In this document: positions 1-64,000 of the stretch, one piece after another
How positions within the stretch are numbered: position 1 is the first letter of the stretch
Layout: each line of letters begins with the position of its first letter
DNA from: Candidatus Vogelbacteria bacterium
GTDB taxonomy: Bacteria > Patescibacteriota > Minisyncoccia > Phycocordibacterales > XYD1-FULL-46-19
Direction: 5' to 3'
NCBI GenBank assembly: GCA_021414225.1
Contig: JAIOOX010000002.1
Location: 25,113-89,112, forward strand
DNA: 64,000 nt
Program-made: the position numbers and the translations under genes
The notes under the pieces: model-generated
What the model was told of the DNA's origin: nothing
Database searches by the model: none
The model's input: only the letters and a program-made list of their open reading frames with translations

Positions 1-281
1 AAGTAAGTCTCAAGAATAGCTAATTCTACTTTCTCATCATCAGCTAATTCTGGTCGGCCACCAGCGATAAATTGGTCAATGGAATCTTTTCGTTGTTTAG
101 AGGTACGCTTGATAACTGCTAAGACCTCCTCATCGGTTAGTAGGTCGGTCGGGGTTTTACCTTTAGCGACAGCTTCGTTAGTAAAAGCGCTGACTAAGCC
201 ACGAACCACTGTCAATTTGACCTGGTCTTTAGCTTTCATGGCTTCTTTAATTTCATTTTTGATTTGCTCGTGTAGGGACAT
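1..281 (-). CDS. GatB/YqeY domain protein (3' end outside window)
   Basis: Manual translation from ATG at 281: MSLHEQIKNEIKEAMKAKDQVKLTVVRGLVSAFTNEAVAKG...KQRKDSIDQFIAGGRPELADDEKVELAILETYL, the YqeY family pattern. Confidence 0.85.
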   Translation of the reverse strand, partial: MSLHEQIKNEIKEAMKAKDQVKLTVVRGLVSAFTNEAVAKGKTPTDLLTDEEVLAVIKRTSKQRKDSIDQFIAGGRPELADDEKVELAILETY

Positions 282-343
282 GGTATTTAAAGTTAACGAT
301 TATAAAGATATTGTGGCATAAAAAGGGTCTTTAGAAAAGGGAA

Positions 344-377
344 GTCCCGGAGCGACGCAGATGGCGCGCTCCGGGAC
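344..377 (-). terminator. GC-rich hairpin terminator of the 381-569 ORF
   Basis: gtcccggagcg ... cgctccgggac 11-bp stem, pyrimidine tail on the minus strand. Confidence 0.6.
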
Positions 378-380
378 AGG

Positions 381-569
381 TCACCATTGGTGGTGACATT
401 TTTTGCAATATTTCAAGACACTTCGATTGTGGTCGGTACCGATCGGTTTAATCTTTGTTTTGTCGGAGTTCCCGCAATTCGGGCAGGAACCGAAAACCAG
501 AGATTTAATACCTAGGCGCAGACCTTTCCAGCTTTGACGGAGTTGCATCATCACCACTTCAATGTCCAT
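381..569 (-). CDS. small zinc-ribbon hypothetical protein
   Basis: 62 aa with CPNCG...CKKC; AGGAG Shine-Dalgarno 8 nt before ATG; own terminator. Confidence 0.65.
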   Translation of the reverse strand: MDIEVVMMQLRQSWKGLRLGIKSLVFGSCPNCGNSDKTKIKPIGTDHNRSVLKYCKKCHHQW

Positions 570-668
570 GGCTAGTGCTCCTTTCTGGCTCTGTTATTAA
601 TCATAGACCTATTTAAGCTATAAAGACAATGGGTAAGCAAAAATTAGAAAATCATATATACTTTCCAT

Positions 669-3635
669 ATGTCAGATCTAGACTATAAATTCACTGAAGA
701 ATATAAGCGTTTAAATACTCACCAAAAGGAGGCGGTGGACACTATTGAAGGTCCGGTGATGGTGGTGGCTGGTCCAGGGACAGGTAAAACTCAAATTTTA
801 ACCTTACGCATTGCCAATATTCTCAAACAAACCGATACCGCCCCGGCTAATATTTTAGCCTTAACCTTTACTGAAAGCGCGGCGGCCAATATGCGGAAAC
901 GTTTAGCGACTATTGTTGGTAGTCGAGCCTACCAGGTGGTGATTAGTACTTTTCATGGTTTTTGTAATGACGTGATCAAAAATTATCCAGAAGAATTCCC
1001 GCGAATTATTGGTTCGACTAATATTACGGAGATTGATCAAATAAAAATCATCGAAGAGTTACTGAACAAGTTGCCGTTGAAAATTTTGCGACCATTTGGT
1101 GATCCGCTGTTGTATGTGAAGCCAATCTTGTCATCGATTAATGAATTAAAACGAGAAGGTTTGAGTCCAGCTGAGTTTACTCAGATTGTGGTTAAAAAAG
1201 ATAAATCGTTTGATCAAATTCCTGACTTGCGCCACGAGAAAGGAGCTCATAAAGGTAAAGTGAAATCAATGTACGAAAAGTTGCGTCGGCAGATTGATAA
1301 AAATTTGGAATTGGCCGACGTTTATGCTGGTTACGAAGCGGAACTGACTAAACGTAAATTTTATGATTACAGTGACATGATCATGGAAGTGTTGCGGGAA
1401 TTGCGAACCAATCAGACTTTGCTCTCTAGTCTCCAAGAAGAACATCAATACATTTTGGTGGATGAACATCAAGATACCAACAATGCCCAAAATAAAGTCT
1501 TGGAATTAATCGCTAGCTTTCATGACTATCCCAACTTGTTTGTGGTGGGGGACGAAAAGCAAGCTGTCTTTCGTTTTCAGGGAGCATCGCTAGAAAATTT
1601 TTATTATTTCAAACACCGTTTTCCAGAAGCTAAATTAATAGTCTTGGAAGATAATTACCGTTCGACACAGGCGATTCTTGACCAGGCTCATTCACTGCTA
1701 CCTGGTCAGGCGGAGTTGAAGGCTAACACGGGTCACTTAGCCGAATCTATCAAAGTAGCTGTCTGTTCGTCGCCCTTATCGGAGTTGTATTTTGTGGCTT
1801 CGTCCGTCAAATATCAGATTGCGTCCGGGGTTGAGCCGTCAGAGATAGCTGTTTTGTATCGAGACAATCGAGACGCTTTTCCTATTGCTAACGTACTTGA
1901 TAAATTGGGGGTGTCTTGTGTGATTGAATCTGATGACAATTTACTCGCCGATATTGATATTCGGAAGTTGCTGATTTTATTTAAAGCTATTTATTATTTT
2001 GATAATGATGAAGCTTTGGCTCAAGCTCTACATTTAGACTTCTTGGGAGTAGAACCAATTGACGCTTATGGTTTGATCAGACAAGCTAGTCAATCAAAAC
2101 AATCTTTGATTTCTTTGGTAGGCGGAAAGTTTCCAACCTTAGCCAAACAACTGTCCGATTGGAATGTGGCGAGCCATAATTTGGAATTACTACCACTCGT
2201 GGAGAAAGTTTTGAAAGAATCAAAGTTGCTAGACAGGCTAGTCACCAGCAGTACGGCTCGAAAACGGCTAGAGACCATTGGTGCTTTATTTAATACTATG
2301 TCTGATTTGGTGGCGAGCCATCCGGAAGCGGGGCTAGAAGATTTCCTCGAATTTATCGAAACGGTCAACAAACATCAAGTGTTATTGAAAAATAAAAGTC
2401 GAGCAAGTGTGGTTGGCAAGGTACGCCTGATGACTGTCCATCGGTCCAAAGGTTTGGAGTTTCAATCGGTCTTTATTATTGGCGCTTATGACGGTCACTT
2501 TGGTGGTCGGAGTAGTCGCGACAAATTGAAGTTATTGTCCGAAATATATCAGTTGGTTGATAGAGACAAAGAAGGGGGTGAAGAGGACGACAAAGATACT
2601 GGTGATGAACGACGCTTGTTTTATGTAGCCTTAACTAGAGCTAAGCAATTGGTCACCATTAGTTTGTCGGCGATTAGTGATAGTGGTCGTGAACAGGTGC
2701 CAAGTCAGTTTATTGCCGAACTGAAGCCTGAGTTAATAGAATATGTTGATACAAGTGGTTTGACTGACAAGTTAGCTGAAGTTCGAGAAACTTTGCTTAG
2801 CCCGACTCCAGCCAAGGAGAGTGACCTAAAGGATCGGGAATATATTGCTGGTTTGTTTCGTGATCAGGGTTTGTCGGTCACAGCTTTAAATAACTACCTG
2901 GCTTGTCCATGGCAATACTTTTATCGTAATCTCATTCGTTTGCCAGCGGTGCCGACCAAGCATCAGGCTTATGGTATTGCGGTTCACGCGGCCCTCAGAG
3001 ACGCCTTCAAGCATGCCAAGGAGCGAGATATTACCAAAGAGTCACTCTTGGCTAGTTTTGAGAAGTATCTTCGTCAGGAGCCGTTAACGGAAAAGGATTT
3101 GGTGGAGACCTTGGCAAAAGGTTTGGAATCACTTAGTGGGTGGTTTGATACTTATCACCAAAGTTGGAATATTAATGTGTTGACCGAGTTTAATATTAAA
3201 GGAGTGGAGTTAACTTCAGATATTAAATTGGTGGGAATGCTCGATAAAATAGAGTTTACAGGGGATGGTGCTGATGTAAATGTAGCAGATTATAAAACTG
3301 GCAAGCCAAAAAGCCGGAATGATTTGATGGGCGCGACTCGTGATGCGGATGGAAATTATTACCGCCAGTTGGTGTTTTATAAAATCCTGTTAGATTTATT
3401 TGAGGATGGAAAGTATAAGATGATGTCTGGGGAAATAGATTTCGTGGAGCCAAATGATACGGGGAAGTATAAAAAAGAAAAGTTTGAGATTCCAGATAAT
3501 GATGTGATTGAATTGACTGATACGATTAAAAAAGTGGCGGATGAAATTATTAATCTAAAGTTTTGGGATAAAACTTGTGATGATAAGGATTGTGAATACT
3601 GTGCCTTGCGACGGCTAATGACAGACGCTAACTAA
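669..3635 (+). CDS. UvrD/PcrA-family SF1 helicase fused to a C-terminal PD-(D/E)XK nuclease
   Basis: AGPGTGKT, VDEHQD, GDEKQA, NYRS, TVHRSKGLEF, YVALTRA motifs; C-terminal GMLDKIE..DYKTG and CxxxxCxxC. Confidence 0.9.
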   Translation: MSDLDYKFTEEYKRLNTHQKEAVDTIEGPVMVVAGPGTGKTQILTLRIANILKQTDTAPANILALTFTESAAANMRKRLATIVGSRAYQVVISTFHGFCNDVIKNYPEEFPRIIGSTNITEIDQIKIIEELLNKLPLKILRPFGDPLLYVKPILSSINELKREGLSPAEFTQIVVKKDKSFDQIPDLRHEKGAHKGKVKSMYEKLRRQIDKNLELADVYAGYEAELTKRKFYDYSDMIMEVLRELRTNQTLLSSLQEEHQYILVDEHQDTNNAQNKVLELIASFHDYPNLFVVGDEKQAVFRFQGASLENFYYFKHRFPEAKLIVLEDNYRSTQAILDQAHSLLPGQAELKANTGHLAESIKVAVCSSPLSELYFVASSVKYQIASGVEPSEIAVLYRDNRDAFPIANVLDKLGVSCVIESDDNLLADIDIRKLLILFKAIYYFDNDEALAQALHLDFLGVEPIDAYGLIRQASQSKQSLISLVGGKFPTLAKQLSDWNVASHNLELLPLVEKVLKESKLLDRLVTSSTARKRLETIGALFNTMSDLVASHPEAGLEDFLEFIETVNKHQVLLKNKSRASVVGKVRLMTVHRSKGLEFQSVFIIGAYDGHFGGRSSRDKLKLLSEIYQLVDRDKEGGEEDDKDTGDERRLFYVALTRAKQLVTISLSAISDSGREQVPSQFIAELKPELIEYVDTSGLTDKLAEVRETLLSPTPAKESDLKDREYIAGLFRDQGLSVTALNNYLACPWQYFYRNLIRLPAVPTKHQAYGIAVHAALRDAFKHAKERDITKESLLASFEKYLRQEPLTEKDLVETLAKGLESLSGWFDTYHQSWNINVLTEFNIKGVELTSDIKLVGMLDKIEFTGDGADVNVADYKTGKPKSRNDLMGATRDADGNYYRQLVFYKILLDLFEDGKYKMMSGEIDFVEPNDTGKYKKEKFEIPDNDVIELTDTIKKVADEIINLKFWDKTCDDKDCEYCALRRLMTDAN

Positions 3636-3725
3636 AGCAATTTTGGAGCACGGATATTTTCTTGCTAGAAAATTCCTCAAGTCTCGATCCGTCGATCTTC
3701 CGAAGTCTCCAAAATTGCTTTAGTT
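3630..3725. repeat. structured palindromic element, family I, copy 1
   Basis: 19-bp perfect inverted repeat (3630-3648/3707-3725) around a core shared with 9935-10036. Confidence 0.75.
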
Positions 3726-3751
3726 TGCTTAACTTAAAAAATAAAAAAACA

Positions 3752-3803
3752 AAACCCGCCCCACGAACGCAAGGCGGGAATCGTCTTGGTTGCGGGCGGG
3801 GTT
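3752..3803 (-). terminator. GC-rich hairpin terminator of the 3802-4140 ORF
   Basis: aacccgccc ... gggcggggtt stem followed by a T-run on the minus strand. Confidence 0.55.
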
Positions 3804-4140
3804 AGGTGATTGGTTTAGGGATTCTTCTTTTCCCTGTCTGCTTCACCATATCGAGTATCACTTCCCAGGTGTACAGATCATTTGTGTGCTGAACGCCGTG
3901 CTCAAGCCTCTCAAGGGCCCTTAGCTGATTCACATTTTCTTGCGGAAAGTGATCCAGTTCGGCTTTTAAGATGCGTGCATCTCGGGCCAGGTCAGCTTTT
4001 TCTCTTTCTAGCTTCTCCAAACGTTTCGCCCGTTTGGCGACTTGTTCGTTCTTCGCTTCCTTGAGAATCAGACACAATAACAGCATACAGGTGACCATAA
4101 CGCCGAGGCAGATGGTGATAATCACTTCCGGAGTGCTCAT
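3802..4140 (-). CDS. hypothetical membrane-anchored coiled-coil protein
   Basis: 112 aa, N-terminal TM helix then heptad-like segment; GAGAGG Shine-Dalgarno. Confidence 0.7.
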   Translation of the reverse strand: MSTPEVIITICLGVMVTCMLLLCLILKEAKNEQVAKRAKRLEKLEREKADLARDARILKAELDHFPQENVNQLRALERLEHGVQHTNDLYTWEVILDMVKQTGKRRIPKPIT

Positions 4141-4241
4141 ATGAGACCTCTCTTTTTGTTCAGGTTTATAATTATAAAATTGGCCACATAGCCAATCTAT
4201 CTAATCATTATTATGACATATATTTATATAAAATGCAAGTT

Positions 4242-5426
4242 CTATCGAGTATCTTTGAGAGTAAGACTTGGATAGAGACCTAAAAGTGTCACAACACCTA
4301 GAGCGAAGAATATGGTTTGGTAGTTGTCGGTGTTAAGGAAAATTAAAGCAAAAGCTGGGGCGGCTATATAAGCTAAAGGTGAAAGGTTTCTCGAGAAGCT
4401 AAGGATGGGGGCGTCGTTCCCGTCAATTCGTTTGAAAAGAGCTGTTTCTTTCATAATCTCGATGGTGGCGGCACCCACTCGAGTTAGAAAAAGTAGCCCT
4501 GCCCAGAGCCACATATATTTCGTCTGCAAAGTTGATATTAAAATAGTGGCGACACCGGCAATCATAAAGCCAGTCGCCAAGAGTTCTCGTTCACCCAACC
4601 ACTTGTCGGCTATTTTACCGAGTGGGTATTCAATGATAACAAATGGAATTAACATGATGGTGAAAATAAAACCGATTTCTGTCCAAGAAAAACCAATTTG
4701 TTCATGAAGGAGTAGTGGTAAATAAATCACCATGACTGCGTAGAAGAAGTTTAGTAAAAAATCGGTTGTGAGAATTTTGCGAAGAGCTCGATCTTTGGCG
4801 GTGTTTAATTTGCCCAATCGGGCCAATAGGTCTTGGATGGTGCTGGTTGGGTCACACACTGTTCGTTCGGGTAAAACCTTACCAATAATGATCATGAAAG
4901 GCACCATTAAAATCGCGGAAATAAAATACAATAAATAAAATCTTTCGGTTGGACCCAAGATGGTGCTAGCAATGATAGGAGAAGCGAGCCAAGCTAGGTT
5001 GATGATAGTCATAAAGACGCCACGGATACCACCAGTGTCTTTGTTGTCAGAGATTGTTTCTAGATAAAGATCGGTGTTATAACGGGCGACTTGAGTGAGG
5101 GCGTAGTAGGAGATAAAACCCAAGATCGAAAATAAAACCAGAGGGGATTGCCAGACAATGAGGAGTAGTCCACCAATACTGAGGCTGGAAATAATAACGG
5201 TTGATAATTTGATTCCTAGTCGACACAGGATCTTAGGTATTAGTAGGGTTAAAATAATCGTAGTAATAGAGCCTAAACTATAAATTAACCCAACTTTATT
5301 TTCGGGTACTAAAGTAGCTAAATAGGAGGAGTTGATGTAGGAAGTCAGAGAAGCGGTCAGAGTTAAAAAAAAGACCGCTACATAGGTGATAATGCGAAGT
5401 TGTTTGGCTGAAGCGTTTACGAGCAT
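4242..5426 (-). CDS. MFS transporter
   Basis: 394 aa, about 12 TM segments, GKIADKWLGER motif A-like loop. Confidence 0.85.
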   Translation of the reverse strand: MLVNASAKQLRIITYVAVFFLTLTASLTSYINSSYLATLVPENKVGLIYSLGSITTIILTLLIPKILCRLGIKLSTVIISSLSIGGLLLIVWQSPLVLFSILGFISYYALTQVARYNTDLYLETISDNKDTGGIRGVFMTIINLAWLASPIIASTILGPTERFYLLYFISAILMVPFMIIIGKVLPERTVCDPTSTIQDLLARLGKLNTAKDRALRKILTTDFLLNFFYAVMVIYLPLLLHEQIGFSWTEIGFIFTIMLIPFVIIEYPLGKIADKWLGERELLATGFMIAGVATILISTLQTKYMWLWAGLLFLTRVGAATIEIMKETALFKRIDGNDAPILSFSRNLSPLAYIAAPAFALIFLNTDNYQTIFFALGVVTLLGLYPSLTLKDTR

Positions 5427-5450
5427 GGGTTAATTATACTGGAAGAGTGG

Positions 5451-5488
5451 TAATTTAAAAACCCGCCGATCGGCGGGTTTTTAAATTA
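5451..5488. terminator. 38-bp perfect palindrome, terminator of rnj
   Basis: taatttaaaaacccgccga/tcggcgggtttttaaatta. Confidence 0.8.
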
Positions 5489-7381
5489 AACTTCAATTAA
5501 GACAGGAAGAATGATTGGTCGTTTGTGAGTTTTTTGGAAGAGGTATCTACCCAAGTCTTCTCGAACGGAATTTTTGAGATAATCAAAATTAATTGGGTGC
5601 ATTTTACTGGTGGCGTCTTCAATTGTTTTTTTAGTTAAGCCACGAACTTGGTGAAGGAGATCTTGAGATTCTTTTAGATAAACAAAGCCACGAGAAATAA
5701 TGTCTGGTGATTTGCGAACCTTACCAGTTTTTACATCAATAATGGCGATGACCACAAACATACCGTCTTGTGACAAGACCTGTCGATCACGAATGACTAC
5801 TTCTTGAACATTGTCGTTGCCTAAACCGTCAACCATTACTAAGCGACTAGAAGCTGTTTCCTTGCGAGGGATCATTTTGGTTCCACCTTCAATGATTTCT
5901 ACAATCATGCCGTTGTCTGGTACAACAATATTTTTCTCAGGCATACCTAGTGAAATGGCTAAATCTTCGTGAACGCGCAACATGTAATGACTGCCGTGTA
6001 CTGGCATGAAGAACTTCGGCTTAATCATTTTGTGAATCCAGGCCATTTCACCACTGTAAGAGTGGCCAGATGAGTGGACGTTGGCGATACCATAGTGAAT
6101 GATCTTAGCTCCAAGGCGAGCTAAGTTGTCTTTCAATCGATCAACACTTTTTTCATTACCAGGAATAACAGATGAAGATAGTAAGACAGTGTCTCCCTTT
6201 TTCAATTTGAAAGTACGGTGTTCTTTATTGGAGATACGCATTAAAGCAGCAAACTCGTCACCTTGAGCGCCGGTAGCCAAGACTACTAGACGATCGTCGG
6301 GATAATCCCCAATACTTTCTGAGGGGATAATAGTATCTTTGTTTACTTTAAGAATACCGAGTTCTTTAGCGATCTCGATATTATTTTTCATCGAACGTCC
6401 TTCGACGGCGACTTTTTTGCCCAATTCTTCAGCGGACTGAACAACTGAGATGATGCGATCAAATAAAGAAGCAAAAGTCCCAATAACTATTCGGCCGGGC
6501 ACGTTGCGGATGATTTCTTTTAGGTTGGCGTGGACTTCTTTTTCTGGATAAGAGAATCCTTCCTTGGTGACGTTTGTGGAATCAGCGATAAGGAGTAGAT
6601 TATTTTCCGCTCCGAGTTTAGTGTAGGTATCAATCTCAAATTGAGCTGGAACACCATCCTTATTTTCGATTTTTAAATCGCCAGTGAAAATGACATTACC
6701 ATAAGGGGTTTCGACGATGACACCAAAACAGTCAGGAATAGTGTGAGTGGCCCCGAAGAAACGAATCTTAAGGTCTCCTAGTTGCAAACTCTCATGTTTT
6801 TCCACCAAACGAATATCTAGTTTGGGTAGATAAGGAAATTCTTCTTGACGCTTCTTAATCATAACTGAGGTCAATAGAGAAGTATAAAGTGGCGGATTGC
6901 CGAGTTTTGGCATGACATAAGGGATACCCCCGATGTGGTCAAGGTGGCCGTGAGTAATAATAACCGCTTTGATTTTGTGTTTATTATCTTCAACGTAAGT
7001 AGAGTCAGGAATAATGTAATCAATACCAGGAGTTTCTTCGCCAGGGAAAGCTAGACCGATGTCGATCACTAAAATGGTGTTATCAAATTCGATTGCGGTC
7101 ATATTCTTACCGATTTCTTCTACCCCTCCAAGAGGAATAACCCGGATAACACCCGGGTCAATTGGTGGAATAATTTGTTTTTGACGATTATCGCTTTTCT
7201 CACCACCATCACCACTGTTGTGGGGTTGGCTATTACCGAAAGGTCGACGACGTGGGCCACCTGGTCGAGAGTTAGGTGGGCGTCTGGTTGGTCGACGATT
7301 GCCGGCTGGTTTTGGTTTATTGGTGTCAGGACTTGGGACGGTGGCCGGAACTGCTGTTTGGTTGCTATCTGTTGTTTCCAT
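5486..7381 (-). CDS. rnj: ribonuclease J
   Basis: PLGGVEEIGKN, THGHLDHIGG, HSSGH, PVHG motifs; beta-CASP architecture. Confidence 0.95.
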   Translation of the reverse strand: METTDSNQTAVPATVPSPDTNKPKPAGNRRPTRRPPNSRPGGPRRRPFGNSQPHNSGDGGEKSDNRQKQIIPPIDPGVIRVIPLGGVEEIGKNMTAIEFDNTILVIDIGLAFPGEETPGIDYIIPDSTYVEDNKHKIKAVIITHGHLDHIGGIPYVMPKLGNPPLYTSLLTSVMIKKRQEEFPYLPKLDIRLVEKHESLQLGDLKIRFFGATHTIPDCFGVIVETPYGNVIFTGDLKIENKDGVPAQFEIDTYTKLGAENNLLLIADSTNVTKEGFSYPEKEVHANLKEIIRNVPGRIVIGTFASLFDRIISVVQSAEELGKKVAVEGRSMKNNIEIAKELGILKVNKDTIIPSESIGDYPDDRLVVLATGAQGDEFAALMRISNKEHRTFKLKKGDTVLLSSSVIPGNEKSVDRLKDNLARLGAKIIHYGIANVHSSGHSYSGEMAWIHKMIKPKFFMPVHGSHYMLRVHEDLAISLGMPEKNIVVPDNGMIVEIIEGGTKMIPRKETASSRLVMVDGLGNDNVQEVVIRDRQVLSQDGMFVVIAIIDVKTGKVRKSPDIISRGFVYLKESQDLLHQVRGLTKKTIEDATSKMHPINFDYLKNSVREDLGRYLFQKTHKRPIILPVLIEV

Positions 7382-7407
7382 AAATGTTGTTCTAATTTAA
7401 TAATTTT

Positions 7408-9192
7408 CTATTGTTTAATAATGTTGTTGTTGCTAGCAAATATTTTCCAAATACTCTCGGTGTTAATGAATGTTTTGTGTATCTCATTAAATCGATCGCT
7501 GGTAGTTTGGAGAGTATTTAGTTTTAGGTTTTTTAGTTCATCGGGTATCGCATAAATAAAATAAGGAGCATATAAGAAGATGGCGGGAATATCATTTTGA
7601 ATTTCTTGGATAGCTTTATTTTGATCAATTTTACTTTGATCAGGATCTAAGGTGGTGCGAGAATTATCCAACCATTTGTCTACTTTAAGGTTTGTATATT
7701 GGGCAATATTTAAACCAGGATCTAAACGTTGAGATGAGTGCCAAAAAGCAAATAAGCCTTGATTTTGACTGACCACCTGACCAAATAGAAGAGCATCATA
7801 TTTACGAGGTCTAATAGCTGTTTGTTGTAAGGTTCCAGTTTCAAAAACTTTTAACTCAACATCAACTCCAACTTTTTTCCAAGTATTTTGGATTATTTCG
7901 CCCGCTTTTTTTAACTCTGGTGTATCAGAAGTTGATAAGGACAAACTCAAAGTAGTTGTAGTTTTCTTTTTTGGGTCGGTTTTCTCGTAGATACCAGTGG
8001 AGGTATTTTTTTTCCAACCAGCTTGTTCTAAAATTGCCCGAGCTTGTTCAATTTTTTGGTTCTCGTTGTAATTGTCTTTAGGGGCTTGATTCGTTTGGGT
8101 GGGGCCGTTTAAAGGTAAGCCGTGACCCAGTAGAACTTTTGTGACTAGAGTGTCTTTATTGATAGCCGTGTCTAAAGCCAAGCGAACTTCTTTGTTGGCT
8201 AAAACGGGAGCTTGGTTTTGGTTAAAGAAAATAGCAAAAATACGAGGTAGGGGTGATTCCTCAACGCGAGCGTTTTTTAATTTTAAATTATTAGCCACTT
8301 CTGGACTGATCGCTGCCATCGAATTTATAGCACCAGTTTCGTAGGCTAACAAACGTTCAGTTTCGTTGGGATAAATATTTATGACAATGGAGATTCGTGG
8401 TTTACCTAGGGCAAAATTAGAAAAAGGCTCTAAGTTATAATATTGAGGAATACCAGTAGAATCTTTTTTCATCTTACTGATTAAGTAAGGTCCGGAACCA
8501 ATCGGATTAGTATTTAAATCACTAAAAGGGAAATTGTCTGGGGTGACATCTGACCATAAATGTTTTGGTAAAATACCGATAGTTAAATTTTCCAGAAAAC
8601 CAATATATGGTTGCTCTAGGACAAAAACAATTGTTTGAGCATCGGGTTTTTCTACAGAAACTCCCTGCCAGTTGGCCCGCCGAGGGCTTTTGATTAGAGG
8701 ATCTTGAGCTTTGCTGATAGTAAATTCAATGTCGTCACTAGTTAGAGGTTGATCGTCATGCCAGGTCAAATCTGGCTTTAAAGTAAAGGTGTAACGTTTA
8801 CCATCAGTTGAAACTTCGTATTTTTCTGCTAAATCAGTGGTTAGTGATCCATCAGCCTCCCTTCTTAGTAAACCAGAGTAGACTAAGTTGGTCATGTCTC
8901 GGTCGGTGTCGTAGGTGGCTAGAATCGGGTTAATAAATCTAAGTGGTCCGACCATGCCCTCTGTCATACTGCCACCACTGGTAGCAATTTGAGTCATGGA
9001 ATTTTTGTTAGCTAAGATTAAACTAGAAACCAAGGTAATGGTGCCTATAATAGCGAGACAGAGTAAAAGTAGCTGTACTTTTTTAGGAAAAGAAACATAA
9101 GCAGCTTTTAATTCTAACTTATTAGGGATAGCTCGGGAGTTGGTTAACCAAGAGCTAATCTTGGCTTTAAACGCCACAAAAAGATCGTTCAC
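7408..9192 (-). CDS. ABC transporter substrate-binding protein, family 5 (peptide/OppA-like)
   Basis: LVYSGLL, DLAEKYEVSTDGKRYTFTLK..WHD, PIGSGPY motifs; N-terminal TM; GTG start uncertain. Confidence 0.85.
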   Translation of the reverse strand: MNDLFVAFKAKISSWLTNSRAIPNKLELKAAYVSFPKKVQLLLLCLAIIGTITLVSSLILANKNSMTQIATSGGSMTEGMVGPLRFINPILATYDTDRDMTNLVYSGLLRREADGSLTTDLAEKYEVSTDGKRYTFTLKPDLTWHDDQPLTSDDIEFTISKAQDPLIKSPRRANWQGVSVEKPDAQTIVFVLEQPYIGFLENLTIGILPKHLWSDVTPDNFPFSDLNTNPIGSGPYLISKMKKDSTGIPQYYNLEPFSNFALGKPRISIVINIYPNETERLLAYETGAINSMAAISPEVANNLKLKNARVEESPLPRIFAIFFNQNQAPVLANKEVRLALDTAINKDTLVTKVLLGHGLPLNGPTQTNQAPKDNYNENQKIEQARAILEQAGWKKNTSTGIYEKTDPKKKTTTTLSLSLSTSDTPELKKAGEIIQNTWKKVGVDVELKVFETGTLQQTAIRPRKYDALLFGQVVSQNQGLFAFWHSSQRLDPGLNIAQYTNLKVDKWLDNSRTTLDPDQSKIDQNKAIQEIQNDIPAIFLYAPYFIYAIPDELKNLKLNTLQTTSDRFNEIHKTFINTESIWKIFASNNNIIKQ

Positions 9193-9271
9193 GGAATATA
9201 TTTAAGAGAGTCTAAAATTTGGTAAATTTAAAGATATAAGCAAAAACCGAATAGTATTATTGTAACTCAGG

Positions 9272-9502
9272 TTAGATGAACAATGCAAGGACAGCTGATC
9301 CAACAAACAGAATAGCAACAATAATAGTAGCGGTAAAAAAGGTTTTTTCTAGACCTCTTTTTTTGTGAAATGAACCAGCACTTTCTCCACCACCAAAGGC
9401 GGTACCTAGACTGGCGTCATTTTGTTGAAGTAAGACCAGACCTATTAAGACAATAGATAGTCCAACTTGAACATAGGGTAATATTGAACCTATAAGTTCC
9501 AT
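9272..9502 (-). CDS. secG: preprotein translocase subunit SecG
   Basis: LIGLVLLQQ..SLGTAFGGG...KRGLEK, two TM helices; start placed at ATG 9502. Confidence 0.9.
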   Translation of the reverse strand: MELIGSILPYVQVGLSIVLIGLVLLQQNDASLGTAFGGGESAGSFHKKRGLEKTFFTATIIVAILFVGSAVLALFI

Positions 9503-9627
9503 GGGTTGGATGTTAGCACGGATTTCAGTCGGTGACAATATCTGTCTTGACGTAGGTCTCCCTTCTGGCAATATAAAGGAGTTAAGTTGGTCGCTTTTAA
9601 AAATTGTAACTTTTTAAACAAGATTGT

Positions 9628-9930
9628 ATGAAAGGAATCAACATTAAGCCGTTAGGTGACCGAGTGTTGGTCTTACCTGAACGGGAAGAAAAGAATACAA
9701 CTAAATCAGGGATTATTATCCCAGATACTATTGATAAAGAACGTCCGGAACAGGGAACGGTTATAGCTGTCGGTGATGGCTGGTTTACCGAAGATGGTGA
9801 CTTGGTGCCATTGCGGATCAAGAAAGGTCAAACTGTTTTATTCTCTAAATATGGGCCTGACGAAATTAAATTTGAAGGTAAAGAATATTTTATTATTAAA
9901 GAGTCGAATATATTAGCAATAATCGAGTAG
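9628..9930 (+). CDS. groES: co-chaperonin GroES
   Basis: IKPLGDRVLV, TKSGIIIPD, GTVIAVG. Confidence 0.97.
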   Translation: MKGINIKPLGDRVLVLPEREEKNTTKSGIIIPDTIDKERPEQGTVIAVGDGWFTEDGDLVPLRIKKGQTVLFSKYGPDEIKFEGKEYFIIKESNILAIIE

Positions 9931-9934
9931 GGCG

Positions 9935-10036
9935 CTCGCTTAGATTTTAAATTAGAGCACGGATAAACTTTTGCTAAAGTTTTCCTCAGTCTCGGCTACC
10001 CGCCTGCGAAGTCTCTAATTTAAAACTAAGCTCGCT
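9935..10036. repeat. structured palindromic element, family I, copy 2
   Basis: Outer stem cttagattttaaattagag/ctctaatttaaaactaag, core shared with 3630-3725, CTCGCT on both sides. Confidence 0.75.
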
Positions 10037-10062
10037 TAATTCTTAAATATCCGTAAATACCT

Positions 10063-11703
10063 ATGGCTAAAAATGTAATTTTTAATGAAGAAGCTCGTCG
10101 CTCGCTGAAAGCGGGAATTGATAAGTTGTCACTAGCGGTCAAAATGACCCTCGGTCCTCGAGGTCGAGCAGTAGTGATTGAAAAAGCTTATGGCGCACCA
10201 CAAGTCACTCTTGATGGTGTGACAGTGGCTAAGGAAATTGAATTTGAAGATCGATTTGAAAATCTAGGGGCTAGTTTGATCAAACAGGCAGCTGATAAAA
10301 CTAACGATAATGTGGGTGATGGTACTACCACTTCCATTATCTTAGCTCAAGCTTTAATTGAAGAAGGAGAAAAAGCGGTTAGTGAAAGGGGAATGAATGT
10401 GATTCATTTAGCTGATGAGATTAAGCGTGGTGGTGAAGCGATCATTGCCGCCTTAGAAGATCAAGCTGAAGAAGTGAAAGATAATAAAATAAAAGAAGTA
10501 GCTACTTTGTCAGCCAAGGATGCGGAAATTGGGGAGTTGATTGCCGATGTTTTCAAAACTGTCGGTGAAGAAGCGGTGATTACGATCGAAGATTCCAACA
10601 CAGTATCTAACTCTTCTGAGGTGGTGGAGGGGATGCAATTTGATAAGGGTTATATTGCACCCTACATGGTGACTAACATGGAGAAAATGGAAGCGGAATA
10701 TACTGATCCGTACATCTTGATTACCGATAAGAAAATTTCTTCGATTAAAGAAATTTTGCCTTTGCTGGAAAAATTAGCTCAAAGTGGTAAAAAAGAATTA
10801 GTCATTATTGCTGAAGATGTTGATGGTGAAGCTTTGACTACTTTGATTGTCAACAAAGTGAGAGGTATTTTCAATGGCTTGGCGATTAAGGCGCCTGGGT
10901 TTGGTGACCGTCGCAAAGAAATGTTGGAAGATATTGCGGTTGTCACTGGCGGTCAAGTGATTTCAGAAACGGTGGGCTTGAAGTTGGAAGCGATCGAAGT
11001 ATCGATGTTGGGCCGTGCTCGACGGATTATTTCTAGTAAAGACAATACTATTATTGTTGGTGGTAAAGGCAAGAAAGCTGATATTGAATCTCGAGTGGCT
11101 CAATTAAAACAGGCGATTGATCGAACAGAGTCAAAATATGATAAAGATAAATTGAAAGAACGATTAGGTAAACTCTCTGGTGGAGTGGCGGTGATCAAAG
11201 TCGGTGCCCCAACCGAGTCAGCGCAAAAAGAATTGAAGCAACGTGTTGAAGATGCGGTCGCGGCTACTCGAGCGGCGATGGAAGAAGGAGTGGTGCCGGG
11301 TGGTGGTATTGCCTTGTTTAATTCCTACTCAGCCCTCGATAGTATTAAAACCAAAGATGAAGCTGGACAATATGCACTCGAAATATTACGTAAAGTAGTT
11401 TACGCGCCAATCACGGCTATTATTGAAAATAGTGGGGAGACTAGCTCGGTAATTTTGGAAGAATTAAAAACCAAAAAAGACGAAGTGAAAGGTAAGACTG
11501 ACAAGTTGTGGTTGGGTTTCAATGCTCGTACTAATACAATTGAAGATCTGAAGAAGGTTGGGATTGTTGATCCGTTGAAAGTGACTAAGACTGCTTTCAC
11601 TAATGCTATTTCGGTGGCGACTAATTATCTAACTATTGGGGTGGCTATTACTGACATTCCTAAAGAAGAAAAAACTGCTGGTCCGGGAGGAATGGATTAT
11701 TAA
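10063..11703 (+). CDS. groEL: chaperonin GroEL
   Basis: [31 protein letters not shown]. Confidence 0.97.
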
Positions 11704-11712
11704 ATTAAGGTC

Positions 11713-11742
11713 AAAAAAATCACCCAACTGGGTGATTTTTTT
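11713..11742 (+). terminator. Rho-independent terminator of groESL
   Basis: aaaaaaatcaccca-ac-tgggtgattttttt. Confidence 0.8.
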
Positions 11743-11813
11743 GTCTAGTGTGGTTTTTACCCTCTATGTTATTATTAATATTAAAGTTTGCTTAACAGTT
11801 TTTTAATTAATTT

Positions 11814-12635
11814 ATGAAAAAATATCTAGTTGTTTTGTTGATGGTTACAGTTCTTGTTCCTGGTCAGATATTTGCTGTCACTTCGGCGACGGTTACAGTT
11901 GATACAATAGTTAGTGATTCCTCGGTAAATGAACAGGGGGTGGATGTAGGTTTTTGGGGAGGATTATTTGATCGTTTAAAAAGTTTTGTTACCGGTTTTG
12001 GTTTATTTAAAAATACTCAGCCGGTAGTGGAAGAAAAACAGACAGAGAATTCTGGGGATGTGGTTAAAGATCCTTCTGGCCAGGATACAAAAACTGCGAA
12101 TAAGGTTGTTGTAAAGACAGATGGCAATATGAGTCCTAACGGCCGGCCAAGTACTGTTTCTTTTAAAACAAATGTTACTAATCAAGTGGTGGGTTCTGGT
12201 CAGATTAAAACAGAGGTGGTTATTCCTAAAGTTGAATCAGTTGTATCTGTTAAACCGTTTGCTAAAAAAATTAATTTAACATCTCCTACTTCAGGGTCAT
12301 CTTTTAATGCCACTGAAGATCCGATGACAATTTCCTGGAATTACAGTGGTATTAAAGATGAAACAACAATTAATATATCACTGGTTTTTGGATCAAATAC
12401 TGATGACGGTGTTACCCTCTGTCGAGTTACCCCAGTTGAGGGTATAAGAATATCGGCTAAAGAATTTACTATTAAGTCTAATGGTTATAATTGTTTCCCA
12501 AACAATGACGGAGGTGATCCTTTGAAGACCTCAGGTGAATACAGGATTGCTTTTATATCAGAAGACTTTGCTGGTCAATACGATAGAGGGATCATTTATG
12601 GAAGTGGGACTTTTAAAATAAATGTAGCCAATTAG
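11814..12635 (+). CDS. hypothetical exported protein with a beta-rich (Ig-like) C-terminal domain
   Basis: Signal peptide MKKYLVVLL...QIFA; INLTSPTSGSSF..TISWN..GEYRI pattern. Confidence 0.7.
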   Translation: MKKYLVVLLMVTVLVPGQIFAVTSATVTVDTIVSDSSVNEQGVDVGFWGGLFDRLKSFVTGFGLFKNTQPVVEEKQTENSGDVVKDPSGQDTKTANKVVVKTDGNMSPNGRPSTVSFKTNVTNQVVGSGQIKTEVVIPKVESVVSVKPFAKKINLTSPTSGSSFNATEDPMTISWNYSGIKDETTINISLVFGSNTDDGVTLCRVTPVEGIRISAKEFTIKSNGYNCFPNNDGGDPLKTSGEYRIAFISEDFAGQYDRGIIYGSGTFKINVAN

Positions 12636-12653
12636 TAGTTATTTAACGCTTTT

Positions 12654-12691
12654 AAACCACCACCTTGGCCCTAGGGCCAAGGTGGTGGTTT
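12654..12691. terminator. 38-bp perfect palindrome / terminator
   Basis: aaaccaccaccttggccct/agggccaaggtggtggttt. Confidence 0.75.
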
Positions 12692-12749
12692 TGGTTAGAG
12701 GGATATGCTAAAATTGGAGCTAGAAATTATTCGTTTAATTAACTTTATT

Positions 12750-13310
12750 ATGATTATTTTATACGTGTTAATTGGAGTAGTGGTAGTGATTGGTCTGTGG
12801 TTTGCCTTGTCTTACAACGGTTTTATTAGTCTGGTCAACCGAACCAAAGAAGCTTGGTCTGACATTGAGGTTCAAATGAAGCGTCGTTATGATTTGATCC
12901 CTAACTTGATCAATACCGTTAAGGGTTATGCTTCACACGAAAGTGCCACTTTTGAAAAGATTACCCAAGCTCGTTCTCAAGCAATGCAAGCGGGAACAGT
13001 CGCTGAACACGCTCAAGCGGAAAATATGTTAACCGGGGCGCTTAAGTCACTCTTTGCTGTATCGGAAGCTTATCCAGATTTGAAAGCGAATGCTAACTTC
13101 CTAGAACTACAGCGAGAATTGTCTGACACCGAAAACAAAATCCAAGCTGCTCGTCGTTTCTACAACGGCAATGTTCGTGATCTAAACACTAAAATTGAAT
13201 CTTTCCCATCTAACTTTATTGCTAACATCTTTAAGTTTACCGCTCGAGAATTCTTCGAATTAGATGAATCTGAACAAGCAGCGAAACAACCAGTGGAAGT
13301 AAAGTTCTAA
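12750..13310 (+). CDS. lemA: LemA family protein
   Basis: AWSDIEVQMKRRYDLIPNL, EAYPDLKAN, ENKIQAARRFYN; start placed at ATG 12750. Confidence 0.95.
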   Translation: MIILYVLIGVVVVIGLWFALSYNGFISLVNRTKEAWSDIEVQMKRRYDLIPNLINTVKGYASHESATFEKITQARSQAMQAGTVAEHAQAENMLTGALKSLFAVSEAYPDLKANANFLELQRELSDTENKIQAARRFYNGNVRDLNTKIESFPSNFIANIFKFTAREFFELDESEQAAKQPVEVKF

Positions 13311-15302
13311 ATGTTGGTTAGGCTAGTAAAATACATAACAATTCCGGCCCTAGTTTTTTTTCTAGTGCCGGTTTTGGTTTTTGGCCAGAGTAATCGATCA
13401 TATTTCTATGATCAGATTGTGGTCGACATTCAAACCAATAAAGATTCTACGGTCGATATAACCGAACGACAGACATATCATTTTAACGGAGAATATCACC
13501 AAGGTTGGAGATCCATTCCTTTAAAAGGATTTAGTAGTATTACTGATGTTGTGGTTAGCAATTCTGATGCCCCGCTTAAATATTCTTCTCGGCGACTCAA
13601 TAAGCTTGATCCGGCTAGTTGGGGTCACTACACTTACTTCAAAGATGAAAACGGTTTTAATATCGAATGGTATTTTGGTCCCAATGATGTTCCTGAGTGG
13701 ACACTCTCCTATAAAGTGCATGGAGCGATTAGTTTTCTAAAAGACAAAGACGAACTATATTGGAATATTTTTAGTGATTATTCTGTACCAGTCGACTCCC
13801 TGGAAGTTCATGTTTTTCCTCCAGACGAAGCGCTGGCAGCTAATCAAATACAGTCAACGGTTTATACATCCTCTGTTCCATACCAGTCTTGGCCAGAAGT
13901 TTATAAAGATTCTACCTCTGGCATAAAGTTGGCTGGGTTAACTATGCAGCTCCATGATGCTCCCCCTTATGAAAAGGTGACTGTTGCTGTCGGTTGGCCC
14001 AAAGAGATTGTTGACCAAGGGGCTTTTTGGAGGTGGTGGCTAGGTGATAATATTTTGGCAATTGTTATGGGGGTATTAATAATTTTGAATATGATAGGTT
14101 GGTTTGGGTATTGGTATTTTACTGAACGTTTTCGCAAAGGGACTGGAACCATTATTCCGCAATATGAACCGGCTTTAAATTTAAGACCAGCTGAGGTGGA
14201 GGTGGTGATGAAAGAAAGTGTTACCGCAGTTGGTTGGTCAGCGACCGTTGTGGATTTAGCGGTGAGGGGATTTCTTTTGATTAAAGAAGATAAAACCAGA
14301 ATTCCAAAATTTATTAAATGGGCTTACAGCTTGTTTTTTATAGGTATTTTTATTTTCTTAGGCTCTGGTTTTGTGGGAGCTCTTTCAAGTCATCAAACAA
14401 CGAATATTGGATTTATGGCAGTGTTTTCCTTTTTTATAATAGGTTCTTTTATAGTTGGCCTAAGTAAGTTTTCAAAAAAAGATTATTTGGTTGAAAAAAC
14501 TAATAAAGATAACTCCACCCTACTATCTTACGAGAGAGAATTTATTAACATTTTGTGTGGTTCTACTAGTTACGTTTTTTCAACCAGAGAACTTAGGACT
14601 AATGAATCTATGGCTAAGAAGATTTATGAGAGAATGAAAAAAAATGAAGTAGACTTATATAGTATTCTTGATAAAGATAACAATCTATATAGTAACAATT
14701 TAGCTAAAGAAAAAAAGGGTCAAGTCGTCTTTTTGTTTATGGTCATGGGTAGTTTTTTCGTCATCTGGTTAGGGAGTTTTTTCAGTCCGGTGTCTGATTT
14801 TATTTTGAAATATTTCGGTGTAGAGTTCTTAACTTTACCAATACTAGTTGTTGTATTTTTGTTGTTAACATTGGTAAACATTTGGTATTTTTTAATTAAA
14901 TACGAAGCACGTTTGTCGGATAAAGGTAATAAAGCCAAAGAAGATTTACTTGGGTTTAAGTTGTATCTAAAAACAGCTGAACGTTATCGGTTGCAAAATC
15001 TGACGCCAGATTTGTTTGAAAAGTTTTTACCATACGCCATGGTGTTTGGAGTTGAGAAAGAGTGGGGTAAAGCCTTTGCTTCACTCAGTGTTCCACCTCC
15101 ATCTTGGTATAGTGGTGCCTATGGAGGGGCTACAATGGGATCTTCTTCAATAAGTAGTTCCGGATTTTCCGCTGGGGCCTTCTCGTCTTCTTTTTCTTCT
15201 AGTTTCTCATCGGCTTTTTCTAGTTCTGGAGCTAGTGGTGGTTCGGGTGGGGGTGGTTCTGCTGGTGGCGGTGGAGGAGGAGGTGGAGGTGGGGCTAGTT
15301 AG
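13311..15302 (+). CDS. DUF2207 family membrane protein
   Basis: DELYWN, FEKFLPYAMVFGVEKEW, Gly/Ser-rich C-terminus; lies between lemA and htpX. Confidence 0.85.
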   Translation: MLVRLVKYITIPALVFFLVPVLVFGQSNRSYFYDQIVVDIQTNKDSTVDITERQTYHFNGEYHQGWRSIPLKGFSSITDVVVSNSDAPLKYSSRRLNKLDPASWGHYTYFKDENGFNIEWYFGPNDVPEWTLSYKVHGAISFLKDKDELYWNIFSDYSVPVDSLEVHVFPPDEALAANQIQSTVYTSSVPYQSWPEVYKDSTSGIKLAGLTMQLHDAPPYEKVTVAVGWPKEIVDQGAFWRWWLGDNILAIVMGVLIILNMIGWFGYWYFTERFRKGTGTIIPQYEPALNLRPAEVEVVMKESVTAVGWSATVVDLAVRGFLLIKEDKTRIPKFIKWAYSLFFIGIFIFLGSGFVGALSSHQTTNIGFMAVFSFFIIGSFIVGLSKFSKKDYLVEKTNKDNSTLLSYEREFINILCGSTSYVFSTRELRTNESMAKKIYERMKKNEVDLYSILDKDNNLYSNNLAKEKKGQVVFLFMVMGSFFVIWLGSFFSPVSDFILKYFGVEFLTLPILVVVFLLLTLVNIWYFLIKYEARLSDKGNKAKEDLLGFKLYLKTAERYRLQNLTPDLFEKFLPYAMVFGVEKEWGKAFASLSVPPPSWYSGAYGGATMGSSSISSSGFSAGAFSSSFSSSFSSAFSSSGASGGSGGGGSAGGGGGGGGGGAS

Positions 15303-15342
15303 ACCTTGAAACCATTTTTTTAATTGTTACAATACACTGATT

Positions 15343-16239
15343 ATGGCTACCCTATACACCCAACAAGCATCTAATGTCAGAAAAACTTGGCTCCTGGTCT
15401 CGATTTTTTTGGTGGTAATTATTGGTCTTGGTTGGGGATTTAGTTACTTCTACAATAATCCGATAATTCTATATGGAGCGGTAATAGGTAGTGTTTTAAT
15501 GAACATTGTTAGTTTTTGGTATTCCGACAAAATTGTTTTGTCGATGTCTGGAGCGAAGCCGGCCACTCGGGAAGAATATTTCGACTTGTACACCGTGACC
15601 GAAAACTTAGCCATCACCGCTGGTCTCCCAACTCCCAAACTGTATGTCATCACTGATCCAGCTCCCAACGCTTTTGCGACTGGCCGTAACAAAGATCACT
15701 CCGCTGTCGCTGTCACAACCGGTTTACTAGAAAGACTTGATCGAACTGAGCTGGAAGGAGTGATTGCTCACGAATTGGCTCATGTTGGTAATCGCGATAT
15801 TTTATTGCAAACGGTGGTGGTGATTTTGGTTGGTTTCGTGGCTTTATTGTCAGACTTCTTTTTGCGATCGATGGTGTTCGGTCGCGGGAGTGATGAAAGA
15901 GATTGTCGTTTGGGAATGATAATTACTATCATTGGTTTTGCTCTAGCCATCCTGTCACCGATTATAGCTACCCTTATTCAGTTAGCGATCTCTCGTAAAC
16001 GAGAATTTTTGGCGGACGCGACCGGGGCTTTACTAACTCGTTATCCAGAAGGTTTAGCATCAGCTTTGGAAAAAATATCTGCCTATGGAGCTCCAATGCA
16101 GCGAGCTAGTGATGCGACCGCTCACATGTTCATCGCTAACCCATTTGGAGGTAAAAGTGTAGGCGGTTTGCATAAGTTATTTATGACTCATCCACCAGCT
16201 GAAGAGAGGGTTAAGGCTTTACGAGAGCTTAGTGTATAA
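15343..16239 (+). CDS. htpX: M48 zinc metalloprotease HtpX
   Basis: PNAFATG, HELAH, REFLAD, THPP. Confidence 0.93.
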   Translation: MATLYTQQASNVRKTWLLVSIFLVVIIGLGWGFSYFYNNPIILYGAVIGSVLMNIVSFWYSDKIVLSMSGAKPATREEYFDLYTVTENLAITAGLPTPKLYVITDPAPNAFATGRNKDHSAVAVTTGLLERLDRTELEGVIAHELAHVGNRDILLQTVVVILVGFVALLSDFFLRSMVFGRGSDERDCRLGMIITIIGFALAILSPIIATLIQLAISRKREFLADATGALLTRYPEGLASALEKISAYGAPMQRASDATAHMFIANPFGGKSVGGLHKLFMTHPPAEERVKALRELSV

Positions 16240-16247
16240 TATTGACC

Positions 16248-16601
16248 ATGATTGAAAACGAACCACAACTAGACGTGCCAGAATCAGAAGATAACTTTAG
16301 TCATGAACATGTGGCTGAATTATTGGCTCGATTGGTTGATATTGTAGTTGAAGTTGATAAGCCTGGTGTTCAAAACTTTAAGATTGAAGATTTTGGTGAC
16401 GACGATGTGGTTGTTCTCGAAAAGTTTATAGCTTGGTTTGATGGTAATAAACAAGCTCTAACCAAAGAGGATATTGATTTTTATATAAAAGCGAGGGATA
16501 TTTCTGAAAAAACATTAGTCGATGGTCCAAATCCAAACTTGGTAGTCAAACGAGTTTTGGCTAATATCATAATCAACAAAACTCCAGAAATCTGGATGTA
16601 A
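16248..16601 (+). CDS. hypothetical acidic protein
   Basis: ORF packed between htpX and the next gene; no motif recognised. Confidence 0.6.
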   Translation: MIENEPQLDVPESEDNFSHEHVAELLARLVDIVVEVDKPGVQNFKIEDFGDDDVVVLEKFIAWFDGNKQALTKEDIDFYIKARDISEKTLVDGPNPNLVVKRVLANIIINKTPEIWM

Positions 16602-16603
16602 TC

Positions 16604-17452
16604 ATGTCCATTTTTCAAGAAATAAAAAATAGTTTATACAATCCTGGCTATTATCAAGACTTAATTGAGAAGCCTTTTTCTCATTCGGTTAAATATTATT
16701 GTGCTTTAACTTTGGTATTAGGAATTATTGTGACAATGATTGGGTCAGTTTTAATTGTTCCAGCTTTTAATGTGGTGGTCTGGGGAGTGAAAGAGGTGGT
16801 CTTGTCTGTTTATCCTGATGATCTGAAAATTTCAGTAGAAAGTGGTTTGGTTAAGACCAATGTTCAAGAGCCATTTGTGATTGCGATCCCAGAAAAGTAT
16901 CGAGCAGAAGCTGGTGGCAAGAAAAATTTACTAGTCATCGATACTTCAACCACAACCAGTCCAGAAAAACTGAAATCATACGAGACGGTCGCCCTTTTAG
17001 CCAAAGATTCTATTATTTACGAAAGCGGAGTTGATGGTCAATCTGATGTTCAGTCTTTTGATTCAGATTTGAGTTTTAAATTAGATAAAGAGGGAATTGG
17101 TCGTTTTTTCAATGAGATTGAACCGTATTATAAGTTTCTAACTCCAATTTTAGTGCTTGGTTTATTTATGTTGGTGGTGTTGATTATGGTGGGTACTATG
17201 TTGTACTTACTTTTGGTAGCCTTACTGGTTTGGATTTTGGCCGCTTTAAACAAGTGGGATATTAGTTATCTGAAGGCTTATCAAATGAGTCTTCACTTTG
17301 CCACTTTGGGTTTTGTGGTAGCCTTAATTAGTATCCTCGTTTTACCTGGAGGTAGTGCTCTTATTCTGTTCACTGCCACTCTGGTTTTGTTAGCCTTGGT
17401 GACTTTTAAGGTAGGTAATGACGAGTCAAAACCAGAAGTGGAGGTCAACTAG
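16604..17452 (+). CDS. DUF1189-like membrane protein
   Basis: SLYNPGYY N-terminus, one TM, soluble loop, about four C-terminal TMs; paralog at 33960. Confidence 0.7.
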   Translation: MSIFQEIKNSLYNPGYYQDLIEKPFSHSVKYYCALTLVLGIIVTMIGSVLIVPAFNVVVWGVKEVVLSVYPDDLKISVESGLVKTNVQEPFVIAIPEKYRAEAGGKKNLLVIDTSTTTSPEKLKSYETVALLAKDSIIYESGVDGQSDVQSFDSDLSFKLDKEGIGRFFNEIEPYYKFLTPILVLGLFMLVVLIMVGTMLYLLLVALLVWILAALNKWDISYLKAYQMSLHFATLGFVVALISILVLPGGSALILFTATLVLLALVTFKVGNDESKPEVEVN

Positions 17453-17499
17453 CTTCTTGAGTCCAGGTCTGTAATTTGCTATATCAGTAGAGTTGAATA

Positions 17500-17586
17500 G
17501 GAGGGTTCGCATAGCGGTCTAGTGCGCACGCTTGGAAAGCGTGTGAGGTGTCAAAGCCTCCGAGAGTTCGAATCTCTCACCCTCCG
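17500..17586 (+). tRNA. tRNA-Ser(GGA)
   Basis: Cloverleaf, anticodon arm cacgc-ttGGAaa-gcgtg, long variable arm, TTCGAAT. Confidence 0.95.
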
Positions 17587-17746
17587 CAAATTAAGGAGCC
17601 CGCTCTAGGCGGGCGACTATAATTTGCGCGAGTACCGAGGTACTCCGAGGTGCTTCCGCAACAAAATAAACTTTAGCTGGTGTGGCTTTTATGCAGCGAT
17701 GGGGAAGTTTGTTAATTTTTAAAATGGGTTATTATTAACAGTAATT

Positions 17747-18115
17747 ATGATTAAATTATCTTCGCTGTTGATTGGGGTGTCCGATCTCCACAAAGCTCGA
17801 CCTTTTTATGAACAGGTGTTTGGGATAAAGTTTGATGAGTTTCGACCACCCTTTGCTAGTTTTCACCTGGGTGGGGTGGAGTTTAATGTAGAAGAGAATA
17901 CTCCTACTCGTTCGGCGAATTGGGCAGAAACTCATATTGGGACGAGAAAACAATTTTCTTTTCAGGTTGATGATCTAGAAGTATTTTTAAAACACGCCGA
18001 GCAGGCTGGTGCCACTATTGTCGTACAGCCAGAAATAAAGCCGTGGGGCTGGAAAGAGGCGATTATCGCTGACCCTGACCAAAATGAGTTTCTAATTGAG
18101 CAGGAGATCCTTTAG
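17747..18115 (+). CDS. VOC/glyoxalase family protein
   Basis: VSDLHKARPFYEQVFG, FQVDD, PWGWKEAIIADPDQN. Confidence 0.9.
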   Translation: MIKLSSLLIGVSDLHKARPFYEQVFGIKFDEFRPPFASFHLGGVEFNVEENTPTRSANWAETHIGTRKQFSFQVDDLEVFLKHAEQAGATIVVQPEIKPWGWKEAIIADPDQNEFLIEQEIL

Positions 18116-18176
18116 GATAAAATCAAAAAGTCGTCCAGATTTCCCTTTTTGACCCTTTTTGCTATAGTGGTTTTAT

Positions 18177-18926
18177 ATGGAAATACTAAAACAACAATCA
18201 AAAAAAGAGCGAGATGAACAAAAAGCTAATAATCGGGCAGTAGTTAGGGTTATTTTCTGGATTCTGGTTATTTTAGCTATTGGTGGGTCTGTGTTTGCGA
18301 CGGCTAAATTAGCCAAGATGAGTAAGAATTCAGAAGTGGCTGGAGGAACCGTTTCTCAGGTTGGACCGACTGATCATACTATTGGCAACGCCAGTTCCTC
18401 TTTAGTGTTAGTGGAATACTCTGATTTTCAGTGTCCAGCTTGTAAGGCTTATTCGCCGATAGTGAAAGAATTGGTAGCTACTTACAAAGACGATATGTTG
18501 TTTGTTTATCGTCACTTCCCTTTGTATCAGATTCACCTAAACGCTAGGATAACAGCTCAAGCCACTGAAGCGGCTAATAATCAAGGTAAATTTTGGGAGA
18601 TGCATGATATTTTGTTTGCTAACCAGGCTGAGTGGTCCAGCAAGAGTCCTAGTAATATTGAAGTAGTTTTAGCTCAATATGCAGGCCAGATTGGTTTAGA
18701 TGTTGAGAAATTTAAAGCTGATTTGAATTCAGTAGCCGCGAAAGATCGGGTGGCAGCTGATTTGGCTAGTGGAATGAAAGCCCAAGTGGGTGGGACCCCA
18801 ACCTTTTTTCTTAACGGTAGAATGTTAGACCATGAAGAAATCAGTACTGATCAAAAATTTAAAGCGTTAATAGATAAAGCTTTAGCCGACATTAATAGTA
18901 ATCAAGCTACTTCCACGGTTGAATAA
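18177..18926 (+). CDS. dsbA: DsbA-family thiol-disulfide oxidoreductase
   Basis: EYSDFQCPAC, YRHFPL, GTPTFFLNG; N-terminal TM. Confidence 0.88.
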   Translation: MEILKQQSKKERDEQKANNRAVVRVIFWILVILAIGGSVFATAKLAKMSKNSEVAGGTVSQVGPTDHTIGNASSSLVLVEYSDFQCPACKAYSPIVKELVATYKDDMLFVYRHFPLYQIHLNARITAQATEAANNQGKFWEMHDILFANQAEWSSKSPSNIEVVLAQYAGQIGLDVEKFKADLNSVAAKDRVAADLASGMKAQVGGTPTFFLNGRMLDHEEISTDQKFKALIDKALADINSNQATSTVE

Positions 18927-18928
18927 AA

Positions 18929-19372
18929 ATGGATCAATCTAATCAACCTGTTCCAATTTGGTTTACTTTGACACTGTCTCTAGTGGCGGTAATTGGTTTT
19001 TTAGATGCTACTTATTTGACCATTAATCATATAGTTTTTGGCTCAACCCCTTGTACTCTTTTAGAAGGGTGTGAGATAGTCACTTCCAGTGTTTATTCAA
19101 CGATTTTCGGTGTTCCGGTCGCTTTATTTGGTGCCATCTTTTACTTAATAGTCCTACTCTTGTCTTTGTGGTACTTGGACAGTCGTCAACCTTGGGCATT
19201 GTCGGCAGTTGCTTATCTGTCTGTGCCAGCTGTATTAGCGTCGGTGGTTTTTGTTGGGCTACAAGCTTTCGTACTGAAAGCTTTTTGTCTGTACTGTTTG
19301 ATTTCTGCTCTTACTTCTACCATTATTTTTATTTTAGGGATGTCTTATTTGGTTTTGTTCCGTAAAGCTTAA
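18929..19372 (+). CDS. vitamin K epoxide reductase (VKOR) family protein
   Basis: CTLLEGCEIVTSSVYS, FCLYC; directly after dsbA. Confidence 0.92.
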   Translation: MDQSNQPVPIWFTLTLSLVAVIGFLDATYLTINHIVFGSTPCTLLEGCEIVTSSVYSTIFGVPVALFGAIFYLIVLLLSLWYLDSRQPWALSAVAYLSVPAVLASVVFVGLQAFVLKAFCLYCLISALTSTIIFILGMSYLVLFRKA

Positions 19373-19435
19373 GATTGTCGGTTTATTTTTTCTCTAGTCT
19401 TGTCTTAACTTTTTCTTTTTCAAAAAAGTAGGTCA

Positions 19436-19463
19436 AAAGGTCTTACTGTGTAAGACCTTTTTT
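19436..19463 (+). terminator. terminator hairpin
   Basis: aaaaggtcttac-tgt-gtaagacctttttt. Confidence 0.7.
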
Positions 19464-19597
19464 CAGTCAGTCTTGCGTTAGTGTTATTTTTATTTTCTAG
19501 CCAGAAATTTAGAGTTATCCACCCTTCTACCTAGGGGTGTTTGGGAGTAAAATAGGTGAACCTTTTATTAAAATATTATCAATTTTCTACAAAGTTT

Positions 19598-21901
19598 ATG
19601 GCTAAAGCAAAAAAAGTAATCAAGAAAGCAATCACAACTCCCAAAACAGTCAGTTTTGTACAGAAAATTACTAAACGAGATGGTACGGTGGCAAAATTTG
19701 ATATAAACAAGGTAGCTAGCGCTGTTTTGAAGGCGATGAAGGCTACGGGTGAAGGTGGAGAGAAAGAGGCGCTTAAGGTAGCAAATCAGACTTTAAAAGA
19801 ACTTAAAGAAATCAATAAAACAGCCGGAAAAAATTTCGTTCCTTCTGTAGAACAGATCCAGGATTTGGTAGAAAAGAGTTTGATTATGGAGCAGTTTGCG
19901 GTTACAGCTAAGGCTTATATTCTTTATCGTCAGAGACGAACCGAATTACGTCAAGAGTTGGGTGAGGTGCCTCAACATGTTAAAGATTTGGCTGAAAAGA
20001 GTAAACAATATTTTCGTAATCCGTTAGGAGAGTTTGTTTATTATCGAACCTATTCTCGTTGGATTGAAGAGGAGGGTCGTCGCGAAACTTGGATTGAAAC
20101 AGTTGATCGCTATTTGAGTTTTATGAAAGAGAATATCGGCAATAAGTTGACTGATAAAGAGTATGAAGAGGTGCGAGAGGCGATTCTTAATCATCAAGCT
20201 ATGCCGTCGATGCGTTTACTGCAATTTGCTGGCAAGGCGTCCCGGAATACCAATGTCTGTGCTTACAACTGTTCTTTTATTGCCCCTAAGACTCTAAAAG
20301 ATTTTGCGGAGGTAATGTATATCTCGATGTGTGGTACAGGTGTTGGTTTTTCAGTGGAAAGTAAAAATATTCAACTTTTACCGATTATTAAAGAACAGAC
20401 TGGCAAACATCGACCAACCTTTGTGGTGGCTGACAGTAAAGAAGGGTGGTGTGATGCTTTAGTTTATGGTTTGGAAACTTGGTTTACAGGTGAAGATGTT
20501 GAGTTTGATTTCTCTCTTTTGCGTCCAGCGGGAGCTCGTCTTAAGATAATGGGAGGCAAATCATCTGGTCCAGAACCATTACGCCAGCTACTTAGTTTTT
20601 CTCGAGAGAAGATTTTACGACGTCAGGGTAAACGTTTAACTAACATCGATGCCCACGATATTTTGTGTAAAATAGGTGAGATTGTCGTGTCAGGAGGCGT
20701 TCGCCGCAGTGCTATGATCTCATTGTCTGACCTGGACGATGAGCAAATTCGCCACGCTAAACATGGTCAATTTTATTTAACTGAACCGCAACGCAGTCTG
20801 GCTAACAACTCAGCTGTTTACAACAACAAGCCATCGAACACTGACTTTTTAGAAGAGTGGATTGCTTTAATGAAAAGTGGTTCTGGTGAAAGAGGTATCT
20901 TTAACCGCGGTGGTCTAGCAACTTCGTTACCTAAACGTCGACTAGATACTCTGAAAGGTCAGATTGGAGAGTTGGGAACTAATCCTTGTGGGGAAATTAT
21001 TTTACAATCTAAGCAGTTTTGTAATCTATCAGAAATAGTGGCTCGTCATGAAGACACAGAGGCTTCGCTAATGAAAAAAATGAAGGTAGCGGCTATTTTG
21101 GGAACCTTCCAATCAACCCTTACCAACTTCCCGTATCTGTCTAAAGAATGGAGAGAAAACTGTGAGACAGAAAGACTTTTGGGTGTGTCGGTAACCGGTA
21201 TGTGGGATAGTCATGTGGCACGTGACCCTAAGGTGTTGAGAAAACTAAAAGAAGAGGCAATCAAGGTTAATAAGGTTTACGCGAAAAGATTTGGTGTTAA
21301 TGAATCAACAGCTATCACTTGTGTGAAGCCTTCAGGTACTTTGTCTCAAATGGTAGATTGTGCATCTGGGATGCACCCTCGTCATGCTCAATATTATATC
21401 CGTCGGGTGAGAATTTCCGCGACTGATTCACTCTTTAAAATGTTGCGTGACCAAGGAGTGCCATATCACCCAGAGGTTGGTCAGGCGTTAGATTCTGCAA
21501 CTACATATGTGTTTGAATTTCCAGTTAAGGCGCCTGAAAAATCTCTCTATAAGGATGATATGGGAGCAGTCGAGCAATTAAAATATTGGAAGTTGGTTAA
21601 AGAAAACTATACTGAGCATAATCCGTCAGTAACTGTTTCAGTCAGGGAGGATGAGTGGATCGAAGTGGCTCACTGGGTGTTTTCCAATTGGGAAATAGTC
21701 GGTGGTCTATCTTTCTTGCCTAGTGATAACCATGTGTACCAATTAGCGCCTTACGAAAAGATTGATGAGAAGAGATATAAGGAAATGCTTAAAAACTTTG
21801 GCGACATTGATTACTCTAAGATTATCTCTTACGAAAAACACGATGAGACCGAACAGAAGAAAGAGTTGGCTTGTGCTGGGGGAGTGTGTGAGATTGTTTA
21901 A
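19598..21901 (+). CDS. nrdJ: class II (adenosylcobalamin-dependent) ribonucleotide reductase with N-terminal ATP cone
   Basis: ITKRDG ATP cone, YRTYSR, GGVRRSA, TNPCGE, CVKPSGT, C-terminal CAGGVC; start placed at ATG 19598. Confidence 0.92.
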   Translation: MAKAKKVIKKAITTPKTVSFVQKITKRDGTVAKFDINKVASAVLKAMKATGEGGEKEALKVANQTLKELKEINKTAGKNFVPSVEQIQDLVEKSLIMEQFAVTAKAYILYRQRRTELRQELGEVPQHVKDLAEKSKQYFRNPLGEFVYYRTYSRWIEEEGRRETWIETVDRYLSFMKENIGNKLTDKEYEEVREAILNHQAMPSMRLLQFAGKASRNTNVCAYNCSFIAPKTLKDFAEVMYISMCGTGVGFSVESKNIQLLPIIKEQTGKHRPTFVVADSKEGWCDALVYGLETWFTGEDVEFDFSLLRPAGARLKIMGGKSSGPEPLRQLLSFSREKILRRQGKRLTNIDAHDILCKIGEIVVSGGVRRSAMISLSDLDDEQIRHAKHGQFYLTEPQRSLANNSAVYNNKPSNTDFLEEWIALMKSGSGERGIFNRGGLATSLPKRRLDTLKGQIGELGTNPCGEIILQSKQFCNLSEIVARHEDTEASLMKKMKVAAILGTFQSTLTNFPYLSKEWRENCETERLLGVSVTGMWDSHVARDPKVLRKLKEEAIKVNKVYAKRFGVNESTAITCVKPSGTLSQMVDCASGMHPRHAQYYIRRVRISATDSLFKMLRDQGVPYHPEVGQALDSATTYVFEFPVKAPEKSLYKDDMGAVEQLKYWKLVKENYTEHNPSVTVSVREDEWIEVAHWVFSNWEIVGGLSFLPSDNHVYQLAPYEKIDEKRYKEMLKNFGDIDYSKIISYEKHDETEQKKELACAGGVCEIV

Positions 21902-21910
21902 AAGGCGATC

Positions 21911-22065
21911 GCCTAATTGTTTTTCAAACCACAGAAAACCACCCCAGCGGGTGGTTTTCTTCTGCTTCACGTCGGCTATTTTGCCTTACTGGAGTACCAG
22001 CCTAAAACCATGAGGCAAAAACCGGCTAGCCGACAGTTACGCAGGGGTTTGAAAAACAATTAGGC
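21911..22065. repeat. structured dispersed element, family II, copy 1
   Basis: 127-nt core (21925-22051) matches the reverse complement of 37669-37795 with 4 differences; own outer inverted repeat. Confidence 0.9.
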
Positions 22066-22085
22066 TCACTTAGATCTGGAAATAC

Positions 22086-22114
22086 AAAAAACCCGGCGTA
22101 AAGCCGGGTTTTTT
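22086..22114. terminator. bidirectional terminator between nrdJ and rnpB
   Basis: aaaaaacccggc-gtaaa-gccgggtttttt. Confidence 0.8.
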
Positions 22115-22122
22115 GATGTTTG

Positions 22123-22564
22123 GATTGTTGTCGATAAGCCGAATTCTGTACCGATTTTGCCCACCACAGGGGACGCAAAATCGAGTACTCTGAGTTTATC
22201 GAAGAGTGGCCTTTCGACTAGCTCAAGGTGCTCAATTTTGTAATTACCTGCGGTGAACAAAATTGGCGATAGTTATTTATCTGGGATGAATATTACTATT
22301 CACCTCGAGCGGCACAAACCATTGGTAAACCAATGGAGTACGGCCTTGCACACACGTAAGGATTTAGCCGTTTCAGCCAAGTGTTGCCACCTGACAACTC
22401 CAGTCAGACTGGAGCCCTAGCCTTTCGGCGTTGGCGTTTCTGTTCGCACCTCGATCCTTGCGGACGACGGGTGTTACCCGCTACGCTTCCTGTTTACACA
22501 GGTATGTGTTCGGACTTTCCTCCGAGCACTATAAATAGTGCTCGGCAACTATCTGACAACAATC
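22123..22564 (-). ncRNA. rnpB: RNase P RNA
   Basis: Minus strand: P1 gattgttgtc/gacaacaatc, GAGGAAAGTCCG, GTGCAAG, ACAGAATTCGGCTTA conserved regions. Confidence 0.93.
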
Positions 22565-22707
22565 TTTATTATAGCACATAAACTAATTTAAGGAAAGCTT
22601 TCAAATTGAACCTGTTTATTAGTGGTTGGTTTTTAATGCTTATTTTTAGTATACTACTGATTAGCAACTATATATTTTATTAAGTAAAAATCTTATTAAT
22701 TGAGAGT

Positions 22708-25107
22708 ATGAAAGAACAAATTAAAAATAAAATTGTTTCCCGGCTGGTTTTATCAACTGACTCAATCGCTTTTGTTTGGTTTTTAGTGGGACTAACTTTA
22801 TTGCCTATATTTGTTATTCCTTTTGCAGGGATTCCGGCTTCAGTGGCTAAACAGTTGTTTCTGCCCATGTTGGTTCTGGGGGCTTTTGTTTTTTGGTTGG
22901 TTGGTCGAATTGAGGCTCGAGATTTTAAATTAGCAAAAAGCTCATCGTTAGTTGCGGTGGCTTTGCCGGTCTTGGCGACCTTGGGGGCATCTCTTCTGTC
23001 GGGAAATGTTCACAGCTCTCTTTCAGGTGTTAGTTATGACTTTGGTACGTTCATTTCAATTTTAAGTTTAGCTGGAGTCTTTTTTCTTACTAGTATTTTT
23101 CTAACCACTAAAGAAAAAGCTTTGAATATTTACCTGGCTTTATTGTCAGCTGGTTTATTGGCTGGTTTGTACCAATTAATCCAGTTTGTTTTGGGTACCC
23201 CTGATCGTTTCTGGTGGTTTACTTTCGTTCCAACTCTTATAGGTAAATGGTATGAATCAGCTATCTTTTTTGGTTTTATTACTTTTCTATCTCTAATGTT
23301 GTTGGAATTTTTATCTTTGAAAGAGATTAAGTTGTTTAAGATATTTTTGACCACTAGTTTGGTTTTGTCTTTAATTTTGGTTGGGTTGGTTAACTTCTAT
23401 GCTGTCTGGATTGCTTTAGCAATTTTGTCTTTAGGGGTGTTTGTTTATGCTAATTTATGGTCGGGTAAGAATAATATTAAGAGTGCTGAATCTGACTTGA
23501 GTTCACCGGTAAAGTTGGGCGGTTTAAGTATTTTTAGACCATCTTTCATTGTTTTGTTATTGTCTATTTTGTTTCTAACATTAGCCACTCCAACTGGTTT
23601 ATTGACCGAAAAGATTGCTAAAACTTATACTTTCTTTAAAGTGCCGTTTGTAGAGGTTAGACCAGGTTGGCAAGCTACATTATCAATAGCCAAAGAAGTG
23701 GCTAAAGAAGATGTTATTTTTGGAGTTGGTCCTAATCGCTTCTATACTGCTTGGATTAATCACAAACCAGCTGAAATAAATCTAACTCAATTTTGGAACA
23801 TTGATTTTAATTCAGGGGTGGGCACTTTACCGACCTTGGTGGTTAACTCTGGTCTAATTGGTCTGTTGGCTTGGATTATCTTTTTTGGTGTCTTATTAGT
23901 AGCCAGTGGAAGGTTGTTGGTGGCTAGTTATCGATCGGCTGATAAGTTGGGTCATATTATGGCTATTAGTTCGGTAGTGGGAGCCTTGTATTTCTGGATT
24001 TTCTCTTTTGTTTACGTTACAGAAACTGTGCCCATGGTTCTTGCTTTTGTTTTTTCTGGTTTGGTGGTGGCCCTATCTGTACAAACTGGTCTTACTCAAG
24101 TTTTTGACTTACAGGCTGTAAAAAACAAGAAACACCAGATGGCTGTAGTGGGAGTAATGATTGTTATTCTGGTTATTAGTGTTAGTTGTTTTTATTTAGT
24201 TTTTGTTCGTTCTGTAGGTACTATTTCTTTCTATAGAGCGGTAAGCGAAGCTAATGTGGTTGGTAACATCACTAAAGCGGAGGATCTTTTGGCTCGAGCG
24301 ATAAAATATAACGGCAAATCAGATTTATACTACAGAACTCTATCAAACGTTCAGTTTGTTAGATTAGCTCAATTATTGCGTGACCCTAATCAAGACAAGG
24401 AACAACTTCAGGATCAGTTTAGAATTATTTTACAAACCACAATCGCTAATTCTAATAAAGCGATTGAACTTGACCAGACCAGTTATCTCAACCATGTGTC
24501 TTTAGGACAGATTTATGAGTCACTGGTTCCTTTGAAGGTGGAAGGGGCTTATGAGCAAGCTTTGGCGGAGTATACTAAAGCTAAAAAACTAAACCCTAGT
24601 AATCCTAGTATTTCTTTTAACTTTGCTCGATTAGAGATGACAGGAGGTAATAATACTGGTGCTCGTAATTACTTAAGTCAATCGTTAACTCAAAAACCTA
24701 ATTTTGCCTCAGCTCTTTTAGTCTTGGCTCAGATAGAGGCTCAGGGAGGTGACTTGCCAGCAGCAATAAAAAACACCGAGGAAGCGGCTGTGGCTTACCC
24801 CAATGATCCAAGCGCTTTCTTCCAGTTAGGTTTCTATTTATATCAAAATGGAGATTACGCTAAAGCGGTCCCTGCTTTGAATCGAGTCGTTTTACTTAGT
24901 CCGAATAATGTTAATGCGAACGCTCAATACTTCTTAGGTTTGGCTTATGATCGTCTAGGTGACAAAACTAACGCTCTAAAACAATTTGAACAGATTGCCC
25001 AGTATAATCCGGACAATCAAGAAGTTAAAAACATCATATCTAATTTAAAAGCCGGGCGGAATGCCTTAGAAGCGGCGGTTGTTGAGGTCCCAAAAAAGAA
25101 AAATTAA
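22708..25107 (+). CDS. polytopic membrane protein (O-antigen ligase/oligosaccharyltransferase-like) with C-terminal TPR repeats
   Basis: About 12 TMs, periplasmic FGVGPNRF motif, several TPR units. Confidence 0.7.
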   Translation: MKEQIKNKIVSRLVLSTDSIAFVWFLVGLTLLPIFVIPFAGIPASVAKQLFLPMLVLGAFVFWLVGRIEARDFKLAKSSSLVAVALPVLATLGASLLSGNVHSSLSGVSYDFGTFISILSLAGVFFLTSIFLTTKEKALNIYLALLSAGLLAGLYQLIQFVLGTPDRFWWFTFVPTLIGKWYESAIFFGFITFLSLMLLEFLSLKEIKLFKIFLTTSLVLSLILVGLVNFYAVWIALAILSLGVFVYANLWSGKNNIKSAESDLSSPVKLGGLSIFRPSFIVLLLSILFLTLATPTGLLTEKIAKTYTFFKVPFVEVRPGWQATLSIAKEVAKEDVIFGVGPNRFYTAWINHKPAEINLTQFWNIDFNSGVGTLPTLVVNSGLIGLLAWIIFFGVLLVASGRLLVASYRSADKLGHIMAISSVVGALYFWIFSFVYVTETVPMVLAFVFSGLVVALSVQTGLTQVFDLQAVKNKKHQMAVVGVMIVILVISVSCFYLVFVRSVGTISFYRAVSEANVVGNITKAEDLLARAIKYNGKSDLYYRTLSNVQFVRLAQLLRDPNQDKEQLQDQFRIILQTTIANSNKAIELDQTSYLNHVSLGQIYESLVPLKVEGAYEQALAEYTKAKKLNPSNPSISFNFARLEMTGGNNTGARNYLSQSLTQKPNFASALLVLAQIEAQGGDLPAAIKNTEEAAVAYPNDPSAFFQLGFYLYQNGDYAKAVPALNRVVLLSPNNVNANAQYFLGLAYDRLGDKTNALKQFEQIAQYNPDNQEVKNIISNLKAGRNALEAAVVEVPKKKN

Positions 25108-25130
25108 TTAGATTATAGAGGTGGGTATAT

Positions 25131-26810
25131 ATGGTTCAAAAAATGTTACAACTGTTACATAAAGAGTGGAGCGGTCTACATCAGGCCGCTTTTCTCTTGG
25201 CTGGGGCTTCTCTAATTTCTCAACTCTTAGGTTTAGTTCGTGATCGACTGTTGGCTTCTACGTTTGGAGCGGGGACACAGTTAGACATTTACTACACCGC
25301 TTTTCGAGTGCCAGATTTAATTTATGTGACCATTGCTTCATTTGTGTCGATTACAGTTTTGATTCCATTTGTAGTTAAAGCTAATCATAACCACAATCGA
25401 GAAACGGTTAGGCAATTTTTGAATGGTATTTTTACGGTTTTTACCGTTGTCATGATAGTGACTGTTGCTATCTTGTGGTTACTAATGCCTCATTTGGTTT
25501 TTATTTTGGCGCCGGGATTTGATATGAATTCAGCTAAAGAATTGGTTTTTATTTCCCGGATCTTATTATTGTCACCTTTATTTTTAGGTATTTCAAATTT
25601 GTTGGGTGGAGTAACCCAGTCTTTTCATAAATTCTTTGCTTATACGGTCAGTCCGATTGCTTATAATCTGGGAATCGTAATTGGGATTATTTTTTTTCAA
25701 CCATACCTAGGTTTGTCGGGGATTGCTTGGGGGGTTGTATTGGGAGCCATTTTCCATTTAATAATCCAAATACCAACAATTATTGGGGTGGGGTTATTAC
25801 CTAGGCCCACAGTAATTATCCCGTGGCGAGAAATCAGGTTGATGGTGATGACCTCTTTGCCTAGGACTATTACCTTGGCGACTTACCAACTATCAATGGC
25901 TGCCTTGGTAGCTCTAGGTTCATTACTCATTTCGGGGGCTATTTCTATATTCAATTTAGCTCAAAACCTACAGACGGTACCAATGATGATTATCGGTCTA
26001 AGTTATGCGGTGGCAGCTTTTCCTACTTTAACTAGACATTTTTCGGCGGGTGAGACAGAGGCCTTTAGAAATAAAATGATTATCACTGCTCGTCACATTG
26101 CTTTTTGGTCTATGCCGGCGATTGTTTTTATTATAGTTCTCAGGGCTCATATTGTCCGGGTGGTGCTTGGTGGTGGGGCCTTTGATTGGACTGACACTCG
26201 TCTGACAGCAGCAGCGTTGGCGATCTTTGTTTTATCAGCGGCGGCTCAAGGGTTGGTGCAACTATTTGTTCGAGGTTATTACGCAACTAGTAACACTCTT
26301 AAACCGCTAGTCATCAATATCTTCTGTTCGATTTTAATTGTGGCTGGAGCTTGGGGTTTAGTGGCGGTTTTTAAATTGTGGCCAGTCACCTTGTTATTTA
26401 TTGAGCAAGTTTTCCGAGTGGCTGATGTGCCTGGTTCAATTGTCTTGGCTTTACCATTAGCTTTTTCAATCGGAACAATCATTAATGCTTTATTGTTTAT
26501 TATGGTGTTTGAAAAAGATTTTGGTGGCTTAATTAAACCCCTAACCAGAACTATTTTAGAAGCTACGACAGCCTCGGTTCTTGGAGGGCTGGTGACTTAT
26601 GGATTATTATTTTTTGGCTCACCCATTTTTGAGCTCAAAACTTTAGTAGGGGTTTTTCTACAAGCTTTAATAACAGGGCTGGCGGGGATAGTGATATGGG
26701 TTGTTGTTCTAATAGTTCTTAAAAATGAGGAATTTTTAGATAGTTTAACTGCAGTTAGGGTTAAGTTTATGCCTAAACCAGCTATAGTTACTGAACAAGA
26801 AGAGCTCTAA
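25131..26810 (+). CDS. murJ: lipid II flippase MurJ (MviN)
   Basis: SQLLGLVRDRLLASTFGAG..DIYYTAFRVPD; about 14 TMs. Confidence 0.9.
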   Translation: MVQKMLQLLHKEWSGLHQAAFLLAGASLISQLLGLVRDRLLASTFGAGTQLDIYYTAFRVPDLIYVTIASFVSITVLIPFVVKANHNHNRETVRQFLNGIFTVFTVVMIVTVAILWLLMPHLVFILAPGFDMNSAKELVFISRILLLSPLFLGISNLLGGVTQSFHKFFAYTVSPIAYNLGIVIGIIFFQPYLGLSGIAWGVVLGAIFHLIIQIPTIIGVGLLPRPTVIIPWREIRLMVMTSLPRTITLATYQLSMAALVALGSLLISGAISIFNLAQNLQTVPMMIIGLSYAVAAFPTLTRHFSAGETEAFRNKMIITARHIAFWSMPAIVFIIVLRAHIVRVVLGGGAFDWTDTRLTAAALAIFVLSAAAQGLVQLFVRGYYATSNTLKPLVINIFCSILIVAGAWGLVAVFKLWPVTLLFIEQVFRVADVPGSIVLALPLAFSIGTIINALLFIMVFEKDFGGLIKPLTRTILEATTASVLGGLVTYGLLFFGSPIFELKTLVGVFLQALITGLAGIVIWVVVLIVLKNEEFLDSLTAVRVKFMPKPAIVTEQEEL

Positions 26811-26867
26811 AATATCTAGCCAGAGGTTTGTTTTGATGGTAGTCTAATGCTACTTAGTTAAACATAT

Positions 26868-28667
26868 ATGTCAAAGAAGATTAGAAATTTTAGTATTATT
26901 GCCCACATTGACCACGGTAAGTCGACTCTAGCTGACCGGCTCTTGGAGGTGACAGGGACGATTGAGAAGCGAAAAATGATGGCTCAGGTGCTTGATTCGA
27001 TGGAGCTGGAGCGTGAGAGAGGGATCACGATTAAAATGCAACCAGTGAGAATGAGCTATGGTTACCAGGGGGTGGATTATGAGCTTAACCTGATCGATAC
27101 ACCTGGCCATATCGACTTTTCCTATGAAGTGTCACGGGCCCTTCAAGCGGTAGAAGGGGTGTTACTTCTCGTAGATGCCACTCAGGGTGTTCAAGCGCAG
27201 ACTTTATCAGTACTTGATATGGCCCGGGCCCTGAATTTGGTTATTATTCCGGTTTTAAATAAGATTGATTTACCAAGTGCTCGGACGGTTGAAATTACTG
27301 AAGAAATGATGAAGTTGTTGGATTGTCGAGCGGAGGATGTGATTGCTGTCTCTGGTAAGACTGGTCAAGGGGTTGATGTGTTGCTTAAAGAAATCATTGA
27401 TCGTATTCCACCAGCAGGTGTAAGTGGTTCGACAGCTGTTGGTTCTAGGGGGTTGGTATTTGATTTTGAATACTCGACCCACCGTGGAGTGATTGTTTAC
27501 ATTAGAGTATTAGATGGTTCAATCAAAAAGGGTGATGAATTAAAATTCGTGGCTTCAGGTGAAAAATTTACAGTTTTGGAGGTAGGGGCTTTGGCACCAA
27601 GTAAAACACCGGTGGATTGTCTCGAGTCAGGAGAGATTGGGTATGTGGTCACAGGGATAAAAGAATCTGGTAATGCTAAAGTGGGCGATACCTTAACATC
27701 AGCTAGTCACCCATTACCGGCGGTGGCTGGTTATCAAACTGCCCGGCCGGTGGTGTGGGCTTCAGTTTATCCAGAAAGCCAGGATGACTTTACTAGTTTA
27801 CGTCAGGCTTTAGAGCGCCTGCGTTTGTCTGATTCATCCCTTTCTTTTGAAGAAGAATCTTCCGGTGCCTTAGGCCGTGGTTTTCGTTGTGGTTTCTTAG
27901 GTATGCTTCACTTGGAAATTATAACTGAACGTCTGAAACGGGAATTTGATTTGTCTTTGGTAATAGCTACCCCAACTATTAGTTATGAGGTTACAAATAA
28001 GAGAACAGGAGTAATTGAAAATATTTATTCACCTCATCTATTCCCAGAAGATTTAAAAGAGATTGAGGTCAATGAAACTTGGATTAAGGTTAAAATCATT
28101 ACGCCGATAATTTACTTAAACACTTTGATGCAGTTACTATATGATCATGAAGCGGAAGTGGTGCATATGGAAAATTTTGGTGACAATCGGACGGTTTTAG
28201 AAATTGAGATGCCCTTGAGAGAGTTGATGCGTAATTTTTTTGATGAGGTTAAAAGCGCTTCCTCTGGTTTTGCTAGTTTTTCATATCAGATGTTAGATAA
28301 AAGAAAAGCTGATGTTGTTCGCCTTGATATTTTGGTGGCTGAAGAACCAATGGCGGCTTTTTCTCGAGTGGTCTCGACTAGACGGGTGCAAAAAGAAGCT
28401 GATGAGGCAGTTGAAAAATTAAAAAAACTTCTACCTAGTCAGTTGATTATTGTAAAAATTCAAGGTAAGGCCATGGGCCGAATATTGGCCTCTCGAACTA
28501 TCTCTGCTATGCGTAAAGATGTGACTGACTATCTCTATGGGGGTGATATTACTCGTAAAATGAAACTACGGGAAAAACAGAAAAAAGGTAAAAAGAAGAT
28601 GCAAAAATTAGGGAAAGTTAATATTCCCCAAGATGTTTTCTTAAAAATGATGAAATCATCAGAGTAG
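26868..28667 (+). CDS. lepA: elongation factor 4
   Basis: IRNFSIIAHIDHGKSTLADR, GFRCGFLGMLHLEI, YGGDITRKMKL. Confidence 0.97.
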   Translation: MSKKIRNFSIIAHIDHGKSTLADRLLEVTGTIEKRKMMAQVLDSMELERERGITIKMQPVRMSYGYQGVDYELNLIDTPGHIDFSYEVSRALQAVEGVLLLVDATQGVQAQTLSVLDMARALNLVIIPVLNKIDLPSARTVEITEEMMKLLDCRAEDVIAVSGKTGQGVDVLLKEIIDRIPPAGVSGSTAVGSRGLVFDFEYSTHRGVIVYIRVLDGSIKKGDELKFVASGEKFTVLEVGALAPSKTPVDCLESGEIGYVVTGIKESGNAKVGDTLTSASHPLPAVAGYQTARPVVWASVYPESQDDFTSLRQALERLRLSDSSLSFEEESSGALGRGFRCGFLGMLHLEIITERLKREFDLSLVIATPTISYEVTNKRTGVIENIYSPHLFPEDLKEIEVNETWIKVKIITPIIYLNTLMQLLYDHEAEVVHMENFGDNRTVLEIEMPLRELMRNFFDEVKSASSGFASFSYQMLDKRKADVVRLDILVAEEPMAAFSRVVSTRRVQKEADEAVEKLKKLLPSQLIIVKIQGKAMGRILASRTISAMRKDVTDYLYGGDITRKMKLREKQKKGKKKMQKLGKVNIPQDVFLKMMKSSE

Positions 28668-28769
28668 GAATGAGAAGCCGTAAAGCAACAACATACCGGC
28701 TATGATTACAATAGCAAATATTTTGGAGGCTATATCTAGAGCTTTTCGGTGTTTGCGTTCTATAAGCAT
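28659..28769 (-). CDS. 36-aa single-pass membrane microprotein
   Basis: MLIERKHRKALDIASKIFAIVIIAGMLLLYGFSFLL*, basic N-terminus plus one TM; fills the lepA-ftsB-like gap; below ORF-track cutoff. Confidence 0.6.
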   Translation of the reverse strand: MLIERKHRKALDIASKIFAIVIIAGMLLLYGFSFLL

Positions 28770-28790
28770 TATGCGTTAGTATAAAACAAT

Positions 28791-29165
28791 ATGAGAGATT
28801 TTCAAGTGAAAAGAAAAACCAATCGGTGGCCTTATTGGCTAGGTATGGTTTTTCTATTTATTTTGTTGGTGGCTATGGGTAAGGGAGTTTGGGGGTTGGT
28901 TCAAAAAAATCAGATGGCCCGAGATAATTATAACGAAGCTGAAAATAGGTTGGTGGAATTGGAAAAAGAGAAGAAACAGTTAATGGCTAATGTGGCCATC
29001 TTGAAGACCGAGCGGGGGATTGAAACAGAAATAAGAAAAAATTTTTCGGTAGCAAAAGAAGGGGAAAGGGTGATTACTATTGTTGATAATAATCAGACAG
29101 CAGCTACTACGACCGGTGATGATAATAATTCTGCTTGGTCTTGGTTTATTAATATTTTTAAATAA
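28791..29165 (+). CDS. septum formation initiator (FtsB/DivIC-like)
   Basis: TM, coiled coil, IETEIRKNFSVAKEGERVI. Confidence 0.8.
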   Translation: MRDFQVKRKTNRWPYWLGMVFLFILLVAMGKGVWGLVQKNQMARDNYNEAENRLVELEKEKKQLMANVAILKTERGIETEIRKNFSVAKEGERVITIVDNNQTAATTTGDDNNSAWSWFINIFK

Positions 29166-29167
29166 TT

Positions 29168-29238
29168 GCGGGTATGGTCTAGTGGTATGATGCGACCTTC
29201 CCAAGGTTGAGACGGGGTTTCGATTACCCCTACCCGCA
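29168..29238 (+). tRNA. tRNA-Gly(CCC)
   Basis: gcgggta acceptor, cgacc-ttCCCaa-ggttg anticodon arm. Confidence 0.92.
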
Positions 29239-29252
29239 CACTTCGACAAGCT
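29236..29252. repeat. REP-like motif gcacacttcgacaagct at the tRNA-Gly 3' end
   Basis: Identical 17-mer at 30333-30349. Confidence 0.7.
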
Positions 29253-29266
29253 TAATTATAAAAAAC

Positions 29267-29560
29267 ATGTCACTCAATTTTATTCGCCATAAAGAAGACT
29301 TTACCTGCGGGCATTGTGGGCGAGTTATTATCGGTGATGGGTATACTAACCACTGTTCAGCTTGCTTGTGGAGTAAACATGTCGATATTAACCCTGGTGA
29401 CCGCGCTGAGGCCTGTCAGGGCCTTATGGAGCCGATTGGGGTTGAGGTGGCTGGTGGTAAATATGACATTATTCATAAATGTTTAGATTGTAAGGAGATT
29501 AGGAAAACCAAGGCTCGCCCAGAGGATGATATTGGAGCATTTTTGACAGATTTGATATAA
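29267..29560 (+). CDS. RNHCP domain (Cys-rich) protein
   Basis: FTCGHCG, YTNHCSACLWSKHVD..PGDR..C.GLMEP, HKCLDC. Confidence 0.88.
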   Translation: MSLNFIRHKEDFTCGHCGRVIIGDGYTNHCSACLWSKHVDINPGDRAEACQGLMEPIGVEVAGGKYDIIHKCLDCKEIRKTKARPEDDIGAFLTDLI

Positions 29561-29599
29561 TAAGGAGACGTCGTTTTACCAAGAAAATTATCTATATTT

Positions 29600-29833
29600 A
29601 TGCAAAACGTAGCAATTTATACGACTCCAACTTGCCATTATTGTAAGATGGCCAAAGCCTTCTTCCAGGAGAAAGGGATTGAATATAAGGAATATGATGT
29701 TTTGGCTGATATGGCCAAACGAGAAGAAATGGTGACCAAAAGTGGTCAAATGGGTGTGCCGGTGATTACTGTTGATGATGAGTTGGTAGTTGGTTTTGAT
29801 CAAGAGAAGCTATCTGAATTACTTGGTCTATAG
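29600..29833 (+). CDS. glutaredoxin/NrdH-like redoxin
   Basis: YTTPTCHYC, SGQMGVPV, VGFD. Confidence 0.93.
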   Translation: MQNVAIYTTPTCHYCKMAKAFFQEKGIEYKEYDVLADMAKREEMVTKSGQMGVPVITVDDELVVGFDQEKLSELLGL

Positions 29834-29885
29834 TTTAATTTTAGGGTTGATTATGTCACAATAGGCGGGTTAGACCGCCTATTTT

Positions 29886-29957
29886 GCCCTCGTAGTTAAA
29901 TGGATATAACAGTCCCGTCCTAAGGGATAGTTGTAGGTTCGATTCCTACCGAGGGCA
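29886..29957 (+). tRNA. tRNA-Arg(CCT)
   Basis: Cloverleaf, gtccc-gtCCTaa-gggat. Confidence 0.9.
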
Positions 29958-30004
29958 CAAAAAGTCTTTGATTTTAGGGGGTTGTTTTGGTATAGTATTC
30001 TGGT

Positions 30005-30256
30005 ATGGCTGATTTACAAGAAGTAGAGCAATTGGCTCGAGATAATAACCGTATCCTACACAAGCTTCTGGCCCACCAGAGATATTCTACGATAATTAGT
30101 GTTTTAAAATGGGCCTTGATCATTGGAACCGCTTTAGGGACCTATTATGCTATTCAGCCATACTTAGAGGGAGCTTTAAAGACTTATCAAGATTTAGGTA
30201 TTAATGTTGAACCCTTTAGAGTGATGTTTGGACTCGGTGAGGAGGTTAATAAATAA
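30005..30256 (+). CDS. small membrane protein
   Basis: 83 aa, DNNRILHKL..one TM..IQPYLE. Confidence 0.7.
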   Translation: MADLQEVEQLARDNNRILHKLLAHQRYSTIISVLKWALIIGTALGTYYAIQPYLEGALKTYQDLGINVEPFRVMFGLGEEVNK

Positions 30257-30262
30257 AGATAA

Positions 30263-30335
30263 GCTTGGGTAGCTCAGTTGGTAGAGCATTCCCCTGAAGA
30301 GGGAAGGGTCGCCGGTTCGAGACCGGCCCCAAGCA
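30263..30335 (+). tRNA. tRNA-Phe(GAA)
   Basis: ttccc-ctGAAga-gggaa, canonical D and T arms. Confidence 0.95.
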
Positions 30336-30349
30336 CACTTCGACAAGCT
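30333..30349. repeat. REP-like motif gcacacttcgacaagct at the tRNA-Phe 3' end
   Basis: Identical 17-mer at 29236-29252. Confidence 0.7.
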
Positions 30350-30366
30350 CAATGTAAAACACATTA

Positions 30367-30400
30367 ACCAAAAATCCGCCATTTGGCGGATTTTTGGTTT
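30367..30400. terminator. bidirectional terminator
   Basis: aaccaaaaatccgcca-tt-tggcggatttttggtt. Confidence 0.8.
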
Positions 30401-30402
30401 TA

Positions 30403-30885
30403 TTATTGAACAGACCTTACTTTCAATTTGGCGCTTTTTTCTTTATCTATTTTAGGTAGTCTTAGAGTAAGAAGACCATGTTTTTCAATTGCCTCTGATT
30501 CTTCCGTTTCTATTTCAGCTGGTAGAAGGATGGTTCTAGTAAAACTACCCCAGTATAATTCCTTTTGGAAATAGTCTTCAGGGGACACGTTGCCTGATCG
30601 CTCTCGGCGGCCTTTGATAGTTACCATTTCTCTAGTAATGGATATTTGTAAATCTTCTGGCTTAACTCCAGCCACCATGCTCTGAATAATTATTTCACTT
30701 CCGGTTTGGTATACATCGACAGCTAACTCACCTTCCTCCTCTTCCTCTTCTTCCTGCCAGGTAGGGGTTTGGGGACGAGTTTTTGGTGTTGGTTCTTCTT
30801 GGTATTCAGTTTCTATGTCTCGATCGTCCGCAACAGAAATAGTTCCAGTGATACGTTCGAAAAATGATCTTTTGTCTTTAGGCAT
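30403..30885 (-). CDS. Hsp20/alpha-crystallin small heat shock protein
   Basis: LAVDVYQT, AGVKPEDL, ELYWGSFTRTILLP, HGLLTLRLPK. Confidence 0.92.
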   Translation of the reverse strand: MPKDKRSFFERITGTISVADDRDIETEYQEEPTPKTRPQTPTWQEEEEEEEGELAVDVYQTGSEIIIQSMVAGVKPEDLQISITREMVTIKGRRERSGNVSPEDYFQKELYWGSFTRTILLPAEIETEESEAIEKHGLLTLRLPKIDKEKSAKLKVRSVQ

Positions 30886-30895
30886 AGGTAATAGG

Positions 30896-31690
30896 TTAGT
30901 TGTTAAGAATAGACTTAGTTACTTTAAAGTTTGGCATGCACACAATTCTTTTTACTCGTTCGAAAAAATAAATTACTAAAATGGCGGCCACCCAGAGGAC
31001 GAGAAAAATTTTAAACATCTGTGCAGTGCTTGATACAATTATAAAAAAGTTAAAGATCGTATGCAAGAGCGTAGCAATGATAAGTCCAAAAACAAAAGTT
31101 AAAATTCTTTTTTTAACACTGGAACAAAAAGTTAAAGCGATAGCTCCGCCAACGACCGCTGAAGAAACAATATGAACTACGGTGGCACCTAGAAACCGAA
31201 GATTACCAGTGAGAATAAAATAGAGGTTGTTTTCTCCAGAGGTTAGAGTGTTGATTAAAAAGAAAGTATTTTCAATAGCCGCAAAACCAATGGCGGCGGT
31301 AATAATGTAAACCATAGCGTCGATAGGTTCGTCAAAGGATTTGCTACTGAAAGCGGCGATTACGGTCGCTAAAAATTTAACTATTTCTTCGATAAAAGCC
31401 CAAACCAGTAAGAAGGGGACAGATGCAAAAAAGAAACCCCAAGACCAACCTGGATTAGATAGGTCAAAAGAGAGGTTATAGGCATTTTCCATCAGCGGTA
31501 CGGTTGAACGTTGTAAAATGAAAGCTAAAAAAACAAATAAACCACCGAGTAAAAAGGTTCTCAATATTAAACCAATGGGTTCGGGGCGGCGATTGTCTTC
31601 TCGTAACCAAAAAAATAACCAGACCAGAGCTGGAAAAAAACCACCAACAATGGCAAAGAGAATAAATTTAGGATCGAGAATATTAAGCAT
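30896..31690 (-). CDS. prsW: PrsW family intramembrane metalloprotease
   Basis: EEIVK, FDEPIDAMVY, GFAAIEN, conserved His residues. Confidence 0.88.
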   Translation of the reverse strand: MLNILDPKFILFAIVGGFFPALVWLFFWLREDNRRPEPIGLILRTFLLGGLFVFLAFILQRSTVPLMENAYNLSFDLSNPGWSWGFFFASVPFLLVWAFIEEIVKFLATVIAAFSSKSFDEPIDAMVYIITAAIGFAAIENTFFLINTLTSGENNLYFILTGNLRFLGATVVHIVSSAVVGGAIALTFCSSVKKRILTFVFGLIIATLLHTIFNFFIIVSSTAQMFKIFLVLWVAAILVIYFFERVKRIVCMPNFKVTKSILNN

Positions 31691-33869
31691 TAGAACTTGG
31701 CCAAGGTTCTATGATTAGTAGTTGACCCTGAGCTTCTTCTATCATACCCCAAATTTCTTCGGTTATAAATGGCATAAATGGGTGTAAAAGCTTAAGGTTG
31801 GTGATTAAAATATAGCGTAAAGTATATTGAGCGGACATTTTTTCTACTTCAGTTCCAGTTTTTAATTTATTTTTACAATCTTCAATAATTTCGTCAGCAA
31901 AAGTGTGCCAGAAATAGTGATACAATTTTTCGGAAGCTAAATGAAGACGATAGTTATTAAGATCGTCGGTTATCTCGGTGATAGTAGTTTCTAGTTGAGT
32001 CAAATAAGCTAAGTCGGTGTCAGTTAAGGTTGGTTTATTATTTAAATCAATCGGATTGGTATTTTCTAACACAAAGCGACTAGCATTCCAGATTTTATTG
32101 GCAAAGTGTTTATAAGCTTTAATCTTATTTTCATCAAAGCGGACGTCTAGACCAATACTAGAACCGGTGATTAGACCCATACGTAAAGCGTCAGCTCCAT
32201 ATTTGGCGATAATATCCAAAGGATCAATCCCATTATTAAGCGATTTACTAAATTTCTGACCTTTACTGTCACGGAGTAAGCCGTGAATAAGGACCTTCTT
32301 GAACGGTACTTGGCCTAAATGAAAACCACTCATCAAGATCATTCGTGAGACCCATAGATTAAGAATCTCGTAAGCTGGTGACATAAAAGAAGTAGGGTGA
32401 AAGGTCTTTAAGTCGGGAGTTTGGTTTGGCCAACCTAAAGTCGAAAACGTCCATAAAGCCGATGAAAACCAAGTATCTAAAACATCTTCATCTTGAAGCC
32501 AGTCACCACCGGTTGGAGGGGTAATTCCGCAATAAATTTCATCGCCTTTGTACCACACCGGAATTCGATGACCAAACCAAATCTGACGGGAAATACACCA
32601 GTCACGCAAGTTTTCAATCCAGTGCATGTAGGCTTTACGAAAACCTTCTTGGGGCATATCAACTGCACCACTGTTTACGGCAGTTAGCATGATGGTTTTG
32701 AGGGTGGTTTCTGATCCACTTTCGATACCTGGGATTTCTGAGTGAGGTAGGGTAAATTTCTTGTTAACGTCAATAAACCACTGCTCCATTATTTGAGGTT
32801 CAATAATTCCACCAGTACGTTCGGCGGTAGAGATATTGTGAGTATAGTCTTCTATTTTCTCAACCAAATTTTTAGATGCTAGTTTCTCAACAATTTTTTC
32901 GCGAGCATCTTTAATTTTTAGTCCAGCAAATTCGCCAGCGATTGGTAAAAGTTTGCCGTATTGATCAATGATTTGCTCTTTATCAAGTTGATGACGTTCC
33001 GCGATTTCAAAATCAACCATCGAGTGCCAAGGAGTAATGGTCATCACTCCAGTGCCGAATTCCATATCGATCGCTTCATCTTTAATAATAGTGGCCGTAA
33101 TTGGGCCGTTAATCCACTCTAATTCAATAGTTTGGCCATGAGTGTAATCTTGATAGCGCTCATCTTTAGGGTGCATGACGACATATTTGTCGCCAAATTT
33201 AGTTTCAGGTCTAGCGGTCCCAATCACAAACGGCCCGTATTTTAAGTAATAAAATTTGGTCTTTTCTTCCTCATAGACAATCTCATCATCTGAAATAGTG
33301 GTTTGTCCTTTGGTGTCCCAATTAACAATGCGATGACCACGGTAAATTAGGCCAGCTTGATACATGTTTACAAAAGCTGTAGTCACGGCATTGTAACGAA
33401 CTTGGTCCATTGTGTAAGCATAACGAGACCAATCAAGTGAGGAACCAACTTTTCTAACTTGACTTAAAATAGTGTTTTCGCTTTGTTTAGCAAAATCGGC
33501 TACTCGTTTAACCAACTCCTCGCGCCCTAAATCGTGACGGTTTTTCCCCTCTTCTTTTTGAATATTTTTTTCAACGCGAGCTTGAGTGGCGATAGCGGCT
33601 GAGTCCGTACCGGGAATCCAAACGGTTTTTTTACCGGTCATGCGTTGGTAGCGGATTATAGCGTCTTGAAGAGAGTTTTCATAAGCATGGCCTAAGTGTA
33701 AGACGCCGGTCACATTTGGTGGTGGTAAGACAATACTGAAAGCCTCTGGGCGATCGCCTGGCAAATTGTCGGGGTTAAAGTAACCTGATTTTTCCCAAAT
33801 ATCGTAAATCCGACCCTCGGTTGAGGTTGGTTCATAAGGTTTGGTCAATTTATCTGGGATTTGGGACAT
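31683..33869 (-). CDS. valS: valine--tRNA ligase (short form)
   Basis: PPPNVTGVLHLGH, DWCISRQIWFGHRIP, DVLDTWFSS, KFSKS. Confidence 0.95.
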   Translation of the reverse strand: MSQIPDKLTKPYEPTSTEGRIYDIWEKSGYFNPDNLPGDRPEAFSIVLPPPNVTGVLHLGHAYENSLQDAIIRYQRMTGKKTVWIPGTDSAAIATQARVEKNIQKEEGKNRHDLGREELVKRVADFAKQSENTILSQVRKVGSSLDWSRYAYTMDQVRYNAVTTAFVNMYQAGLIYRGHRIVNWDTKGQTTISDDEIVYEEEKTKFYYLKYGPFVIGTARPETKFGDKYVVMHPKDERYQDYTHGQTIELEWINGPITATIIKDEAIDMEFGTGVMTITPWHSMVDFEIAERHQLDKEQIIDQYGKLLPIAGEFAGLKIKDAREKIVEKLASKNLVEKIEDYTHNISTAERTGGIIEPQIMEQWFIDVNKKFTLPHSEIPGIESGSETTLKTIMLTAVNSGAVDMPQEGFRKAYMHWIENLRDWCISRQIWFGHRIPVWYKGDEIYCGITPPTGGDWLQDEDVLDTWFSSALWTFSTLGWPNQTPDLKTFHPTSFMSPAYEILNLWVSRMILMSGFHLGQVPFKKVLIHGLLRDSKGQKFSKSLNNGIDPLDIIAKYGADALRMGLITGSSIGLDVRFDENKIKAYKHFANKIWNASRFVLENTNPIDLNNKPTLTDTDLAYLTQLETTITEITDDLNNYRLHLASEKLYHYFWHTFADEIIEDCKNKLKTGTEVEKMSAQYTLRYILITNLKLLHPFMPFITEEIWGMIEEAQGQLLIIEPWPSSNA

Positions 33870-33959
33870 ATTGCCAATAGTAGCAAAGAAACTGATATTT
33901 TAAAACACAGCCCTAATGTGGTATAATGATACTCTAGGTATTAATTAGCTTATTAAATT

Positions 33960-34778
33960 ATGAAATTTATACAATCCATTAAAGACAGTGTTTATGGCCC
34001 TGCTCTATATAAAAAACTGGTCGCTGGGGGAGTGCCCTTCGGGACATCGGTTCGTTACTTACTAAAGTTGTTGGCGTTGGCTACTTTAGTGTCTTGGCTC
34101 ATGCTGGCTTCAGCGGCTGGAGGACTTCTCTACTTTGGGGCTAAGGTGATAGGTCCAGAGTTGGTTAATCAATATCCTGCCGAATTAGAAGTGGTGGTAA
34201 AGAATGGACAAGTTTCTACTAATGTAGCCTCCCCATATATGATTGCCCTGCCAGCCGATAAAGTTAAGGCGGGGGCAGAATCAATTACGAATGTTTTGGT
34301 GATTGACGTGGTTAATGAACCAACTTATGAAAAGTTTTCGGAATACAAAACCTTGGCTTTAGTTAGTCAAAAAACAGCTTGGTATAAAAACGAAGACGGT
34401 CAAGTAACGATTGTTTCTCTCGAAAAGTTTCCTAATGTAACAATCAACAAAATGTTGGTTGATGTGTGGTATCCAAAAGTAGCGATGTTCTTGAAAGGCG
34501 CTTTTGGAGTCTTTATTTTGGTGTTATTCCCAATTATTTACGCCGGCCTGATTATTTATTATCTAATCTATCTATTGTTAGCCGCTTTGTTGGTATTTGG
34601 TTTGTTAAAAATCTTAAAAATACCCGCTAACTATAGTCGGTCATATCAACTAGCTATTCACGGGGCTACCTTAACTATTGTAGTAGGAGCGGTAGCTTTT
34701 CTCTTGCCAGTGGTGGAGTTTCCTTTTTTGGGAACTTTGATCTTGTTGGCGGTGGTGGGAGTAAACTTGAAGAAGTAA
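33960..34778 (+). CDS. DUF1189-like membrane protein
   Basis: Same architecture as 16604-17452 (SVYGPALY, YPAELEV..NG.V.TNV..P). Confidence 0.7.
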   Translation: MKFIQSIKDSVYGPALYKKLVAGGVPFGTSVRYLLKLLALATLVSWLMLASAAGGLLYFGAKVIGPELVNQYPAELEVVVKNGQVSTNVASPYMIALPADKVKAGAESITNVLVIDVVNEPTYEKFSEYKTLALVSQKTAWYKNEDGQVTIVSLEKFPNVTINKMLVDVWYPKVAMFLKGAFGVFILVLFPIIYAGLIIYYLIYLLLAALLVFGLLKILKIPANYSRSYQLAIHGATLTIVVGAVAFLLPVVEFPFLGTLILLAVVGVNLKK

Positions 34779-34791
34779 TTTTTAAACAGTT

Positions 34792-35952
34792 TTAAAGTGA
34801 GGCATTACCTTCGGCTTTTAGTCGAGGGTTTTTGCTTGGCTTTTTCGAAAATTGACCAATGTAACCAGCGGCGGCAATCATAGTGGCATTGTCCGTGGCG
34901 TGAGTAAATTCGGGAATCAAGAGCTTAACTTGGGGGTGTTGTTCTTGGAGTTTAGTTTTAAAGGCTTCCCGTAAAGCGGTGTTGGAAATAACCCCACCAC
35001 CGATGATTAAAGTCCTAATCTTGTGTTTAGTGAGGGCTTTTAAAGTTTTAGTCGTTAAAACATCAATGACTGCGTCTTGAAATTCTTTGGCAATAGCTAA
35101 TTTGTCAGCCTGATTTAGGTCTCCATGTTTATTGATCGCATACAAGACTGAAGTTTTAATTCCCGAAAAAGAAAAGTCAAAATCACCGGAGTGAAGCATG
35201 GGACGAGGAAATTTCCAATCGATATTATTTATTTTTTGTTTTGACGCTTGTTCGGCCAGCTTACTAATCTCTGGTCCACCTGGGTAAGGTAAGCTCATTA
35301 AGCGAGCGACTTTGTCGAAGGCTTCACCAACAGCGTCATCACGAGTCTGACCAATTTTTTTATATTTCCATGGTTCTTTAACTAAAATCAATTCGGTGTG
35401 GCCGCCAGAAATCAATAGAGCTAGGGCAGGGAAAATAACTTTGGTTTTAGGGATGAGAAGGGGTGAAAGGATATGGCCAGCCATGTGGTCCGCACCCAAC
35501 ACTGGTTTATTCCAAATGACACTCAAAGCTTTAGCAAAGTTAATGCCGACCCACAAGGCTGGTTCGAGGCCTGGGCCAGTGGTGACAGTAATTAGATCTA
35601 TTTTAGGTACTGCGATGTGAGTTAGTGATTGATTGATATTAGTTAATAGGTCTGGTTCGCGGACCAAAATCTGGGTTATGGTTTTTTCAGTTCGGGTATT
35701 TATTAGTGAAGCCTTAGATGATTTTAATAATTTAGCTTCAGTGAGAGCTTGAATCAGAATTGGCACTAAATTATTAGAATGTTCTCGTTTGGCTAGTGAT
35801 GGCACCACGCCTCCATATTGGGCGTGGAGTTTAACCTGAGAGGATATCTGGTGAGCTAGAACCTTGAATTTAGGGGCTGATTTTGACCCGCTGGCAGCCA
35901 CAAGACTGATAGCGGTTTCGTCGCAACTGGTTTCGATGGCTAATATTTTCAT
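34792..35952 (-). CDS. tsaD: tRNA N6-threonylcarbamoyltransferase TsaD
   Basis: MKILAIETSCDET, GGVVP, GPGL, HMAGH, SGGHT, DDAVGEAFDK, FSFSG, TDNATMI; true start ATG 35952. Confidence 0.95.
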   Translation of the reverse strand: MKILAIETSCDETAISLVAASGSKSAPKFKVLAHQISSQVKLHAQYGGVVPSLAKREHSNNLVPILIQALTEAKLLKSSKASLINTRTEKTITQILVREPDLLTNINQSLTHIAVPKIDLITVTTGPGLEPALWVGINFAKALSVIWNKPVLGADHMAGHILSPLLIPKTKVIFPALALLISGGHTELILVKEPWKYKKIGQTRDDAVGEAFDKVARLMSLPYPGGPEISKLAEQASKQKINNIDWKFPRPMLHSGDFDFSFSGIKTSVLYAINKHGDLNQADKLAIAKEFQDAVIDVLTTKTLKALTKHKIRTLIIGGGVISNTALREAFKTKLQEQHPQVKLLIPEFTHATDNATMIAAAGYIGQFSKKPSKNPRLKAEGNASL

Positions 35953-35954
35953 AG

Positions 35955-36041
35955 CGGAGGAGAAGAGATTTGAACTCTTGATACGGTTTCCCGTATGCCG
36001 GTTTTCGAAACCGGTGCCTTCAACCACTCAGCCACTCCTCC
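35955..36041 (-). tRNA. tRNA-Ser(CGA)
   Basis: ggaggag acceptor, ccggt-ttCGAaa-accgg, long variable arm. Confidence 0.93.
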
Positions 36042-36130
36042 GTGGGCAATAACCTTGTTTTTACCCTAACGCCTGAATCCTAACACTTTTTTGCGATTTT
36101 TCAAAAAAGTGTTATAGTATCCTCGTTTAA

Positions 36131-36202
36131 GGCCCTATCGTCTATCGGTTAGGACACAAGCTTTTCAAGCTTGGAAGCAGGGTTCGACTCCCTGTAGGGT
36201 CA
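36131..36202 (+). tRNA. tRNA-Glu(TTC)
   Basis: caagc-ttTTCaa-gcttg, GGTTCGACTCC. Confidence 0.95.
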
Positions 36203-36546
36203 CATTAAGTTTTACTTATCTGCTATTTAGGTTTATGATAATTCATGGATACAAAAGCGCTTGTGGAGGCAAGTGTGGTGTCTAGGTTTTTCCCGGGCTA
36301 GGTAGACTCAACACACAGTTACAATCTCAAACTCCTTCCCCCCCCCTGCAATCTGTTCCAGATTGCGAGTCTCTCCGTTGTGGGTGACTTTGCTCCCCTT
36401 GATTTGACTCTATGTGGTGGAGATTGCTAGTCCCTAGCCACATTGGTGTCACCTTCCTCTTTAAGTCCCCACAAGCCTTGCCCGGGGACCTTTTCTTTTC
36501 TCGACTAAATTGACTAAATTTGATAGATTTAATTTCATTAAAAGAA

Positions 36547-36618
36547 GCGCCCTTAGCTCAGTGGTAGAGCGTTACATTGACATTGTAAAGGCCATAGGTC
36601 CAATTCCTATAGGGCGCA
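36547..36618 (+). tRNA. tRNA-Val(GAC)
   Basis: ttaca-ttGACat-tgtaa; atypical T-loop TCCAATT. Confidence 0.88.
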
Positions 36619-36623
36619 CTAAT

Positions 36624-36666
36624 TAAATAAAAAATCCCAGAGTCAGACTCTGGGATTTTTTATTTA
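36624..36666. terminator. bidirectional terminator
   Basis: taaataaaaaatcccagagtc-a-gactctgggattttttattta. Confidence 0.8.
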
Positions 36667-36668
36667 GA

Positions 36669-37595
36669 TTATTTTAGATGTAAGTAATTATAAATATCTT
36701 CTACTGCTTTGATGGCATCCCCGGTGGCAATGTTGTTTTGTTGATAAAGCGCGTCGGTACAATCGCCAGCGGCCCAAATACCTACACAGCTAGATTTTTG
36801 AGTTTTGTGATTAATAATAATTGCTCCAAAAGAAGTTAGATCTACTAGATCTTTAACAAAACTAGTATTAGGGGTATGACCAATCTCAACAAAGATTCCT
36901 TTGACTGGTAGTTCTGTTAGTTCTGCTGTCTCCTTGTTTTTGTAAGTTAGACTAGAAACAAATTTATCGCCTTTAATTTCTGCTAGTTCAGCGTTGGTGA
37001 CGATTTTAAAATTAGGTTTTTTAAGTAGGGTATCAATAGTTATTTGATCAGCTCTGAATTCGGCTGAGCGGTGAATTAGGGTGACTGATTTACAATAAGC
37101 TAGCAATTGGCCTGCGGTTTCAAAAGCGGCGTTGCCACCACCAAGGACAGCGACATCTTGTCCGGCAAACAAAGGTCCGTCACAAGAAGCACAGTAAGTT
37201 AAACCTTTTTGATCGAACTCTGCCGCTCCTGGTACGGTTAGTTTTCGACGGTTTGAACCGGTGGCTACTAGAATCGTTTTGGCTTGATAAACTTCTCCTG
37301 ATTCGGTGGTAATAGTGAAGTTGCTATCTTGGCCAGTTACATTAGAAACCTTGGATCCAGTCTTGATGGTCAAAAAATCACCCTCGTAACTTTTGACATG
37401 GTCGGCTAGTTTTTTAGCTAAATCTTCACCGGAGATTTTTTGTTCACCGATCCAATTATAAATTTCAGGTGAGACGATGGATTGACCACCAAACTCAGTT
37501 GTCAAAAAGATAGTTTTTAGTTGTTTGCGAGCAGCATAAACACCAGCGGCATTGCCGGCTGGACCACCACCAATAATTGCTAAATCGTAGATCAT
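36669..37595 (-). CDS. trxB: thioredoxin-disulfide reductase (TrxB/AhpF-like)
   Basis: IIGGGPAG, YCASCDG, GGGNAA, WAAGDCT; start placed at ATG 37595. Confidence 0.88.
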   Translation of the reverse strand: MIYDLAIIGGGPAGNAAGVYAARKQLKTIFLTTEFGGQSIVSPEIYNWIGEQKISGEDLAKKLADHVKSYEGDFLTIKTGSKVSNVTGQDSNFTITTESGEVYQAKTILVATGSNRRKLTVPGAAEFDQKGLTYCASCDGPLFAGQDVAVLGGGNAAFETAGQLLAYCKSVTLIHRSAEFRADQITIDTLLKKPNFKIVTNAELAEIKGDKFVSSLTYKNKETAELTELPVKGIFVEIGHTPNTSFVKDLVDLTSFGAIIINHKTQKSSCVGIWAAGDCTDALYQQNNIATGDAIKAVEDIYNYLHLK

Positions 37596-37655
37596 AAGTT
37601 TGTCTATTGTAACATAAAAGTTTTCACTAGCCACTGCTTTTAAGAGCTAAACGAG

Positions 37656-37809
37656 ACTAGTTCTGTAACAAACCCTTGCGTAACTGTCGACTAGCTGGTT
37701 TTTGCCTCATGGTTTTAGGCTGGTACTCCAGTAAGGCAAAATAGCCGACGTGGAGCAGAAGAAAACCACCCGCTGGGGTGGTTTTCTGTGGTTTGGAGCA
37801 GAAGCTAGT
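37656..37809. repeat. structured dispersed element, family II, copy 2
   Basis: Core 37669-37795 is the reverse complement of 21925-22051; different outer inverted repeat. Confidence 0.9.
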
Positions 37810-37817
37810 TGAGTGAT

Positions 37818-39026
37818 TTATTTTTTATTTGACCGTCTTAGGAAAGCGGGGATTGATGACCAGTCGTCATCTTCGCCATTGTCGGCGGTTTCTTCTCTAT
37901 CAACACGGACGGTATCAAAAGCGTTTCGGACTGGGGGTCTTTCTTTGACAACTGGCGGTGGAGGAATAATCTCTTTTTCTTTGGCGGCAGGAGGAGGGGT
38001 GGTGGTTGTTTCTTCTTTAGTTTGATTAAAACCAAAAATACTAGATTCATTTTTCTTACCTCGAGCTATATCGGTTGGAAAACCACAAGCAATAACAGTG
38101 ACTTTAACTTCACCCTTCTTAATTTTATCATCATGAATAGTTCCAAAAATAACTCGAGCATCAGAATCGATAGACTCGGTCACCACCTTAGCGGCTTCTT
38201 GGATTTCGTGCATAGTTAGGTCTGAACCACCAGCAATGGTAAAGAGGACACCGCGGGCACCGTGGATTGATAGATCGAGTAGAGGAGAGTTAATGGCGGC
38301 TTTAGAAGCTTCCACAGCTCTGTTCTCGCCAGAAGCACTACCAATACCCATCAAGGCTGAGCCAGCATTTTGCATAACTGAACGAATATCGGCAAAGTCG
38401 ACGTTGATCAAACCAGGACTAGTAATAGTATTAGAAATACCCTCGACTGCTTGACGAAGAATCTCATCACACATAGCAAAAGCAGACACGGCGGTTGTGT
38501 CTTTGGTGATAATATTCATTAGACGATCATTTGGAATCGCAATAATCGCATCCACTTCTTTTCGTAAATCTTCCATACCGCGATCAGCTAGAGTCATGCG
38601 GTTTTTGCCTTCAAAAAAGAAAGGACGAGTAATTACCGCTACTGTCAGAGCACCTTGATCCTTGGCGACTTTAGCCACTACAGGAGCGGCACCAGTACCA
38701 GTACCACCACCGAGTCCACAAGAAACAAAGACCATATCGGCGCCTTTGATAACATTTTGAATGTCTTCCAAACTTTCTTCAGCTGCCTTGCGTCCAATTT
38801 CTGGATCCATGCCAGTACCTAAACCACGAGTTAGATTTTTACCAATGTGAATTTTTTTAGAAGCGAGAGAGTGGTGAAGATGTTGAGCGTCAGTGTTCAT
38901 GGCAATAAATTCTACGCCACGCACTTTTGACTCAACCATATGATTGACAGCGTTTGTTCCTGATCCACCAACACCAACTACTTTGATGCGAGCAAATGCT
39001 TCTATTTCGGGTTGAATTCTAGCCAT
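37818..39026 (-). CDS. ftsZ: cell division protein FtsZ
   Basis: GGGTGTG tubulin signature, NVDFAD, C-terminal IPAFLRR. Confidence 0.98.
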   Translation of the reverse strand: MARIQPEIEAFARIKVVGVGGSGTNAVNHMVESKVRGVEFIAMNTDAQHLHHSLASKKIHIGKNLTRGLGTGMDPEIGRKAAEESLEDIQNVIKGADMVFVSCGLGGGTGTGAAPVVAKVAKDQGALTVAVITRPFFFEGKNRMTLADRGMEDLRKEVDAIIAIPNDRLMNIITKDTTAVSAFAMCDEILRQAVEGISNTITSPGLINVDFADIRSVMQNAGSALMGIGSASGENRAVEASKAAINSPLLDLSIHGARGVLFTIAGGSDLTMHEIQEAAKVVTESIDSDARVIFGTIHDDKIKKGEVKVTVIACGFPTDIARGKKNESSIFGFNQTKEETTTTPPPAAKEKEIIPPPPVVKERPPVRNAFDTVRVDREETADNGEDDDWSSIPAFLRRSNKK

Positions 39027-39104
39027 AAAGATATATAGGGACGCTTTAAATAATGATGCGTCTATGTTAACAGACTGGAGGAAATATGCAACGGGCCTAA
39101 ATGG

Positions 39105-40271
39105 CTAAGGAAGAAGCTCTTTTAGCCATTTTATGAAGCTAGACTTGGTGTTTTTGAACATTCGTCGGCCGATAGATTCTTCAGCTTCGGCATCAGAGCC
39201 AAACAGACATAAGCCATAAGCGACTGACCAAGCAGAGTCTTTTATTTGATTGTGGGAGCTACCTAAAATAGCCGATTGAGAGGTCTTGGCTGGTAATTTA
39301 AAGTAAGACTTAGCCATATCTTCAATATTACTAATACCACTACCGCCACCTGTGATGACAATTCCTGCTGGTAGTAATCCGTTACGGCCTATTTTTTTAA
39401 GATGGTTTTCGACGAACTCAAAAATATCAGATAAACGAGCATCAATAATCTGATCTAGTTTTTTGCGAGATGAAGCTGGTTCTGATTCGCCACGTTTGAT
39501 TCTCTCGGCATCTTCCAGGGGGATTTGAAAACCTAAAGCAATGTCGTTGGTAATATCTGTTGAACCTAGTGGAAAAACTTGGAGGGAAATAGGAATACCT
39601 TCTTCAAAAACAACAGTGCTGGTGGTTTGAGAGCCGATATTGGCTAAGACACAGCCGGCGGCTTTTTGGATTTTGGTTAAAGTGGAAAAACTAGCGGCTA
39701 GGGGAGCCGCGACAATATCGTCGACCCGCACACCGGTGGCTTCGACGGCACCAATAAGGTCTTTTAAATGTTGAGTACCACAGACTACAAACAAGGTCCT
39801 TGTTTCGAGTTTAGCTCCTTTCATCCCGTCTGGTCGGCCAAGGATTTTTTTGTTATCTAACTTAAAAGCTAGTGGTATACGGTGGAGGATTGATTTGTTG
39901 TTGATGTCGGTCGCCAGGCTTTGTTCACTGGAATCCAAAACTCGATTAATATCTAAATCACCGATTTCAGCATCAGCGCGGGAGACAATCACACTACCGT
40001 CGGCCACTTTGGATTCAAGGCTCACACCACCAACGGCCAGGAGGACACTTTTGATTTTAACACCAGCTAGGCGCTCGGCCTCGTTTAGAGTTTCTTTGAT
40101 ACTGTTAACAGCTTCGTCAACTTGAATGATATAGCCCCGCCTGAGACCACGAGAAGATTTTCTGACTAATGCTAAAACCTCCGGGACATTACTGCCTGGT
40201 TTGTATTCGCATACGACGACGCGAATTGATGATGTTCCGATGTCCAGTCCGGTTGCGATTATTCGTGCCAT
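39105..40271 (-). CDS. ftsA: cell division protein FtsA
   Basis: GLDIGTSSI, GIVITGGG, C-terminal amphipathic helix; upstream of ftsZ. Confidence 0.95.
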   Translation of the reverse strand: MARIIATGLDIGTSSIRVVVCEYKPGSNVPEVLALVRKSSRGLRRGYIIQVDEAVNSIKETLNEAERLAGVKIKSVLLAVGGVSLESKVADGSVIVSRADAEIGDLDINRVLDSSEQSLATDINNKSILHRIPLAFKLDNKKILGRPDGMKGAKLETRTLFVVCGTQHLKDLIGAVEATGVRVDDIVAAPLAASFSTLTKIQKAAGCVLANIGSQTTSTVVFEEGIPISLQVFPLGSTDITNDIALGFQIPLEDAERIKRGESEPASSRKKLDQIIDARLSDIFEFVENHLKKIGRNGLLPAGIVITGGGSGISNIEDMAKSYFKLPAKTSQSAILGSSHNQIKDSAWSVAYGLCLFGSDAEAEESIGRRMFKNTKSSFIKWLKELLP

Positions 40272-40641
40272 CTAAAAAAGCTTTAGTTAACTTACGTTCT
40301 TCACGTTCCATTGTACTACCATGGTCGAGTCCTTTCAAATGAAGGACGCCGTGGATAAACAAAAAACCGAGATGATAAGTGAAAGTGCTATCAAATTTTT
40401 GGCACTCTGATTTTACTTTTGCTAAATCAATAATTAGTTCTCCAGATTTTTTGTCATAAGGAAAAGATAAAACATTGGTTGGTTTATCTTTACCGCGGTA
40501 AGTATTGTTCAGACGACGAGAACGACGGTGACCAACAAAAACTAAACTGAGATCGTAGGATTTACCCAGTACTTTGTCGGCAATAGCCAATAAAGGCAGT
40601 CCCGGGAGGGACTGCCTTGTTTTGTTACTTACGGACAGCAT
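40189..40641 (-). CDS. ybeY: rRNA maturation endoribonuclease YbeY
   Basis: LNNTYRGKDKPTNVLSF, HGVLHLKGLDH. Confidence 0.92.
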   Translation of the reverse strand: MLSVSNKTRQSLPGLPLLAIADKVLGKSYDLSLVFVGHRRSRRLNNTYRGKDKPTNVLSFPYDKKSGELIIDLAKVKSECQKFDSTFTYHLGFLFIHGVLHLKGLDHGSTMEREERKLTKAFLDGTNNRNRTGHRNIINSRRRMRIQTRQ

Positions 40642-40879
40642 CTTTTCTACCTTCCCGTTCTTTAATTTTGCCTAGCTTTTTAAGACGGTCGATATTGGTT
40701 CGCTTCTCAATTCTCTTAAGAGCCTCTTTTTTCTTTTTGAAATCAGATAATTGGCGAGCACTGTAGCGTAATTTACGCACTAGTCGGACAGTGCCTAAGC
40801 CTTGAACCTTTTTGGTAAAACGGCGCAAGACACTAGCGTTGGATTCAGTTGTGGCTTTGGTTACTTCAGCAGAAATCAT
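40625..40879 (-). CDS. rpsU: 30S ribosomal protein bS21-like
   Basis: 84 aa, very basic, ESNASVLRRFTKKVQGLG pattern. Confidence 0.6.
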   Translation of the reverse strand: MISAEVTKATTESNASVLRRFTKKVQGLGTVRLVRKLRYSARQLSDFKKKKEALKRIEKRTNIDRLKKLGKIKEREGRKDAVRK

Positions 40880-40900
40880 AATGGGTTGTAGTGTAACATC

Positions 40901-42250
40901 TTATTTAATTTTCTTCAAGTATTCAGCCAGTTTAGGTAGAGGAACTGTGTCTTGTGAGCGAGTCTCCATATTCCGGACAATAACAGTGTTGTCGATGGCT
41001 TCTCGTTGACCAAGAATGATCGTATAAGGCACACCTAGTCGCTCAGCGATACCAAGTTGAGAGCCTAGTGAGTCTTTAGACATCGAGTGAGAAACTGGGA
41101 TTTTGGCTTTTCGTAAGATTTCGGTTACCTCGAAGCTTTTTAGTTTGGCGTCGAATGATAGCTGAATAAAAAAGACTTTAGGCGGTTTAACAATTCGCGG
41201 GGTCAACTTGGCGTATTGAGGGAGACGAACGATGCGATCGATACCAATAGCTGAACCAACCGCTGGGATATCTTTTTTGCCAGATAAAATTTTGGCCAAG
41301 TAGTCATAGCGACCACCACCACCTAGAGCGAGGGCTTTGGTTGGTTCAGTGTCCTCTTCGGTTGGTACTTCGGTAGTGAAAACTTCGAAAACAGTGCGAG
41401 AATAATAATCTAGTCCACGTACTAGTGAGCTATCGATCTCGTAAGTAATTCCCATTTGATCAAGATACTCCAATACTTCTTTAAAGTGGGTTTTACAGTC
41501 ACTACACAAGAAGCTGATTGATTCTGGGGCGGCGGCTTTGATCGGTTCACATTTTGGATTTTTACAATCAAGTAAACGGAGAGGGTTATCTTTTAGACGT
41601 TCTCGACAATCAACACAGATGTCCTTGATGTGTTTTTTGTAGTAGTTTACTAATTCCCGGCGGTAAGAGTTGCGACATTCGTTGTCTCCGATGCTGTTGA
41701 TTTTGACACCTAAGTCTTTTACGCCCGCTTCATCGAGGATTAAAGTGGTGACGCGAATAATGGTAGCGTCAGCAATACTTTTCTTGGTGCCCAAAATTTC
41801 CAAACCAAATTGGCGGAATTCTCGATAGCGACCACGTTGAGGATTTTCGTGGCGGAAATATTGGCCGTGATAGTAAAGCATGATTGGCTGTGATTCTGAC
41901 TGCATGCCGTGTTCGATGTAAGCTCGCATAGCTGGGGCAGTCCCTTCTGGTCGCATAGCCAACTTATCGCCACCTTTGGTTTTGAGGGTGTACATTTCTT
42001 TGTCGACAATATCAGTGCCAGCACCGACACCACGAGCAAATAACTCTTCTTTTTCTAGAATAGGAGTTTCAATTGGTTTGAAGCCGTAGTATAAAGCAAT
42101 CTCAGCCGCTTTTTCGGCAAACCCTTGGTATAGAAAAACGTCATCACCGATCAAGTCGTGCATGCCTTTAGGGGTCTGCAAACTACTTTCAGGGTTGGCA
42201 GCCTTTACTTTCTTGGTAGTATTTTTTTTGTCATTAGTTGGTTGAGTCAT
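40901..42250 (-). CDS. hisS: histidine--tRNA ligase
   Basis: MRPEGTA, FRHENPQRGRYREFRQFG, LVRGLDYY, GGGRYD. Confidence 0.97.
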   Translation of the reverse strand: MTQPTNDKKNTTKKVKAANPESSLQTPKGMHDLIGDDVFLYQGFAEKAAEIALYYGFKPIETPILEKEELFARGVGAGTDIVDKEMYTLKTKGGDKLAMRPEGTAPAMRAYIEHGMQSESQPIMLYYHGQYFRHENPQRGRYREFRQFGLEILGTKKSIADATIIRVTTLILDEAGVKDLGVKINSIGDNECRNSYRRELVNYYKKHIKDICVDCRERLKDNPLRLLDCKNPKCEPIKAAAPESISFLCSDCKTHFKEVLEYLDQMGITYEIDSSLVRGLDYYSRTVFEVFTTEVPTEEDTEPTKALALGGGGRYDYLAKILSGKKDIPAVGSAIGIDRIVRLPQYAKLTPRIVKPPKVFFIQLSFDAKLKSFEVTEILRKAKIPVSHSMSKDSLGSQLGIAERLGVPYTIILGQREAIDNTVIVRNMETRSQDTVPLPKLAEYLKKIK

Positions 42251-42260
42251 AAATATTTAT

Positions 42261-42812
42261 TTAGTTAATACTACCTGGTAAAAAATCGATCATATTGAAA
42301 GGGAACAGTCGAATTAAAGCTCGGCCCCGGAATAATTCTTCTGGGACTGGTCCCCAGGCGCGTGAGTCTAGGCTCCAGTCACGATTGTCACCCATGACAA
42401 AATATTCTCCAGCTTCTAGTTTGCGATTTAAATTAACAGCCCCTAAACCATTAGTGTAGTTGGCTTGAGACTCGTCTAGTTTAACTGCCTCGCCAGTACT
42501 AGAGGTGACCGAAACTTGTTTACCTCTGATGGTGACTGTCTCACCAGGTAGGCCAATTACTCGTTTGATAAAATATTTGGATGGATCTTTCGGGTAATGG
42601 AAGACAGCTACTTCGCCGCGGATAGGAGAACGAAATTGATAGGATAGTTGATCTATTATTAAGTACTCGCGGTTTTTAAAAGTGGGAAACATGGAGTCGC
42701 CACTAACGATAAAAGGTTGAGCGACGAAAGTACGGATCGGGACAACAATGATGAGGATGGTAAGAGCGAAACGAACAGCTTCAATGAGTGATTTTTTTGA
42801 CTCTGGAGTCAT
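42261..42812 (-). CDS. lepB: signal peptidase I
   Basis: SGDSMFPT, FIKRVIGLPGE, YFVMGDNR..SLDSR.WG; start placed at ATG 42812. Confidence 0.95.
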   Translation of the reverse strand: MTPESKKSLIEAVRFALTILIIVVPIRTFVAQPFIVSGDSMFPTFKNREYLIIDQLSYQFRSPIRGEVAVFHYPKDPSKYFIKRVIGLPGETVTIRGKQVSVTSSTGEAVKLDESQANYTNGLGAVNLNRKLEAGEYFVMGDNRDWSLDSRAWGPVPEELFRGRALIRLFPFNMIDFLPGSIN

Positions 42813-43000
42813 GAGATATTTTTTAGTAATAAAGATGCGGTAGATTGTACTGGAAAAAAGGCTTTGACGCAAGGGACTATTCCATTGTATAATTCGTTCG
42901 CCATGATCTGTTCGAAAAAATGCGCATAAATTTCTGGTGAAATTTTGCTATACTCGGCCCAGTCGGCCAGCGAAATATTTTTCTCACAGACATAGCTCAT
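42809..43000 (-). CDS. possible hypothetical protein
   Basis: 63-aa ORF whose stop overlaps the lepB start (ATGA); may simply be promoter DNA. Confidence 0.3.
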   Translation of the reverse strand: MSYVCEKNISLADWAEYSKISPEIYAHFFEQIMANELYNGIVPCVKAFFPVQSTASLLLKNIS

Positions 43001-43027
43001 TCAACCCGTTTTAAATTCTTAATTTTC

Positions 43028-43627
43028 ATGTACATCATTGCTGGTTTAGGTAATCCCGGAGAAGAATACGATAACACTCGTCATAATATTGGCCGCGAGG
43101 TGGTGACTTTGTTGGCTAATAAAAAAGTAAAAGATTTGGAGGTGGGTGAGTGGAAGACTGATAAAAAAATACAAGCCGAAGTGGCGACTTTTGAATACGG
43201 TCAGCAAAAAGGGAAATTGGTTTTACCAAATACTTTTATGAATTTGTCGGGAAAGACAATTGGTCCACTAATTACTAGTGTTAAAAAAGCCGAGAGTTTG
43301 GTGGTGATTCACGACGATTTAGATTTACCGTTGGGGAGATTTAAAATTGGTTTTGATCGAGGGTCAGGTGGTCATAAAGGAGTGGAATCAATCATTAAAA
43401 ATATCAAGACTCGGGCTTTTGTGCGGGTGCGAGTGGGCATCTCTGGTAGTACCCCAACTGGTAAAATAAAAAAACCTCAAGGTGATGAGGCGGTTCAAGA
43501 TTTTGTGTTGGGTCAATGGAAACCAAGAGAAGAGGAAATATTAAAAAATATGAAGAAAGAAATTGTAGATAGCTTGTTGGTGTTAATGGAATCTGGCCGA
43601 GTAGTAGCGATGAATCAGTTTAATTAG
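43028..43627 (+). CDS. pth: peptidyl-tRNA hydrolase
   Basis: GLGNPGEEYDNTRHNIG, TFMNLSG, HDDLDL, GGHKG. Confidence 0.96.
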   Translation: MYIIAGLGNPGEEYDNTRHNIGREVVTLLANKKVKDLEVGEWKTDKKIQAEVATFEYGQQKGKLVLPNTFMNLSGKTIGPLITSVKKAESLVVIHDDLDLPLGRFKIGFDRGSGGHKGVESIIKNIKTRAFVRVRVGISGSTPTGKIKKPQGDEAVQDFVLGQWKPREEEILKNMKKEIVDSLLVLMESGRVVAMNQFN

Positions 43628-43660
43628 GTAAATATTTTTTTTGAGTAGTGGTATTAAAAT

Positions 43661-43795
43661 AAAAAAGGAAGCCCCTAGATCCCGATTCAGGTAGATCTAA
43701 GGGGCTTTGGCAGGGAGAAGGATTCCACAACAATGAAGATGTGTGGGTCTTCCCCTTCGCAAAAAGAAACCGGTCGGCAAAATGGCCAACGGCTC
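43661..43795 (-). ncRNA. candidate ~130-nt small RNA
   Basis: TTGACA-16-TACTAT promoter (43828-43801), three hairpins, terminal GC stem plus T-run. Confidence 0.45.
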
Positions 43796-43800
43796 ACTTA

Positions 43801-43828
43801 ATAGTAGCATCTTTTCGATTTATGTCAA
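43801..43828 (-). promoter_or_regulatory. sigma70 promoter
   Basis: TTGACA, 16-nt spacer, TGcTACTAT extended -10. Confidence 0.7.
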
Positions 43829-43851
43829 GTATTTTAGGGATAAAGAAAAAG

Positions 43852-43884
43852 CCGGGCCCTGGTACGTGTGTACCTGGGTCCCGG
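43852..43884 (-). terminator. terminator of the 43910-44083 ORF
   Basis: ccgggccc..ggtac-gtgt-gtacc..gggtcccgg, T-run on the minus strand. Confidence 0.6.
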
Positions 43885-43909
43885 TGATACATGGAGTGGG
43901 ATGATTGGC

Positions 43910-44083
43910 TTAGTTTCGTTCTTGGCGCCGCTTGTCATCCGGCGTCTCAAAAGGAGCCAGTCGAATACGGCGTCCCGGCGGCTTATTCCAGACCCCGTCT
44001 GGGCACGTTGGTCGGGTGAAAAAACGCCCCTCTTCCACTACTGTGATTTCTTGGCTCCGCGGGGGAGCGACTGCGGTGTTCAT
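43910..44083 (-). CDS. small orphan protein
   Basis: 57 aa MNTAVAPPRS...; AGGAGG upstream, TGtTACAAT at 44127-44119, own terminator. Confidence 0.55.
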   Translation of the reverse strand: MNTAVAPPRSQEITVVEEGRFFTRPTCPDGVWNKPPGRRIRLAPFETPDDKRRQERN

Positions 44084-44149
44084 TACCAATAATTCCTCCT
44101 GGTTGTGGTCCGGGGAAAATTGTAACACGCCTTGGTTTGGGTGTACAGA

Positions 44150-44184
44150 AAGACCCCGCCGGACTGAAGGTCCGGCGGGGTCTT
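44150..44184 (-). terminator. terminator of rpsA
   Basis: aagaccccgccggac-tgaag-gtccggcggggtctt. Confidence 0.8.
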
Positions 44185-44199
44185 ATCTTGCCTAAAAAT

Positions 44200-45357
44200 T
44201 TATTTCACTTCTTTGATTTCTTCCAATTTTTTCTCACCAAATGACAAAGTCATTCTTTGTTCTTTTGGTTCAAACAAGTTGATCGTAAACTTGTAAGTCT
44301 TACCTAATTCTAGTTTGTTTTTCAGATCTTCATCGTTGCCGAATTCGGAAATGTGAACCAAGCCAGCCACACCTTCTTCGATGGAAACTAGAGCGCCGTG
44401 TTTGTTGTATTTGATTACAACACCAGACACAAAGTCACCTTTTTTGTATTTTTTGTCAGCTTCCATCCAAGGGTTGGTTTTAAGAGCTTTGATTGACAAA
44501 GAGATTTTATCTTCTTTGACTTCAATGATTTTTGCTTTTACTTTATCTCCCACTTTGAAACTCTCGCGAGGGTTTTCCACTAAAGCCCAGTCAATTTCTG
44601 AGATGTGGACCAAGCCTTCTAGACCCTCTTCAATTTTTAAGAAGACACCGAAATCAACTGCTCCAGTGACTTCACCTTCTACGACATCACCGAGGTTGTA
44701 ACGAGACACGATTTCTCGACGAGATTTGTTGTCAGTATTTTTCTCAGAGAAGATTAACTTGGCTTCACGAGGGTCGGCGCCAATGATTGTGACTTCAATT
44801 GGCTTACCAACAAATTTCTGTAACTCTTCCATGATTTTATCCTTGTCACCATCTTGAACTCGAGGATAATTTTCCGCTTTCAGTTGAGAGGCTGGTAAGA
44901 AGCCATCAATTCCTTGCCATTCGATAATCAAACCACCCTTATTAGCATCCTTAACAGGTAATTCGATTACAGTTTTGTGTTTGATCATCTTCTCGGCCTC
45001 GTTCCAGATCAGAGCCTGCTTGGCTTCTTTAAGAGATAACTCAATGTAACCATCTTCACCTTCGGTTTCTACTACTTTAGCTGTAACAGAGTCGCCAATG
45101 TTAACTTTTTTGATCACGTCGCGGGCATTTAGATATTCGCGACCAAAAATCAAACCAGTTCCAAATGGAGGAATGTCGATATAAAGAGTCAATTTACCTT
45201 TGGCAATAACGCGACCTTCCACTAAGCTACCTTTTTCTGGTGAACTAGGTGAATTTTTCATCACGTCATCCATTGGGCCTTTAACTATTTTTACTTCAGC
45301 TGATTCTGCAGCTTCGTCAGTTGCTTTAACAACTTTTGGTTTTTTTGTTTCAGACAT
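44200..45357 (-). CDS. rpsA: 30S ribosomal protein S1 (short, about four S1 domains)
   Basis: NKGGLI..GIDGFLPASQL, FGVF..GLEGLVHISE repeats. Confidence 0.93.
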   Translation of the reverse strand: MSETKKPKVVKATDEAAESAEVKIVKGPMDDVMKNSPSSPEKGSLVEGRVIAKGKLTLYIDIPPFGTGLIFGREYLNARDVIKKVNIGDSVTAKVVETEGEDGYIELSLKEAKQALIWNEAEKMIKHKTVIELPVKDANKGGLIIEWQGIDGFLPASQLKAENYPRVQDGDKDKIMEELQKFVGKPIEVTIIGADPREAKLIFSEKNTDNKSRREIVSRYNLGDVVEGEVTGAVDFGVFLKIEEGLEGLVHISEIDWALVENPRESFKVGDKVKAKIIEVKEDKISLSIKALKTNPWMEADKKYKKGDFVSGVVIKYNKHGALVSIEEGVAGLVHISEFGNDEDLKNKLELGKTYKFTINLFEPKEQRMTLSFGEKKLEEIKEVK

Positions 45358-45472
45358 AAAAAAATAACCTTAACTCCTGCTTGCGCGGAGCCCGAGACTC
45401 ACCAGCCATTATGCTGGGCCGTACTCAGATTAATAATAAGCTAAGAATACTAAGAAAAAAGGAAAAAGTAAA

Positions 45473-45510
45473 GGGCTGGAAGGGGGGCCCAAGTGTTCCC
45501 CTTCCAGCCC
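45473..45510 (-). terminator. GC-rich terminator
   Basis: gggctggaagggg ... ccccttccagccc, T-rich tail on the minus strand. Confidence 0.7.
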
Positions 45511-45517
45511 AGGCGCC

Positions 45518-45670
45518 TTAGCGCAAGACAGGTGACTTCGTTCCCAGAGCGATCAGGGAATTAGTTTTCACCTGGCCCCCTTTGCAGGGGCATACGGTCT
45601 TGGTTCTGCCGTGACCGACGGAACCCTTCCCCTTACAACGTTTGCAAGGGGGCGCCTGCTGTCTCCTCAC
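45518..45670 (-). CDS. small protein with a DnaJ-type zinc-finger motif
   Basis: (GTG)MRRQQAPPCKRCKGKGSVGHGRTKTVCPCKGGQVKTNSLIALGTKSPVLR*; alternative GTG at 45694; below ORF-track cutoff. Confidence 0.5.
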   Translation of the reverse strand: MRRQQAPPCKRCKGKGSVGHGRTKTVCPCKGGQVKTNSLIALGTKSPVLR

Positions 45671-45746
45671 GTGGAGCCTATCTGCAGCCCACACGTAGTC
45701 TACATAATTACTTGGAAATGGCCAAGTTTTCTGTTATTATTAGAGG

Positions 45747-46373
45747 ATGGTAATCACATATTATGGTGAAGCTTTTGTGCGGTTGCAATTTGGCGATATG
45801 GTTATTGCCACCAATCCGATTAGTCGTGATTTTGATGCTAAAGCGTCTAAATTTGGGGCTGATATTGCGTTAATTGCCCAAAAACACCCGTCAATGAATG
45901 GCCGCGATAGTGTTTCTTTTGGCACTAAAGAAGCTTTTGTGATTGATTCTCCAGGAGAATATGAGTTGTCGGGGGTGTTTGTTAAAGGCCTGCCGTCAGT
46001 TGGTCCGCACGGACGGATTAATACTATTTATAGTGTGGTTCTTGAAAGTATGAGTGTTGTTCACTTGGGTGGCCTTGCTTTAGACAAATTAACTCCAGAT
46101 GCGCTTGAGGAGATTTCTAGTCCGGATATTTTGATTGTGCCGATTGGTGGGCAAGATTCTCTTGATCCTAAATCGGCAGCTAAATTTGCCACTAGTCTTG
46201 GTCCTAAGATTATTATTCCAGTTTTGTGTGGCGATAAAAAGGATGATTATTTGGCTCTATTTTTAAAAGATATAGGAGCTGATAAAGTCAGTCCCATAGA
46301 CAAACTTTCTTTAAAGAAAAAAGATTTAGAAGGGAAAGAGGGTGAAGTAATAGTCTTGTCGTCGGTTAATTAA
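45747..46373 (+). CDS. MBL-fold metallo-hydrolase-like protein (degenerate metal motif)
   Basis: ITYYGEAFV, PGEYE, HLG, DILIVPIGG, PKIIIPV; HxHxDH replaced by QKHPSM. Confidence 0.8.
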   Translation: MVITYYGEAFVRLQFGDMVIATNPISRDFDAKASKFGADIALIAQKHPSMNGRDSVSFGTKEAFVIDSPGEYELSGVFVKGLPSVGPHGRINTIYSVVLESMSVVHLGGLALDKLTPDALEEISSPDILIVPIGGQDSLDPKSAAKFATSLGPKIIIPVLCGDKKDDYLALFLKDIGADKVSPIDKLSLKKKDLEGKEGEVIVLSSVN

Positions 46374-46381
46374 TCGTTTTT

Positions 46382-46678
46382 ATGTGGCTACTTGGATATC
46401 TAGATAAAGTGCGCCAAAGACCAGAAATAGAGCGACGCCGGTTGTTGGTGGTTTGGACTTCTTTGGGTACTTTATTGATCGTTGGTGGTTGGATCTTTAA
46501 TTTGCTTTTTATTCTACCAACACCTAAAGTGGACCCACAAACAGCTTCTAGTACAGTGAAGGTGATCGAGCCTGAAAAAAGTTTTTTTACCAGAATCACC
46601 GATAATCTAGAGAGAGTAAAGGTCGGTTTTCAGGTGTTGACCGAAATTACGACTAAAAAAGTTGATTCCCTCAAGTAA
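46382..46678 (+). CDS. hypothetical single-TM protein
   Basis: LDKVRQRPEIERRR followed by a TM helix. Confidence 0.65.
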   Translation: MWLLGYLDKVRQRPEIERRRLLVVWTSLGTLLIVGGWIFNLLFILPTPKVDPQTASSTVKVIEPEKSFFTRITDNLERVKVGFQVLTEITTKKVDSLK

Positions 46679-46714
46679 AAACTGGTGATATACTAAAGCG
46701 TCACATCTTAAATT

Positions 46715-49183
46715 ATGGCTGAAAAGAACAAAAAACCAATTGAAACTAGTGAGGTTAACGAGATTAATAAAACAGTCCCGGTTAACATTGTGACTGAGAT
46801 GCGAGAATCTTACTTAGATTACTCGATGTCAGTGATCGTGGCTCGAGCCTTGCCAGATGTCCGTGATGGCCTCAAACCAGTTCACCGTCGCATTCTTTTC
46901 TCTATGCACGAACTAGGCTTAACTGCTTCAGCTAAATTCCGTAAGTCAGCGACTATTGTCGGTGATGTGTTAGGTAAATATCACCCGCACGGTGACGTGG
47001 CTTGTTATGACGCTTTGACCCGTATGGCTCAAGAGTTTTCGACTCGTTACCCACTTATTTTTGGTCAAGGTAACTTTGGATCAATTGATGGTGACTCACC
47101 AGCGGCTTATCGTTATACCGAAGCAAAAATGTCTCGGATTGCTGGTGAGTTGTTGCGTGATATCGAAAAAGAAACTGTTGATTATATTCCTAACTACGAT
47201 GGTAGTCGCCGGGAGCCGGTGATTTTGCCGTCAGTGTTACCAAACTTACTTTTGAATGGAACTTTAGGTATTGCGGTTGGTATGGCGACCAAAATTCCAC
47301 CTCACAATGCTGGGGAGCTTTTGAACGCTCTGATCCACATGATGGATAACAAGGACGTAACGACAGAGGACTTGTTGCAATTTGTAACTGGACCAGATTT
47401 TCCAACTGGCGGTTTAGTTTTTAATACAGCTGATATTCGCCATGCCTATGCTACTGGTAGAGGGGGAGTCTTGACTCGTGGTGAAGCGGAGATTGTGGAA
47501 CAAAAAGCCGGTAATCATCAGATTATTGTTACTTCGATTCCTTATCAGGTAAACAAGTCTGATCTGATTGTGAAGATTGCTGACTTGGTCCGTGATAAAA
47601 AAATTGAAGGGATTCGTGATATCCGTGATGAATCAACGAAAGATATTCGAGTGGTGATTGACCTTAAAACCGGGGCTCATCCTCAGAAAGTTTTAAATGG
47701 TCTCTACAAACATACCGACCTGGAAGCCATGTTCCACTTCAATATGTTGGCTATTGTGGATGGGGTGCCGAAATTGTTGTCACTCAAATCTATTTTGGAA
47801 GAGTTTATTGCTCATCGTAAGGTGGTAGTAACTCGCCGCACTCAATACGATTTACGCAAAGCAGAGGAGCGGGCTCACATCTTAGAAGGTTTGAAAAAAG
47901 CTCTTGATCACATTGATGAAATCATCAAGTTGATCAAAAAATCCAAGGATACTGGCGAGGCTCATACCAATTTGGTTAAGCAGTTTAAATTGTCTGACAT
48001 TCAGGCGACTGCTATTTTGGAAATGCGGTTACAAAAACTAGCTGGTCTAGAACGTCAGAAAATTGAAGATGAGTTGAAAGAAAAATTAGCTTTGATTGCA
48101 GAGCTTAAATCAATTTTGGCTGATGTGAAGAAGATGATCAAAATTATTCGCACTGAATTTGCTGAATTGAAAGAAAAATATAGTGACGATCGTCGAACTA
48201 AGGTGATTTCTTCTGGTGCTAAAGAAATTAACGTCGAAGATCTAATTCCTGAAAAAGAAAACATGTTGGTTTTGACAGCGGGTGGTTATATCAAACGAAC
48301 TGATCCGACCGAGTATCGTTCTCAAAAGAGGGGTGGGGTTGGAGTGGTTGATTTAAACGTGAAAGAAGAAGATTTTGTCACTAACCTGCTAACCGCAAAC
48401 ACTCATAGTGATCTACTATTCTTTACTGATTCCGGTAAGGCTTATCAACTCAAAATGTATGAAATTCCAGAAGGTAAACGGGCGACTCGGGGTAAATCGA
48501 TCATGAACTTTATTTCTTTGTCAGCTGAAGAAAAAGTGACTTCCATTTTAGCTTTCCCGAAGGCCCTCAAAGACACCAAATTGTCACTTATGATGGTAAC
48601 TAAACAAGGCGTGGCTAAACGAGTTTCAGCCGAGAGCTTTAAAGATGTTCGTCGCAGCGGTATTATTGCGATCAAATTAAGTGATGGAGATGAGTTGTTA
48701 TCTGTTTGCCCGGTGGATAAGGGTGATAGTGTAATTTTGACATCTAAACTTGGTCAATCTATTCGTTTTAAAGAAGCTGATATTCGGGAAATGGGTCGCG
48801 GGGCCGCTGGAGTGCGAGCTATGAAGCTTGGCAAAGCTGACGTTATTGTCGGAGCTGATACGGTCAAAAAAGAGGCAACTGATGCTGAGCTGCTCGTGAT
48901 GGGTCGTAATGGTTTTGGTAAAAAAACCCCAATCAAAGATTACAAAATTCAAAAACGTGGCGGTTCAGGTATTAAGACGATTAAATTAACCAGCAAAACT
49001 GGAGAGTTGATCTCTAGTCGAGTACTAACTGGCGAAGAATCAGAAGTGGTGGCTATTTCTAAGCTGGGTCAAATCATTCGCACTGGCTTAGATGAGATTC
49101 CTAGTCTCGGCCGACAGACTCAAGGAGTCAGAATTATGAAGTTGCGAGCCGATGATAGTTTGGCATCCATAACTTGTTTGTAA
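46715..49183 (+). CDS. gyrA: DNA gyrase subunit A
   Basis: [29 protein letters not shown], GyrA box QKRGGVG. Confidence 0.98.
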
Positions 49184-49197
49184 TATAATAAGAGGGT

Positions 49198-49725
49198 ATG
49201 GCATTTGCTAATCCTCAAGAATTTGTTAAACAGCTAGATCTTAGTCCTCGTTCAACGGTGGCTGATTTTGGAGCTGGTTCTGGGGCCTGGACTTTGGCGC
49301 TCTCCAAATATTTAACCGGGGGAACCGTCTATGCGATTGATATCCAAAAAGAATTGTTGGGTAGTTTGCAAACTGAAGCCACAAAAGCTGGTCTAGCCAA
49401 TATTCATTACTTGCAGGGTGATCTAGAGAGTCGCGGTGGTAGTAAGTTAGCTGATGAGGAAGTCGATGTGGTTTTAATTGCGAATATTTTATTTCAAAGT
49501 AAGTTGAAATATTCGATCGCTTTAGAGGCTAAGAGAATTCTAAAACGCACCGGTCAGGTGGTGGTGATTGAGTGGAAGGAATCTTTTGGTGGTATCGGAC
49601 CAAAAGCGGAAGACGTTGTCTCAGCTAAAGAAATTCAGGAGGTGTTTGGTCAAGCTGGTTTCGTGGAGCAATCAACAATTGATGTTAGTGATCAACATTA
49701 TGCTATGATATTTGTGAAGGGCTAA
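49198..49725 (+). CDS. class I SAM-dependent methyltransferase
   Basis: VADFGAGSG, VYAIDIQ. Confidence 0.88.
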   Translation: MAFANPQEFVKQLDLSPRSTVADFGAGSGAWTLALSKYLTGGTVYAIDIQKELLGSLQTEATKAGLANIHYLQGDLESRGGSKLADEEVDVVLIANILFQSKLKYSIALEAKRILKRTGQVVVIEWKESFGGIGPKAEDVVSAKEIQEVFGQAGFVEQSTIDVSDQHYAMIFVKG

Positions 49726-49733
49726 TTTTTTTT

Positions 49734-51035
49734 ATGAAGAAAATCAATATTTTTCAGATAGTTCTACTTTTCATCTTTGGGTTTGGTTTGGTCATTGGGG
49801 TGTTAATCTTTTCGGGTATATTACCTGGTTTTAAAAAGACAACCACTGTCAGTCAAAAGTCAGTGGTCATGTGGGGGGATATAGCAGTCAGTAAAGCATC
49901 TAATTTTATAGCTGAACTTAATCGAGCAAACAAAGATTCTTTTTTTGTCAGTTATGTTTATAAGGACCCTAGTACTTATGAGACTGAGTTAATCAATGCA
50001 CTAGCTCACGGTAAGGGTCCGGATTTAATTCTTCTTCATGACAGATCAATTGTTAAGTTAGAAAAATTGATCGAGCCACTACCTTATACTTCTTTACGGG
50101 TAACTGATTTTAAGAATACTTTTATTGATGGAGCTAGTGTTTTCTTGACCTCGGTTGGCACTTTAGCTATTCCTATCAGTGTTGATCCGTTGGTGATGTA
50201 TTACAACAAAGATCTTTATATTAAAGCTAATATTTTTCAACCGCCTCAAAATTGGTCTGGTTTCCAAAACAATCATAAGGTTTTAAACTCGGTTAGTGAC
50301 CAGGGGATCATCTCTCAAAGCGGGGTAGCTTTAGGTAATTTCCCTAACATAAAAAACGCAAAAGAAATTTTACTGACTTTATTGATGCAGGCTGGTGCCC
50401 CTTTGGTTGTTAGAACACCTAATAATAATTACCAAGTGTCATTGGGTGATATTTCTGGCAATAGTAATAGTATTTACTCAGCTTTAGATTTCTTTACCAG
50501 ATTTGCTACTCCAGGCCGAGCGGAATATTCTTGGAATAATTCATTTCCAGAAGCAGCTACCACCTTCACTAATGGCTTTACAGCTAATTATTTTGGTTTC
50601 GCTAGTGAAATCCAAACCCTGCGAGCTCTCAATCCTAATTTAAACTTAGCGATCACTTCTTTACCTCAAATAGACGAGGCTCCTCGACCTTTGACGTATG
50701 GTCGTTTGGATGGAGTGGCGGTTTTGAAAAGCTCCAAAAATAAATCAGTGGCTTTTTCAGTAGCTATAGCGATGTTTGATCGAGAAAATAGTGCTAAATT
50801 ATCTGAGGCTTTATCATTAGCCTCTCCTCGCAAAGATTTATTGGTGCGTATTTCCAATGATGAATTTAAAGATCTCTTTAATCACTCAGCTTTGATTTCT
50901 AGTTCGTGGCTGGATCCAAATCCTGATGCTTCCAAAAAGGTATTTCAATCCAGCGCTAACGCTGTCACGATTGGTATTAATGGACCAGAAAAATCTATGT
51001 CTCAAATGTTCGAACAATTAAAAAATTTATTTTAA
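49734..51035 (+). CDS. extracellular solute-binding protein (sugar-binding family 1-like)
   Basis: N-terminal TM, GKGPDLI, AIPISVDPLVMYYNKDL. Confidence 0.85.
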   Translation: MKKINIFQIVLLFIFGFGLVIGVLIFSGILPGFKKTTTVSQKSVVMWGDIAVSKASNFIAELNRANKDSFFVSYVYKDPSTYETELINALAHGKGPDLILLHDRSIVKLEKLIEPLPYTSLRVTDFKNTFIDGASVFLTSVGTLAIPISVDPLVMYYNKDLYIKANIFQPPQNWSGFQNNHKVLNSVSDQGIISQSGVALGNFPNIKNAKEILLTLLMQAGAPLVVRTPNNNYQVSLGDISGNSNSIYSALDFFTRFATPGRAEYSWNNSFPEAATTFTNGFTANYFGFASEIQTLRALNPNLNLAITSLPQIDEAPRPLTYGRLDGVAVLKSSKNKSVAFSVAIAMFDRENSAKLSEALSLASPRKDLLVRISNDEFKDLFNHSALISSSWLDPNPDASKKVFQSSANAVTIGINGPEKSMSQMFEQLKNLF

Positions 51036-51041
51036 TTAACA

Positions 51042-51518
51042 ATGAATATAAATAAATTATCTTCAGGATTAATTATTTTATCTCTAGTTTTTGTTGGGCT
51101 ATTTTTTATTGCGCCGGTGGTTGATGCTCAAGTGGTTAGCAAGTTGGTTCCTTGTGGTGACGCTGGACGACCAGACTGCACTTTTAAAGATTTAGCTCTT
51201 TTGATCACGGCGGTGATTAAGTTTCTGATTTTTCAAGTAGGAATATTGGTAGCCACCATTGTGATTATTTGGGGTGGGGTGCTTTATGTTTTGTATCCTT
51301 ATAAACCAGGTTACAAAGATACTGCCAAAAAAATGATTACTGGTTCGATCGTGGGCCTACTTATTATGATGGGAGCGTATCTCATTGTTAAAACCCTGGT
51401 TACTAGTGTGGTCGGCCCTTCGGCTGATGACGCTAATCCAGCTGATAAGGCGGATTTGATTGAGGCGGTTAATAATACTTTTCAAGATTTACCAAATACT
51501 TCCCAGTCACCAAACTAG
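51042..51518 (+). CDS. TrbC/VirB2-like pilin 1
   Basis: Signal peptide, LVPC..DCTF, two hydrophobic helices around AKKMITGSIVG. Confidence 0.7.
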   Translation: MNINKLSSGLIILSLVFVGLFFIAPVVDAQVVSKLVPCGDAGRPDCTFKDLALLITAVIKFLIFQVGILVATIVIIWGGVLYVLYPYKPGYKDTAKKMITGSIVGLLIMMGAYLIVKTLVTSVVGPSADDANPADKADLIEAVNNTFQDLPNTSQSPN

Positions 51519-51564
51519 TAAGTATCTTTTCCCTTTGAATATTTAATTTGTTATGATTACTGGT

Positions 51565-51954
51565 ATGAAAAAAATATGCAAATCACTTTATTTAAAAGGG
51601 TTGGGTATTTCGGTGTTTCTGGTGCCTTTATTGAGCTCGGCGACAACCGACGTTAACCCTGGTGGAGGGGACTCTTTTTCGCTGCAGATTGTTAACCCTC
51701 TCAGTGTTGGTAGTTTAGAGGGGCTGCTCGATTTATTACTGAAAATTTTATTACAGATTGGTATACCGGTGGTCACTTTTATGATCATTTGGTCTGGTTT
51801 CTTATTTATTAAAGCTCAAGGTAAAGAGGGTGAAGTGACCAAAGCCAAAGAAAATTTACAATGGGTCCTAATCGGGACAGCAATTGTGTTGGGGGTTGGT
51901 TCAATCTTAGCTATTATCAAAACAACTGTCGCTGCCTTGGGTGGTGGTGTTTAA
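51565..51954 (+). CDS. TrbC/VirB2-like pilin 2
   Basis: IVNPL, IIWSGFLFIKAQG..KAKENLQWVLIG; start placed at ATG 51565. Confidence 0.75.
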   Translation: MKKICKSLYLKGLGISVFLVPLLSSATTDVNPGGGDSFSLQIVNPLSVGSLEGLLDLLLKILLQIGIPVVTFMIIWSGFLFIKAQGKEGEVTKAKENLQWVLIGTAIVLGVGSILAIIKTTVAALGGGV

Positions 51955-51961
51955 TTAAATC

Positions 51962-52492
51962 ATGACATATTTAAAATCAAAGAAGTTTAGTTGCTTGAGT
52001 CTCGGTTTATTTTTAGTGGCTATCATCTTAGTTCCAACTTTAGCTTTAGCTCAACCTGGTGGTTTGCCTGGTGGAGCTGGTAACGGGTCGGGCGGGAACG
52101 GGGGTCCTTCAGGGGGGGATATTCCTGGTGGTGATGGTGGTTCTGGGACTATTCCGAATAATACCAACCAGGGCTGCGATCTATCAACGGCTACTTTTAA
52201 GACGCTGGTCGACTGTGTTCGTGATTCAATCGTGGTGCCTATTATTAACCTACTCTTGGCTTTGGCGGTCTTGGTCTTTTTTTGGGGCTTAGTCAAATAT
52301 CTATATAAAGGTGATAACGACGCTGAGCGGACCAAAGGTAAAAGTTTGATGGCTTTTGGGATCATTGGACTTTTTGTAATGGTAAGTGTTTGGGGGATAG
52401 TTGGTTTGTTAACTGGAACTTTTTTTGGGGCTAGTGGTCCAGCAGGTGTTAATCCACCGGTTCCTCAGTTGCCAGCTAGTATTACTCTATAA
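51962..52492 (+). CDS. TrbC/VirB2-like pilin 3 with Gly/Pro-rich linker
   Basis: LALAQ cleavage site, FFWGLVKY..KGKSLMAFGIIGLFVMVSVWGIV. Confidence 0.75.
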   Translation: MTYLKSKKFSCLSLGLFLVAIILVPTLALAQPGGLPGGAGNGSGGNGGPSGGDIPGGDGGSGTIPNNTNQGCDLSTATFKTLVDCVRDSIVVPIINLLLALAVLVFFWGLVKYLYKGDNDAERTKGKSLMAFGIIGLFVMVSVWGIVGLLTGTFFGASGPAGVNPPVPQLPASITL

Positions 52493-52552
52493 GGGTGGTA
52501 TAATGTTCTTATTATTAAATTGGGTCGTTTATTATTTTATTTTTTAAATTAT

Positions 52553-52933
52553 ATGAAGAAAGTTGTTGCAACAATTGGTTCTGGTTTAGCTTTGACGCCT
52601 TTCTTGGCTCTAGCTCAAAGTTTTGATCCGAATGGTTATATCGCAAGTATCATAACTTCCTTTAGTGGTTGGATTAATGTGCTTATCGGTATTTTGGTTA
52701 CCTTGGCCGTTTTGGTTTTTATTTGGGGTTTGATCACTTACTTGCTTAATGCTAGTAATGAAGAAAAGCGCTCAGATTCAAAGTGGTATATGATTTATGG
52801 TATAGTTATTTTGTTCGTTATGGTTAGTATTTGGGGTCTAGTAGGGCTTCTTCAAAATATTACTGGAGCGGAATCTAACGTAGACGCTGGTGGTATTGAT
52901 ATTCCAACAGTAACAGGTACAGATATTCAGTAG
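52553..52933 (+). CDS. TrbC/VirB2-like pilin 4
   Basis: PFLALAQ, FIWGLITY..MIYGIVILFVMVSIWGLV; start placed at ATG 52553. Confidence 0.75.
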   Translation: MKKVVATIGSGLALTPFLALAQSFDPNGYIASIITSFSGWINVLIGILVTLAVLVFIWGLITYLLNASNEEKRSDSKWYMIYGIVILFVMVSIWGLVGLLQNITGAESNVDAGGIDIPTVTGTDIQ

Positions 52934-52938
52934 CTAAC

Positions 52939-53175
52939 GTGGTTATCATTGAAAATCTTAAGAGTCAGATATTAAACCCCTTGATTGGTTTCTTGTTTGT
53001 GTTGGCCACCCTCTACTTTGTGTGGGGAGTGTTCCAATTTATTCAAAATGCTGATAGTGATACTGGCCGACAGCAAGGTCGCGACAGTATCTTGTGGGGA
53101 TTGTTTGGAATGTTCATCATGGTAGCCGTGTTTGGGATCATGTGGACTATTTGTAACACTGTTCAGTGTCAATAA
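52939..53175 (+). CDS. TrbC/VirB2-like pilin 5 (no signal peptide)
   Basis: ILNPLI..YFVWGVFQFI..GRDSILWGLFGMFIMVAVFGI. Confidence 0.7.
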   Translation: MVIIENLKSQILNPLIGFLFVLATLYFVWGVFQFIQNADSDTGRQQGRDSILWGLFGMFIMVAVFGIMWTICNTVQCQ

Positions 53176-53196
53176 ATCTTAAGTAAGGGAAATAAT

Positions 53197-53228
53197 AAAG
53201 CCGCCTCGCGTAAACGCTTGGCGGCTTT
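53197..53228. terminator. terminator between convergent units
   Basis: aaagccgcc ... ggcggcttt. Confidence 0.65.
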
Positions 53229-53260
53229 GTGGTTGGGAAACTCAAGGTGACAAATCGTCC

Positions 53261-54142
53261 CTACATCTTGTATAGGTAGACAGTCACCGTGGTTTCCTTA
53301 CCATTGGTTGATTGGAACTTCAGTGTTCCGAGGTTGTTGAGATTGATGCCGTGGTTGACACCTTTCTCGGCTTGAGGGTTATCGGTGTAGGGCGCGTCCA
53401 TATATGGCCTCACCCCGTTTCCCACGACCATGACCACGTCGTGGGGATTGAACGTGACCTTGTAGTGGCTAACCACAAGAGTCACTTCCAGGTCCTTCTC
53501 GCCGGTTTTGGCCTTCATCTTGCCTTCCCCGGCGCTCGCTGTTTCGCCAATAGTCTTGGACCAGCCGGTGGCTGGTACAGAGACAGTGAACTTGGCGATG
53601 TCGTGTGCTCCCTCCGGTAACGGGCCGATCCGTTTGGGGTCGACCTTGGTTCCAGGTAGGGTGGGGAGACTCAAGTTCTGGAAAACAACCTTAGGGTCTG
53701 TTTCACCTAACCCATTAGCATTAGCTAGTGGAGTCAGAATCAACAAGAGTAACCCAGTGGTCAAGGCCGCTTTCCAGAAGCGTGACCTTCCAATCCTGAC
53801 GGCGTCTTTCTCGTAGGAGAGAAAGTACGAACCGCCAGCCATGAGAAGGACTACCATTGCGATGATGGTGTAGCCCGTGTTGGTCACGAACCACAAGAAC
53901 CAGGCTGGGAACACCCACCAGGTGGCGAAGACCACCACAGTCCAGTAGGCGACCCAGGCACCAGTTAGGAATGGATCCCACTCTGGACCTTTCGGTTTAG
54001 GGGCTGTTACGGGAGTGCCACCAGCAGTGGTTGTCCTGGGAGTTGGGCCTCCTGTAGATTTCCACATTTTTCTGACATCATCCCAGTATCGGAAGAGGGC
54101 TACTAACCCGATTCCGAGTAAGGCGATTGCTACCGAACTCAT
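53261..54142 (-). CDS. hypothetical membrane protein (GC-rich)
   Basis: 293 aa, about four TMs plus a beta-rich C-terminal domain; ATGA overlap with the upstream gene. Confidence 0.75.
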   Translation of the reverse strand: MSSVAIALLGIGLVALFRYWDDVRKMWKSTGGPTPRTTTAGGTPVTAPKPKGPEWDPFLTGAWVAYWTVVVFATWWVFPAWFLWFVTNTGYTIIAMVVLLMAGGSYFLSYEKDAVRIGRSRFWKAALTTGLLLLILTPLANANGLGETDPKVVFQNLSLPTLPGTKVDPKRIGPLPEGAHDIAKFTVSVPATGWSKTIGETASAGEGKMKAKTGEKDLEVTLVVSHYKVTFNPHDVVMVVGNGVRPYMDAPYTDNPQAEKGVNHGINLNNLGTLKFQSTNGKETTVTVYLYKM

Positions 54143-55521
54143 GAAGTAGAACCTTTCTTTTTCCTCGCCGGCTTTTGAGTGGCTGGCGGAGTCGTAGGTT
54201 GAGTCTCCGGTTTTGTTTCAGAGACTTTTTTCAGGGTTTGGGCGATTTGGGTTGCTATCCCCGAGATACCCCCATCGCCGATAATGTGCACGGCATTGGG
54301 GTTGCTCAGGCCTGCCTTGGCCGCGTCAATGACAAGGGCCTCTTGGCCCGACACTCCCGTGGCGGTTTGGATTTTTTTGAGTCCAGCCGCCTCGGCAGTC
54401 ATCATTCGCAGGTGGTTGTTAGCGAGAGCTTCCCCTGCGCGTTGTGTTTCCACCCCTTTCCCAATAGACTCAGCGATTTTTTGGATCTCTGCGTTGAGGG
54501 AGTGACTGGTCAACACCTTGAAGTTTTTGACCTGAGTGAATCTCAAGCCAATCTCGTCTTCTATCAGTTTTCGCAGGGCGTTAACCGATAGTCTTTTGAT
54601 ATCTGGTCTGGTTGTGGTGGTCACCTCTTTGTAGTCTATCCTGTTCTCTGCGAGAGCTTCCAGGACATATCGGGTGACGTAGCGGCTGATAGCATCAACA
54701 TTACGTTGTGCGCGGGCCGCCGTGCCTACCTGGCAGACTGAGCGCATCCCACTTTCGATCAGGTCTCGGACGTAATTTGTGGCGTCCTCGATCGAGTCGA
54801 AAGCGATGTCAAACCGCAAGCCTTTGGTGATTTGCATTGTGTAGGACGCCGACACCTCCGCAATGACCCGGGTTTTAAGCGGGTCCTTGTATTGATCGGC
54901 TATCTCATCCTTAACTTGTCCCTTGTCTGGTTTTACCACCACTGCCGGGACGAAGTTGTATTTTTCCTCGGTGGCGGGATCTCCCAAAGTTGGAGTAATT
55001 GTCACCGTCTGACTCAGTATATCTTCTTCGTCGGCAGGATCAGCGGATTCAAACGGCACAAAAATTGGTTCTATCCAATAATCTGGTACCATCTTCCCAC
55101 TGGCATCCTTTTTCATCCCTTTTGGCTCAGAGGGTAGTGGTTGCGGATTTCCTTGGTCGTCCTTTCCCCTCCAGAGATCTTCTGGGTTGGCAGGTACTTC
55201 TCGGGTGATGATCGCTCTCGGGTAACGATTGACGGTTGTCAGTCCCCAAAATCCAGGGACGATACCAGCATCGATTGATCCGATGCGATAGCCCAGAAAT
55301 TGAAGGACCCCCACATCTTTCGCGCCGTCCACTTTGGTGTGAATGGTGCCGTAGAGACAGTAGGCAATCCACCAGATCAGTACGACGTTTCTCCAGTTGA
55401 TACTGGTGGACGTCTCATTTTGATTTTCCACCGGCAGGCCGTTAGGCATTGCCAAGTAGATGATCACAAAGATTGCTACCATAACCACGATGGACCATCC
55501 TGAATACTGACGGGTTGTCAT
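54139..55521 (-). CDS. divergent SPFH/band-7 domain membrane protein
   Basis: Two TMs then DVGVLQFLGYRIGSIDAGIVPGFWG, SPFH-like core and Ala/Glu helix (AEAAGLKKI); AGGAG SD. Confidence 0.6.
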   Translation of the reverse strand: MTTRQYSGWSIVVMVAIFVIIYLAMPNGLPVENQNETSTSINWRNVVLIWWIAYCLYGTIHTKVDGAKDVGVLQFLGYRIGSIDAGIVPGFWGLTTVNRYPRAIITREVPANPEDLWRGKDDQGNPQPLPSEPKGMKKDASGKMVPDYWIEPIFVPFESADPADEEDILSQTVTITPTLGDPATEEKYNFVPAVVVKPDKGQVKDEIADQYKDPLKTRVIAEVSASYTMQITKGLRFDIAFDSIEDATNYVRDLIESGMRSVCQVGTAARAQRNVDAISRYVTRYVLEALAENRIDYKEVTTTTRPDIKRLSVNALRKLIEDEIGLRFTQVKNFKVLTSHSLNAEIQKIAESIGKGVETQRAGEALANNHLRMMTAEAAGLKKIQTATGVSGQEALVIDAAKAGLSNPNAVHIIGDGGISGIATQIAQTLKKVSETKPETQPTTPPATQKPARKKKGSTS

Positions 55522-55652
55522 CTTCTTTTCTCCTGGTTTTTGCCCTTAAGCAAACACCTTTTTGTTTGTTTCCAATCAACTGTCAACGACCTTTCAATAT
55601 CTCTACAGCAGGGGATAATAGCCCCAACTGAGTATCTTTACTTCCACTCTCT

Positions 55653-55680
55653 ATTATATCAGGTTTTATGAAAAAGTCAA
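55653..55680 (-). promoter_or_regulatory. sigma70 promoter of the SPFH operon
   Basis: TTGACT, 16-nt spacer, TGaTATAAT. Confidence 0.65.
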
Positions 55681-55736
55681 GGGGTCTTAAATAACAAAAT
55701 ACCCCTGAGAATTAGGGGGATTTTACTACAAATCCA

Positions 55737-55913
55737 GGCGAGGGGAGACTCGCCCGCGACTAAATTTTTTGTCGACACAAAAAATTTGTCTGGGCACCAC
55801 CTCGGCCCCAAACTCTGCTGAGTCTGGACTGCGTGGCCTCCGGTGTTCGAGTCTCCCCTCGCCCCTACAAAATAAAAAGCCCCAAAGCTATCGCTTTGAG
55901 ACTTAATATTTTG
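55737..55913 (-). repeat. tRNA-mirror structured module A (after tRNA-Leu TAG)
   Basis: 18-nt inverted copy (55845-55862) and 15-nt direct copy (55738-55752) of the tRNA 3' end around a structured core. Confidence 0.85.
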
Positions 55914-55995
55914 TGAGCGAGGGGAGACTCGAACTCCCAACCCGTGAGGGACTAGTTCCTAAGACTAGCGCGTATACCAATTCCGCCACTCGCCC
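55914..55995 (-). tRNA. tRNA-Leu(TAG)
   Basis: ctagt-ctTAGga-actag, variable arm, TTCGAGT. Confidence 0.95.
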
Positions 55996-56005
55996 GATGT
56001 TTTGT

Positions 56006-56163
56006 TGTGAGAAATTCGGTCACAAATAATTTTGCTGTGCAAAATTTTCGCGACCCCGCCTCGGTCACAGTCTTCGACTGGCTTTGCGACCTGTGGCTTT
56101 CGAATCCCTCACAGGGACTACCAAACAATATTCATTCAATATTTTATATTGAATTCATTTGTT
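56006..56163 (-). repeat. tRNA-mirror structured module B (after tRNA-Lys CTT)
   Basis: 18-nt inverted copy (56099-56116) and degenerate direct copy (56006-56018) of the tRNA 3' end. Confidence 0.8.
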
Positions 56164-56239
56164 TGGTGCCCTGTGAGGGATTCGAACCCCCGACCATCTC
56201 CTTAAGAGGGAGTTGCTCTACCAACTGAGCTAACAGGGC
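56164..56239 (-). tRNA. tRNA-Lys(CTT), CCA encoded
   Basis: ctcc-ctCTTaa-ggag, canonical D and T arms, ends ACCA. Confidence 0.93.
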
Positions 56240-56295
56240 AATTGTAGGATTATAGTTTATTTGAGGGGGAAATTCAATTTTATAACCAAGTAAGT

Positions 56296-56433
56296 TGGGA
56301 CTCTCCTTTGACTTAAAATTTTCTACCCGAAAATTTTAGTCTAGGCACCGCCTCGCGCCGAAATGTTGCTACATTTCGACTTCGTGCGCTCCGGCGTTCG
56401 AGTCCCACCCAAAATTTAACTTTGTTAAATTTG
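56296..56433 (-). repeat. tRNA-mirror structured module C (after tRNA-Leu TAA)
   Basis: 15-nt inverted copy (56396-56410) and 8-nt direct copy (56296-56303) of the tRNA 3' end; core homologous to module A. Confidence 0.85.
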
Positions 56434-56514
56434 TGCCCGGGGTGGGACTCGAACCCACAAGGCTTGCGCCACACGATTTTAAGTCGTGCGTGTATACCAT
56501 TCCACCACCCGGGC
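56434..56514 (-). tRNA. tRNA-Leu(TAA)
   Basis: cacga-ctTAAaa-tcgtg, variable arm. Confidence 0.95.
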
Positions 56515-56555
56515 ATATTTTTTAAAATCAATTTGCTACTGCAATTTGATTTTTG

Positions 56556-56627
56556 AGGCGTGGGCGGGAATCGAACCCGCGTATAAAGCTTTTGCAGAGC
56601 TTCGCCTTACCACTTGGCCACCACGCC
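56556..56627 (-). tRNA. tRNA-Cys(GCA)
   Basis: aagct-ctGCAaa-agctt, U73 discriminator. Confidence 0.95.
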
Positions 56628-56634
56628 TGTAAGT

Positions 56635-56958
56635 TTAAATTGTATCTGCTTCGATATCAACTAATGCCTCATTCGAAGCAAGAGCGATGTCGATACGAGG
56701 CACATTACCGATTTTTGTCTCATTACGCAAATATTCATACAGGTCGGTTCTGAGACGCTTAAGTTCTTTCAATACCTCATCGGTAGCGGTATCTGGGAGA
56801 ACTGAGACGAAGACAGTCGCACTAGCGTTGTTTTTTTCCAATACACAACCAGTGACGGTTACTAGAGCTCGAGAAGCAACATTGCGCACAAAAAATTCTG
56901 CCGCGGTGCGAGTAATAACCTCTTCAACTCGTTTGTGATGTTTGGTGTAATCGTCCAT
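56635..56958 (-). CDS. rbfA: ribosome-binding factor A
   Basis: LVTVTG..ATVFVSV..VPRIDI; directly downstream of infB. Confidence 0.8.
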   Translation of the reverse strand: MDDYTKHHKRVEEVITRTAAEFFVRNVASRALVTVTGCVLEKNNASATVFVSVLPDTATDEVLKELKRLRTDLYEYLRNETKIGNVPRIDIALASNEALVDIEADTI

Positions 56959-56971
56959 GGTTAATTATAGG

Positions 56972-58483
56972 CTATTTAGCCACTCGTTCAAATATTTCTA
57001 AAATATCACCAGGGGCAATAACGATCTTGGAATCAATCATGGTTCCAAATTGACCAGGTGGTTCAACGCGGTCGGTCTTGGCTTTATGTTGTTCAAGTTC
57101 GGCCACTTTACCTCGACCAATTTCAATGTCGCGACGGATAATTTTAATTTCTTTGCCTTTAACAAAGACACCGTCTAAGACTTGACCCCCGACTACTTGT
57201 TTATCTTTGTTGGCACTGAAACATTTTAGAATTTTGGCTCGGCCGGTTGTTTCTTCGATAGTCACTTTTGGTCGGCGTTTAGATACCTCCTCAGCTAGCC
57301 ACTCAGCTAGTTTGTAAATAATATCAAAAGTGACAATGGTAACATCAAATCGTTCAGCAATATCTTTGGCACTAGTGTCAGTTTTGACTTGGAAGCCTAA
57401 AATAATAGCGGAGTTTGAACCACTGCCTAGTTTGGCATCGTTGTCGGTGATAGCTCCAATACTCTTGCCGATAATTTTCAGGCGAACTCGTTCATCAACA
57501 ATTTTTAAAACTTCTTTTTCGACTGCTTCCAAGGTGCCAATAGTATCAGCTTTGATAATGATTGGTATTTCAATTGCATCAGCTCCTAGTTCTGGAGTGT
57601 GACTTGGGTTGTTGGTATTAGCACCTAGGGTGCGACCAGTTTTTTCATGATGATCAGCCGCTTTCTTGTCCTTTAAGCCGTTGATAATAGCTCCGACGGC
57701 TGGTACTTCAGCAAAACCGTAAAGAAGAACAGGGGAGGATAAGGTGGCTTCTTTTAAGGGTTGGCCTAAAAAGTTTTCCATCTTTTTAATTTTAGCTACC
57801 ACTCCTTCGACGCCAACATAGTCACCTAAGTGTAGGGTTCCATTTTTAATAATAGCTGTAACGGTCACTCCAATTTTTGGGTCACGATTGGTTTCCAAAA
57901 TCAAAGCTTCGCCAGGCAGGCTAGGGTCGCCACTTTTTGCTTCTAGATCTGAAACTAAAATAAGTAGATCCAGTAAATCATCAATCCCCTCACCAGTTTT
58001 AGCTGAAATATTAACACTAGGAATAGTACCTCCATATGACTCAACAAAGACTTCCTGTTCGGCTAATTCTTGTTTGACTTTATCGGGGTTGGCATTGGGT
58101 CGGTCGATTTTGTTGATAGCAACAACAAAGGGCACCCCAGCTTCTTTGACTGATTTGAGAGCCTCAATAGTTTGAGCTTTGACTCCTTCTTCAGCGGAGA
58201 CCAACAAAATAGCAATATCAGAAATTTGGGCGCCACGGTTACGCATGGAAGAAAAAGCTTCATGACCAGGTGTATCTAAGAAGGTGATGGTGTGTTCCTT
58301 TCCTTCGGTGACATGTTTAACTTCATAAGCGCTAACATGTTGAGTAATACCACCCGCTTCACCCGCGACAGTGTTTGATTTACGAATATAATCAAGCAAG
58401 GTTGATTTGCCGTGGTCAATATGACCAACAACAACCACGACAGGTGGTTTGGCTTTAATTGTAGATTGAGAATTATTAGTCAT
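56972..58483 (-). CDS. infB: translation initiation factor IF-2 (short, no N-terminal extension)
   Basis: PPVVVVVGHIDHGKSTLLD, EAGGITQH, DTPGHEAF, IIKAD..GTLEA. Confidence 0.96.
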   Translation of the reverse strand: MTNNSQSTIKAKPPVVVVVGHIDHGKSTLLDYIRKSNTVAGEAGGITQHVSAYEVKHVTEGKEHTITFLDTPGHEAFSSMRNRGAQISDIAILLVSAEEGVKAQTIEALKSVKEAGVPFVVAINKIDRPNANPDKVKQELAEQEVFVESYGGTIPSVNISAKTGEGIDDLLDLLILVSDLEAKSGDPSLPGEALILETNRDPKIGVTVTAIIKNGTLHLGDYVGVEGVVAKIKKMENFLGQPLKEATLSSPVLLYGFAEVPAVGAIINGLKDKKAADHHEKTGRTLGANTNNPSHTPELGADAIEIPIIIKADTIGTLEAVEKEVLKIVDERVRLKIIGKSIGAITDNDAKLGSGSNSAIILGFQVKTDTSAKDIAERFDVTIVTFDIIYKLAEWLAEEVSKRRPKVTIEETTGRAKILKCFSANKDKQVVGGQVLDGVFVKGKEIKIIRRDIEIGRGKVAELEQHKAKTDRVEPPGQFGTMIDSKIVIAPGDILEIFERVAK

Positions 58484-58488
58484 ATATT

Positions 58489-58962
58489 TTAACGTTTGGC
58501 GGCTTCAGCAATTGATTGTCTCTCTTCCTCAGTTAGCTCGTAGGTAGATTGTTGATGGGTCAAAGGTTTAGCATAAACTGAGACTTTATCTCGAGTATAA
58601 ATACTAGACACGACGACGCCGTCTCCACTATCGTCCATCAAGCAGGTAGCAAAACTTTGATTGCCACCATGATCTTTGAAAGGATTAAAACGAACGGTGT
58701 GGAATTTGCTTAGAGTGCGACGAAGTCTTTGTTCAATATTATCTAAGCGCTTGGTTCCTTGATTTGTCTGACTAAAAAGTTCGTCTATCGCTTGACCGAT
58801 GTCGGCGATAATCCCTTCAAAGTTGGTTGCTTTTTTACCACGAAACAAGCGACCTAGACGTATTTCTAGATAAACAATCCAGGCTAATAGTATCAAGATC
58901 AAAACTAGGAGGCCTGGGACGACCAATTGTGAAGCAAGTGTCGGCACAGTGCCAAAAATCAT
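58489..58962 (-). CDS. DUF4446 family protein
   Basis: TM, VRFNPFKDHGGNQSFA, YAKP..STYELTEEE; start uncertain. Confidence 0.8.
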   Translation of the reverse strand: MIFGTVPTLASQLVVPGLLVLILILLAWIVYLEIRLGRLFRGKKATNFEGIIADIGQAIDELFSQTNQGTKRLDNIEQRLRRTLSKFHTVRFNPFKDHGGNQSFATCLMDDSGDGVVVSSIYTRDKVSVYAKPLTHQQSTYELTEEERQSIAEAAKR

Positions 58963-59014
58963 ACCTTATTTTACGGCTTTTTGCAAAAAAGACCGTAAAC
59001 GGTACAATGCGGAG

Positions 59015-60214
59015 ATGGGTTTATTTAGTCAAAGGATTTACGCCGATACTGCAGCCACAACGTCGATTGATCGACGAGTCTTGGCGGTGTTATGGTCAAA
59101 TTTAAAAAATAGTTTTGGTAACGCCTCTAGTTTGTATGTCGAAGGGGTAAAAGCTGATCGAATATTGCAAGAATCCAGACGAGTGGTAGCTTCTATTTTA
59201 AGTGCTCAACCAGACGAGATTGTTTTTACTAGTGGAGGAACTGAGGGCAACAACTTAGCTTTCAGAGGGGTGTATGAAGCTTTTAAACAACAGACTGGTA
59301 GTGATGGGGAGATTATTGTTTCGGCTATAGAACATCAGTCTGTACTGGAAGCGGCCAAAAGTTGTGAAAAACTGGGAGCTAAGATAATAATTTTGCCGGT
59401 TGATCAACAAGGCTTTGTTGATATTAAAGTTTTGAAAGAGATTCTTAATGATAAGACGGTCCTCGTATCAGTAGCTTATGCTAATAATGAAATAGGAACA
59501 ATTGCTGATATTTCCGCTATTGCTAAAGTGTTAAGACATTGGCGCAAGCAAAATGGCGATAGTGATTATCCTTACTTTCACACGGACGCCTGTCAGGCTC
59601 CAAGATTTCTACCACTGAAAGTTGAGTCTTTAGGTGTTGATTTGCTGACGCTCAACGGTTCGAAAATTTACGGTCCAAAAGGAGTGGGGGCTTTGTATAT
59701 TCGTCGAGGTAAAAAAATAACACCAATCTTGCCTGGTGGTGGCCAGGAATTTGGTTTACGATCGGGTACCCAAAATATTCCAGCGATTGCTGGTTTGGCT
59801 AAAGCGCTACAACTAACAGAAACTTTAAAAGCTCAAGAAGTGATTTATTTAAGTGGTTTGCGTGATCAACTGATAAATTTAATCAATCAATTAATACCAG
59901 GGGCTGTTTTTTATGGTCCAGTGGGTGATAAGCGATTACCAAATAATGTTAACGTTGGGTGGCCAGGAGTTGAAGCCGAAGCGGTGGTGATTGGTCTGGA
60001 TGCTTTAGGGATTTCAATTTCGACTGGCAGTGCTTGCTCTTCTAAAGCTAAACCAGAATCTCATGTGTTGAAAGCATTGGATGCTAATAATAAACTAACT
60101 TCAGTTCGGATTACTTTAGATCGTCGAGCTTCGCTAAAAGATATTTCTAAAATTGCCAAGAGTCTAAAAAAGGTGATTGAACGGATTAAAATTGGTCAAA
60201 AATTAGTGGCTTAA
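59015..60214 (+). CDS. iscS: cysteine desulfurase (IscS/NifS group I)
   Basis: YADTAATT, FTSGGTEGNN, HTDACQ, KIYGPKGVG, STGSACSS; start placed at ATG 59015. Confidence 0.88.
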   Translation: MGLFSQRIYADTAATTSIDRRVLAVLWSNLKNSFGNASSLYVEGVKADRILQESRRVVASILSAQPDEIVFTSGGTEGNNLAFRGVYEAFKQQTGSDGEIIVSAIEHQSVLEAAKSCEKLGAKIIILPVDQQGFVDIKVLKEILNDKTVLVSVAYANNEIGTIADISAIAKVLRHWRKQNGDSDYPYFHTDACQAPRFLPLKVESLGVDLLTLNGSKIYGPKGVGALYIRRGKKITPILPGGGQEFGLRSGTQNIPAIAGLAKALQLTETLKAQEVIYLSGLRDQLINLINQLIPGAVFYGPVGDKRLPNNVNVGWPGVEAEAVVIGLDALGISISTGSACSSKAKPESHVLKALDANNKLTSVRITLDRRASLKDISKIAKSLKKVIERIKIGQKLVA

Positions 60215-60262
60215 TTAATGTGATATAATTAGCGGTAATTATTAATTTAACTTATTTTTTTA

Positions 60263-60871
60263 ATGCACACCCTACCAGCTTTATCTTACGGTTACGACGC
60301 TTTAGAACCATATATTGATGCTGAGACGATGAGACTTCATCACACTAAGCATCATCAGACTTATGTTGATAAATTGAATACTGCTTTGGCGGATTATCCG
60401 GATTGGCAAAACAAATCAATTGAAGACTTGTTGCAAAATTTTTCCTCTGTGCCAGAAGCTATAAAAAAAGTGGTGAAGAATCATGGTGGTGGCCACGCTA
60501 ACCATACTTTGTGGTGGCAAATTATTGGTCCAGCCACTGGCGGTCAAAATCTTCCCGGGGGAGAGTTGTTGATCAAATTGGAAGCCAGTTTCGGTAGTTT
60601 TGAAGAATTTAAACAAAAATGGCTAGACACCGCTTTGACTGTTTTTGGTTCGGGTTGGATTTGGTTGGTTGTCGAAGGGGATAGTTTAGTGATTACCACC
60701 TCAGCTAATCAAGATTCATTATTAATGGAAGGGAAAAAACCGATCTTGGGTTTAGATGTCTGGGAGCATGCTTATTATCTGAAATATCAGAATCGTCGGG
60801 CCGATTACGTGAATAATTTTTTTGCTGTCATTAATTGGTCAGAGGTAGCTAAAAAAATGACTGAAAAATAA
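60263..60871 (+). CDS. sodA: Fe/Mn superoxide dismutase
   Basis: HHTKHHQTY, GGGHANH, DVWEHAYY; GGG pattern favours the Mn type. Confidence 0.92.
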   Translation: MHTLPALSYGYDALEPYIDAETMRLHHTKHHQTYVDKLNTALADYPDWQNKSIEDLLQNFSSVPEAIKKVVKNHGGGHANHTLWWQIIGPATGGQNLPGGELLIKLEASFGSFEEFKQKWLDTALTVFGSGWIWLVVEGDSLVITTSANQDSLLMEGKKPILGLDVWEHAYYLKYQNRRADYVNNFFAVINWSEVAKKMTEK

Positions 60872-60922
60872 AGCTTTACTAGGGGTTTGCCTTTTTTAGT
60901 TTACTAACTTAGTATTAAGATA

Positions 60923-61705
60923 ATGCACGAATTAAATAATCATCAACTTATTTTATTAACCCTACTAGTTAGTTTTGTGACCTCTGTTGCTACTGGTATT
61001 TTGACTGTGTCCTTTCTTGATCAGGCTCCGATGGAGGTGACTAGAACTATTAATCGAGTAGTAGAACACACGGTTGAAAGGGTGGTCCCTGGTGGGATTC
61101 AAACTATTGTCAAAGAGGTGCCTGTCATCGTAACGGAGGAGGCTTTGGTTGTAAAAGCGATCAATAGTGCCTCTGGAGCGGTGGTTCAAATTCTCGATAC
61201 TTCCAACTCACCTACCAAACAAGTTGGTTCTGGTTTTCTAGTGGAACCGAAAGGTTTTATCCTGACTAAATCTGAAGTCTCTAGTACGAAACCGGTTTAT
61301 CAAGTATCAATAGAATCCGGTCAGACTTTCCCGGTAGAAGTAGTCAAACAAGATAAAAGTGACAAAGTGGTGGTTTTGAAAGTTAAAGCTGATAGACTTG
61401 ATGATTTCATTAAACAAACAGAAAAAATTGACCCTCTAAAGATTTCAACTAAAGATGTGATTGTTGGTCAAAGTGTGATTGGGATGGGATCTGGAGCTGG
61501 GGGTAATAACGTTGTCTCTGTCAGTATTATTGCTAGCTTCAACGCTTCTAGTACCGATGCCTTGATTAAAACCAACGCCTCGACTCCTGATAACAGTGGT
61601 GGACCGTTGCTTGATATTCATGGTGAGGTAGTGGGTATGAACTTAACTTCGGGAACTGGTTTACCTAAAGAGTTACTCAAATTGATTATTGACTCAGTTA
61701 AATAA
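60923..61705 (+). CDS. membrane-anchored trypsin-like (HtrA-like) protease domain protein, catalytic His apparently lost
   Basis: GSGFLV..GFILTKSEV (no His), DNSGGPLLDIHGEVVG. Confidence 0.8.
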   Translation: MHELNNHQLILLTLLVSFVTSVATGILTVSFLDQAPMEVTRTINRVVEHTVERVVPGGIQTIVKEVPVIVTEEALVVKAINSASGAVVQILDTSNSPTKQVGSGFLVEPKGFILTKSEVSSTKPVYQVSIESGQTFPVEVVKQDKSDKVVVLKVKADRLDDFIKQTEKIDPLKISTKDVIVGQSVIGMGSGAGGNNVVSVSIIASFNASSTDALIKTNASTPDNSGGPLLDIHGEVVGMNLTSGTGLPKELLKLIIDSVK

Positions 61706-61728
61706 TTATTTTATAGTCTGAGACATCT

Positions 61729-64000
61729 ATGTCTTTACCTCCATTTCAAAATTTTACAGCTAAAGCCCGTGACGCTATTAGAAAAGCTCATGAGTTGGCT
61801 ATTGAACGTGGTCAAAATCATGTTAACCCGGTGCACTTGTTGGCTGCGCTCTTACTTCAAGAAGAAAGTACGGCAGTATCGATTGTTGACCGCTTAGAGG
61901 TTGACTCGATCATGTTAACTGACTATTTGCTAGATACTATGGAAACTGGCGAAACAGCGTCAGTGGCCACCCCTTCTTATCAAATGTATCTAACGCCGGA
62001 ATTGGTGCGCGTGTTTGATACGGTTGGAAAGATTGCTTCTTCACTTAATGATGAATTTGTTTCTACTGAACATTTACTTCTAGCTTTATTGGAAACCACT
62101 AGTCAAGCCCAAGAGATATTACAACGTTTTAAAGTTACCAAAGAAGGTGTAACGCATATAGTAGAAGAATTACGAGCCGGTAAAATTCAAGATTTAGGTG
62201 AAAACAAAAAATTTAAAGCTATTGAAAAGTTTACTAAAAATCTGACTGATTCAGCGCGCCAAGATAAACTTGATCCAGTGATTGGTCGCGAACAAGAAAT
62301 TCGTCGAGTAATGGAAATATTATCTCGTCGGACTAAGAATAATCCAGTCTTGGTGGGAGAAGCGGGTACTGGTAAAACAGCGATTGCTGAAGGTTTGGCA
62401 ATTAGAATTGCGGCTGGTGATGTGCCCGAGTCATTGCGCGATAAGGAAATAGTTTCTCTCGATCTTGGTTTACTGGTAGCTGGTACTAAATACCGAGGTG
62501 AGTTTGAAGAACGACTCAAAAATATTGTAAAAGAGGTAGAACGAGCTGAAGGTAAGATTATTTTATTTATTGATGAAATGCACACTCTAGTCGGTGCGGG
62601 AGCGGCAGAGGGAGCGATTGATGCTTCCAACTTACTTAAACCAGCTTTAGCTCGAGGAGAGTTGCGAGTGATTGGTGCCACTACTATTAAGGAGTATCAA
62701 AAATACGTTGAAAAAGACCAAGCTTTAACCAGGCGGTTCCAGCCGGTCAATGTTGAAGAACCGAGTATTGAAGACGCGGTGGCTATTTTACGTGGATTAA
62801 AGAACAAGTATGAACTTCATCATGGTGTCCATATTGCTGATGACGCGATTGTGACAGCGGTTAATCTATCTAGTCGCTATATCAGTGATCGTTTTCTGCC
62901 TGACAAAGCGATCGACTTGATTGACGAAGCTGCTTCCGCTTTACGGTTACAACTAGAAAACAAACCGACCATCTTGGAAGACGCTGAACGGCGAGTTCGT
63001 CGTTTGGAAGTGGAACGAGAAGCGCTTAAAAAAGAGGTGGAGCATAATTCTGACAATAAAGAAGCTAAAGCTCGGATTAAAGATATTGATAAAGAAATTG
63101 AAGAGAGTCGAGAAAAAACTTCTGAGTTGGAGTTGCGTTGGAAAAATGAAAAACAAATTATTTCCGAAATCCGTCAAACTAAAAATGAATTGGAGGCTTT
63201 ACGCTTGGAGGGTAATCATACGGAATTGAAGGGTGACCTAACTAAAGCGGCGGAAATTCGTTATGCTAAAATTCCAGAATTAGAAAAAAACTTAAAACAA
63301 AAAGATACTCGCTTAAAAAGGTTGCAAACTGCTCGTAAGATTTTGAAAGAGGATGTGACTGGTGATGATGTGGCTAAAGTGGTGTCTCGTTGGACTGGTA
63401 TACCGGTGACTAAGATGTTGGAAGAGGAGGCTGAAAAATTGACCAGGATGGAAGATGACCTCAAGAAGAGGGTCCGAGGCCAAGATGGAGCGATTGCGCT
63501 TATTTCTGAAGCAGTTAGACGTTCACGGGCTGGTATTGCCGACCCAGATCGACCTATCGGTTCTTTTATCTTTATGGGTTCGACTGGTATTGGTAAAACT
63601 GAGTTAGCTCGCGCTTTGGCTGAGTTTATGTTCAATGACGAGAAATCTTTGATCCGGGTGGATATGTCCGAGTATATGGAGAAATATTCAGTTTCAAAAT
63701 TGATTGGATCACCACCTGGTTATGTCGGACATGAAGAAGGGGGCTCTTTAACTGAACTTGTTCGTCATCGACCTTACTCAGTTCTGTTGTTTGATGAAAT
63801 AGAAAAAGCCCATCCAGAAGTCTTTAACATTTTACTCCAAGTTTTAGACAATGGTCGGCTGACGGACTCCAAAGGTAGAGTTGTTAACTTTAAAAATACA
63901 GTCATTATTTTGACTTCTAATATTGGTAGTCAATTCTTAAATCGTTATCAAAAAATGGGCTTCGGTAGTGGTGCCCAAGAAGTAGAACTAGAAGATTTGA
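61729..64000 (+). CDS. clpB: ATP-dependent chaperone ClpB (runs off window end)
   Basis: Manual translation: [13 protein letters not shown].., [26 protein letters not shown], long coiled-coil M domain, GSTGIGKTE. Confidence 0.92.

What the first reader, a model, noticed from the sequence alone, without database searches (positions are those of the whole stretch)
55737..56454. tRNA 'mirror' modules: each tRNA is followed by an antisense copy of its own 3' end, a structured core and a second sense copy
Seen in three consecutive tRNAs, read in transcript direction: tRNA, AT-rich hairpin spacer, exact reverse complement of that tRNA's T-loop and 3' strand, a core of about 80-95 nt, then a sense copy of the same segment. 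The exact inverted matches are Leu-TAG 18 nt (55845-55862 vs 55917-55934), Lys-CTT 18 nt (56099-56116 vs 56169-56186) and Leu-TAA 15 nt (56396-56410 vs 56440-56454). The sense copies are at 55738-55752, 56006-56018 and 56296-56303. The arms are specific to each tRNA while the core is shared, and all three mirrors end at the T-loop (TTCGA). Established: integrases duplicate tRNA 3' ends as direct repeats, which does not explain the inverted copy. Inference, two models: (a) an RNA switch in which the anti-tRNA arm either unfolds the pre-tRNA T-arm and acceptor or is sequestered by the decoy copy, gating tRNA maturation; (b) a target-templated mobile or guide element whose arms are rewritten to match its insertion site. 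I know of no named family for this, but I could not search.
Basis: partly seen in the sequence, partly recalled or inferred. Interest (0 to 1): 0.88.

Follow-up and report, generated by a model that had tools for sequence, protein, structure and literature searches.

The report
Self-retargeting modules behind tRNA genes
Three tRNA genes here are each followed by a small folded DNA module whose shared core spreads between different tRNA genes while its two arms are always copies, one backwards and one forwards, of whichever tRNA it sits behind, the same layout as the long-unexplained repeats behind some E. coli tRNA genes.

Summary
The inverted arms are exact (18, 18, 15 nt; random best 11-13), and an independent assembly of the probable source run tiles the region. 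The modules belong to a protein-less family found behind 13 of 43 tRNA calls in this Patescibacteria genome and in 26 of 40 relatives from its family. The core fold covaries strongly on the tRNA-sense strand. Arms follow the host tRNA, even rare T-loop variants (3 of 3), while cores up to 98-100% identical sit behind different tRNAs of one genome. A near-identical strain carries a different stretch at the Lys site. Best reading: a non-autonomous insertion element entering at the T-loop (56|57), duplicating the 3' end and having its arms rewritten; no enzyme was found. E. coli RtT/tyrT repeats have the same arm layout behind five tRNA types, but the covariance models do not cross-match. No paper on the Patescibacteria module turned up in 8 searches. 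This scan has reported the family before on other genomes (8 notes).

The parts
56555..56627 (-). tRNA-Cys(GCA), no module behind it
56433..56514 (-). tRNA-Leu(TAA), host of module 1
56411..56432 (-). module 1 spacer: short AT-rich hairpin
56396..56410 (-). module 1 antisense arm, exact complement of 56440-56454 (G53 onward)
56304..56395 (-). module 1 core: two-hairpin three-way junction (subtype A)
   Evidence: 83 bits; in the training set
56296..56303 (-). module 1 sense copy, 8 nt from position 57, truncated
   Evidence: direct reading
56249..56277 (-). sigma-70-like promoter match in front of tRNA-Lys (10 of 12)
   Evidence: consensus match only
56164..56239 (-). tRNA-Lys(CTT), host of module 2
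56117..56163 (-). module 2 spacer: AT-rich hairpin, no terminator-like site
56099..56116 (-). module 2 antisense arm, exact complement of 56169-56186
56019..56098 (-). module 2 core (subtype B); replaced by a different, 38-nt longer stretch in a near-identical strain
   Evidence: 33 bits; run X4, record 24
56006..56018 (-). module 2 sense copy, 11 of 13, decayed
   Evidence: direct reading
55913..55995 (-). tRNA-Leu(TAG), host of module 3; no promoter match between it and module 2
55863..55912 (-). module 3 spacer: hairpin with U-tract (terminator-like, 55877-55904) that continues the tRNA:antisense helix
55845..55862 (-). module 3 antisense arm, exact complement of 55917-55934
55753..55844 (-). 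module 3 core (subtype A)
   Evidence: 80 bits; in the training set
55738..55752 (-). module 3 sense copy, 15 of 15

Best explanation
Each module is one copy of a non-autonomous, site-specific insertion element of about 140-190 nt that targets the T-loop of tRNA and tmRNA genes. Shown: the unit begins at tRNA position 57; the tRNA 3' end is duplicated as a direct repeat; an antisense copy spans positions 53/54 to about 73 across that boundary; the core keeps a conserved fold on the tRNA-sense strand; cores pass between different tRNA genes of one genome while the arms take the sequence of the local tRNA. Inferred: the element travels as a single-stranded intermediate (DNA or RNA) that folds into a closed rod (spacer hairpin - tRNA-end:antisense helix - core). 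The antisense arm finds or holds the target by base pairing across the T-loop, an enzyme supplied in trans joins the core at 56|57, and the antisense arm is written or later corrected by fold-back template switching on the host gene. Copies then decay, stack or form tandem units through the direct repeats. The enzyme is unidentified; host Xer-like and island-borne large serine recombinases are the candidates left.
For: Target specificity: 93 of 122 pattern matches in GTDB genomes lie within 400 nt behind a same-strand tRNA/tmRNA; 66 of 82 model hits likewise; 35 anticodon/tmRNA types among 90 modules. Arms follow the host: own tRNA beats the same-anticodon tRNA of another genome 201:17 (anti T-arm), 141:25 (anti-acceptor), 229:21 (sense), ties 16, 66, 18 (pairs not independent). 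T-loop variants are copied in 3 of 3 cases (TCC twice; TGC once, G179 Met), so the arm derives from bases 5' of the sense copy. Cores move: nearest core is at a different tRNA of the same genome for 33 of 66 modules; G193 Lys/Pro 97.6%, G024 Arg/Arg 95%, G085 Val/Gln 95%, G008 Gly/Gly 100% with one shared antisense arm but each tRNA's own sense copy. Patchy and decaying: 0-11 hits per genome, 26 of 40 family genomes; at Lys(TTT) in one genus 3 full, 1 truncated, 3 without; different cores stacked at one tRNA and tandem units. A contig identical over 279 nt on both sides has 197 nt where the window has 159 at the Lys module (one contig, depth 2.5). Fold: 88.4% of cells paired vs 66.9% shuffled, covariation 0.538 vs 0.169, 28 of 38 pairs with two-sided changes, one-sided changes all G-U on the tRNA-sense strand.
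Against: No mobilising gene: none of 52 nearest downstream ORFs is a recombinase, transposase or RT (one LAGLIDADG). G000 has no Y1 transposase, RT or IS110 hit. The serine-recombinase association (18 of 27 vs 4 of 14, p 0.026) is confounded by kinship and assembly quality, and 9 module-bearing genomes lack one. No circle or insertion intermediate was seen. No clean empty/filled pair with long matching flanks was obtained (only a 7-nt flank match, G018 vs G196). In G193 an apparently inherited module has a sense copy and anti-acceptor arm updated to its own tRNA while the anti-T arm keeps the congeners' state, so part of the arm tracking is in-place conversion, which does not need mobility. 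Near-identical cores at different tRNAs can also come from gene conversion. No hits in viral contigs or phage records.
Confidence: 0.55

Rival explanations
1. Host-kept RtT-like RNA: the module is part of the pre-tRNA, is released during processing or acts as a switch in which the antisense arm opens the T-arm and acceptor unless the sense copy sequesters it; arms and cores are kept in step by gene conversion.
For: Fold is on the transcribed strand (core z -3.8 to -4.8 on that strand vs -1.9 to -4.2 opposite). Leu-TAG has no promoter match of its own, so the Lys module is probably read through. The two folds differ by 3.4, 9.8 and 6.5 kcal/mol. RtT RNAs gave Northern signals in Actinobacillus (PMC4986893, passages). 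TC to GA swaps at the helix base opposite the sense GA suggest that arm:sense pairing matters.
Against: Sense copies are often decayed (41 of 90 perfect over 16 nt); anti=sense against the tRNA at only 1 of 101 discordant sites; terminator-like site ahead of the arm in 37 of 90; which tRNAs carry a module differs between congeners; orphan modules persist at island ends away from any tRNA.
Confidence: 0.22
2. Enzyme-free by-product: replication template switching copies the tRNA end backwards from its terminator hairpin, jumps through the shared T-loop word onto another module's core and returns at position 57; no dedicated recombinase, only general repair.
For: Explains the copying of T-loop variants, the trailer being part of the inverted repeat, the spacer often repeated after the sense copy and the lack of a partner gene.
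Against: Does not by itself explain the strong selection on the fold, the constant 9-bp stem with 4-nt loop inserted in the antisense arm of most of the 43 bipartite modules (40 printed), or foreign antisense arms with a host sense copy (G008 Gly).
Confidence: 0.15
3. Deletion relics of integrase or serine-recombinase islands that use the tRNA T-loop (attL/attR with the interior lost).
For: Same insertion zone: an island behind tRNA-Glu in this genome shares its att core from T54; direct repeat of the tRNA end.
Against: One conserved non-coding core behind 35 tRNA/tmRNA types; modules lie outside such islands and are displaced by them; no coding remnants; att sites do not give an inverted arm.
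Confidence: 0.05
4. Assembly or library artefact (fold-back chimeras).
For: Inverted repeats are a known artefact class (own knowledge); only short-read contigs were available.
Against: Second assembly agrees; hundreds of divergent, covarying copies in other genomes; same layout in finished E. coli genomes.
Confidence: 0.01

Closest known systems
RtT RNA / tyrT 178-bp repeats of E. coli (Rfam RF00391)
   Same: Behind Tyr, Pro, Lys, Ser and Arg tRNA genes of K-12 the RF00391 hits carry an 18-19 nt copy of their own tRNA's 3' end from the T-loop and, in most, a 6-10 nt antisense arm to it; unit 168-181 nt; tandem and partial copies; 0, 1 or 2 units at proK among strains. Short junction words recur in both (arm followed by GAGAA; GAAC before the first hairpin; CCC/GGG helix before the sense copy).
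   Different: RF00391 does not hit this genome or 10 other module loci; model R1 gives RtT copies only 8-11 bits, E above 1. The Patescibacteria arm is longer, crosses the T-loop to position 53 and often has an inserted hairpin. The passages I read treat RtT as a processing-derived sRNA of unknown action, not as a tRNA-matched element.
Integrative elements using tRNA/tmRNA T-loop att sites (tyrosine and large serine recombinases)
   Same: Duplication of the tRNA 3' end from the T-loop; such an island sits behind tRNA-Glu in this genome.
   Different: No recombinase gene, no cargo, one core for many tRNAs, and an inverted arm.
CTX-phage attP and integron attC (folded single-strand recombination sites; recalled, not from a call)
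   Same: Two inverted arms about 90 nt apart that fold into a target-like helix; strand-specific fold; fixed extrahelical feature and variable terminal hairpin.
   Different: Target is a tRNA gene, not dif or attI; arms change with each target; no evidence for which recombinase acts.
IS110 bridge RNA; IS200/IS605 and REP guide pairing (recalled)
   Same: A structured nucleic acid holding target-matching sequence that could be reprogrammed.
   Different: No IS110 over cut-off in 41 genomes; no Y1 in G000; both arms cover the same target segment; 16-20 nt duplication.
MITEs
   Same: Small, non-coding, inverted ends, many copies.
   Different: The inverted ends are copies of the host gene, not family-constant terminal repeats.

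Membership tests
RtT (RF00391) | Match to the covariance model at or above 45 bits | tested here: not met
   No hit at E up to 10 in the region, the genome or 10 other module loci; reciprocal R1 scores 8-11 bits
RtT (RF00391) | Lies behind a tRNA gene and ends in a copy of that tRNA's 3' end, with an antisense arm | tested here: met
   E. coli; this family
RtT (RF00391) | Released as a stable RNA from the tRNA precursor | not testable with these tools
   no RNA run of this organism was listed
tRNA-integrating islands (T-loop att) | Direct repeat of the tRNA 3' end flanking the element | tested here: met
   sense copy starts at 57; 39 of the 57 copies that begin in register run the full 17 nt
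tRNA-integrating islands (T-loop att) | Integrase or serine recombinase encoded inside or beside the element | tested here: not met
   units of 147-179 nt; 0 of 52 nearest ORFs
IS110 / bridge RNA | DEDD recombinase gene | tested here: not met
   0 of 41 genomes over cut-off
IS110 / bridge RNA | Guides pairing with different halves of the target on opposite strands | tested here: not met
   sense and antisense arms cover the same segment
IS200/IS605 or REP-RAYT | Y1 HUH transposase available in the genome | tested here: inconclusive
   absent from G000 (99.6% complete) and G009; 20 of 27 module-bearing vs 9 of 14 other genomes, p 0.72
Xer-exploiting elements (CTX attP type) | Inverted arms folding into a target-like helix on one strand | tested here: met
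Xer-exploiting elements (CTX attP type) | Target is dif and XerC/D catalyse integration | not tested
   a tyrosine recombinase is present in 40 of 41 genomes, with or without modules; dif was not mapped
MITE | Family-constant terminal inverted repeats | tested here: not met
   arms differ with each host tRNA

The most novel reading that the evidence does not exclude
A new class of programmable, protein-less mobile element: it carries an antisense guide that spans the tRNA T-loop, inserts there with the help of a trans-acting enzyme, and rewrites its guide and repeat from each new target, so one core can colonise any tRNA or tmRNA gene. The E. coli tyrT/RtT repeats, unexplained for decades, would be the enterobacterial branch of the same class.
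Probability: 0.3. Interest if true: 0.9.

Novelty: new variant of a known kind. Interest (0 to 1): 0.7.

Why it matters
If the element really retargets by rewriting its own arms, it is a new route of sequence-guided insertion into the safest landing sites of bacterial genomes, and its enzyme would be a candidate programmable recombinase. It also turns the E. coli RtT/tyrT repeats from an oddity into a testable model: they share the arm logic, and E. coli can be manipulated. Even under the RNA reading, a conserved fold that must pair with or avoid its own tRNA would be a new layer of tRNA maturation in genome-reduced bacteria.

Tried and rejected
Rfam: only tRNA above gathering; miRNA-type hairpin hits are noise, and no ribozyme family was listed at E up to 10. 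Viral contigs: 0, 2 (both in coding-like sequence with no tRNA in view) and 0 matches for three patterns; phage records: none. Metagenome scan for same-species alleles: nothing. RNA: no RNA holder listed; this is no evidence either way. RT co-occurrence: 15 of 27 module-bearing vs 6 of 14 other genomes, none in G000 (counted by hand). Phylum sample: only 7 of 140 genomes hit with R1, but just 27 candidates per genome were scored with strict filters and R1 covers mainly one core subtype, so this is not absence. The constrained folds were faulty and are discarded (redone). The regex was too strict (9 modules) and was replaced. Paper search was swamped by an unrelated word. The tRNA list was not used. 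The joints other than X4 record 24 look like other organisms' tRNA operons and were ignored. Bosl and Kersten 1991 was not held.

Full report
Observation. The window is G000:C4:25113-89112 of a 689-kb genome. A Cys-Leu(TAA)-Lys(CTT)-Leu(TAG) cluster lies on the minus strand. The three inverted matches are exact at the given coordinates, against a best of 11-13 nt in 5000 random stretches each. The sense copies are 15/15, 11/13 and 8/8 (the last two read). Unitigs of run X1, which may be the source of this DNA, tile the region with no difference.

In the genome. A profile of the cores hit 12 tRNA-downstream sites (two lacking the anti-T arm, one with a second core piece) and two sites away from tRNAs; tRNA-Gln(TTG) has the arms with another core. 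That is 13 of 43 ARAGORN calls. Both orphan sites follow decayed tRNA ends. One lies 7.3 kb from tRNA-Glu at the far end of an island whose last ORF reads into the tRNA antisense strand (that this ORF is a serine-recombinase tail is recalled, PF07508 did not hit there); the other has arms matching tRNA-Ile(GAT) and lies 2 kb from a PF07508 hit. The modules are therefore host-side and get displaced by islands.

Distribution. 93 of 122 matches lie within 400 nt behind a same-strand tRNA or tmRNA; some others are plainly coding false positives. Model R1 (42 sequences) hit 26 of 40 family genomes with 0-11 copies and 7 of 140 genomes across the phylum under strict filters. tmRNA hosts occur.

Anatomy. 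tRNA end, variable spacer hairpin, antisense arm, core, sense copy from position 57. The arm is contiguous, or split in 43 of 90 modules by a hairpin that is nearly always 9 bp with a 4-nt loop, placed between the T-stem and acceptor parts. The core is a three-way junction of two long hairpins closed by arm:sense pairing. On my hand-set structure 88.4% of cells pair (66.9% shuffled, 34-45% slid), covariation 0.538 vs 0.169, 28 of 38 pairs with two-sided changes. Caveats: about 22 columns were fixed by the search pattern, the structure was drawn from these sequences, and sequences are related. One-sided changes are G-U on the tRNA-sense strand, which fixes the strand but not RNA versus single-stranded DNA.

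Arms follow the host. Among 90 modules the anti T-arm matches 8.0 of 9 positions of its own tRNA vs 5.7 for other isotypes, the sense copy 13.7 of 16 vs 9.3. Against same-anticodon tRNAs of other genomes the own tRNA wins 201:17, 141:25 and 229:21. At 101 discordant sites (positions 59-65), 71 had tRNA=sense, 29 anti=tRNA and 1 anti=sense; many of the 71 are a fixed scaffold base at 65. So both arms are copies of the tRNA, not a helix evolving on its own. The arm copies rare T-loop variants: both TCC cases among 110 arms found at 402 tRNAs and a TGC case. Those bases lie 5' of the sense copy, so the arm is templated on, or selected to pair with, the tRNA gene itself.

Cores move. Of 82 model hits taken from 14 genomes, 66 had a tRNA upstream and 16 were dropped. 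Mean core identity was 0.64 within a genome at different tRNAs vs 0.56-0.57 between genera; the nearest core was in the same genome at another tRNA for 33 of 66. Extreme pairs: G008 Gly(GCC)/Gly(TCC) 100%, G193 Lys/Pro 97.6%, G024 Arg/Arg 95%, G110 Ser/Arg 95%, G085 Val/Gln 95%. In G008 the two share one antisense arm but each has its own sense copy, as expected if the sense copy is a target duplication and the arm is carried and corrected later. In genus g19, Lys(TTT) has a full module in 3 genomes, a truncated one in 1 and none in 3; G193 shows arms partly updated in place. Run X4 has one contig (depth 2.5) identical at 55825-56002 and 56162-56262 but with 197 instead of 159 nt between: the Lys module differs in a near-identical strain; its sequence was not shown.

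Folding. At equilibrium the arm pairs with the tRNA (probability 0.96-0.99, RNA parameters); tRNA and module folded apart cost 3.4, 9.8 and 6.5 kcal/mol, without tertiary or modification terms. Module 3 has a terminator-like spacer, modules 1 and 2 do not, and Leu(TAG) has no promoter match of its own.

Enzyme. None of the 52 nearest downstream ORFs (52 of the 90 modules; those with enough flank among L031-L110) is a recombinase, transposase or RT. G000 has no Y1, RT or IS110 hit, 3 serine and 2 tyrosine recombinase hits. Only the serine recombinase shows a weak, confounded association.

Comparison. The K-12 tyrT repeats have a 10-nt antisense arm and a 19-nt sense copy from the T-loop. Of 20 RF00391 matches in K-12 I inspected 18: 17 lie behind Tyr, Pro, Lys, Ser or Arg tRNAs with their own 3' end, one is an rRNA-operon false hit. 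At proK, 13 of 30 evenly spread strain rows lack one 168-nt unit and two show two RtT copies; a partial unit remains in the 'empty' allele, so this is repeat-number change, not proof of insertion. The models do not cross-match, although several of R1's weak hits fall on RtT copies. Verdict: works like, and may be a distant relative of, RtT; not a member by model.

Literature. Eight searches showed no description of the Patescibacteria module or of tRNA-matched arms in RtT. Read as passages only: 10.1101/2024.07.17.603846 (rttR mode of action unknown; raised mobilome coverage ascribed to RNA/DNA hybrids), PMC4986893 (RtT near Asn and Lys tRNAs, Northern signals), PMC7542023 (RtT gain/loss between Erwinia strains), 10.64898/2026.10.21.760802 (no such module in the tRNA passages; its closed supplements and cluster tables could hold it), PMC3184786 (nothing relevant). 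Bosl and Kersten 1991 was seen only as cited. Older subscription papers on tRNA-linked repeats are outside the library. Statements on CTX attP, attC, bridge RNA, IS200/605 and quasi-palindrome template switching are recalled.

Verdict. Real, widespread, structured and not in Rfam; most likely a non-autonomous T-loop insertion element with host-copied arms (0.55), with an RtT-like RNA role as main rival (0.22).

Noticed in passing
G000:C4:272723-280177 (outside the window): Island of about 7.3 kb behind tRNA-Glu(CTC): an ORF reads into the tRNA antisense strand and its alternative tail sits at the far end, so the gene seems split by integration at the T-loop; a module lacking the anti-T arm follows the far end.
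   Followed up: partly
G000:C5:33080-33320: Orphan module behind a decayed tRNA end; its arms match tRNA-Ile(GAT); serine recombinase gene 2 kb away.
   Followed up: partly
L192, L196, L200, L283 (G110); L236 (G191); L222 (G190); L220 (G019): A palindrome of about 28-33 nt inserted into modules at different positions, apparently a separate tiny mobile repeat.
   Followed up: no
G000:C2:101002-101514 and relatives: The usually single tyrosine recombinase gene of this family often lies within 3-10 kb of a tRNA cluster that carries modules; may be plain synteny.
   Followed up: no
G000:C4:109371-109570; L005, L008, L010, L015, L020, L023, L026, L217, L223: At least two further core types with the same tRNA-matched arms, sometimes stacked with the main type behind one tRNA.
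   Followed up: partly
G000:C3:67688-67883: Convergent tRNA-Val(TAC) and tRNA-Arg(TCT) share one perfect hairpin, a layout resembling tRNA plus antisense arm.
   Followed up: no
G000:C3:872-1134: tRNA-Ile(GAT) with separate 39-40 nt duplicates of its 5' and 3' parts, next to a recombinase tail 95% identical to the one at the start of C2.
   Followed up: no
G000:C2:19745-19834 and C2:31258-31332: ARAGORN calls the unusual anticodons Ser(ACT) and Ile(TAT).
   Followed up: no
window 53261-55521 (minus strand): Two ORFs (293 and 460 aa) with hydrophobic N-termini directly behind module 3, with their own promoter match at 55653-55680; not searched.
   Followed up: no
L183 (G179 tRNA-Glu): A module with no spacer at all: the anti-T arm starts at the CCA end.
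   Followed up: no

Follow-up and report, generated by a model that had tools for sequence, protein, structure and literature searches.

A structurally selected, uncatalogued family of hairpin elements behind tRNA genes of Patescibacteria

Many tRNA genes of Patescibacteria are followed by a hairpin element of about 100-150 bases, and these elements form a real, structurally selected and uncatalogued family. We describe it from the window, the whole stretch of 64,000 nucleotides that was analysed, which comes from a Candidatus Vogelbacteria genome (689 kb, 41% GC, 5 contigs). In a minus-strand tRNA cluster of the window, tRNA-Leu(TAA) is followed by module C, tRNA-Lys(CTT) by module B and tRNA-Leu(TAG) by module A (Table 1). 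Searches with two covariance models found 13 copies in this genome, modules A-C included; 12 of its 43 tRNA genes have a module behind them, and the remaining copy, at C4:272707, has no tRNA nearby. Five of the copies, A and C among them, constitute one subfamily with a side arm. Rfam 15 returned no family above the gathering threshold on the modules (in the window, tRNAs and RNase P only), only sub-threshold hairpin matches over the region at E<=10, and only tRNAs at 20 further element loci. New in this analysis are the tree-aware covariation, a corrected fold, a census of DNA-type versus RNA-type loops, the 56|57 junction and the strain-level replacement of a module at this locus.

Table 1. 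Positions of the tRNA genes, the modules and their parts in the window
Feature	Position	Strand	Remark or basis
tRNA-Cys	56555-56627	-	first tRNA of cluster
tRNA-Leu(TAA), host of module C	56433-56514	-	
A/T-rich short cap hairpin	56411-56432	-	joins tRNA-Leu(TAA) 3' end to arm C; sequence, fold
Module C, whole	56296-56410	-	
Module C antisense arm	56397-56410	-	tRNA-Leu(TAA) reverse complement from T54, 14-15 nt exact
Module C core	56304-56396	-	P2 CGCC/GGCG, GGA/GA loop, P3 stems, A/T-rich hairpin 2; fold
Module C GNA mini-hairpin	56379-56385	-	
Module C hairpin 1	56359-56378	-	AGCA loop
Module C direct copy	56296-56303	-	tRNA 3' end from position 57, shortened to 8 nt
Sigma-70-like promoter match	56249-56277	-	10/12, consensus only; module C / tRNA-Lys interval
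tRNA-Lys(CTT), host of module B	56164-56239	-	
Module B antisense arm	56099-56116	-	18 nt exact
Module B core	56018-56098	-	second subtype, closing stem GGTC/GACC
Module B direct copy	56006-56017	-	tRNA-Lys 3' end, decayed
tRNA-Leu(TAG), host of module A	55913-55995	-	
Module A cap	55863-55912	-	prolongs tRNA/arm palindrome
Terminator-like hairpin in module A cap	55877-55904	-	T-rich tail
Module A, whole	55737-55862	-	
Module A antisense arm	55846-55862	-	reverse complement of tRNA-Leu(TAG) positions 54-70
Module A core	55752-55845	-	fold
Module A P2	55842-55845/55798-55801	-	
Module A internal loop	GGA 55839-55841 / GA 55802-55803	-	
Module A GNA mini-hairpin	55828-55834	-	
Module A hairpin 1	55808-55827	-	
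Module A P3	55788-55795/55752-55761	-	
Module A hairpin 2	55762-55787	-	
Module A direct copy	55737-55751	-	starts at position 57 of tRNA-Leu(TAG); 3' end, 14 nt exact

Modules A and C, whose minus-strand sequences occur in the window exactly as an initial annotation had quoted them, have a common three-way-junction fold. On the tRNA-sense strand, antisense arm and direct copy pair to form P1, after which GAA is left unpaired. P2 (CRCC/GGYG) is next, with a GGA/GA internal loop after it, and a short stem bearing a side arm on its 5' side precedes hairpin 1, the loop of which is mainly ANNA (cAGCAg 33, cAGTAg 15, tAGCAa 8). A GT linker, P3a (GSCY/RGSM), an A bulge, P3b (GNC/GNC) and hairpin 2 (loops cGACGg 43, tGACGa 22, cGGAAg 13) lie 3' of hairpin 1. 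The folding z scores against shuffles were -8.5 for A and -5.1 for C as RNA, and -9.1 and -8.5 as DNA, with none of 200 shuffles reaching the fold energy of A or C. Between the two modules, 20 of 33 pairs are identical, one is changed on one side and one goes from G-C to G.A. Both sides are altered in 11, which upholds the annotation's observation that the stems change and yet stay paired; two of these double changes, in the A/T runs of hairpin 2, may be slippage.

Several details of that first description had to be redrawn. Its first stem, read as accg/tggt, was out of register, and the actual pairing is CACC/GGTG in A and CGCC/GGCG in C, followed by the GGA/GA loop. AGAC/AGTC, taken for a fixed block, is instead a covarying stem (A-T 67, C-G 39 and G-C 10 of 127 cores), as is part of the supposedly fixed GTGCC. 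AGCA is not fixed either: it closes hairpin 1 more often than any other loop, as a 4-nt loop in 44 of 127 cores, with AGTA and others coming next. CACGMAG does correspond to a 7-nt GNA mini-hairpin with a 2-bp stem, as a trait of one subfamily instead of a family-wide block. The invariance of GGAG/GAGG was fixed by our search patterns, yet P2 variants of G029 (CGGC/GCCG, CAGC/GCTG) keep the GGA/GA loop. The core of module B, which is of the second subtype, differs from the family consensus at two sites, 56085 and 56094.

Cores of the A/C type were gathered from relatives, GTDB and metagenomes among the matches listed; 129 distinct cores were parsed, and two mis-parses were dropped to leave 127. 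The search patterns held TCGAA, CCGGAR and (C)GAGGYGGTGSCYAG constant and left the covarying columns free, so that the invariance of these three strings is partly by construction. Covariation was assessed by parsimony on trees built without the tested pair, against a rate-weighted null and not with R-scape, the copies being mosaics. Changes of both partners on the same branch were found in 6/7, 15/18, 16/19, 17/21, 25/30, 11/13, 13/22 and 25/35 cases for eight pairs (null maxima 3-15; p<=2e-4 each), and only the hp2.3 pair was not significant among the nine tested (p 0.26). The covariation that the initial annotation had expected of a larger alignment is therefore present in eight of nine pairs above a tree-aware null. 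In addition, a pair counter applied to 46 of the 127 copies gave 86.5% of cells paired versus 66.9% after shuffling, and the covariation score of these copies was 0.513 versus 0.161 shuffled and 0.08-0.16 in slid controls.

The two strands are not equivalent. In the hairpin stems, tandem GA/GA stands in place of Watson-Crick pairs 163 times and tandem TC/TC never, the element stems contain 69 G.T versus 16 A.C, and the tRNA-sense strand folds better in 122 of 124 copies with RNA parameters and in 123 of 124 with DNA parameters. Because of these three asymmetries, selection acts on one strand, beyond what palindrome repair alone would leave. The claim of selection on structure thus holds for one strand and with covariation exceeding the tree-aware null, while several of the blocks called fixed are stems or subfamily traits; the putative protein recognition of the core is plausible. 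Inverted repeats homogenise through template switching, which produces compensatory changes without selection, and the modules might on that ground be a neutral by-product of palindromes that expand around tRNA terminators and are repaired by template switching. Such repair could yield compensatory changes but would not yield conserved mismatched loops or strand asymmetry. Here the unpaired loops are conserved, tandem GA exceeds tandem TC by 163 to 0 with a one-strand asymmetry throughout, one core is common to many families of the class, and the junction is fixed at 56|57. The neutral explanation, which is largely refuted by the strand asymmetry, seems to us extremely improbable.

Each unit runs from the tRNA 3' end (X) through a cap hairpin, an antisense arm (X', ending at T54) and the core to a direct copy of X. 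The core is nearly constant across different tRNAs of one genome, and X' and the direct copy track the resident tRNA. Among 95 copies chosen independently of the arm, arm and resident tRNA agree at the variable position 59 in 95% of cases (control 30%), at position 63 in 84% (control 41%) and at position 64 in 76% (control 25%), and the exact run shared by arm and tRNA mostly ends at 62-66. The copying is not strict, because 13 of the 95 arms diverge from the resident tRNA before position 63; in about half of these the direct copy is still exact. A direct copy of at least 10 nt follows the core in 104 of 130 arm-selected copies versus 12 of 643 controls, and it is identical over positions 57-73 in 47 of 109. 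It starts exactly at tRNA position 57: base 57 is that of the resident tRNA in 66 of 68 copies, and base 56 is dictated by the core's own stem (C or A; A in at least 15 of 68). The tRNA-proximal 3' end suits the resident 5' half at 34 informative differences versus 1; therefore no foreign attP end was brought in, and the foreign-attP model is ruled out. Three copies of this genome have no arm and are joined near position 72-73, still with GAA at the 5' end of the core, and for this reason GAA probably belongs to the core. Its complement is TTC, the invariant trinucleotide of the T-loop.

The loops bear on whether the fold acts as DNA or as RNA. In 166 elements with the constant core masked, c(GNA)g mini-hairpins with a 2-bp stem were counted 79 times on the sense strand and 15 times on the antisense strand (shuffles 41.9±6.6, maximum 64), and GA-NC-GNA-GN-GA units 20 times versus 0.8 in shuffles; these counts overstate independence because the copies are related. 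Neither GNRA caps (62 versus 82.7±9.2 shuffled) nor UNCG caps (13 versus 20.6±4.7) were enriched in the 166 elements, nor were GNA loops with any closing pair (124 versus 112.5±10.1). The side-arm sequence is ACGCAGT for A, ACGAAGT for C and GCAAAGC for B, and five further copies have GCGAAGC; its outer pair covaries in the A/C subfamily (GCGAAGC 5, ACGAAGT 4, ACGCAGT 2, GCAAAGC 1, one mismatch). According to the accessible part of PMC13037366, DNA mini-hairpins of this type form with GNA loops only and have a Tm of 70-76 C, the RNA analogue r(GCGAAAGC) has a Tm of 39 C, and GNA mini-hairpins are found at ssDNA replication origins and priming sites, G4 and ssiA primase sites. On the choice between RNA and ssDNA, which the initial annotation left open, the census of loops leans towards ssDNA. 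Tandem GA and G.T content proved uninformative as a discriminator of DNA from RNA (G.T 20/400 in T-stems versus about 4% in element stems), as did the nearest-neighbour energies of the side-arm 7-mers, because the loop bonus was not applied to them.

The fold is invariably on the tRNA-sense strand, which is compatible with an RNA role too, as is read-through of module B. The modules could accordingly be cis-acting pre-tRNA trailer RNAs, in which the arm would invade the T-arm/acceptor stem, the direct copy would neutralise it and a GGA/GA-core protein would switch maturation. That the module is always tRNA-sense and close behind the tRNA would fit, and the predicted RNA fold of the tRNA plus module A pairs the arm with the tRNA 3' end. 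Module B, within which no promoter match was found, probably lies within a Lys-Leu transcript and is read through to reach tRNA-Leu(TAG), and the core holds tandem GA internal loops, which are common protein-binding motifs of RNA. However, it is DNA mini-hairpins and not RNA tetraloops that are enriched; terminator-like hairpins, such as the one upstream of arm A, often precede the arm; modules are patchy between orthologous tRNAs and between strains, and copies decay, as module B has; one copy is stranded far from any tRNA; and the modules have no Rfam match. We regard a trailer RNA as unlikely. Each of the RNA runs holds a small share of element words at most, with next to none in the source-sample run X24, and run X8, RNA by guess, has depth-2 contigs across A and B; these runs weigh neither for nor against expression.

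By models of two subtypes only, copies are present in 24 of 41 family and order relatives (0-11 each), in 17 of 41 genomes of a class-wide sample and in 1 of 37 genomes of other classes. The named records with the element, among the matches listed, are mostly Patescibacteria, including Saccharibacteria and Magasanikbacteria. The GTDB-wide pattern scan is noisy and covers the matches listed (at least 120 loci); an arm match singled out 22 among these and 32 viral loci, of which 21 looked real and one, a viral locus, did not. The tmRNA is a target too. Two complete elements were seen on contigs binned as Gammaproteobacteria and Elusimicrobiota (L108, L115), which may be mis-binned Patescibacteria DNA or true transfers.

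Units come, go and repeat in tandem. The orthologous Cys/Leu/Lys clusters of relatives G014, G008 and G027 hold different modules or none, relative G348 has an identical core behind tRNA-Ala and tRNA-Arg, G354 has a genome-specific core family behind five tRNAs, and G350 and G354 contain exact tandem units. Elements remote from a tRNA have apparently mostly been displaced by unrelated insertions. Strains were compared through single contigs of depth 2-2.5. The contig of run X2 (depth 2.5) has 0 differences to the window over 56162-56262 and 55825-56002, and where the window has module B it shows 153 other letters, a tRNA-Lys copy of 18 nt that is intact, and a remnant 26 letters long; its junction letters at module B recur in X3, from a second study. 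The X3 contig has altered core bases in module A, and the X8 contig has the consensus bases at the decayed sites of module B.

Some further features were noted at and around these loci. Contigs of runs X4 and X5 match the window up to 55724 and then diverge, which marks a strain-variable site past module A (55725-55737). A short AATCCA motif, possibly derived from serine-recombinase islands, stands after tRNA copies elsewhere in the genome and in the X2 allele of B. Five loci (L352, L331, L355, L328, L347) show further core types with the same X-cap-X'-core-X grammar in mixed chains, and also a hairpin that interrupts the antisense arm where its acceptor portion meets its T-arm portion. The same cap-hairpin type with another core occurs at 17588-17660 (+) and at L010 behind tRNA-Ser(TGA), two tRNA-Ser genes, and a hairpin-rich element with a different core lies directly past the RNase P RNA terminator at 21914-22062 (-). 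At C2:19745-19834 and C4:382068-382146, ARAGORN reports a Ser-like tRNA with anticodon ACT, directly behind a module, and a tRNA whose anticodon is unreadable. Downstream of module A, two ORFs of 460 and 293 aa adjoin it (53261-55521, minus strand) and have no Pfam match; the 460-aa product is by eye presumably SPFH/band-7-like.

A domesticated host DNA signal spread by gene conversion, either a primase/restart site or a decoy guarding tRNA integration hot spots, would agree with the position of GNA mini-hairpins at G4 and ssiA primase sites (PMC13037366, accessible part) and with the replication strand in this genome, where the C-rich strand (likely lagging, head-on) carries 9 of 12 host tRNAs versus 7 of 31 others (p 0.004). 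Strong as it is here, this bias was not reproduced in relatives (23/65 versus 13/48, p 0.42, by a 3-kb skew proxy that agrees with the 50-kb skew at 822 of 866 test positions), and we rejected it as a general feature. Moreover, 17 of 41 relatives have no detected copy, and islands still insert at module-bearing tRNAs. We give a host signal very little credence.

Our preferred reading, held with moderate confidence, is that A and C belong to a family of non-autonomous miniature mobile elements, tRNA-linked hairpins that act as folded ssDNA. The three-way-junction core is likely to be the binding end for a strand-transfer enzyme, as predicted from the fold. More tentatively, the elements could represent a new self-retargeting class of ssDNA element, in which an enzyme that recognises structure clamps cap and core, two hairpin modules, onto 12-20 bp of any tRNA or tmRNA 3' end. 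In the scheme that we propose, a helper enzyme would bind the core on ssDNA, and the 5' GAA of the core together with the antisense arm would pair with the T-loop sequence where a tRNA gene is single-stranded. Breakage and joining of the DNA would take place at 56|57 (TTC|RA), and the core would then close off the duplex downstream as a hairpin cap does. The direct and mirror copies would be made by synthesis on the target, through fill-in or fold-back, with the tRNA left intact and the element retargeted at every move. If the clamping is true, the target-matched guide would be written by each insertion itself, and an undescribed strand-transfer chemistry would provide programmable, gene-sparing insertion that is widespread in Patescibacteria.

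Candidates for the helper were sought among known enzymes. No Y1 transposase was found in this genome, although divergent HUH enzymes could escape PF01797, and no RVT_1 match was found in it despite 13 copies. Y1 (PF01797) is present in 17 of 24 element-positive versus 9 of 17 negative genomes and a reverse transcriptase in 11 of 24 versus 5 of 17, so that neither has a clear association with the element across the 41 relatives. The two tyrosine recombinase genes of this genome each lie >3 kb from the nearest covariance-model match. We found no autonomous copy (1 of 99 viral-contig pattern matches is a real element), no convincing phage carriage among 32 other viral matches, and no excised or circular form in the assembled contigs. 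One locus (L324 17309-18310, genome G340) has an HTH/LAGLIDADG-like ORF of 230 aa, flanked by tRNA-Glu and by a unit of arm, core and copy, the direct copy of which differs from the tRNA-Glu 3' end. This ORF was rejected as a mover: it has no homologue in this genome and three other matches in the loci examined, one of them weak.

A SINE-like retroelement would be read through with the tRNA, and a template-jumping reverse transcriptase provided in trans would write it back to the tRNA 3' end, which would give the mirror and direct copies. Such an element would account for the zig-zag order X-cap-X'-core-X, the junction slips of 1-2 nt (a duplicated GA) and the small inserted modules, all of which suggest polymerase jumps, and the sense-strand polarity is consistent with it. 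Against this, RVT_1 is missing from a genome with 13 copies and also from 13 of 24 positive genomes, and the caps are of the DNA type. We therefore find a retroelement distinctly improbable, and return to the folded ssDNA element. If that reading is true, a host or helper enzyme carries out target-templated insertion into essential RNA genes, harmlessly, which would be relevant to mobile-DNA biology and possibly to genome-editing tools. A stripped-down Patescibacteria genome spends space on folds behind 12 of 43 tRNAs, and strains swap them. A caution for these genomes is that covarying sequences put forward as 'ncRNA candidates' may be structured DNA.

A preprint reportedly deals with GNA-loop intergenic elements behind haloarchaeal tRNAs. 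No published description of the element was found in the literature searched, from which subscription journals were mostly absent, so that a record in print is possible. The available text of 10.64898/2026.10.21.760802 has no match, and its supplements could list the motif as an unnamed cluster; likewise, no match to the element was found in the accessible part of PMC7002104 or in PMC3623002.

Among known systems, REP/REPIN sequences with RAYT (Y1 HUH) transposases were compared from the accessible part of PMC3116915, and they resemble the element in being miniature, non-autonomous, hairpin-forming, intergenic, multi-copy, clustered and divided into genome-specific subfamilies. A REPIN, as described there, is an inverted doublet of a constant REP beside a RAYT gene. 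Unlike it, the element has closing arms copied from the target tRNA and, as its constant part, an asymmetric three-way junction; two inverted copies of a constant REP palindrome are absent, the inverted arms being target-specific and the core asymmetric. The RAYT/Y1 link expected of a REPIN is absent as well, 7 of 24 positive genomes having no PF01797 and 9 of 17 negative genomes having it.

With IS200/IS605 elements (IS608) the element would share one active strand and structure-specific hairpin recognition, as far as the accessible part of PMC3201880 describes them. In that source, a guide that lies 5' to the foot of the hairpin sets the IS608 cleavage site by pairing with it, and the GAA before the core, complementary to the T-loop TTC, might play such a guide role here. 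IS608 inserts 3' of a tetranucleotide, gains no DNA and encodes TnpA (PMC3201880, same part). Unlike IS608, the element duplicates up to about 17-25 nt of its target, adds a mirror copy and has no linked tnpA. The strand-specific ssDNA hairpin ends of IS200/IS605 would have their counterpart in the one-strand fold and DNA-type caps observed here; insertion without target duplication has none, a direct copy of at least 10 nt being present in 104 of 130 copies.

Integrative elements and islands at tRNA 3' ends carry a direct repeat of the 3' part of the tRNA from the T-loop, leave the tRNA intact and accrete in tandem. The element is similar in that its direct repeat restores the gene and starts at position 57. 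Unlike islands, it has neither integrase gene nor cargo (no integrase lies within or linked to the units, which are about 100-200 nt and hold no ORF), and its structured core comes with an antisense arm, which islands lack. Theta ribozymes are likewise small structured elements beside tRNA 3' ends and are described, in the accessible part of PMC10879173, as HDV-like self-cleaving RNAs with a cut site adjoining the tRNA. The modules, by contrast, start 20-80 nt away and have nested three-way junctions and tRNA-derived arms; the covariation fits this nested junction and not an HDV-like double pseudoknot, and Rfam gave no HDV-type match. Nor is there a linked RT gene of the retron type, with no RVT_1 here and 11/24 versus 5/17 in relatives.

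By a defining test of each, the element falls outside REPINs, IS200/IS605, integrase islands, theta ribozymes, RT-linked elements and all Rfam families. In its working it would seem to come closest to a REPIN or MITE with the island habit of using tRNA 3' ends, and none of the compared mobile families copies its target both ways around a constant core.
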